DNA from: a virus
Lineage: Duplodnaviria > Heunggongvirae > Uroviricota > Caudoviricetes
Length of the DNA stretch: 11,017 bases
Reading direction: 5' to 3' (one strand)
IMG/VR virus record: IMGVR_UViG_2778261354_000002
Coordinates: 1-11,017 of that record
Shown here: piece after piece, positions 1 to 11,017 of the stretch
How positions within the stretch are numbered: position 1 is the first letter of the stretch
Layout of the letters: every line of letters starts with the position of its first letter
Notes under the pieces: model-generated
Databases searched by the model: none
What the model saw: the letters and a program-made list of their open reading frames with translations, nothing else
What the model was told of the DNA's origin: nothing
Translations under genes and position numbers: made by a program

Positions 1-152
1 CTCGTTAGCCCATGAATAACAATCAGAAAGTACCATAACAGACCCGAAGAAAATGAAATATAAGAGAAGATCAACGGGTGAGGAAAAAGTTCAAAAAATC
101 GCTGCCGGGGAGGAAGGAAACTACCGGATGGAAAGAGTCCCCCTAAAGCAGA

Positions 153-201
153 CTGACAGACATCACAAATCCCCGGGTGGGGATTTGTGTATAAGAGACA
201 G
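153..201. repeat. Short palindromic element ending in a Tn5/IS50-type terminal-repeat-like 19-mer (183-201, ATTTGTGTATAAGAGACAG), with a perfect 8-bp inverted repeat (167-174 / 179-186) and a degenerate partner arm (153-170)
   Basis: 183-201 matches the reverse complement of the Tn5 mosaic end (AGATGTGTATAAGAGACAG) at 17/19 and of the IS50 outside end at 17/19. Orientation places the element interior toward lower coordinates and gpI on the flank. Confidence 0.4.
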
Positions 202-753
202 GGTAATGCAGGGGTTCGGTAGCGTCGTGTCCGGGTACACCGTAATGATGTCTCCGTCATGACTCAGTGCGCCGGTAAATACCTCCCCTCTGGCAATGTA
301 CGTCAGTCTCAGCGCCTTCAGGTGACGGCTTACCGGCTTCGCCAGCGCAATCATGCGCTCCATTTCCAGGTAGGTTGTTTCAGTCAGTCCGGCATGTGTC
401 ACATCGATGTTGAGACGAAAACTGCCTGGTGGGTCGTTGTTCTCCCACCACTCTGTAATGCTCAGCAGCGCACCGAACGGGGCGATGGCCCGCCGCATGG
501 CGCTGATGGTTCCCTTGTGGCGGTGTACTGCCCACGACTCACGAATAATCTGCCTGCGGGTTTCTTCCGGCCACGTCTTGTCCCAGCGGTCCACGGAAAG
601 CGCCCACGCCAGCCACGGCAGCAGTGCTTCAGGGCATTCGTCCGCATTCCACAGGGTGTTAAGTTTCACCGGCAGCTGGCTGAATTTTTCCCCGGAACGA
701 TCAACGGTTTTCAGAAAAACACTGGCGGACGGCGGAAGTACCGTGTCACTCAT
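163..753 (-). CDS. I: P2-family baseplate/tail protein gpI (196-aa ORF; the last ~14 codons are read from a transposon-end-like sequence, so the native C-terminus is uncertain)
   Basis: ATG at 753-751 overlaps the gpJ stop by 8 nt. Protein resembles P2 gpI as recalled (WLAWA[LF]SVDRWD, EWWENNDPPG-type motifs) and sits after J as in P2. The 3' end (163-204) coincides with a Tn5 ME/OE-like 19-mer. Confidence 0.8.
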   Translation of the reverse strand: MSDTVLPPSASVFLKTVDRSGEKFSQLPVKLNTLWNADECPEALLPWLAWALSVDRWDKTWPEETRRQIIRESWAVHRHKGTISAMRRAIAPFGALLSITEWWENNDPPGSFRLNIDVTHAGLTETTYLEMERMIALAKPVSRHLKALRLTYIARGEVFTGALSHDGDIITVYPDTTLPNPCITLSLIHKSPPGDL

Positions 754-1642
754 CGGTACCTCCTGCGCGAATCTCTGTGGCGGTGCAGCGCGCCGCCTGT
801 GTCTCGCTGATAACCAGATCCTCCGCAGGTTGTGTTAACTCCACCCGCTGAACCCCGGGGACATGCAGGGCCGCCATGATGGCGGAACGGGCCACGTCGC
901 GACCAATTCTTCTCTGCTCTGCCAGCCAGGCATCCAGTTGTGCCCGTGCGGCCTGAAGTATGGGTTCTGATTCCGGTCCCGGGTAAAAATAGAGTGCCGC
1001 ATCAATCGTGTAGCTGATGATTTCCGCGCTTTTCACTGTCAGCCTGTCTGCCACGGGGCGCACTGTTTCGTCGTTCAGTGCGGTTTTCACTTCGTTAATC
1101 AGTGCTTCGGTCGCTGTTCCGTCCCCGTCGGTGGAAAGTAGCGCAACCACAACTTCCGCCGGTGCCGGGCTGGTTGCTCTGGCATCTGCCACTTTTCCGC
1201 TTGCGCTGCGTGCAAAATACTCATACGCGCCGGAGGGTCCGGCAACGCTCAGCCCTTCAAATGCGCTCTGTATGCGCATTCTGAGCGCGGCGTCACTTTC
1301 CGTTACCGCCGGTGTGGTATCCGTTGCTTCGGTGATAACCAGACGCTGCACATTCATGTTCTCCCCCAGATTGTCCAGGTCGCTTCCGGTTGAATGACTC
1401 AGCATACAGGCCGCCACACCGTCATTGATACGCTGCCGCAGTAACAGCTCCCGCCATGCCATAGCCTGAGCGATGATGTTCAGTGGTTCGGACTCCAGTT
1501 CAATCGCTGCCGCAACGTCATCGCGCATGGCTTCCGGAAAGACGCTAATCATGAATGTCTTTGTCTGCGCCAGGATCACTTCATAGTCCAGCGATTCAAT
1601 GATTGTCGGCTGTGGCAGCTGCGATAAATCAATGGTTGGCAT
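746..1642 (-). CDS. J: P2-family baseplate assembly protein gpJ (298 aa from ATG at 1642; the track's upstream TTG at 1663 is less likely)
   Basis: N-terminus MPTIDLSQLP matches the recalled P2 gpJ start (MPIIDLNQLP); C-terminus ends GGTDE. A GGAGG Shine-Dalgarno lies 5 nt upstream of the 1642 ATG. Position W-J-I is conserved. Confidence 0.88.
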   Translation of the reverse strand: MPTIDLSQLPQPTIIESLDYEVILAQTKTFMISVFPEAMRDDVAAAIELESEPLNIIAQAMAWRELLLRQRINDGVAACMLSHSTGSDLDNLGENMNVQRLVITEATDTTPAVTESDAALRMRIQSAFEGLSVAGPSGAYEYFARSASGKVADARATSPAPAEVVVALLSTDGDGTATEALINEVKTALNDETVRPVADRLTVKSAEIISYTIDAALYFYPGPESEPILQAARAQLDAWLAEQRRIGRDVARSAIMAALHVPGVQRVELTQPAEDLVISETQAARCTATEIRAGGTDE

Positions 1643-1997
1643 CCTTCCCTCCCTGTATATCAACGGAATAATTCACACTTTGCAGGGTGTTCACTATCAG
1701 GTAGTTCATGGATAACACCGCGCCGCCGTTGCTTTTCCACGTCAGATCAATGCCGTTAATGGCAACGCGCGGCTCCCATCGTGTGATGGCGATCACGGCG
1801 GCACTCATACAACGCAGTCGGGTTATTTCATTTGCCGGACTGTCAAGAAGGGCGGGCAGGTTGCTGCCATACTCGCGCCGCATAACACGCGAACCTTCCG
1901 GTGTCAGGAGAATATCCGTGATTGACTGGTTCAGATGGTCGATGTCTGTCAGCGTTCCGGGGCCTGCGTGATTCATGCCTGTGTAACCGGTGCTCAT
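1629..1997 (-). CDS. W: P2-family baseplate wedge protein gpW (gp25/GPW lysozyme-like fold family), 122 aa
   Basis: ATGA overlap with the gpV stop at 1994-1997. Sequence MSTGYTGMN...GSRVMRREYGS resembles recalled P2 gpW (MTARYLGMN...GSRVMRRDYGS). Confidence 0.88.
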   Translation of the reverse strand: MSTGYTGMNHAGPGTLTDIDHLNQSITDILLTPEGSRVMRREYGSNLPALLDSPANEITRLRCMSAAVIAITRWEPRVAINGIDLTWKSNGGAVLSMNYLIVNTLQSVNYSVDIQGGKDANH

Positions 1998-2575
1998 TGT
2001 GGGCCTCCGCTCGTATCGCTACCGCTCTTCACTCCGCTATGTACGTGGGTGTGTACGGTGATGCCGTTTGAGCTCAGGTTGCCGCCGCTGTGTGTCACGT
2101 TGCCTTTCATGGTTCCGCCGTCGGTCAGCTCGAATGTTTTAGTCTTCAGGTGCTGCGTGCATTCCACCTCTGGCGTGTTCAGTGTGATGCGGGTTTCTGC
2201 TGTGATGGTTGCGGTTTTGATACCTTTTGCCGTCAGGTTGCTTTCCTGTGCGTTATAGCGAAATTCCGCACCGTCCGGCGCGGTGATGATCATTTCGTTT
2301 TCCAGTGCGCCCGGTGGTGGATTGTCATTACTGTACAGACTGCCCGCGCTGACGGCGGTTTCCGGATTGCCACCGGGGCAAAGGAGAAGCACCTGCTCAC
2401 CCGGTGATGGCGGGATCCAGATTCTGAATTTTCCGGCCCGTCCGCTGTTCCATCTGATCCAGTTGGTGGTCAGTCCGCCACTCTGAACCCGAACCTCCCA
2501 GGTGTCGGTGTTGATTTCCGTGACCACACCAATCCGCACAATGTTTTCCAGCAATCGCATAAGCTCAATGTTCAT
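1994..2575 (-). CDS. V: P2-family baseplate assembly/spike protein gpV, 193 aa
   Basis: ATGA overlap with the gpS stop (2572-2575). Position between S and W; His-rich C-terminal tip (HTHVHSG) typical of the central spike apex; size near P2 gpV. Confidence 0.82.
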   Translation of the reverse strand: MNIELMRLLENIVRIGVVTEINTDTWEVRVQSGGLTTNWIRWNSGRAGKFRIWIPPSPGEQVLLLCPGGNPETAVSAGSLYSNDNPPPGALENEMIITAPDGAEFRYNAQESNLTAKGIKTATITAETRITLNTPEVECTQHLKTKTFELTDGGTMKGNVTHSGGNLSSNGITVHTHVHSGVKSGSDTSGGPQ

Positions 2576-3207
2576 TTCGCAGCTTTCCCCAGTCCGGCAA
2601 TCACGGTTTCCGTGATTTGCTGTTTGTCTTTAGCGTTCAGGCCCAGCAGTTCGCGCACGGGGTATTTCGTGGCGTTTCCGGGCGAGACAAGGCTCACCTC
2701 ACCGAACTGGTGCACTCTGGCAATGCGCGCGGCCCGCCCCTGAAAACCGACACTGACGCCGCTCGGGTCGGGGGTGATTTTCAGAAAGCGCGGTGTTCTC
2801 AGTTTTTCGAACATGGGTGAGCGACGTGATGCTCTTGCTGCGACGCGCTGCGTGTTAATTTCCAGATAGTCTTCGATATCTGCCTTGTAAAACGTCCGGA
2901 TACCCCCGGCGTCGGTATCGTAGCCGGTAATTTTCCGCCCGAACCGTCCCCGGGATGTGCTCCAGTTTTTCAGGTTTCTTACCTGTCCGTCCTTCCAGAT
3001 GAACTTCACGCCTTTTTGTATGCGCAGTATCCGGCGTTTTCGTTTCTCCCAGGGCTGACCGTCCGGGGATACCTGGCTTCTGATGCGTTTTGTCTGTACC
3101 TGCCGGATGGCCTTACCCACGCTCATTGCCGTGCGCTGAATTCCGGCAGCTGACAGGCCTGAAAGAATGTCCTGAAAGATGGCATCCAGTTCGTGAACGT
3201 CTCTCAT
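2572..3207 (-). CDS. S: Tail completion / virion morphogenesis protein gpS family, 211 aa
   Basis: ATGA overlap with the gpR stop (3204-3207). C-terminal block ARIARVHQFG...RELLGL matches the conserved gpS motif (ARVHQYG...RELLGL in P2 as recalled). Confidence 0.82.
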   Translation of the reverse strand: MRDVHELDAIFQDILSGLSAAGIQRTAMSVGKAIRQVQTKRIRSQVSPDGQPWEKRKRRILRIQKGVKFIWKDGQVRNLKNWSTSRGRFGRKITGYDTDAGGIRTFYKADIEDYLEINTQRVAARASRRSPMFEKLRTPRFLKITPDPSGVSVGFQGRAARIARVHQFGEVSLVSPGNATKYPVRELLGLNAKDKQQITETVIAGLGKAAK

Positions 3208-3674
3208 GCACCGGCCTCTTCTGCGGTTTTCCAGGTCATGTCTTCAAACACCACGCGCCACGCTTCCAGTGCCCGGCTTACCGGTGGCTCACCGATATGC
3301 TCCGCGCTCACCGTGCCGTCATCGTTGCGGCGTACAATCACGCGCTCCCATACCGGGATTTCCAGAAGAATGTCAGCGCTGTCATCATCGTTGATGGCCG
3401 TCGAAAATTTGATGCTTTTGTTTTTCTCCGGATTGAGAAGAAGATCCGGCTGATTCCTGTACAGCCACGCCATGACCGGCAGCATGATGTTGTCGATGCT
3501 TTCGGTGAAGTCCATGACGAACAACACCAGATTGTAGCGGTACAGGAATGAGGGGGATTCTCCGGTGGTTTCAATGCCGCCGGATTCAATGAATACCGTG
3601 AATTTTTCCGGACTGGCTTTACACCACCGGCAATGTGCTGTTAACGCATCGCGGAATGAATTCAGTTTCAGCAT
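3204..3674 (-). CDS. R: Tail completion protein gpR family, 156 aa
   Basis: ATG at 3674-3672. Sequence MLKLNSFRDALT...PVMAWLYRNQPD...EPPVS resembles recalled P2 gpR, and it sits immediately upstream of S. Confidence 0.82.
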   Translation of the reverse strand: MLKLNSFRDALTAHCRWCKASPEKFTVFIESGGIETTGESPSFLYRYNLVLFVMDFTESIDNIMLPVMAWLYRNQPDLLLNPEKNKSIKFSTAINDDDSADILLEIPVWERVIVRRNDDGTVSAEHIGEPPVSRALEAWRVVFEDMTWKTAEEAGA

Positions 3675-3752
3675 GGGGGCACCGTTGTTCGTCTGGTTAC
3701 TGTGACCGGCCTGATGAGATGCCGGTCATTCTGGTTTGTCCTGGTATCACCG

Positions 3753-3920
3753 TCAGTTTAACGAGTTGCTTTCACCTGAACCTGATGCCGACTTTTTGGC
3801 GGCGGCCTCATCTGGTTTTTTGTTCCAGAAGTTTTTAACGGCTTTGTAGCCACCGGATAACAACCAGAGGACGCATACCGCAGTACTGAAATACAACATC
3901 ACCTGTTGAAATAAATTCAT
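3753..3920 (-). CDS. Unannotated small membrane protein, 55 aa (MNLFQQVMLYFSTAVCVLWLLSGGYKAVKNFWNKKPDEAAAKKSASGSGESNSLN); function unknown
   Basis: Hand-translated from the minus strand; below the ORF-track size cutoff. ATG at 3920-3918 is preceded by AAGGAG (3932-3927) with a 6-nt spacer; TGA at 3755-3753. One predicted N-terminal transmembrane helix followed by a Lys-rich hydrophilic tail. Lies in the AT-richer spacer between the esterase and gpR. Confidence 0.45.
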   Translation of the reverse strand: MNLFQQVMLYFSTAVCVLWLLSGGYKAVKNFWNKKPDEAAAKKSASGSGESNSLN

Positions 3921-4008
3921 ACATCGCTCCTTTGCATTGTGTGTATTGGTGAAAATTGCCAGAATGAAAATGACTTCATTAATGTCAAATTCATTAGCTT
4001 TCTTCTTT

Positions 4009-4037
4009 GCCCCTCCCGGATACGGAGGGGCTTTTTT
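4009..4037 (+). terminator. GC-rich hairpin (8-bp stem GCCCCTCC/GGAGGGGC) followed by T6; rho-independent terminator-like, oriented for the plus strand
   Basis: Stem 4009-4016 pairs with 4024-4031, loop 4017-4023, then CTTTTTTG at 4031-4038. It lies 15 nt past the esterase stop. On the minus strand the hairpin is followed by AAAGAAGAAAG rather than a U-run, so it is at most a weak or leaky terminator for the late operon. Confidence 0.4.
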
Positions 4038-4045
4038 GCTTACCG

Positions 4046-5974
4046 TCAGGCTGCCGGGCTGTTCACTTCCACTGTCAGCGTGTCAATCCACGTTTCATAC
4101 GTGTCTGTATTCGACGCATCCGTCAGAATAAGCGTGTTTTCCGCGCCATCGACTTTAAAGCGGGTCAGGGTTGTTTCCGGACCTTTTACCGTATCCACAT
4201 ACGGCGTGAATTTATTCTGTCCCCCGCCCGGATACACCAGTTCAAGCGTATGCCATTCATTGTTCAGCGTGCCAAAACCAGCGATTTTCTCTGATGTGTC
4301 GCCGTTTTTCATAAGGCTCAGCTTGTTGCTCTCGTCTGACTGAAGGAAGAGACCCACCAGGCACGGACTGGTACCTTCCGTTTTACCGACAAATTCAATT
4401 CCCTGAGCATCGCTCTCACTCAGTTTTAAATACATCGCAACGGCAATTTTCTTGTTAACTGCTTCGCCATTCACTTTAAACCGGCAGGTAATTTTGCCGC
4501 CGTTTTTCAGCAGTTCCGCCGCATTTGCCACTTCATGGGTCAGCTTCAGGTTCTGGGTATCGCCCTGGCTCAGTTTCAGCGCCCGTCCGGAAGTACTGGT
4601 ACTGTCCGTCACCACTTCTGCCTTACCTTCGCTCAGCGTCCAGCCCTGTGCGGCATAAGCACCTTCACTTTCTGCACCGCTGTACAGGGTGGTAACGTTA
4701 CTCTTCGGTTTTGCCGGTTCCGGGTAGTTTTCCGTTATATCGCCACCGGCAAGGAACGGTCCGTTACGCCCTGCATGGGTCAGGATTGCGGTGGCTATAC
4801 GGTCCGGCAGGATGCCGCGACGGGCCCATGAACTGAAGTGCATGGCGCGTGTCGGGTTCGTCCAGTTACCCGCCGTGCGTGATGCTGCGCCGTAATAATT
4901 TGCTTCCGGCACGTCCGGATCTTCTGCCGGGTTATTGGTCGGAACATTCGCACCGGTCTCATCCTTCATAAGTTCGACAAAATGCACATTCGGCTCACTG
5001 TTTTTACGGTACGCGCCATAAACCAGGCTGTATTGTGTCGGGTACTGTTGCTTCCACCAGAAGGTGGTGTCACCACATACCCACGGTACGCGAGCCGCAT
5101 CGCCGCCCAGACACTGACCGGCATACGCGGCCAGATCGGTACGGAACTGCTTCACCATGGCCGTAAACAACGCCGGATGCCCCGTGTAACCTGAAGACAT
5201 ACAGTCACCCTCGCCCTGCATCCAGTACACGGCCAGCAGGACGTTTTTCGGATTCTTTTCAAGGGCCGCCTTCGTGCGGGCAATTAAATCCATGTACAAC
5301 GGTTTACCCACACCCCAGCGGGAGGAATCCGCTGTTGCCCCCGTCTCCGGGTTATAGGTGCCCTCAGCACGATCGGTAAACGCAGAGCCGCCACGACTGC
5401 ACGGCACAATCAGGATCCCCGTATTAACCGGAATATAGGGCAGAAGACGTTTGGCAATATGCAGGCCGTGCCCGACACAACCATACTGACCACGGGAAAG
5501 GTCCGCGTTGGGGTGATTTTTGGCACTCATGTCTTCAACGTCATGGAGACAGTGATCGGCCTCAATCACATCGTTGTATTTACAGGCAGCACCACCCGGT
5601 CGGACCACACTGCGGCGGGCCAGCTGCTTAATGCGTGGATCGGGACGGTCGTAGCTGTCAGGCAGGGGCATACCTTCGCCGGTTGCCATATTGTTTGACT
5701 GACCTGCGGTGACCAGCACGTAGTAGTATTCCGGCTCCGTTGTTGATGCCGGAATGACGGTGGTCGTGCCTTCTTCATCAACAACAATTTCCGGCTCGTC
5801 TGTCACGGGCTGGTCTCCGGTCATGGCCTGCATGAGGTACCACGGTACACCCGGCTCTGACGCCACCTGTGCGTCACCCTGAAGCTGCCAGCCCAGCGCC
5901 AGACGTTCGTTAACCTTTTCCGCCAGTTCCTGACGGTTCATGGCGGTAATCAACTCAAAGTGTTTTTTGCTCAT
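4046..5974 (-). CDS. Prophage cargo: NanS-p-like sialate O-acetylesterase (DUF1737-like N-terminal domain + SASA/SGNH esterase core + C-terminal lectin-like domain), 642 aa from ATG at 5974
   Basis: AGGAG Shine-Dalgarno 7 nt upstream of the ATG at 5974-5972 (the track's longer 680-aa frame has no SD and overlaps the spanins). Motifs LVTAGQSNNMATGEG (SASA nucleophile block) and VYWMQGEGD (conserved WxQGE[SG]D block). No signal peptide. Length and domain order match phage-encoded NanS-p esterases of E. coli as recalled. Not part of the P2 backbone. Confidence 0.8.
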   Translation of the reverse strand: MSKKHFELITAMNRQELAEKVNERLALGWQLQGDAQVASEPGVPWYLMQAMTGDQPVTDEPEIVVDEEGTTTVIPASTTEPEYYYVLVTAGQSNNMATGEGMPLPDSYDRPDPRIKQLARRSVVRPGGAACKYNDVIEADHCLHDVEDMSAKNHPNADLSRGQYGCVGHGLHIAKRLLPYIPVNTGILIVPCSRGGSAFTDRAEGTYNPETGATADSSRWGVGKPLYMDLIARTKAALEKNPKNVLLAVYWMQGEGDCMSSGYTGHPALFTAMVKQFRTDLAAYAGQCLGGDAARVPWVCGDTTFWWKQQYPTQYSLVYGAYRKNSEPNVHFVELMKDETGANVPTNNPAEDPDVPEANYYGAASRTAGNWTNPTRAMHFSSWARRGILPDRIATAILTHAGRNGPFLAGGDITENYPEPAKPKSNVTTLYSGAESEGAYAAQGWTLSEGKAEVVTDSTSTSGRALKLSQGDTQNLKLTHEVANAAELLKNGGKITCRFKVNGEAVNKKIAVAMYLKLSESDAQGIEFVGKTEGTSPCLVGLFLQSDESNKLSLMKNGDTSEKIAGFGTLNNEWHTLELVYPGGGQNKFTPYVDTVKGPETTLTRFKVDGAENTLILTDASNTDTYETWIDTLTVEVNSPAA

Positions 5975-5978
5975 TGTG

Positions 5979-6290
5979 TTACTCCTGTGGTGGCAAATCC
6001 TCTGCCCGTTCAGCTCTCTGTCTGTCCAGCCACGCAATGGCTGCTTTGTCTGCGTTGCATGTATCCAGCGCAGCCAGTAACTGGTCACTCCATTCTGTTA
6101 TCCGGTACCAGGTCACCGGTCGCTCCAGAAAGGGGATCGGCGTCTGCCTTGTCAGTACTTCCGGCACCGGCTCGTAAACGAGTCTGGTTTTCAACGTGTG
6201 CGATGTGCTGTTGCAGGCGCTCAGTAACAGCGCCGGGAGGATAAGCGCCAGCACACTTATCGTTCTGTACAGCCTTTTGCATTGCTTCAC
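5979..6290 (-). CDS. o-spanin (Rz1/LysC-like outer-membrane lipoprotein), 103 aa, apparent GTG start
   Basis: Lipobox LLLSAC after a basic, hydrophobic N-terminus (MKQCKRLYRTISVLALILPALLLSAC). The reading frame starts inside the i-spanin gene in another frame and extends 106 nt beyond its stop (overlapped architecture). The only in-frame start is GTG at 6290. Confidence 0.7.
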   Translation of the reverse strand: MKQCKRLYRTISVLALILPALLLSACNSTSHTLKTRLVYEPVPEVLTRQTPIPFLERPVTWYRITEWSDQLLAALDTCNADKAAIAWLDRQRAERAEDLPPQE

Positions 6291-6528
6291 GCCGTTGCTC
6301 TCCTTCGGTGATGCGTTGCTGATCCAGGATCCGGATGATGCTTATCACCCGGGAAAAATCGCTGTAAGCCTCGCGGACTTCCTGCATGGCGGCCCGGTTG
6401 TCCTCGATGATGTCCATCATCTGCTCCCGTCCCAGGCTTTCCCGTCCCTTGCGGTATGCCTCCCAGCCGACCAGGCCGCATAACAACAGGGTGATAATCA
6501 GCCAGGTGATGATTACCGGTGCCCTCAT
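6085..6528 (-). CDS. i-spanin (Rz/LysB-like), 147 aa from ATG at 6528
   Basis: ATGA overlap with the endolysin stop (6525-6528) and AGGAGAAGG upstream. N-terminal transmembrane helix (VIITWLIITLLLCGLVGW) followed by a charged, coiled-coil-like periplasmic domain. The track's longer 155-aa form from 6552 lacks an SD. Confidence 0.78.
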   Translation of the reverse strand: MRAPVIITWLIITLLLCGLVGWEAYRKGRESLGREQMMDIIEDNRAAMQEVREAYSDFSRVISIIRILDQQRITEGEQRREAMQKAVQNDKCAGAYPPGAVTERLQQHIAHVENQTRLRAGAGSTDKADADPLSGATGDLVPDNRME

Positions 6529-7064
6529 GTTGCCTTCTCCTGCGTGCACCATTTCCGGAAGTCGTCCCGCCGGTTAAACAGCCCCTGTGAATAGCGTCCG
6601 CCGCTGTTCACAAAGTCCGTCAGCCGGTTGCACATTGCCTTCCAGTTCCGGCTTTGTGCGTGCTTCCATATGGTTGTTCTGTGCATCCGTCCGTCACGCC
6701 CCTTAAACCACATAAGGCCGTGACATCCCAGATTGAACGCCGCATCCGTCATGGCCTCAAAATGCCGCTGTGGCATGTCTCGGCCCCTGAAATTCTGATT
6801 GATGCAGTTTTCCGCCCGTCGCAAATCATTCACCCAGCGACCGGCAACCTCCTGTTGGGTGTGGTGGCGGTCGGGCACGTTTCCCGTTGAGCCGCAGCCC
6901 ACGGTTTTCACCCCGGCGATGTCCCTGTACGGAACGGCCCGGCAGTCTTCCCAGGTGGCGATTTTTTCCTGTGCCTCCTGTGACGTTCTCAGCGCCCCGG
7001 GGGCCAGCGAAAAACCGAGCGCGACAATGGCGGCAACGGCATAGCGTTTAATCTGTCCTGACAT
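6525..7064 (-). CDS. SAR endolysin (T4/P21-type lysozyme, GH24-like), 179 aa
   Basis: N-terminal signal-anchor-release-like segment (YAVAAIVALGFSLAPGAL) followed by the catalytic E-x8-D-x5-T spacing (WEDCRAVPYRDIAGVKT). Start overlaps the holin stop by 17 nt. Confidence 0.85.
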   Translation of the reverse strand: MSGQIKRYAVAAIVALGFSLAPGALRTSQEAQEKIATWEDCRAVPYRDIAGVKTVGCGSTGNVPDRHHTQQEVAGRWVNDLRRAENCINQNFRGRDMPQRHFEAMTDAAFNLGCHGLMWFKGRDGRMHRTTIWKHAQSRNWKAMCNRLTDFVNSGGRYSQGLFNRRDDFRKWCTQEKAT

Positions 7065-7338
7065 GTGATTCCCCGTCTGCTTTCAGGGCTTCCAGAGCGC
7101 GCTTCTCGCTGCCTTTTAGTGGGCGGTTGTGCATCTGGTCGGCTATGCGTGCAATAAGCTCGTTTCGGCGTATCTGGGCCTGCTCCATGCGCCTTCTGTG
7201 CACCCATCCCCGCAGCAGTGAGAGCGCCCCCAGAATCAGCCCGGCCAGCGCCATCTTCTCGCTCATGGTCATCACACCGATACCGGTGACCATGACTGAC
7301 GTGAAATACGTGATGTGGTCGCAAATTCTCTGAAACAT
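7048..7338 (-). CDS. Putative holin (pinholin-like, two hydrophobic segments and a highly charged C-terminus), 96 aa from ATG at 7338; the track's 7350 start is a GTG
   Basis: ATG at 7338-7336 lies 2 nt after the gpX stop. Hydrophobic segments YFTSVMVTGIGVMTM and MALAGLILGALSLLRGW, then an R/K/E-rich tail. Sits directly upstream of a SAR endolysin at the P2 gene-Y position. Further in-frame Met codons at residues 16, 23, 25 and 29. Confidence 0.6.
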   Translation of the reverse strand: MFQRICDHITYFTSVMVTGIGVMTMSEKMALAGLILGALSLLRGWVHRRRMEQAQIRRNELIARIADQMHNRPLKGSEKRALEALKADGESHVRTD

Positions 7339-7340
7339 AA

Positions 7341-7541
7341 TCAATCCCACAACTGGACGGTTTCCCGCTGCCTGTCCGGTATGATTTCCGGCAACTCCAC
7401 TTCCTGACCTGCCGCCAGAAACACGGTGTTGCTCAGCCCCGGATTGGCAGCCAGGACGCGCTCCGTCACGCCTTTTGTCATGCCGTAATGACGCTGGCAG
7501 AGTAAATCAACGGTGTCGTCATCCTGTGCTCTCACTTTCAT
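7341..7541 (-). CDS. X: P2-family tail protein gpX, 66 aa
   Basis: Start overlaps the gpL stop as TAATG (7543-7539). Sequence MKVRAQDDDTVDLLCQRHYGMTKGVTERVLAANPGL...VELPE matches recalled P2 gpX (...CVRYYGRTEGVVETVLAANPGL...VELPD). The track's longer form from 7610 is an antisense-overlap artefact. Confidence 0.85.
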   Translation of the reverse strand: MKVRAQDDDTVDLLCQRHYGMTKGVTERVLAANPGLSNTVFLAAGQEVELPEIIPDRQRETVQLWD

Positions 7542-8035
7542 TAAATCAGCTCCGCATAAATCCGTTTCACGCCCCGGATGTCCGATATGGCCCACCGTGC
7601 ATCGCGCCACATGTCTTCAATCTGCATGTTCAGCGCGTCGGCCCGTCTGTCGCCTTTGTCGGTGGTGTCCACATCCCGCGAACGCTCAAGAACGCCCGCC
7701 CGTGTGAGTGCATACACCGCCCGGCGGTACCGGTGCACATTCACGCTCTCACCGTTGATTTGCGCGGCCGGAACGTCTGTCAGCGTCGACCGTCCCGCCG
7801 CCTCCTGCTCCTGCTTCCAGCCCTCAAGCTCTGCCGTCACGTGTGCCACGGCTTCGGTGGCAGCATGAAGCAGGCGCGAGGTGGTGGTGCGTCCCGGGAT
7901 GCGCATGGCAAGGCGCAGCTCCTTCAGCACGATATCCGGCCAGAACGCTCCGGCACTGACGCGCGCCTCTCCGTCGTCGGTATCTGTCGTGTCATCCGTG
8001 GCGTCGTTCACGCGGGTTCTTGCTACCATGCTCAT
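7541..8035 (-). CDS. L: P2-family head completion/stabilisation protein gpL, 164 aa
   Basis: AGGAG Shine-Dalgarno 9 nt upstream of the ATG at 8035. Position between M and X; size close to P2 gpL (about 169 aa). Confidence 0.8.
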   Translation of the reverse strand: MSMVARTRVNDATDDTTDTDDGEARVSAGAFWPDIVLKELRLAMRIPGRTTTSRLLHAATEAVAHVTAELEGWKQEQEAAGRSTLTDVPAAQINGESVNVHRYRRAVYALTRAGVLERSRDVDTTDKGDRRADALNMQIEDMWRDARWAISDIRGVKRIYAELI

Positions 8036-8144
8036 GGTGGTTTTCTCCTGTAGATCAGGCGGTGGGCGACCGGTGAAAGTAACCGGGAGTCAGCGATCAG
8101 ATCACCGGTCGCGCCGCCTGCCGACGAGGTCGGGTCCGGTGTTA

Positions 8145-8969
8145 TCAGGTCGCCTTTCGTGCCGGTTTTGCGGCGGTTTTTTTCGTGGTCCGTCTGCCTG
8201 CGGCTTTTCTGGCCGTCGCTTTTGTACCCGGCTTCTGGCGCCCTGATGTTGATTTCGTTTTGCTTTTCTCTTCTGCCGTTTTTTCCGGTACCGGCTGCAC
8301 CTTTGACACTTTTCTGGCCAGCGTGGCGATTTCACGTTTTACGCCCGCAGCCGGATTGATGCGCATGGCTTCACGCAGCAGATTAAGCGACACGGTCAGG
8401 TCTCCCGTGCTGCCTGATGCGCGCCGTGAAAATGCCCGCGCCTTGTGTAGTTTTGCCCGAACCTGATCCGGCATGTCCTGGTCGCATACCAGAGCATCCA
8501 GCTCGTCCAGCGTACGGATATAACCGGATAAGTCGGTTTCACTGTTGGCGGCGGCTTCTGTCAGTACAACTTCGGCAATTTCTTCGGTGAGAACGGTCGC
8601 TGCATCCCGCCCGAAGTTGTCCGGCAGTGCCAGCCGGTGACGGATCACGTACTCACCAATGCGCAGCGCCAGCGGGTAATCCCGGCAGTCAATGGCCCAC
8701 ACCATCATGGTGGTAATCACTTCGTCCTGGCGTCCGCTGTCGCCTGCCAGTGTGCCGTCAATCCAGGCTTCAAAATCCGGTAAAAAGTGTTTTTTCAGCT
8801 CCGCTTTGGCGATGTTCGACTGCACGCCTTTGAGTTGCATCTGTGCCATGCGTAGCTGATGAAGAACCTGCTCATGCGCTGTGCGCGCCCTGGTCTCTTC
8901 GCGGCTGTCTGGTGTCACTCCCCGGCGCGCAGCCTCGCGCTGAAGATATCGTTGTGCCGGTGTCAGCAT
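8145..8969 (-). CDS. M: P2-family terminase small (endonuclease) subunit gpM, 274 aa, with a Lys/Arg/Thr/Ala-rich basic C-terminal tail
   Basis: AGGAG 8 nt upstream of the ATG at 8969. Conserved block DMPDQVRAKLHKA and AGVKREI as in recalled P2 gpM; basic low-complexity C-terminus is also present in P2 gpM. Confidence 0.85.
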   Translation of the reverse strand: MLTPAQRYLQREAARRGVTPDSREETRARTAHEQVLHQLRMAQMQLKGVQSNIAKAELKKHFLPDFEAWIDGTLAGDSGRQDEVITTMMVWAIDCRDYPLALRIGEYVIRHRLALPDNFGRDAATVLTEEIAEVVLTEAAANSETDLSGYIRTLDELDALVCDQDMPDQVRAKLHKARAFSRRASGSTGDLTVSLNLLREAMRINPAAGVKREIATLARKVSKVQPVPEKTAEEKSKTKSTSGRQKPGTKATARKAAGRRTTKKTAAKPARKAT

Positions 8970-8990
8970 GTGTTCGACTCCTGATTAACC

Positions 8991-9010
8991 GGCGGGCACG
9001 TGTGCCCGCC
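8991..9010 (-). promoter_or_regulatory. GC-rich perfect palindrome (GGCGGGCAC-GT-GTGCCCGCC) in the N-M intergenic spacer; candidate mRNA stem-loop
   Basis: 9-bp arms 8991-8999 and 9002-9010 are exact reverse complements. Located 9 nt after the gpN stop and 22 nt before the gpM start; no U-run follows on the minus strand. Confidence 0.3.
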
Positions 9011-9018
9011 ATGATGCA

Positions 9019-10113
9019 TCACGCCTGTGCTTCAGGCTCTTCCTTGTCTTCCGGATCTTCACCGGCGAAAGAAATGCCCTCAATCAGCGCACACTTGCCG
9101 TAGTCTTCCACCACGTAGCAGTCGTTCATGGACTGATAGGTGGCAATACGGTTGTACTCAGGCTCTTCACGGATGAAGCGACGCAGTGACCCTTTCTGGA
9201 AGTAGACCGAAAGGTTGCTGAACGACGTGATCAGCATGGTGTCGTCCGGAAAGTACGGCGCAAAGAAGGTCGGCAGTGCGCCAATGGTGCGGGAGGCAGT
9301 GATCAGCTGTCCGGCGACCAGTTCCGTGTTCGGGTTGGTGGTGCTGATGGCGTTAATCATAGGCAGACGCAGCGTGTTGAACAGGTTGCGGCCCATGACA
9401 ACAACCAGATCCGGGGCGTCCTTGTGCCACTCGTCCAGTACGGATGAACGAATGTCGTTGACCATGGCGTCAGCGTTGCCGTAGTCGCCTTTTGCAACCA
9501 GTTTGTTTTCATGATCGCGGCGGGTCAGCGTCATTGCCTTCACGACACGCGTCGCGGCGTGTTCACGGATGTGTTTCAGCCACCCGGTGTTCACGTCCTG
9601 AAGTTTCGGGTTGGCGGAACGATCGGAAATGATGGCGTGTGACTCACCGTTAAAGCCAATCATGATACGGTCCAGCGCAATCTGTCGGGTGATTTGGGCA
9701 CTCAGCAGTTGCTGGAAGTTTTTCTGGCTGCTCCACGCGTCAATCTGTGCGTAGCTGATGAAGGTGTCGTAGTTCACCTGTTCGCAGCGATAACGACGTG
9801 ATGCCAGATCAGAGACGTCAGCGGGATTGCGTCGCTTCACGCCGTCACTGGTTGAGTTGGTGCTGGCGATGGGGCCAATGGTATTCACCAGGACTTTTTC
9901 ACCTTCCTGATCGTCAACGCCGATGCTGTTGATTTTTTTCAGCAGTTCGTCGCTCTCTTTGATGGCGTTTTCCATCTTCTGGTGAACAGCCGGATCAACG
10001 CTGAAGGTTTTCCCCAGTCGTTCCACGGTGGTTTCGGCAATCTCTGCCTGGCGTGCAAGATAGGCCTCAAGATTGTTGCGGCCTTCGCGAGAAAGCGTTA
10101 AGCGGTTTCCCAT
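9019..10113 (-). CDS. N: P2-family major capsid protein gpN, 364 aa
   Basis: Blocks GPIASTNSTSDG, IMIGFNG, DLVVVMGR, DCYVVEDYG align with recalled P2 gpN (GSIASTTDTAGG, IMAGFNG, DLVVIVGR, DYVVEDYA). GAGGA Shine-Dalgarno upstream of the ATG at 10113. Confidence 0.9.
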   Translation of the reverse strand: MGNRLTLSREGRNNLEAYLARQAEIAETTVERLGKTFSVDPAVHQKMENAIKESDELLKKINSIGVDDQEGEKVLVNTIGPIASTNSTSDGVKRRNPADVSDLASRRYRCEQVNYDTFISYAQIDAWSSQKNFQQLLSAQITRQIALDRIMIGFNGESHAIISDRSANPKLQDVNTGWLKHIREHAATRVVKAMTLTRRDHENKLVAKGDYGNADAMVNDIRSSVLDEWHKDAPDLVVVMGRNLFNTLRLPMINAISTTNPNTELVAGQLITASRTIGALPTFFAPYFPDDTMLITSFSNLSVYFQKGSLRRFIREEPEYNRIATYQSMNDCYVVEDYGKCALIEGISFAGEDPEDKEEPEAQA

Positions 10114-10128
10114 GGTTTGGTTCCTCTG

Positions 10129-10965
10129 TTAAAAATCAGCCATGGCGTGGCTGTTGCCACCGGTTGCAGTAAAGCGATGTTCTTTATCTGCATCTTCGGT
10201 TTTCAGCTGCGCCTTCAGTTCAGTCAGTTCGCGGGTCAGGGCTTCCAGTGATGCCTTGTTACTGCGCTGTTGTTCTTCCATCGTATGGAAGCGTTCCAGA
10301 AGGCCGGCCTGTTCCGTGGCAATGCTCTCGACGGCTTCACGCACGTGAGCGAACTGCTCGCTGTCCGTGTTACGGGTTTTGCTGATGAGCGCCATGACGC
10401 GCGAAAACCATTTCCGGCTTTCTTCGGTGCTGTCCTGGACGGATGCCACCAGTTCCGCTTCCATGCATTCGGTGAACATGGCAACTTCACCTGTGCGGTT
10501 GCTGAACGTCATGATGCTGGCGCGCTGCTGGGCGGCAAATTTCAGTCGTTCGGTGCCGAGACTGGCCGGGGTGTCTGTCATTGCCAGGCCGATTACGTAA
10601 GGCCCGCCAACCGCTTCAATGTTGGGTTCAAGCTCGATGCTTGAGTAGATTTTCTTGCCGTCATTCAGCATTTGCGTCATGCGGTCGGTGGGCTCGATTT
10701 CGGCATACAGTGCGGTGCGACCGGCCAGTTTGCCCTCCGTGATTTCTTCGGTGGACAGAGAAATCACATCGCCCACGGCACTGAATTCACTGGACGGCAT
10801 ACGTGAAAGCATGTGCTCCACGTTCACCCGCGATCCCCACACGTCCGGGTCGTAGTTCTCTGCGGCCTGACGCAACATCTGGCCTGAAATTTCACGTCCG
10901 TCGATGGTTGTGCCCGAGACGGCGACGCGGAATTTTTTACGTACTGGCGCGTTTTTGGATGCCAT
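10129..10965 (-). CDS. O: P2-family capsid scaffolding protein gpO, 278 aa from ATG at 10965
   Basis: N-terminus MASKNAPVRKKFRVAVSGTTIDGREIS parallels recalled P2 gpO (MAKKVSKFFRIGVEGDTCDGRVIS). AAGGAG 7 nt upstream of the ATG at 10965; the track's longer form from 11001 has no SD. C-terminus ends TGGNSHAMADF. Confidence 0.88.
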   Translation of the reverse strand: MASKNAPVRKKFRVAVSGTTIDGREISGQMLRQAAENYDPDVWGSRVNVEHMLSRMPSSEFSAVGDVISLSTEEITEGKLAGRTALYAEIEPTDRMTQMLNDGKKIYSSIELEPNIEAVGGPYVIGLAMTDTPASLGTERLKFAAQQRASIMTFSNRTGEVAMFTECMEAELVASVQDSTEESRKWFSRVMALISKTRNTDSEQFAHVREAVESIATEQAGLLERFHTMEEQQRSNKASLEALTRELTELKAQLKTEDADKEHRFTATGGNSHAMADF

Positions 10966-11017
10966 GAAAAGTCTCCTTTCCGGAATTGTGTATTCCATCA
11001 TGCGGGGGGGAGGGGGG

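Follow-up and report, generated by a model that had tools for sequence, protein, structure and literature searches.

The element described here is closest to IS50 and Tn5. Tn5 selects its targets by a loose consensus, GNTYWRANC. Class C group II introns insert at intrinsic terminators. Palindromic REP elements are the targets of the insertion sequences IS1397/ISKpn1 and ISRm22 (PMC1525189). Within the IS4 family, elements of the IS50 subgroup share the end consensus CW------Y---CA-A--W- (PMC2266710).

We analyzed a window of 11,017 bp, the whole stretch of DNA under study, which exact-protein look-ups equated with the entire contig NJZR01000056.1 (assembly GCA_002461255.1). A preliminary description had called attention to a Tn5-like repeat at one end of this window, where the baseplate gene I of a P2-like prophage runs out, and had considered an insertion sequence, a MITE-like element, a deletion of the tail-fiber module, or a library chimera as its source. 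We conclude with high confidence that ISEc13 transposed into gene I of an E. coli P2-like prophage and that the contig stops inside the element. ISEc13 is a catalogued element, and its insertion here is nothing out of the ordinary.

The ISEc13 end at the edge of the contig

The following features of the element lie within the window:

1–201, minus strand: transposase-proximal, outside end (OE)-like end of ISEc13, corresponding to nucleotides 1–201 of 1550 and cut by the contig end
1–36, minus strand: first 12 codons of the ISEc13 transposase (MVLSDCYSWANE...), with the ATG at 36–34, running off the contig
89–98, minus strand: GATTTTTTGAAC-type motif, a T-run plus TTGAAC, which in an alignment of ends is conserved in relatives directly after the hairpin
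164–189, no strand assigned: subterminal hairpin with a perfect 11-bp stem (164–174 / 179–189) and a 4-nt loop, recognized from its fold and from covariation in relatives
183–201, minus strand: terminal inverted repeat of 19 bp, reading 5′-CTGTCTCTTATACACAAAT on the minus strand, where the transposase presumably binds and cleaves
186–194, minus strand: TTATACACA, read from the sequence as identical to the DnaA box within the IS50 outside end, and putatively a DnaA box here also, by analogy with IS50/Tn5

Positions 1–201 are identical at 201/201 nucleotides to full ISEc13 copies in four genomes (L001, L005, L006, and L007) and at 200/201 to the copy in E2348/69. A megablast search with positions 1–210 found the element in 1685 of the 5426 complete E. 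coli genomes, at up to 31 places per genome, with every hit annotated as "IS4-like element ISEc13 family transposase"; 1416 records covered at least 80% of the query. The preference expressed in the preliminary description for a biological element was thus borne out, and of the sources it listed, an IS insertion is the correct one.

A full copy (that of L001) is 1550 bp long and encodes a 457-aa transposase, WP_000244358.1, that starts 166 nt from the tip. This coding sequence begins at the base equivalent to window position 36, and the 12 codons present in the window are identical to its start. The protein scores above the Pfam curated cutoffs for Tnp_DNA_bind and DDE_Tnp_1, while Dimer_Tnp_Tn5, at 24.1 bits, falls under its cutoff of 26.7. 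Crystal structures of Tn5 transposase align with it from end to end (E = 6e-84). The preliminary description had found no minus-strand ORF in the 150 bp beyond the repeat. The transposase gene does start there, and it was absent from the list of ORFs because it runs off the contig end.

The two ends of the element also resemble those of IS50. The far end, CTGTCTCTTGATCAGATCT, agrees with the IS50 inside end (IE) at all 19 positions; read in the direction of the gene, it terminates in ...GATCTGATCAAGAGACAG. The near end, ATTTGTGTATAAGAGACAG at positions 183–201, agrees at 17/19 positions with the Tn5 mosaic end, and likewise with the IS50 outside end, as had been reported; it is the sole such match in the window, and none of 200 shuffles yielded one. 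On the minus strand, it begins with 5′-CT and agrees with the IS50-subgroup end consensus at all seven specified positions. ISEc13 is a catalogued close cousin of IS50 in the IS50 subgroup of the IS4 family, and sequence comparison indicates that its resemblance to Tn5 reflects homology. In the literature, the papers we found mention ISEc13 only in resistome or mobilome listings.

What the window contains of ISEc13, namely the terminal repeat, the subterminal hairpin, a 165-nt leader, and 12 transposase codons, points in the same direction as the phage late operon. The TTGAAC at 89–98 is a candidate −35 element of the transposase promoter, by analogy with IS50; a simple sigma-70 promoter scan of window positions 1–900 returned no promoter.

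ISEc13 interrupts gene I after codon 184 of 239

On the prophage side of the junction, four features are relevant:

163–753, minus strand: truncated baseplate gene I, 196 aa, consisting of 184 native codons (753–202) and 12 IS-encoded codons (LSLIHKSPPGDL)
746–1642, minus strand: intact baseplate gene J with Baseplate_J domains, preceding I in the late operon that both share
202–210, no strand assigned: putative target-site copy GGTAATGC(A), 8–9 bp, whose duplicate would be expected at the unseen other junction
210–214, plus strand: AGGGG, the right half of the preferred ISEc13 target (C-run–N8/9–AGGGG), as derived from flank counts

The late genes in the window are ordered V, W, J, and I, with gpI after gpJ as in P2 (gpJ is a 305-aa ORF, compared with 298 aa as called; the start differs). 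Residues 6–142 of gpI match Pfam Tail_P2_I (E = 9e-47). As the preliminary description noted, the gpI frame runs into the 19-mer, and the stop codon of the fused frame falls inside the ISEc13 hairpin. The fused protein, WP_096843261.1 of E. coli, is on record from this contig only. Its native part is identical at 183/184 residues to the 239-aa gpI of the prophage in L118 and 88% identical to that of L002.

The earlier placement of the junction at the 3′ end of gene I holds relative to the 176-aa gpI of P2, which aligns to residues 1–174 with ~49% identity, but not relative to the protein's own lineage, in which gpI is 239 aa long (L118, L120, and L002). Alignment with P2 gpI, which had been proposed as a way to place the native stop, covers residues 1–174; in this lineage the stop comes at 239 aa instead. 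No relative was found in which gpI ends at the same position with the same downstream sequence, as the relatives' gpI runs on for another 55 codons past the break. The break therefore costs gpI a 55-residue tail and leaves the P2-homologous core in place. The lost tail is specific to the lineage and looks like two more copies of a ~30-residue repeat.

In the relatives, the stop codon of the 239-aa gpI overlaps the start of the tail-fiber gene H (MTQKYKTIITTEG..., also read as MTQKYKTIITTEGRRKLAE...), and in uninterrupted relatives H is followed by a DUF4376 fiber-assembly-type gene. The insertion lies 165 nt upstream of the start of H and is oriented with the late operon. The remainder of gene I, as seen in a relative, contains no start codon, and there is none in frame upstream within the IE-end sequence either.

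The junction between the element and the prophage is exact: identity to ISEc13 ends at position 201, and identity to P2-like prophages starts at 202. Two near-identical, uninterrupted E. coli prophages, those of L118 (99.26% over window 202–1688) and L120 (98.26% over window 202–4551), contain the empty site, which reads ...CTCCTCC/GGTAATGCA/GGGG... (slashes mark boundaries). Across the insertion point, both read ctcctcc/GGTAATGCAGGGG; a longer reading is ...aaatttctcctcc/GGTAATGCAGGGGTTCGG... The alignment to L002, a complete but more distant genome (~88–90% identical), likewise stops at window position 202. Since none of the 5426 complete E. coli genomes in the collection contains this junction, the insertion of ISEc13 into gene I is a recent, private event of this strain. 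In a phage collection, megablast with window positions 150–2600 gave no match; only the protein-level search was informative.

The sequence next to the tip is also typical of an ISEc13 target. In the direction of the gene, the target is (T)GCATTACC, after which the rest of gene I begins with GGAGGAGAAATTTATTG... Other ISEc13 copies are flanked by direct repeats of 7–10 bp, mostly 8–9. Among 21 distinct ISEc13 flanks, AGGG starts 8–11 nt from the IS tip in 13 (shuffled mean 0.73, maximum 5, over 5000 shuffles), and GGG starts at positions 8–13 in 18. Full copies have a C-run on the other side, for example acgCCCCT-gcataaac-IS-gcataaac-AGGGGcat. The flank in the window, GGTAATGC-AGGGG, has the modal form of these targets, N8-AGGGG. 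Because the junction runs precisely from tip to target and the flank is of the target type, we favor a simple cut-and-paste insertion, which would have duplicated the 8–9 bp GGTAATGC(A).

Origin of the contig end and whereabouts of gene H

NJZR01000056.1 is a draft contig assembled from short reads, and its first base marks where assembly broke off within a multi-copy repeat. The window ends within ISEc13 because the assembler was unable to cross a multi-copy insertion sequence, and the break came 201 nt in. Such a break is the default outcome of short-read assembly. When we counted places or contigs with the same terminal 23- or 31-mer of the IS tip, the tip of elements of this clade lay at most 300 nt from the end of the available DNA in 79 of 108 GTDB matches and in 13 of 20 IMG/VR matches. 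These 13 of 20 viral contigs share the layout of the window, in which the contig gives out at a multi-copy insertion sequence lying within a phage structural gene; none of the IMG/VR contigs with this IS end has the insertion at the same site.

The preliminary description had listed H as missing. H is absent from the window, but this does not amount to its loss, as the contig ends within the insertion sequence and relatives have the rest of I and H beyond this point. Searches for H and the remainder of I from this assembly, by protein search with the H N terminus, contig look-ups, and cluster listings, returned other assemblies only. The H protein search was incomplete, as it failed to return the full-length H from the very genome that had supplied the query; non-recovery of an H contig is therefore no evidence that H is absent. 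The database cluster that includes the fused gpI mixes I and H proteins (499 members, of which 40 were examined); an I-H fusion, raised by the clustering of the fused gpI with full-length H, was rejected as a clustering artifact. It is likely that the remainder of I, followed by H and the fiber-assembly gene, lies beyond the other end of the insertion sequence on another contig.

Could the insertion have been accompanied by a deletion? If an adjacent deletion or inversion, or recombination between ISEc13 copies, had followed the insertion, H, the fiber genes after it, and the 3′ end of I would have been lost or relocated. The genome probably has several ISEc13 copies able to recombine, given the up to 31 places per E. 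coli genome, and the searches made did not bring up H or the remainder of I from this assembly. However, these searches were not exhaustive, a contig end within a multi-copy insertion sequence is what short reads give by default, the flank is preserved and is of the kind expected at a primary insertion target, and nothing in the window requires a rearrangement. We consider this unlikely. Nor does the window support the removal of the fiber module put forward in the preliminary description, since prophages that are 98–99% identical have the rest of I and H past the insertion point. A misjoin by the assembler, which would have attached an ISEc13 end from elsewhere to a gene I without an insertion sequence, is very improbable. 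Repeats are where misjoins happen, and the junction is seen in one contig only, but the switch occurs exactly at the IS tip (CAG), inside a gene that is otherwise continuous and unbroken in relatives, next to the N8-AGGGG flank that ISEc13 prefers. A random join would not reproduce tip, gene continuity, and flank together.

Two further sources named in the preliminary description retain almost no probability. One is a remnant of a Nextera/Tn5 mosaic-end adapter, with the contig end as a library chimera. Apart from the 17/19 match to the mosaic end, the evidence is against it: a true adapter would match at 19/19 and carry the Nextera arms, to which the flanking bases correspond at only 3/14 and 6/15 positions, a dissimilarity already noticed; the match is located 201 nt into the contig, not at the contig's tip; the two mismatches are ISEc13's own bases; and all of 1–201 is native ISEc13 as found in finished genomes (200/201 in E2348/69), continuing into the transposase gene. 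The other, which we regard as about as remote, is an isolated MITE, a palindrome of ~50 bp, or else a lone pair of IS ends, located where gene I stops and with no full insertion sequence. It is true that positions 153–201 can be laid out as a pair of end-like arms in inverted orientation, CTGACAGACAT-CACAAATCCCC versus CTGTCTCTTATACACAAATCCCC. The core of this palindrome, the 11-bp stem, is well supported as DNA (fold of −12.5 kcal/mol, z = −4.0; none of 200 shuffles folds as well), but its extension to 153–201 consists of scattered pairs (~6/11, with a gap) and is unconvincing alone. The palindrome is part of each ISEc13 copy and not a separate insert, and positions 1–152 are, as in every full copy, the contiguous 5′ UTR and start of a full-length Tn5-type transposase gene.

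Under the favored reading, a simple insertion of ISEc13, the prophage would lose the 55-residue tail of gpI and have 1.55 kb placed between the late promoter and H; it therefore probably makes defective or fiber-poor tails. The truncated gpI retains everything that is homologous to the 176-aa gpI of P2, which bears on any loss of activity. Adapter contamination, a new mobile element, and a demonstrated loss of the tail-fiber module are all removed as leads. What is left is a prophage with a recent, strain-specific IS insertion that probably cripples tail assembly. For enterobacterial assemblies in general, a string resembling the Tn5 mosaic end can be a native IS50-family end, and genes that seem to be missing at a contig edge within an insertion sequence are usually just unassembled.

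The subterminal hairpin and target choice among ISEc13 relatives

The 23-mer that forms the IS tip recurs, without mismatch, at the ends of a family of IS50-like elements, 1.48–1.51 kb long, from Vibrio, Neiella, Shewanella, Alishewanella, Aeromonas, Serratia, and others. In 27 of 29 distinct related ends, the sequence inward of the 19-bp repeat is AAATCCCC-[variable stem-loop]-GGGGATTTTTT(T)GAAC, so that a homologous hairpin precedes a run of T6–8. RNAalifold on about 20–21 related ends returned a 9-pair stem, and at four inner pairs, 10–11 sequences each have changed on both sides with pairing kept. Read in the sense of the transposase, the relatives have a G+C-rich hairpin plus T6–8 just upstream of the conserved TTGAAC, GATC-pair motifs that resemble those at the promoter of the IS50 transposase, and an ATG at nucleotides 103–107. 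Compared with these relatives, ISEc13 has ~63 extra nucleotides before the GATTTTTTGAAC motif.

In ISEc13 itself, no T-run follows the stem (the tail is GATGTCTGTC or TATAAGAGAC), which departs from the form of an intrinsic terminator, and a terminator scan of window positions 1–900 called none. A simple scan of one relative left its hairpin unflagged too, probably because its stem is prolonged into the T-run by A/T pairing. The scan results neither support nor exclude a terminator. We infer from the aligned ends that the ISEc13 hairpin is its version of a conserved structure that, in the relatives, has the shape of an inward-facing intrinsic terminator. To judge from this shape and the covariation, the most likely role of the relatives' hairpin would be to stop transcription from outside before it reaches the transposase promoter. 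The protection of IS10 and IS50 from read-through is known and would be analogous in purpose.

The sites occupied by these elements have a structure of their own. Where full copies of the relatives are inserted, the host sequence forms a hairpin with the element at its apex, and these hairpins are plain rho-independent terminators; in L116, for example, the site reads cttaCCCCGCCGTTGGC/IS/GCCGTTGGCGGGGTTTTTTT. Across 103 distinct sites, the host bases adjoining the transposase-proximal tip follow a pattern: G or C at positions 1–2, G-rich at 8–12, and T-rich from ~15. TTTT occurs within positions 10–26 at 73 of these sites and AAAA at two, a strong orientation bias. As a separate observation, both ISEc13 and its marine relatives are found at the apex of hairpin-forming sequences, which in the relatives are rho-independent terminators.

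It is possible, and we propose it only tentatively, that the palindrome in the window is a local remnant of a feature of this IS50-like clade that combines a covarying subterminal hairpin with targeting of hairpin apices. The hairpin would lie just inside the transposase-proximal end and, in most members, would act as an inward-facing terminator (T6–8) before TTGAAC. An element inserting in this way would split a host terminator and bring its own; the marine relatives would use terminators, and ISEc13 sequences of the form C-run/N8–9/AGGGG. The site in gene I might then have been hit because of a chance resemblance to the preferred target. We found no description of this combined feature, or of hairpin or terminator targeting in the IS50 subgroup, in the literature searched. 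If it is indeed undescribed, the combination of a terminator-shaped hairpin with hairpin- or terminator-directed insertion would be modestly relevant to transposon regulation and target choice.

Set against the catalogued ISEc13 (the ISfinder name), the part visible in the window has no difference, and only the insertion site is new. ISEc13 resembles IS50/Tn5 in having a transposase that is a full-length homolog, one end that is the same as the IS50 inside end, both GATC sites included, another that matches the outside end at 17/19 positions including TTATACACA, and target repeats of 8–9 bp. It differs from IS50/Tn5 at two positions of the OE-like end, in its 165-nt leader with the perfect 11-bp subterminal hairpin, and in its strong preference for C-run/N8–9/AGGGG targets over the loose consensus of Tn5. 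A location at palindromic or hairpin-forming targets is common to the ISEc13 clade, the REP-targeting elements IS1397/ISKpn1 and ISRm22, and class C group II introns. Unlike the REP-targeting systems, the ISEc13 clade consists of IS50-subgroup DDE elements, and its targets are diverse hairpins and terminators rather than a single repeat family.

Target sites of ISEc13 and its IS50-like relatives

ISEc13 itself favors targets consisting of a C-run, 8-9 nucleotides of any sequence, and AGGGG, as seen at the ISEc13-carrying loci L001, L005-L008, and L122-L141, which include viral contigs, and in the window at 202-214. AGGG lies at 8-11 nt in 13 of the 21 distinct ISEc13 sites, and the direct repeats vary in length from 7 to 10 bp. 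Two viral contigs, L126 and L138, carry the element at one and the same site, CCCCTGCATAAACAGGGG, but in opposite orientations. An ISEc13-type end was also detected in a 430-bp Paraburkholderia sp. contig of very low coverage (0.8; L079), where enterobacterial contamination is a more probable source than a resident copy.

The exact 23-nt tip is common to ISEc13 and a clade of 1.48-1.51-kb IS50-like elements, which we found in marine and other gammaproteobacteria (GTDB loci L010-L117). Directly inside their transposase-proximal end, these relatives carry a covarying hairpin followed by T6-8 (for example, L116:2360-2424, L041, and L062), an arrangement with the shape of a terminator, after which come conserved TTGAAC and GATC-pair motifs.

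We examined the target sites of the relatives using both flanks in seven loci (L116, L095, L041, L075, L062, L025, and L100) and 103 one-sided flanks from L010-L117. The relatives sit within rho-independent terminators of the host, at the hairpin apex, and the duplicated 8-10 bp form the top of that hairpin. Orientation is strongly biased: TTTT lies beyond the transposase-proximal tip at 73 of 103 sites, versus AAAA at two of 103. We found no description in the searchable literature of such orientation-biased targeting of terminator apices by IS50-like elements.

The far contig end

The other end of the contig stops within a G-tract (11003-11017; GCGGGGGGGAGGGGGG) that lies in the intergenic spacer separating scaffold gene O from the terminase gene. 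Since a relative has GCGGGGGGAGGGGATGG at the matching place, the final bases of the window differ. The cause could be low coverage or a sequencing effect of poly-G, or this could be a further break, although we saw no IS sequence here.

gpI repeats and gene content compared with P2

In the 90% protein cluster with members P0038, P0039, P0040, and P0041, the fused gpI is grouped with 239-aa gpI proteins and full-length H tail-fiber proteins (535 aa). As the gpI and H sequences are unrelated, we rejected an I-H fusion, and their co-membership is a clustering artifact.

The prophage also encodes a protein beside its tail genes:

4046-5974, minus strand, 642 aa; domains SASA (sialate O-acetylesterase-like) and DUF6645; lysis genes on one side, tail genes R and S on the other

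This may be a receptor-modifying or depolymerizing virion protein, and P2 is not known to have a counterpart.

In this prophage lineage, gpI closes with three repeats of ~30 residues (window 202-300; L118:1400-1655, a near-identical uninterrupted prophage) with the pattern …G-x-x-x-D-x-x-I-x-V-x-P-D-T-x-[LI]-P-x-P-C…, and ISEc13 cuts between repeats 1 and 2. P2 gpI (176 aa) appears to end after repeat 1. In the more distant relative from a complete genome (L002:1-3836), the tape-measure gene and the next tail gene converge on H and the DUF4376 gene, whereas the P2 order is co-directional; thus, the tail-tube/tape-measure block of this relative appears inverted relative to P2.

Follow-up and report, generated by a model that had tools for sequence, protein, structure and literature searches.

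Esterase and DUF1378 genes between lysC and R

The window, meaning the whole 11,017-nt stretch analyzed here, carries its genes exclusively on the minus strand and in the P2 order O-N-M-L-X-holin-lysozyme-LysB/LysC-insert-R-S-V-W-J-I, as read from open reading frames together with P2-family Pfam domains and PHROG assignments. Gene order and Pfam content identify the late operon as P2 family (Peduoviridae), a placement backed by annotated relatives and the P2 reference. Upstream of the insert, the last backbone lysis gene is lysB (positions 6085 to 6552), encoding an Rz-like i-spanin (PHROG 214, E = 9e-23) with 76 to 90% amino acid identity to its counterparts in P2-like relatives. lysC (5979 to 6290), encoding the Rz1-like o-spanin (Pfam LysC PF23793, E = 4e-12), is embedded in and overlaps lysB, and its TAA stop at 5979 to 5981 lies 4 nt ahead of the esterase ATG. 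The first backbone gene downstream is the tail completion/terminator gene R (3204 to 3674; Pfam P2_Phage_GpR, E = 4e-40). From the lysC stop to the R start at 3674, 2,304 nt are interposed, which encode an intact 642-aa esterase and a 55-aa DUF1378 membrane protein, in agreement with the roughly 2.3 kb and two genes given by the first-pass annotation. In the P2 reference, lysC overlaps R with nothing between them, in line with what that annotation had stated for P2, and R also comes directly after lysC in many close relatives.

The esterase gene (4046 to 5974, minus strand) is intact and of the NanS-p type, i.e., a sialate O-acetylesterase gene, as judged from a trio of Pfam domains and a match to PHROG 143 (E = 3e-253). 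Pfam placed DUF1737 (PF08410) at residues 3 to 50 (E = 9e-7, above the gathering score), SASA at residues 87 to 282 (E = 7e-11), and DUF6645 (PF20350) at residues 489 to 604 (E = 3e-13). In PDB sequence searches, residues 79 to 399 matched NanS (3PT5, E = 3e-111) and residues 427 to 639 matched the C-terminal domain of NanS-p (6YP6, E = 2e-32), so that the DUF1737, SASA/SGNH, and lectin-like domains proposed earlier from the letters alone are borne out. The SGNH/SASA catalytic core, assigned by NanS homology to residues 79 to 400 (4775 to 5740), gave a TMt of 0.87 against 3PT5 in Foldseek. It contains GQSN at residues 91 to 94 and WMQGEGD, with QGEGD at residues 253 to 257; S93, E255, and H379 were invariant and D257 was nearly so among 37 homologues. 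The C-terminal DUF6645 jelly roll (residues 427 to 642; 4049 to 4696) scored a TMt of 0.86 against 6YP6 and is similar to 2W68, a lectin domain that binds sialic acid (TMt 0.70). dN/dS values indicated purifying selection on all three domains, the lectin-like C terminus being the most variable part (0.15 to 0.45). The protein lacks a signal peptide, and its gene immediately follows the spanin genes within the late operon of a P2-family phage, both as previously described. An AGGAG ribosome-binding site (5982 to 5986, minus strand) was read from the sequence within the last lysC codons. A GTG farther upstream, at 6088, would give 680 aa but was not accepted as the start codon, because all homologues start with MSKKHF and the ribosome-binding site precedes the ATG at 5974.

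The DUF1378 gene (3753 to 3920, minus strand; PF07125, E = 1e-17; PHROG 494) encodes a 55-aa protein with a single N-terminal transmembrane helix and a basic C-terminal tail, according to hydropathy. A DUF1378 gene likewise follows nanS-p in lambdoid prophages, and it is degraded in some relatives (L003 and L014). The spacer between the esterase and DUF1378 genes (3921 to 4045, minus strand) is AT richer, with a GC content of 0.45 to 0.46 at 3600 to 4200 versus 0.55 to 0.60 in the flanks. The first-pass annotation listed the hairpin after the small ORF; the strong hairpin instead separates this ORF from the esterase gene. It is G+C rich, sits just 3′ of the esterase stop (4009 to 4031), and has a stability of −19 kcal/mol in a terminator scan with folding. 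Its T-run occurs on the plus strand only, antisense to the genes, and the hairpin was therefore rejected as an efficient sense terminator of the late transcript. The spacer before R (3675 to 3752, minus strand) holds a weaker hairpin at about 3700 to 3727, which has no T-run and is statistically unremarkable (fold z-score −0.5). No sense-oriented terminator was found ahead of R within the insert, and no sigma-70-like promoter was found in the 3921 to 4045 spacer or elsewhere in the insert. The esterase gene would share transcription and translation with the late O-type operon, i.e., with the capsid and lysis genes and then R and S.

Distribution of the insert in P2-family prophages

The lysC-esterase-R junction was present in at least 376 of 5,426 complete E. 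coli genomes (about 7%), in P88-like prophages including those of ST131 and 55989. It was also detected in four further P2-family lineages and in 35 of 35 IMG/VR matches, and the esterase together with DUF1378 precedes R in P2-family lineages other than the P88-like one. The placement is therefore common in E. coli, not rare, and the earlier view of it as an unusual arrangement does not stand against its recurrence in several divergent P2-family lineages. Up to about 667 further genomes matched the query only partly, the listed examples ending at lysC, and the esterase appears to be missing from up to about two thirds of the genomes with a match to the P88-like lysis cassette. In UTI89-type P88-like prophages, lysC overlaps R and the esterase is absent, as in the contrast between L007 (with) and L008 (without). 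Since both these prophages and P2 are without the gene, the esterase is a presence/absence accessory. Its position is the same in five P2-family lineages and its N terminus is family specific, as would be expected of a P2-family backbone gene; nevertheless, that status is contradicted by the insert-free P2 and UTI89-type prophages and is highly improbable. The first-pass annotation had asked whether an orthologue commonly occupies lysC-R as backbone; it is common and orthologous there, but polymorphic.

P2 has classical accessory loci, namely, the old/tin region, Z/fun, and orf30. The insert resembles these as a nonessential gene between essential late genes of a P2-type genome, but it is not at any of the classical sites: P2 Orf30 lies between S and V, and S and V overlap in the window. 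The P88-like esterases (ST131, 55989; WP_000202148.1 and WP_000202153.1) occupy the same junction as the window gene and have a P2-type head 64% identical to that of the window, while their core is 67% identical and not lambdoid-like. P88-like prophages differ in having another lysis cassette (M15 peptidase, DUF2570 spanin), no DUF1378, and only 23 nt before R, and the start codon of their esterase gene overlaps the preceding stop codon. Neither the window nor the insert had a megablast match in the GenBank phage collection, and the lineage is known solely from prophages in sequenced genomes. No paper tying NanS-p or DUF1737 to P2-like phages was found in the searchable literature, where the P2-family placement is apparently undescribed.

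The DUF1737 head and the source of the enzyme body

The DUF1737 head of the window protein (residues 1 to 55; 5810 to 5974, minus strand) was assigned to a P2-family-specific subtype by identity and by its loop, EPGVPWYLMQA. At the amino acid level, it is 96, 85, 73, and 64% identical to the heads of the P2-like loci L003, L012, L002, and L007, respectively, versus 31 to 33% for the compared lambdoid alleles and at most 45% for any lambdoid copy. The P2-type loop is 4 residues longer than the lambdoid one (EPGVPWY versus ITPY or TAGYGAEF), and the pattern (E/A)PGxP[WF]YLMQA shows no variation among P2-family lineages with capsids diverged to 62%. Where dS was unsaturated, head dN/dS was 0.06 to 0.09. 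The secondary structure predicted by AF2 is beta-alpha-beta-beta (strand 5 to 11, helix 14 to 26, strands 30 to 38 and 46 to 53), which agrees with the helix, three antiparallel strands, and aromatic "tooth" of the phi24B gp84 type of DUF1737, although the loop itself differs; Tyr46 of the window aligns with the Tyr of the lambdoid head classes in the corresponding loop. Judged by these comparisons, P2-family prophages own a NanS-p lineage with a P2-specific DUF1737 head. The implication of the first-pass annotation that lambdoid cargo had simply been inserted into a P2 backbone has to be given up, as the P2-family copies have their own DUF1737 type and never carry lambdoid heads. When a single genome of each species was scanned for P[WF]YLMQA[ML], no match was confirmed; among these species representatives, the P2-type head seems restricted to E. 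coli, although this single pattern may miss divergent copies. With the 60-aa head as the sole query, a protein search yielded hardly anything beyond one candidate, such a query being too short for the coarse word index. A head profile search against a PDB copy without the phi24B capsid models returned nothing meaningful. A divergent P2-type head copy was seen in the IMG/VR locus L047.

Beyond the head, the affinities of the protein change. The window core is 98.8% identical at the amino acid level and 96 to 100% identical at the nucleotide level to the allele of a lambdoid, non-Stx prophage of the bovine E. coli strain UTAK-6 (L004; WP_042963972.1), versus only 62 to 70% amino acid identity to other P2-family alleles. 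The linker is 100% identical to that of L004, and the C-terminal domain shares 74% amino acid identity with L004 versus 27 to 39% with the other alleles, P2-type copies included. The hairpin at 4009 to 4031 is 94% conserved at the nucleotide level relative to the L004 locus. In contrast, the L004 head is only 31% identical to that of the window, and its gene context (Q-tRNA-esterase-DUF1378-DUF826-holin) is unlike that of the window. The tract in common with the lambdoid prophage, a recombinant patch, spans 3936 to 5737 (minus strand; megablast H68, 90% over 3936 to 5737), and a sliding-window identity profile placed the breakpoints near 5740 to 5760 on the left and near 3936 to 3965 on the right. 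Sequence comparison shows the window gene to be a hybrid of recent origin, in which a P2-specific head is joined to a lambdoid enzyme body; its catalytic and lectin parts, together with the downstream hairpin, come from a lambdoid phage and were gained by recombination inside the gene. Homologous recombination with the allele of a lambdoid prophage probably replaced the stretch from about residue 79 through the downstream hairpin, with homology arms in the conserved beginning of the catalytic core (left) and in the DUF1378 region (right). The DUF1737 head was retained while the rest of the gene was swapped. The L004 allele is the nearest available proxy for the donor. In another locus, L024, a P88-like left half is joined to lambdoid genes downstream of the esterase.

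The window gene has the features of NanS-p, i.e., a SASA/SGNH core with Ser and His, DUF1737, a jelly roll, and a position in a prophage late region beside the lysis genes. The NanS-p proteins of Stx and other lambdoid prophages (933W L0105/z1466; phi24B vb_24B_21, i.e., gp84) have the same DUF1737, SASA/SGNH, and DUF6645 architecture and about 50% overall identity to the window protein; both lack a signal peptide, have DUF1378 next to them, and are encoded in a late operon beside lysis genes. They differ in that the window gene lies downstream of the spanins in a P2-family myovirus, whereas lambdoid nanS-p lies upstream of the holin, and the window DUF1737 is a separate subtype. Chromosomal NanS (YjhS; 3PT5) is 54% identical to the window catalytic domain, with aligned GQSN, QGE.D, and HFSS motifs, but it has neither a DUF1737 head nor a lectin domain and is not phage borne.

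Probable enzyme release at lysis and possible capsid attachment

We consider it probable that the insert is an accessory, "moron"-like module, consisting of a NanS-p-family esterase with DUF1378 at the lysC-R junction of a P2-family E. coli prophage, and that it acts at lysis. Without a signal peptide, the enzyme would reach its substrate only upon cell lysis by holin, endolysin, and spanins. The SGNH core (Ser93/His379) would then de-O-acetylate Neu5,9Ac2-type sialic acids on mucin, to which the lectin-like jelly roll at the C terminus presumably guides it. Esterase activity is inferred from the 54% identity to NanS and from published NanS-p assays; for lambdoid NanS-p, both activity and a growth benefit have been reported (PMC8065619, PMC5923452). 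No enzymatic or expression data for P2-family copies were found in the literature, and the benefit of NanS-p to phage or host is putative, lambdoid enzymes included.

Alternatively, the esterase might act on bacterial surface glycans, such as O-acetylated O-antigen or K1-type polysialic acid, and aid adsorption or release instead of acting on mucin. This has been raised as a possibility for NanS-p (PMC8065619), and a lectin-like C terminus as the most variable domain is what would be expected of a protein tracking variable glycans. However, the core is closest to NanS, whose characterized substrate is Neu5,9Ac2, and the gene is dispensable in sister prophages, and we regard the surface-glycan role as improbable. 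The ISEc13 end that truncates baseplate gene I counts against the lysis reading, since the window prophage may be defective and the gene perhaps no longer delivered by productive lysis. Along with the degraded DUF1378 of L003 and L014 and the demonstrable use of nanS-p as a recombination substrate (e.g., in L024), it is in keeping with a functionless passenger, a recombination scar kept in an already decaying prophage because nanS-p repeats promote exchange. We deem this quite improbable, as the ORF of 642 codons is uninterrupted and retains every catalytic residue, its three domains are under purifying selection, and the gene is intact in hundreds of genomes.

Release of the enzyme at lysis, suggested in the first-pass annotation, is plausible, and its rival is now attachment to the capsid via DUF1737, as a retained and constrained head is not accounted for by a purely soluble released enzyme. 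In phi24B, according to a 2026 preprint, cryo-EM and proteomics showed that the DUF1737 of gp84 binds capsid hexons via a Tyr42 loop, solely at the flat face-center hexons of the T=9 capsid, and that gp84 is proteolytically processed (bioRxiv 10.64898/2026.04.10.717836). By analogy with this precedent, DUF1737 might plug the gpN hexamers of P2-type capsids and display the esterase and lectin, perhaps after proteolysis, thereby aiding mucus adherence or penetration. Several findings point this way: the 933W homologue carries Tyr42, Gly54, and SISSP exactly as in the phi24B preprint, the window head has the same predicted fold with Tyr46 in the corresponding loop, the P2-type loop stayed invariant despite capsid divergence, and the head is constrained and was kept through the gene swap. 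Moreover, the P2-type loop occurred in 42 of 42 loci with a P2 capsid, and no lambdoid-type head was paired with a P2 capsid.

Other observations count against capsid decoration. Binding in phi24B is reported only for the flat face-center hexons of a T=9 shell. P2-type capsids are T=7 and are not known to have such a hexon. Head subtype and capsid module agreed in 23 of 23 933W-type and 8 of 8 DUF1441-type loci, but the locus L082 was a mismatch. Among lambdoid prophages, class-a heads that are identical are shared by two distinct head modules, and a class-b head was seen once together with a non-933W head, so that DUF1737 type is not strictly matched to the capsid. Some loci carry a fourth lambdoid head module, which shares identical class-a heads with lambda-like modules. 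Linkage alone could also explain the P2-specific head, since P2 and lambdoid prophages have no homology upstream of the gene. We hold capsid decoration to be a real possibility, at less than an even chance, and the narrower proposal, in which the P2-specific head serves as a capsid-binding adaptor matched to the P2-type (gpN, T=7) shell, is tentative and rather unlikely. Capsid decoration overlaps with the preferred reading of an accessory esterase acting at lysis; only the delivery of the enzyme differs.

NanS-p esterases have been discussed as fitness or virulence factors of Stx and other lambdoid prophages. Our analysis shows that about 7% of complete E. coli genomes, among them those of pandemic ST131 and of strains of the O104:H4 type, contain a parallel, P2-family-specific NanS-p lineage. 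By intragenic recombination, the enzyme and lectin body moves between myovirus and lambdoid prophages while the small N-terminal head remains with its backbone. Tallies of nanS-p alleles in EHEC and EAEC strains may include P2-type copies; 55989 has one. Five nanS-p alleles of O104:H4 are reported to be active, and the P2-type copy may be one of them. If the adaptor reading were true, virions displaying an esterase and lectin would be made by hundreds of P2-family prophages in E. coli (ST131, O104:H4-like, and others), and the enzyme-lectin cassette would be exchanged freely with lambdoid phages, with a capsid-specific "plug" ahead of it. A P2-like capsid would thereby have its first decoration protein, DUF1737 would be a modular, capsid-class-specific anchor and not a marker of phi24B-like particles, and temperate E. 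coli phages of unrelated morphology would display the same mucus-active enzyme.

Late operon layout and the inserted genes

Every gene of the window is encoded on the minus strand, and the gene order is that of the P2-family late region: scaffold O, capsid N, small terminase M, L, X, holin, lysozyme, LysB (in which LysC is embedded), R, S, V, W, J, and I. lysC and R overlap in the P2 reference record, whereas in the window 2304 nt absent from P2 separate the lysC stop (5979-5981) from the R start (3674), matching the roughly 2.3 kb that the first-pass annotation had placed there. This insert carries an intact esterase ORF of 642 codons (4046-5974, minus strand) and an ORF of 55 codons (3753-3920, minus strand) identified as DUF1378 by Pfam. 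GC content is 0.45-0.46 across 3600-4200 compared to 0.55-0.60 in the flanks, as the AT-richer stretch reported earlier implied. The esterase ATG lies 4 nt past the lysC stop, with an AGGAG within the final lysC codons, and no sigma-70-like promoter was found within 3200-6600; the gene is embedded in the late operon both translationally and transcriptionally. A GTG-initiated 680-aa version of the ORF was ruled out because every homologue starts at MSKKHF.

A hairpin had been noted after the small ORF, and its position is the one particular of that first observation that was not confirmed: the strong G+C hairpin is at 4009-4031, between the two ORFs. Since its T-run is on the plus strand only, the late transcript should not be terminated ahead of R and S. 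The hairpin, 94% conserved in nucleotide sequence with a lambdoid donor-like locus, is oriented as an antisense terminator and could block antisense transcription entering the late operon.

The lysC-R site is not a classical P2 accessory site; P2 Orf30 sits between S and V. In P2, Orf30, a terminator, and an activator-binding region divide the O and V operons, whereas in the window the S stop and V start overlap (ATGA, 2572-2575) with none of these between them, and this lineage may possess a single, fused late operon. At the other end, positions 1 to ~202 belong to the terminus of an ISEc13 element (IS4 family), copies of which occur at 98-100% identity in 1685 of 5426 E. coli genomes; it abuts baseplate gene I (163-753, minus strand). 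Compared to the nearest prophage, L002, gene I lacks ~56 C-terminal codons and its ORF runs into the IS; the window prophage is probably tail-defective.

Pfam placed DUF1737 at residues 3-50, SASA at 87-282, and DUF6645 at 489-604 of the 642-aa protein, each above the gathering score. A search against solved structures matched residues 79-399 to E. coli NanS (3PT5, E 3e-111) and residues 427-639 to the crystallised C-terminal domain of a phage NanS-p (6YP6, E 2e-32). An AlphaFold2 model (37 homologues, mean pLDDT 77) comprised a small head of beta-alpha-beta-beta topology, a core of alpha/beta type, and a beta-sandwich, along with disordered linkers; Foldseek matched it to 3PT5 (TMt 0.87) and 6YP6 (TMt 0.86), and further matches of the C-terminal domain were sialic-acid- and ganglioside-binding lectin domains, e.g., 2W68. 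The protein contains GQSN (Ser93), QGEGD (253-257), and HFSS (His379); in the 37-sequence alignment, Ser93, Glu255, and His379 never vary and Asp257 hardly does. These results establish the enzyme fold, catalytic residues, and lectin-like domain, and bear out the earlier description of a DUF1737 N-terminus, SASA/SGNH core, and lectin-like C-terminus. No signal peptide was detected in the esterase, whose N-terminus is hydrophilic, again as first described. By every sequence-testable criterion, the protein belongs to the NanS-p family and the backbone to the P2 family. NanS and recombinant lambdoid NanS-p enzymes de-O-acetylate Neu5,9Ac2-type sialic acids (PMC8065619, PMC5923452), and by analogy the window enzyme would do the same; it would be made late, alongside capsid, lysis, and tail-completion proteins, and would reach the outside of the cell only through lysis.

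The DUF1378 protein has a single hydrophobic helix at its N-terminus and a tail that is basic, in keeping with the small membrane ORF proposed initially. DUF1378 accompanies nanS-p in both P2-family and lambdoid backbones. It is missing from the P88-like lineage, and in L003 and L014, the prophages nearest to the window backbone, it is cut down to an unannotated ~31-codon remnant (5927-6019 and 5337-5429, respectively). Thus, prophages of the P2 type can do without DUF1378.

Distribution among P2-family prophages

Among deposited phage genomes, no near match to the window was found; E. coli chromosomes do match, and the same prophage type occurs in 16 complete genomes at 86-90% nucleotide identity. 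In the two RefSeq loci examined, L002 and L003, a 'DUF6645 domain-containing protein' lies between lysC and the R homologue, and a 'DUF1378 family protein' is annotated at this junction in L002 and absent from L003. A second P2-family lineage, P88-like, whose endolysin is of the M15 type and whose spanin is DUF2570, also has the esterase between lysC and R. Of 5426 complete genomes, 376 carry its junction, among them ST131 strains and 55989, a strain of O104:H4 type, so the arrangement, which the first-pass annotation did not recognise, is not an unusual one. Up to ~667 more genomes matched the P88-like query only partially, the examples listed ending at the lysC end; the lysC-R overlap of UTI89 is exactly that of P2. 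Three further lineages, with capsids 82-97% identical to that of the window, carry the esterase and DUF1378 ahead of R, one of them in 12 complete genomes. Moreover, in all 35 IMG/VR contigs recovered with a P2-type head, the gene belongs to a P2-family late region and is preceded by X and lysis genes; a P2 capsid gene could be detected upstream of it in 33, and R on the downstream side in 21, the others being truncated contigs or the hybrid contig L024. Being frequent at a fixed site yet polymorphic, the gene is an accessory of E. coli P2-family prophages, neither a rarity nor, as had been considered, backbone, although the junction itself recurs often.

Many database contigs and 'phage' records stop inside the esterase gene, among them L006 (ON470623, 'vB_EcoM-705R2', which includes 11 kb of host chromosome), L013, L025, L026, and L030. 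Such ends likely reflect short-read assembly breaks at multi-copy nanS-p, which may partly account for the arrangement being little noticed. In two P88-like prophages, L022 (5019-5876) and L023 (7001-7858), an internal deletion leaves an esterase of about 285 codons, with the head and part of the core joined to the end of the lectin domain and R directly next. L047 (IMGVR_UViG_2825473869_000006, esterase 7001-8965) is a divergent P2-family contig with a capsid 69% identical and a different endolysin; its head combines a lambdoid-like helix (GWQPYG) with a P2-type loop (APGTPFYLMQA), and it might extend the P2-type lineage past E. coli.

Chimeric origin of the esterase

Domain-wise comparison gave opposite affinities for the two parts of the protein. 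The head (1-55) is 96, 73, and 64% identical to P2-family relatives and 31-33% to lambdoid alleles. Compared to the esterase of a non-Stx lambdoid prophage of bovine strain UTAK-6, which has the usual Q-tRNA-esterase-DUF1378-DUF826-holin context, identity is 98.8% in the catalytic core (79-400), 100% in the linker (401-426), and 74% in the lectin domain (427-642), against 62-67, 28-32, and 27-39%, respectively, for P2-family relatives. In a sliding-window nucleotide comparison, the left breakpoint fell at ~5740-5760, the start of the conserved core; identity to the lambdoid sequence was 96-100% down to ~4650, dropped midway through the lectin domain, and returned to 81-94% through the gene end and hairpin, and from ~3950 on the window was again nearest to P2-family relatives. 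The megablast match to the lambdoid prophage covers 3936-5737. Of 29 P2-head loci in which the gene is complete, only two reach 90% core identity to any lambdoid allele: the window (99%) and one other (90%).

On these comparisons, the window copy is a chimera of a P2-family head and a lambdoid body. The simplest reading is that P2-family prophages would long have possessed their own NanS-p, and that in the window lineage the enzyme and lectin body would have been recently replaced through recombination with a lambdoid prophage resident in the same cell, for which the conserved start of the core and the DUF1378 region would have supplied the homology arms. Separately, L024 (IMGVR_UViG_2529292998_000004, esterase 7001-8878) joins a P88-like capsid, lysis genes, and a P2-type esterase head to lambdoid terminase genes (GpA-type, ~13148) instead of R, S, and V, which suggests that nanS-p repeats may also drive gross inter-prophage rearrangements.

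DUF1737 heads and capsid modules

The NanS-p homologue of the podovirus phi24B, gp84, is reported to be part of the virion, its DUF1737 hexamers plugging the central pore of face-centre hexons of the T=9 capsid via a Tyr42 loop and the remainder being cleaved off later (preprint, April 2026, 10.64898/2026.04.10.717836). The 933W protein has Tyr42, Gly54, and SISSP as described there for gp84. Lambdoid heads (IMG/VR loci L054-L254) form discrete classes set apart almost entirely by the loop spanning residues 34-47 (class a, AITPYTLMQA; class b, STAGYGAEF). To ask whether the DUF1737 subtype follows the capsid module, we assigned some 120 loci to head-morphogenesis modules. All 42 loci with a P2 capsid had the P2-type head, all 23 with a 933W-type module class b, all eight with a DUF1441-type module class c/d, and all 28 with a lambda-like module class a; 16 loci with an HK97-like module comprised 15 of class a and one of class b (L082). 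Two different modules therefore share identical class-a heads. A 'perfect' association was an artefact of leaving the HK97-like module untyped. Because class a is common to lambda-like and HK97-like modules, DUF1737 does not mark out phi24B-like particles, at odds with a suggestion in the 2026 preprint.

The window esterase could likewise be displayed on the P2-type capsid through its head, which has the same predicted topology as that of gp84 and an aromatic residue, Tyr46, at the aligned loop position; however, its loop, EPGVPWYLMQA, differs and has four more residues. The P2-type loop is invariant over P2-family lineages with capsids diverged to 62% identity and is found even in L047, the most divergent locus, and head dN/dS, where synonymous divergence is unsaturated, is 0.06-0.09, as low as in the catalytic core, so the head is functional and backbone-specific. 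Yet linkage alone predicts the P2 pattern, since the backbones share no homology upstream of the gene. The P2 capsid is T=7 and without the flat face-centre hexon that gp84 selects. Given the shared class-a heads and L082, linkage, and this geometry, we regard display as possible but somewhat doubtful, and not as the leading reading.

No paper tying NanS-p, DUF1737, or sialate O-acetylesterase to P2-like phages was found in the full-text literature, in which subscription papers are only partly covered. New relative to the described literature found are the P2-family NanS-p lineage, its frequency, its own DUF1737 subtype, its fixed lysC-R location, and the exchange of catalytic and lectin bodies between P2-family and lambdoid prophages. 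The interest of the P2-family NanS-p is moderate, and would be greater if the prediction of capsid display were true.

Follow-up and report, generated by a model that had tools for sequence, protein, structure and literature searches.

The open reading frame (ORF) at positions 3753-3920 of the window, by which we mean the whole stretch of 11,017 nt of viral DNA analyzed here, is on sequence grounds a genuine gene for a small membrane protein. The gene is already known as a member of the catalogued DUF1378 family and is routine apart from its pairing with an esterase. Gene order in related phages indicates that it occupies the second place in a mobile cassette, which consists of a gene for a NanS-p-type esterase, DUF1378 and optionally DUF826. 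The best explanation overall, to which we assign about an even chance, is a late cassette gene whose product is an inner-membrane accessory of the esterase. Thanks to NanS-p esterases, lysogens of pathogenic E. coli can use O-acetylated mucin sialic acids for growth (PMC8065619), and DUF1378 is an obvious candidate for bringing the cytoplasmic, signal-less NanS-p to its substrate by a route other than lysis. The useful outcomes of the analysis are the cassette found in three phage backbones, the asymmetric linkage to the esterase and a conserved terminator that faces backward.

The original prediction had described an unannotated ORF on the minus strand, located between the esterase gene and gpR and preceded by an AAGGAG-N6-ATG initiation signal. 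The frame and its start signal were borne out by the sequence and the ORF listing, and the neighbors are indeed a NanS-p-like esterase gene and, by Pfam, the P2 gene R (Table 1). The ATG-started 55-aa product is MNLFQQVMLYFSTAVCVLWLLSGGYKAVKNFWNKKPDEAAAKKSASGSGESNSLN, and the window contains two copies of the pattern AAGGAG-N5-8-ATG where 0.29 would be expected. The ORF scored 64.1 bits (E = 1.3e-17) with Pfam PF07125 (DUF1378), for which the cut-off is 25, and its residues 1-50 aligned to positions 1-51 of the 59 in the model; it thus lies above the curated gathering threshold over nearly the whole model. It also matched phrog_494 of the PHROGs (E = 1.2e-20), and its exact RefSeq counterpart is named "DUF1378 family protein [Escherichia coli]". 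The 55-aa gene is already called in the assembly GCA_002461255.1, of which the window is the entire contig NJZR01000056.1, and in related E. coli prophages the corresponding slot holds a gene that PGAP annotates as "DUF1378 family protein", so that the term unannotated was true only of the 60-aa ORF track. The records of 933W and VT2-Sakai omit the DUF1378 CDS and carry an overlapping ORF in another frame instead. Because of such omissions from reference phage records, the gene is easily overlooked in studies of Stx phages. Searches with the ORF against NCBIfam, PADLOC and PDB profiles returned no match, nor did megablast against the phage collection, whether with the 451-nt region or with the entire window as the query; relatives of the window surfaced only at the protein level or in E. 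coli genomes.

Length alone does not set the ORF apart. Between 3000 and 4800, a stretch of 1.8 kb, as many as 26 ORFs reach 30 aa or more, so that 55 codons are not beyond chance, and we hold the ORF to be real because of its family match, frame conservation and purifying selection. Frameshifts or stops tolerated in related prophages had been named as evidence that would speak against the gene, and they were absent almost everywhere: the frame is intact and starts with ATG in 102 of 102 related loci, which encode 29 distinct proteins of 44-67 aa, and a single relative found after these loci (L121) carries a DUF1378 pseudogene, which runs into two stops after 20 codons and has lost the SGGY residues. 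Across an ungapped core of 44 codons, pS was 0.7-0.96, with synonymous sites saturated, and pN was 0.17-0.38. The dN/dS ratio was about 0.06-0.3 where dS was computable, and the diverged lineages have a purine-rich SD-like run at a similar distance from the ATG. ORFs this long are common by chance, but the reading of a chance ORF without a gene is already refuted by the comparative data, namely the conserved frame, the SD in all lineages and a dN/dS far less than 1 while synonymous sites are saturated, in addition to the Pfam and PHROG matches; we leave it next to no probability. As to the extent of the family, a homologue search with the single sequence yielded one protein, and a profile search was used instead, which gave 361 DUF1378 clusters at 90% identity; those with a named source are nearly all from E. 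coli or Shigella. It is a small family; at 50% identity, a set of 1.8 billion proteins includes eight genuine representatives of it. Two top matches of this representative search, P0002 and P0006, were discarded as repeat or low-complexity artifacts.

The DUF1378 product is predicted from hydropathy and modeling to be a single-pass inner-membrane protein in the N-out/C-in orientation. The best 19-residue window of hydropathy covers residues 3-21, and the first 15 residues on the C-terminal flank of the helix contain four Lys or Arg and no acidic residue, in agreement with the single hydrophobic helix and basic tail described originally. The N-terminal flank has no charge, and by the positive-inside rule this asymmetry predicts the N-out/C-in topology. 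The ORF falls in the size range of the family (about 55-65 aa) and contains the family motif LYF[CS]T.V[CS].L.L.SGGY within the helix, followed by a basic helix. In the alignment of DUF1378 proteins, residues L9, Y10, F11, V15, L20, G23, G24, Y25 and D37 are invariant. The window protein has Ser12 and Trp19 at two positions where almost all members of the family have Cys and Tyr. AlphaFold2, supplied with an alignment of 32 sequences, predicted a single helix from residue 3 to 47 followed by a disordered tail, with moderate confidence (overall mean pLDDT of 66; block means of 77-85 over residues 1-20), and a profile search of the PDB found no relative. Several phage lysis proteins are small single-pass membrane proteins, including class III holins, phiX174 E and the Mu gp25 releasin, all of which combine a single transmembrane helix with a charged soluble tail; phiX174 E shares the N-out/C-in orientation. 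No sequence or profile similarity of DUF1378 to these proteins was detected, and unlike them it is associated with an esterase, not with an endolysin.

All genes of the window are on the minus strand in the order of P2. Scaffold O, capsid N, terminase M, head completion L and tail X are followed by the lysis genes, and then by the esterase gene, DUF1378, R, S, V, W, J and I. The lysC ORF is embedded in and overlaps the Rz-like gene. The esterase, named "DUF6645 domain-containing protein" in RefSeq, is composed of DUF1737, SASA/SGNH and DUF6645 lectin-like domains and matched two PDB entries, E. coli NanS (3pt5, E = 3e-111) and the C-terminal lectin-like domain of NanS-p (6yp6, E = 2e-32). Its N-terminus, MSKKHFELITAMNRQELAEK..., has no hydrophobic signal sequence. 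In P2 itself, lysC and R are neighbors; none of the relatives retrieved has lysC directly adjoining R, and in many related P2-like prophages the esterase gene stands alone in the lysC-R slot.

Table 1. Positions of the genes and sequence elements discussed in the text
Feature	Position	Strand	Evidence
P2 tail completion gene R	3204..3674	-	Pfam P2_Phage_GpR, E = 4e-40
DUF1378-family CDS, 55 aa, WP_096843266.1	3753..3920 (stop codon included)	-	ORF listing, Pfam, PHROG, RefSeq, conservation
Predicted transmembrane helix, codons 3-25, LFQQVMLYFSTAVCVLWLLSGGY	3846..3914	-	Hydropathy, family motif, AlphaFold2
Shine-Dalgarno sequence AAGGAG, 6 nt 5′ of the DUF1378 ATG	3927..3932	-	Sequence
GC-rich hairpin (4009-4031) and T-run (4032-4037)	4009..4037	+	Terminator scan match, folding
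NanS-p-type sialate O-acetylesterase, 642 aa, WP_096843267.1	4046..5974	-	Pfam, PDB, source assembly
lysC, Rz1-like lipoprotein ORF, lipobox LLLSAC	5979..6290	-	Pfam LysC, E = 4e-12; translation
Rz-like spanin	6085-6552	-	phrog_214
Lysozyme, hydrophobic N-terminus	6525-7064	-	
Holin	7048-7350	-	phrog_1350 match

The esterase ATG lies 4 nt past the lysC stop codon, which leaves no room for a promoter there; the esterase stop codon and DUF1378 are separated by 125 nt, and the DUF1378 stop codon and R by 78 nt. No sigma-70-type promoter passed the scan between 3400 and 6400 on either strand. The TTGACA hexamer noted earlier upstream on the minus strand is present, at 3983-3988 and not at 3984-3989. 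The hexamer is not enriched in the window (four found against 6.6 expected) and is missing in the closest relative (L010), whose DUF1378 protein is 98% identical; with no promoter in the scan, it was rejected as a promoter element. A moron would have a promoter and a terminator of its own, and the hairpins that flank DUF1378 have no U-tract on the coding strand. The suggestion of an independent moron with its own promoter is thus not supported, given the empty scan, the unconserved hexamer and the closeness of the esterase gene to lysC. With neither a promoter nor a sense-strand terminator, co-transcription in a P2-type late operon is the simplest reading. NanS-p in Stx phages is a late, induction-dependent gene (PMC8065619), and DUF1378 is probably made late, together with the esterase.

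What stands of the original interpretation is a small single-pass membrane-protein gene with a strong ribosome-binding site, and the idea of a partner of the esterase fits the synteny in lambdoid, P2-like and Mu-like backbones alike. A same-strand esterase gene was found directly upstream of DUF1378 in 119 of 120 informative loci, that is, loci with enough upstream sequence, where linkage means that the esterase gene ends within 400 nt. The linked loci, which are not independent samples, are distributed over lambdoid (74), P2-like (20), Mu-like (9) and undetermined (16) backbones, and DUF1378 starts 60-170 nt downstream of the NanS-p-type esterase in them. The 125-nt gap places the window gene in the usual position of the family, directly 3′ of a SASA/DUF6645 esterase in a temperate phage. 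Members of the family come almost exclusively from E. coli and Shigella, a range so narrow that shared descent alone could explain the synteny.

Three arrangements of the cassette were found. A tblastn search located DUF1378 in 306 records of phages, nearly all of them Stx or other lambdoid phages of E. coli, where the order is nanS-p, DUF1378, DUF826, holin S and lysozyme R. A published description likewise places DUF1378 and DUF826 between nanS-p and S and gives no function (PMC10462455). Literature searches, by locus tag as well as by family name, brought up no functional study of DUF1378; the "DUF1378" in PMC7213743 is a typo for DUF1738. In P2-like prophages, the esterase and DUF1378 genes lie between lysC and R without DUF826, and these prophages form three diverged lineages, the window's own, a second with a DUF1378 protein 71% identical to that of the window and a third with one 47% identical. 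In Mu-like prophages, the esterase gene, DUF1378 and DUF826 lie between the tail-fiber/gin and com-mom genes, and no lysis-gene family was called within about 5 kb of DUF1378.

We compared the window with each of these arrangements. The DUF1378 proteins of Stx and other lambdoid phages, such as ORF B78 (NP_859229.1) of an Stx1-converting phage, are homologous over the whole core and 56-63% identical over residues 1-45. They share the length class, the motif and the A-run-plus-hairpin spacer with the window, and their genes lie 117-169 nt past a nanS-p-type esterase gene, the position seen in the window. In contrast, the window has a P2-like backbone, the tail gene R downstream in place of DUF826 and holin S, an SD (AAGGAG) much stronger than the lambdoid GGAAAG or GGTAAG, Ser in place of the lambdoid Cys12, and an unrelated C-terminal tail. 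The other P2-like DUF1378 genes, represented by WP_001537165.1 of strain SW070917 and by the P0004 lineage, occupy the same slot in the order lysC, esterase, DUF1378 and R. The P0004 protein is the more distant of the two (47% identity, against 71% for SW070917), and the esterases are about 51% identical. The backbone genes of the window and the SW070917 lineage are about 90% identical, whereas the cassette has diverged, which points to cassette replacement by recombination. The Mu-like cassette has the pair, the orientation and the spacer hairpin in common with the window but differs in an esterase without DUF1737, in the presence of DUF826 and in its distance from lysis genes.

The linkage does not hold equally in both directions. 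Among 34 esterase-seeded loci, DUF1378 was missing from 17, of which 14 are P2-like, with the esterase stop codon about 25-30 nt from the start of R, and three have holin S next. DUF1378 was found without an esterase in a Mu-like prophage of Cedecea neteri, where it follows tail-fiber genes and precedes a DNA methylase gene. Esterase-positive phage records numbered 347 against the 306 positive for DUF1378, a gap that is at least partly due to tblastn sensitivity, since an under-counted record of the Stx1a group had an intact DUF1378 when checked. DUF1378 identity does not track the hypervariable C-terminal domain of the esterase: the two are 100% and 41% identical between loci L015 and L026, and 98% and 65% identical between the window and L010. 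Nor does the presence of DUF1378 track DUF1737, which is missing from the Mu-like esterase and present in that of the esterase-only locus L109. The products of the window and L010 are 74% (esterase), 98% (DUF1378) and 100% (gpR) identical, which places recombination breakpoints inside the esterase gene, with DUF1378 and its flanks almost identical. The esterase and spacer of the window are closest to those of a lambdoid locus (L104; esterase 82% identical, hairpin and spacer homologous), which shows that the cassette is exchanged between backbones.

In the explanation that we prefer, the cassette would have entered a P2-like prophage within its late operon, where lysC and the tail gene R now flank it, and DUF1378 would be translated from the late transcript of the esterase through its own strong ribosome-binding site. 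An N-terminus of 2-6 residues would remain outside, one helix would cross the inner membrane, and a basic amphipathic helix with a short disordered tail would lie in the cytoplasm. At the membrane, DUF1378 might hold or handle the signal-less esterase or aid its release, for example; it would be helpful, not essential, to the esterase, and would be no stand-alone toxin, exclusion factor or core lysis protein. The accessory role itself is favored at roughly one chance in three, because the esterase is the only constant neighbor in three unrelated backbones, because the Mu-like context parts DUF1378 from lysis genes, and because DUF1378 almost never occurs without an esterase while the esterase is often alone, which is the pattern of a dispensable helper. 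It fits better than a role as a toxin, in exclusion or at the core of lysis. Against it, the linkage breaks both ways, in the 17 of 34 esterase-seeded loci that have no DUF1378, in the Cedecea locus with DUF1378 only and in the L121 pseudogene, and DUF1378 does not co-vary with the esterase C-terminal domain or DUF1737.

These same breaks, with each gene occurring without the other, would be expected if DUF1378 were a passenger with a membrane function unrelated to the esterase, for instance in lysogen benefit, envelope stress or superinfection exclusion, in a block that is inherited and exchanged as a unit. A narrow and young family, the lack of co-variation with the esterase domains and the breakpoints inside the esterase gene, with DUF1378 and gpR better preserved than the esterase between the window and L010, also agree with this reading. 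However, the pair has been kept in three backbones, P2-like phages dropped DUF826 and kept DUF1378, and Cedecea provides the only case among the sampled loci of DUF1378 without an esterase. In addition, no promoter was found for expression in the lysogen, and neither the ORF nor the esterase matched a defence model of PADLOC. We consider an unrelated function possible but doubtful. A part in lysis, as a holin-, antiholin- or releasin-like protein that tunes the timing of lysis by a pinholin and SAR endolysin, appears unlikely. It would suit the single transmembrane helix with a charged cytoplasmic tail, features that holins have but that are not specific to them. The position of the gene would suit it as well, since DUF1378 is upstream of holin S on the same late transcript in lambdoid phages and follows the lysis cassette at a distance of about 2 kb in P2-like phages, and the endolysins of both contexts start with a hydrophobic SAR-like segment. 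Nevertheless, linkage to an endolysin or lysis cassette is not consistent: the Mu-like and Cedecea copies are at the tail-fiber/mom end, and the lack of any called lysis-gene family within about 5 kb of these copies weakens the case for a holin accessory. In the sampled loci, DUF1378 was never beside a holin without an esterase, related P2-like prophages manage without DUF1378, and the ORF matched no holin model in Pfam or the PHROGs, whereas the holin of the window at 7048-7350 did.

The spacer between the esterase gene and DUF1378 bears on a further alternative. Read on the coding (minus) strand, an A-run and then a hairpin without a U-tract follow directly past the esterase stop codon, as in a terminator that points in the opposite direction to the genes. 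On the plus strand, the element reads as a textbook intrinsic terminator. The hairpin folds with -19 kcal/mol (z = -2.9) on the minus strand and with -17.8 kcal/mol (z = -2.85) on the plus strand. The same A-run and hairpin architecture, built from at least six different stem sequences, is found in lambdoid, Mu-like and P2-like cassettes and is absent from esterase-only prophages. Judging by its shape, the hairpin would block antisense transcripts from entering the esterase gene. No antisense promoter passed the scan in the window or in 933W, and no Rfam family was found in the esterase-DUF1378 spacer of the window or related loci.

DUF1378 could be imagined as the membrane toxin of a type I toxin-antitoxin-like system, with an antisense RNA, terminated at the T-run 4032-4037 on the plus strand, controlling its translation. 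The peptide is small and hydrophobic, the antisense-facing, terminator-shaped hairpin is conserved 88-100 nt upstream of the ATG, and the lambdoid loci have a conserved antisense sequence, TTGAC[AT]-N17/18-TA[AG]AAA, as read by eye. But in addition to the missing antisense promoter and Rfam match, the candidate antisense -10 element has no conserved final T and no equivalent in the window, and such an RNA would overlap neither the SD nor the coding sequence. A strong, exposed SD inside a late operon is unlike known type I toxins, purifying selection maintains DUF1378 as a protein across hundreds of prophages, and the ORF matched no toxin model in Pfam, PHROGs, NCBIfam or PADLOC. We regard such a toxin as very improbable. 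Somewhat less remote, but still a long shot, is an extension of the preferred esterase-accessory role, in which DUF1378 would be the dedicated membrane part of a self-contained mobile "sialic-acid foraging" module; it would tether the signal-less NanS-p esterase to the inner membrane or gate its release in a holin-like (type 10 secretion-like) manner, and the backward terminator would insulate or regulate the pair via an antisense transcript.

A second stem-loop, at about 3957-4000, contains the TTGACA hexamer and is specific to the window, not conserved. The sole Rfam match in the window, to a Flavivirus xrRNA at 4820-4893, was below threshold and was taken as chance. Among the related loci, Rfam detected STnc100 and AsxR upstream of nanS-p in 933W.

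The spacer between the NanS-p-type esterase and DUF1378 carries an A-run and a GC-rich hairpin, with the T-run on the strand that carries none of the genes. By appearance, this element looks like an intrinsic terminator facing backward. Its position is conserved among the lambdoid, Mu-like and P2-like cassettes, in which the stem occurs in at least six different sequences, and the loci that lack DUF1378 also lack the hairpin. A promoter scan of the window and 933W found no antisense promoter for it, and no Rfam family matched the spacer hairpin in the window or the related loci. Folding of the entire 125 nt spacer gave z=-4.7. The TTGACA hexamer upstream of DUF1378, to which the original prediction had pointed, sits inside a second, AT-rich stem-loop; the closest relatives (L010, L104 and L121) do not conserve this stem.

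Coordinates of the features in the window and in related loci (L001, phage 933W; L121, close P2-like relative)
Feature	Location	Strand	Remarks
A-run and GC hairpin	window 4009-4037	+	immediately 3′ of esterase stop
Counterpart hairpin	L001 3875-3887		also in L094, L010, L104, L121
Second stem-loop, AT-rich	window about 3957-4000	-	in esterase-DUF1378 spacer
LysC/Rz1-like lipoprotein ORF	window 5979-6290	-	Pfam LysC E=4e-12; lipobox LLLSAC
DUF1378 pseudogene	L121 5057-5150		
ST933Wp43, 148 aa	L001 4001-4493 (933W record 25261-25753)		overlaps DUF1378 gene

A large P2-like prophage group (L109-L113, L115, L117-L120, L125, L126, L134 and L135) likewise has its lysB/R slot occupied by a NanS-p-type esterase, with both DUF1378 and the hairpin absent. 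Only about 25-30 nt separate the esterase from gpR in this group, and gpR is about 55% identical to that of the window. DUF1378 has decayed in L121, where the frame runs into two stop codons past codon 20 and has lost the SGGY motif by deletion; the pseudogene locus keeps the Shine-Dalgarno sequence and the upstream hairpin. Three further loci (L108, L114 and L116) are ordered as a P2-like LysB-type gene, the esterase, lambdoid holin S and lysozyme R, and contain neither DUF1378 nor DUF826. Their holin S and lysozyme R are 99% and 93-94% identical, respectively, to those of 933W, and these loci are either real inter-family recombinants via the shared esterase or chimeric assemblies.

Mu-like prophages (L139-L144 and L094-L096) represent the third backbone of the cassette, which is arranged as esterase, DUF1378 and DUF826 at the prophage end, between tail-fibre/gin on one side and com-mom on the other. 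Their esterases of 684-691 aa are devoid of the DUF1737 domain, and no lysis-gene family was called within about 5 kb in these prophages.

The mechanical ORF list assigned the window esterase to 4046-6088 (-), a 680 aa protein with a GTG start overlapping the spanin genes. The actual start is the ATG at 5974, which aligns with Met1 of NanS-p and is 4 nt past the lysC stop codon; the gene is 4046-5974 (-), encoding 642 aa (WP_096843267.1). The LysC/Rz1-like ORF is itself embedded in a different frame in the Rz-like gene (6085-6552) and extends past its end. Sequence comparison shows the esterase to be a mosaic. Across the window, L010/L124, L015 and L026, identity in the C-terminal lectin-like domain varies widely (29-68%), even where the phages compared are 98-100% identical in DUF1378 and the flanking genes, which implies frequent recombination within the esterase gene. 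An Rfam match to the tick-borne flavivirus xrRNA family inside this gene (4820-4893, -; 25.4 bits, E=0.044) fell below the gathering score of 46.5 and was put down to chance.

DUF1378 has no CDS in the RefSeq entries for 933W and VT2-Sakai (L138), where an ORF that overlaps it in a different frame is annotated in its place. The 933W version of that ORF, ST933Wp43, consists of the DUF826 gene (ATG at L001 4221) preceded by an out-of-frame N-terminal extension, which is probably a start-site misannotation. The sRNAs STnc100 (+) and AsxR (-) are located just 5′ of nanS-p in 933W (L001 1517-1776); the window, in which lysC and the esterase adjoin, has neither. Just 5′ of holin S, lambdoid copies have a terminator-like hairpin with a T-run on the sense strand (L001 about 4500-4545; L108 about 4990-5030), which was read by eye and not listed by the terminator scan of L001 3700-4700. 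In the absence of Q antitermination, this putative terminator would set the lysis genes apart from the stx/nanS-p/DUF1378/DUF826 block.

Follow-up and report, generated by a model that had tools for sequence, protein, structure and literature searches.

The closest characterised counterparts of the lysis genes analysed here are the Hol/Lys pair of phage HP1 and the endolysin Lyz of phage P1, the founding signal-anchor-release (SAR) endolysin. HP1 belongs to the P2 family, and its authors call Hol a pinholin and Lys a SAR endolysin (PMC7312051). HP1 Hol killed E. coli without lysis and did not release beta-galactosidase, and it was required for phage lysis (PMC7312051). Predictors were split between one and two membrane segments for this protein, the topology found by experiment was an odd N-in/C-out arrangement, and SignalP called a signal peptide in HP1 Lys (PMC7312051). 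The pinholin status of HP1 Hol is itself based on indirect evidence.

SAR endolysins have been described as starting with two to three basic residues, followed by a weakly hydrophobic membrane segment (PMC9239132), and as carrying a catalytic triad of the form Glu-8X-Asp/Cys-5X-Thr in the phage lysozyme domain (PMC3556154). Release of such an enzyme from the inner membrane and its activation by a pinholin or by depolarisation have been named as the definitive test (PMC9239132). In P1 Lyz, a disulfide keeps the triad Cys bound until the enzyme is activated (PMC3556154). In the P2-like coliphage Midge, too, a class II holin and a SAR endolysin have been annotated (PMC12697156). The combination of a pinholin with a SAR endolysin is a strategy that is already well described, including in the P2-family phages HP1 and Midge.

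The DNA studied here is a stretch of 11,017 nucleotides from a tailed-phage record (IMGVR_UViG_2778261354_000002), referred to below as the window. A preliminary description had proposed a phage-21-type pair of pinholin and SAR endolysin for this locus and had implied that the P2 setting was new. The latter was not borne out by the examples of HP1 and Midge; as HP1 is itself a P2-family phage, a P2-type operon is no surprising place for a pair of this kind. [quoted passage not shown] This estimate draws on sequence comparison and structure modelling.

The lysis cassette in its late operon

All credible genes of the window lie on the minus strand and make up a P2-type late operon (Table 1). The cassette is flanked upstream by O, N, M, L and X and continues downstream with LysB/LysC-type spanin genes and the genes R, S, V, W, J and I, which bears out the P2-type late operon context given in the preliminary description. 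An inserted esterase gene and a DUF1378 gene are also present in the window, ahead of these tail genes.

Table 1. Genes of the lysis cassette and of the upstream part of the late operon, with the profile matches found for them
Feature	Positions	Strand	Matches and remarks
Scaffold O	10129-11001	minus	
Capsid N	9019-10113	minus	
Small terminase M	8145-8969	minus	
Head completion L	7541-8035	minus	
Tail protein X (gpX)	7341-7541	minus	PF05489 1.9e-20; gene immediately upstream of holin
Holin-like gene, 96 aa	7338-7048	minus	phrog_1350 holin 1.8e-22
SAR-type endolysin, 179 aa, T4-lysozyme family (GH24 muramidase)	7064-6525	minus	Pfam PF00959 Phage_lysozyme 1.5e-21; phrog_7 4.8e-48
i-spanin (LysB/Rz-like), 147 aa from ATG 6528	6085-6528	minus	phrog_214 Rz-like spanin 8.7e-23
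o-spanin (LysC/Rz1-like lipoprotein)	5979-6290	minus	PF23793 LysC 4.1e-12; phrog_456 7.9e-22

The interval 6525-7338 extends exactly from the endolysin stop to the holin ATG. At its upstream junction, the X stop (TGA, 7343-7341) lies 2 nt before the holin ATG at 7338, and the X genes of relatives are called with a length of 201 nt by PGAP. Within the interval, the endolysin start overlaps the holin stop by 17 nt, as read from the junction sequence. At the downstream end, the i-spanin ATG at 6528 has a Shine-Dalgarno sequence (AGGAGAAGG) and overlaps the stop codon of the endolysin gene as ATGA. The program-called open reading frame of the i-spanin begins at 6552, and PGAP uses the ATG at 6528 in E. 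coli relatives. Because the i-spanin ATG overlaps the endolysin stop, there is no lysA-like gene between the endolysin and the spanins. The o-spanin gene overlaps the i-spanin gene, and its translation contains the lipobox LLSAC at residues 22-26.

Antisense and alternative-frame open reading frames across the interval had no Pfam match, and neither the holin nor the endolysin reading frame is a chance one, because both have significant homologues. A search of the window against Rfam gave no match, NCBIfam held no model matching the holin, the spanins or the esterase, and megablast of the cassette against the phage collection gave no match; relatives were found at the protein level. The cassette is real, intact and ordinary, and combines an HP1-type holin with a SAR endolysin of the P1 Lyz lineage and P2-type spanins.

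The holin-like protein and its start codons

The 96-aa protein has an N-terminus with a net charge of zero (residues 1-8), two weakly hydrophobic segments (9-25 and 29-46) separated by a Ser-Glu-Lys loop, and a tail of 50 residues (47-96) with 12 Lys or Arg, 8 Asp or Glu and 3 His. The two hydrophobic segments and the long charged tail of the preliminary description were thereby found again, and where that description had named three or more helices as evidence against its reading, no more than two hydrophobic segments were seen, with no third one by hydropathy. Segment 1 consists to 41% of Gly, Ser and Thr. The apparent insertion energy of each segment was about +2 kcal/mol, an approximate value that is marginal for insertion. 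In the AlphaFold2 (AF2) model (mean pLDDT 70), helices were predicted at residues 2-22, 25-70 and 76-89.

An alignment of the family revealed a net-neutral N-terminus (Arg4, Asp7), a segment 1 rich in Thr, Ser and Gly that ends in G-x-G-V-M-T, an acidic loop of three residues, a segment 2 with a conserved Gly33 and an invariant Gly37 (G33xxxG37), and an H-R-R-R stop-transfer motif followed by a helical charged tail. Besides the PHROG given in Table 1, the protein matched phrog_20 and phrog_4237. The Pfam family of HP1 holins (PF16080, Phage_holin_2_3) was matched by 12 of 14 family members; the window protein scored 19.1 bits (E 0.0013), below the gathering threshold of 28.8, and a distant member (P0018) scored 40.8 bits, above it. 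This member also touches the phage 21 holin model. When the family profile was compared with HP1 Hol, hhalign gave a probability of 91% (E 1e-6) and an alignment collinear over both segments; the match to the phage 21 holin S21 was weak (45%) and collinear. Given a PF16080 score below the cut-off together with the 91% profile link to HP1 Hol, the window protein is a divergent relative of that family and not a formal member. A search of PDB sequences with the holin returned only chance matches to PilF (E at least 0.3). Taken together, the comparisons support the view that the 96-aa protein is homologous to holins and class II-like, with two segments.

With a word-indexed protein search, no more than six close holin relatives came up. 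Exhaustive HMMER searching of 1.84 billion representative proteins yielded 13 holin clusters at 50% identity, a scan of genomes (one per species) yielded 19 holin loci, all in Enterobacterales, and IMG/VR contained 221 contigs with the family, typically 30-35 kb long, which is the size of a P2-like prophage. Pairing was followed in the 98 loci that could be assessed (79 from IMG/VR and 19 from genomes), and the gene after the holin coded in all of them (79/79 and 19/19) for a T4-type lysozyme with an uncharged N-terminal helix of 15-18 residues. Pinholins are expected to be encoded next to a SAR endolysin; in the window the two genes overlap by the 17 nt mentioned above, and they are neighbours in 98/98 loci.

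In RefSeq, the holin is labelled "phage tail protein" or "hypothetical protein". The former label was rejected, as the protein has no tail domain, contains two hydrophobic segments, matches holin PHROGs and occupies the position of the Y slot. Homology to HP1 Hol and the strict pairing provide a better annotation, which would cover about 220 viral contigs as well as prophages in a dozen or more genera of Enterobacterales. The family is small, lies between the HP1 and phage 21 families, and helps to define holin superfamily II.

Alternatively, the 96-aa protein might be a class II holin of the canonical large-hole kind whose partner is a SAR endolysin; it would time lysis, depolarise the membrane and let soluble proteins pass. 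Sequence does not reveal the class of a holin or the size of its holes, the window protein lies below the PF16080 cut-off, and SAR endolysins are known to function with canonical holins (P1 LydA/LydC, and R21 in a lambda S background; PMC9025707). However, the homologous HP1 Hol did not release beta-galactosidase (PMC7312051), a soluble endolysin never adjoins the holin family in the 98 loci, and the small two-segment layout with a weak first segment is that of S21-68. We therefore regard a large-hole holin as rather unlikely and prefer the pinholin. By definition, a pinholin is a small class II holin with two membrane segments, of which the first is weakly hydrophobic and able to leave the bilayer; its nanometre-scale holes kill and depolarise the cell but let neither a soluble endolysin nor a large marker protein out. 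Since hole size is a functional property that is not readable from sequence, the protein is called a putative pinholin here. What stood of the pinholin shape proposed before is the two-segment, class II-like holin homologue, whereas the name itself, which is defined by function, stays provisional.

Another explanation would make the 96-aa protein a membrane-tethered accessory factor, either releasin-like as Mu gp25, a lysis regulator or an antiholin, with lysis driven by spontaneous or assisted SAR release. If segment 1 were not inserted, the protein would be N-out with a single segment and a charged cytoplasmic domain of about 50 aa, similar to Mu gp25 (PMC9239132). SAR endolysins are also able to lyse cells without a holin (PMC9239132, PMC7312051), and the cassette contains no other holin candidate. 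Such a role nevertheless appears hardly probable: the protein matches holin PHROGs (phrog_1350, phrog_20 and phrog_4237), the GxxxG of segment 2 is conserved, and HP1 Hol, to which it is homologous, is by itself lethal to cells (PMC7312051). A releasin of the Mu type was rejected, as there was no DUF2730 match.

The preliminary description had further pointed to several in-frame Met codons of the putative pinholin, and had suggested that they might give holin and antiholin isoforms. Seven such codons are indeed present (1, 16, 23, 25, 29, 51 and 69), and 100 aa (MGLIM...) would result from a further start, the in-frame GTG at 7350, where annotation places the start of most homologues. The ATG at 7338 has no good Shine-Dalgarno sequence and lies 2 nt past the X stop, and translation of the holin is for these reasons probably coupled to X. 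The idea of isoforms found no support. In a dual-start holin/antiholin the two starts are split by at least one basic residue, whereas no Lys or Arg is encoded between the GTG at 7350 and the ATG at 7338 (M-G-L-I-M), the only closely spaced starts; the dual start of S21 reads M-K-S-M. Internal starts were rejected as well, because none of the internal Met codons (16, 23, 25, 29, 51 and 69) has a Shine-Dalgarno sequence and only Met23 is conserved in the homologue alignment, where it is a structural residue of the GVMT motif. HP1 hol has also been reported to be without a dual start (PMC7312051).

The endolysin and its cysteine pattern

In the endolysin, E39, D48 and T54 form the motif E-x8-D-x5-T exactly and lie within the phage lysozyme domain (PF00959; 77.5 bits, with a cut-off at 22.3). 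Residues 8-25 (YAVAAIVALGFSLAPGAL) are uncharged and include 6 Ala, 2 Gly and 1 Ser, with K6 and R7 just before them. Both features thus confirm what had been seen at first reading, namely the catalytic spacing and a SAR-like helix rich in Gly and Ala, and both elements of the SAR descriptions cited above, the triad and the basic residues ahead of a weakly hydrophobic segment, are present in this protein. The helix is composed to 50% of Ala, Gly, Ser and Thr and has a mean Kyte-Doolittle value of 1.86; the same measures are 55% and 1.94 for P1, 65% and 1.60 for R21, and 56% and 2.14 for HP1. The best match was P1 Lyz (1xjt, E 8.4e-36), with an alignment that begins inside the N-terminal helix, and the enzyme is 40% identical to HP1 Lys (E 1e-33) and 28% identical to R21 (3hde, E 1.2e-5). 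Sequence and model together support the assignment to lysozymes of the P1 Lyz type, with a SAR-like helix at the N-terminus.

The alternative to be weighed against this assignment is a conventional Sec signal peptide, whose cleavage would leave a soluble periplasmic enzyme under some other control. The n-, h- and c-region layout of the N-terminus resembles such a peptide, A21-P22-G23/A24 is a conceivable cleavage site, and HP1 Lys has its SignalP score (PMC7312051). A precedent for a wrong SAR call is T4 RI, whose long-held SAR domain turned out to be a cleavable signal peptide (PMC8385771). However, no conserved signal-peptidase site was found when the N-terminus was aligned with its relatives. 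The sole small-x-small motif, S19-L-A21, precedes P22, which is invariant in 31/31 relatives, and a Pro at +1 blocks cleavage by signal peptidase (PMC8385771, citing Barkocy-Gallagher and Bassford 1992). Close relatives have E, D or H in place of G23, and the helix aligns with the SAR domain of P1 Lyz. In the AF2 model of the endolysin (mean pLDDT 86.9), the N-terminal helix (residues 10-20, about 96) is packed on the enzyme body, as in active P1 Lyz; the model superposes on the active form (1xjt) with a TM score of 0.86 and an rmsd of 1.9 Å, and on the inactive form (1xju) with 0.55. In the relatives, the Cys on which P1 Lyz relies after release sits in this helix, so the helix is retained in the mature enzyme of the P1-type lineage. 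The signal-site and AF2 results support a retained helix that would join the active fold, and a cleaved signal peptide is considered unlikely. Export of the endolysin as a lipoprotein was rejected, as its N-terminus has no Cys.

The SAR-type endolysin of the window has six Cys residues (41, 57, 87, 114, 145 and 173), none of them in the N-terminal helix. A different, P1-type pattern is common to P1 Lyz, HP1 Lys and the endolysins of phiT5282H and ST16-OXA48phi5.4, the closest sequenced phages, whose enzymes are 63-66% identical to that of the window. It places one Cys in the helix, another two residues past the catalytic Glu and a third in the triad (E-x8-C-x5-T), with seven Cys in total. The window enzyme has Tyr8 in place of the helix Cys, Cys41, Asp48 in place of the triad Cys, and a new Cys57, with six Cys in total. 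Among the 98 holin-family loci (79 IMG/VR and 19 genome loci), 74 had the P1 pattern, 24 the window pattern and none a mixture. A neighbour-joining tree of the endolysins, built with the three switching columns masked, placed 31 distinct window-type sequences in one clade nested within the P1-type sequences. The clade therefore points to a single switch that has been kept since, and not to repeated covariation.

The thiol switch of P1 Lyz cannot operate in the window endolysin, because the Cys of the helix and that of the triad are both absent (Y8, D48, six Cys). With no helix Cys and an Asp in the triad, P1-style disulfide isomerisation would not take place. Control of R21 is reportedly conformational, and judged by elimination and by analogy with R21, activation of the window endolysin must be conformational too. 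Cys57 is probably the new partner of the retained Cys41.

It is tentatively proposed that this lineage records a natural conversion of a thiol-switched SAR endolysin of the P1 Lyz type to control without a free thiol, with three changes in one historical step. The changes are the replacement of the helix Cys by Tyr and of the triad Cys by Asp, and the gain of Cys57, all of which are kept in the 31 distinct sequences. If Cys41-Cys57 were a permanent staple, the lineage would show that covalent and purely conformational SAR control can interconvert; if it were a new cage on the catalytic hairpin that is opened by host Dsb enzymes, it would represent a third disulfide-based mode of control. Enzymes with and without the thiol switch, about 65% identical to each other, provide a natural pair for testing how SAR activation is controlled. 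The only mildly new element of the cassette is that this clade of endolysins has lost the thiol switch. The cassette as a whole has little bearing on phage biology at large.

Proposed mechanism and comparison with known systems

For the pair of pinholin and SAR endolysin, the following order of events is proposed. Sec would export the endolysin, whose weakly hydrophobic N-terminal helix, left uncleaved, would keep it in the inner membrane; its muramidase domain would be periplasmic and inactive. The 96-aa protein would accumulate in the inner membrane, where it would either form a hairpin of two helices (N-in, C-in) or have its segment 1 lying out of the bilayer. At a defined moment, this protein would oligomerise via segment 2 with its conserved GxxxG, and small holes would depolarise the membrane. 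Loss of the proton-motive force would then release the helix, which would pack on the enzyme body to give the active fold, and the LysB/LysC-type spanins would finally disrupt the outer membrane.

Among known systems, P2 itself shares the position of the cassette, as Y, K and LysA occupy the same late-operon slot between X and lysB/lysC. The genes in this slot differ, however. Y is unrelated to the window holin (hhalign 4.7%), K has neither an N-terminal hydrophobic helix nor the motif E-x8-D-x5-T, and LysA has no equivalent in the window. A relation to Y was rejected on the hhalign result. Of the two alignments suggested at the outset, the one with phage 21 S and R gave a weak result for S21 (hhalign 45%) and an E value of 1.2e-5 for R21, and the comparison with P2 Y and K gave 4.7% for Y and showed neither the helix nor the triad in K.

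Phage 21, a lambdoid phage, has the same strategy. R21 contains an Asp triad (E-x8-D-x5-T) and a Cys-free SAR helix, which implies conformational activation, and S21 has two segments, of which the first is weakly hydrophobic. The sequence relation of both proteins to those of the window is remote. S21 is 68 or 71 aa long, has a short tail and gives rise to an antiholin from a dual start, whereas the window holin is without a dual start. The S21 and HP1 holin families are both named type II by Pfam, and TCDB places the HP1 holin in the type II superfamily (PMC7312051). The strategy was thus largely right when it was first described as phage-21-type, but the nearest characterised references are HP1 Hol/Lys and P1 Lyz.

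P1 Lyz is the best match to the window endolysin in sequence as well as in structure, with a helix in the same position, and four C-terminal Cys and the Cys two residues past the catalytic Glu are conserved between the two. They differ in the remaining cysteines, as P1 Lyz has E-x8-C-x5-T, a helix Cys and seven Cys, whereas the window enzyme has an Asp triad, no helix Cys, Cys57 and six Cys. The partner pinholin of P1, LydD, is unrelated to the window holin and is encoded downstream of lyz (PMC9025707).

Differences from HP1 concern size, cysteines and position. HP1 Hol has 78 aa and reaches 84.6 bits with PF16080, compared with 96 aa and 19.1 bits for the window protein; HP1 Lys has C11 in the helix, C49 and C56 in the triad, in place of Y8, C41, D48 and C57; and the HP1 cassette follows the tail tube gene, whereas that of the window follows gpX. 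Both cassettes nevertheless share the gene order of holin, overlapping endolysin and LysB-like spanin. In both holins, a weak segment 1 is joined by a short acidic loop to segment 2, with a charged tail behind it, and neither has a dual start; their endolysins, at 40% identity, both begin with a SAR-like helix.

Gene starts and gene names around the lysis genes

In many relatives (related loci L019-L059 and other IMG/VR loci), no stop codon interrupts the endolysin frame for up to 17 codons ahead of the conserved M-K-x-x-I-K-K start, and this upstream stretch falls within the holin gene. As a result, mechanical ORF calls, and likewise some database proteins, come out too long or fused; in the related proteins P0012 and P0013, for example, the holin reads through to the helix of the endolysin. 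For the i-spanin, a start downstream of the mechanical call is likely. Its ATG at 6528 overlaps the endolysin stop as ATGA and comes with a strong Shine-Dalgarno sequence (AGGAGAAGG); it is likely to be the true start rather than 6552. The lysC gene was flagged as a pseudogene in one E. coli relative.

The holin homologue has been labelled "phage tail protein" or "tail protein" by RefSeq/PGAP and in one phage record, and is given as "hypothetical protein" in other records. The tail-protein label very probably arose as an annotation error and was then passed on.

Coordinates of the features discussed (window positions unless a related locus is named)
Feature	Position	Strand	Remarks
Esterase, 642 aa	4046-5974	-	DUF1737, SASA sialate O-acetylesterase and DUF6645; phrog_143
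DUF1378 membrane protein, 55 aa	3753-3920	-	
i-spanin, mechanical ORF	6085-6552	-	ORF start 6552; likely start ATG 6528
o-spanin ORF	5979-6290		GTG start; lipobox LLSAC
Holin homologue, related locus L001	7148-7438		
Holin homologue, related locus L003	2989-3273		
Holin homologue, related protein P0001			
C-terminus of gpM	8145-8300	-	tail of about 45 residues
GC-rich hairpin	4009-4031		8-bp stem, 7 GC pairs; 15 nt past esterase stop

C-terminus of the small terminase subunit

The tail of the small terminase subunit gpM is rich in Lys, Arg, Ala, and Thr and ends in ...KSKTKSTSGRQKPGTKATARKAAGRRTTKKTAAKPARKAT; it is a low-complexity basic extension.

Esterase and DUF1378 gene pair

Between lysC and the tail gene R, the window carries a gene pair encoding an esterase and a DUF1378 membrane protein. 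At the hairpin 3' of the esterase gene, a T-run follows the stem on the plus strand only, an A-run precedes it on the coding strand, and no gene is evident on the plus strand at this site. The hairpin could terminate antisense transcription, stabilise RNA, or be left over from the inserted module.

The pair was found in E. coli relatives and is missing from related locus L016 and from the phages phiT5282H and ST16-OXA48phi5.4. Stx-converting lambdoid phages carry NanS-p-type genes to which the esterase shows about 50% identity, and 347 phage records matched there. With this likeness and its patchy presence in relatives, the pair looks like a cargo module common to lambdoid and P2-like prophages.
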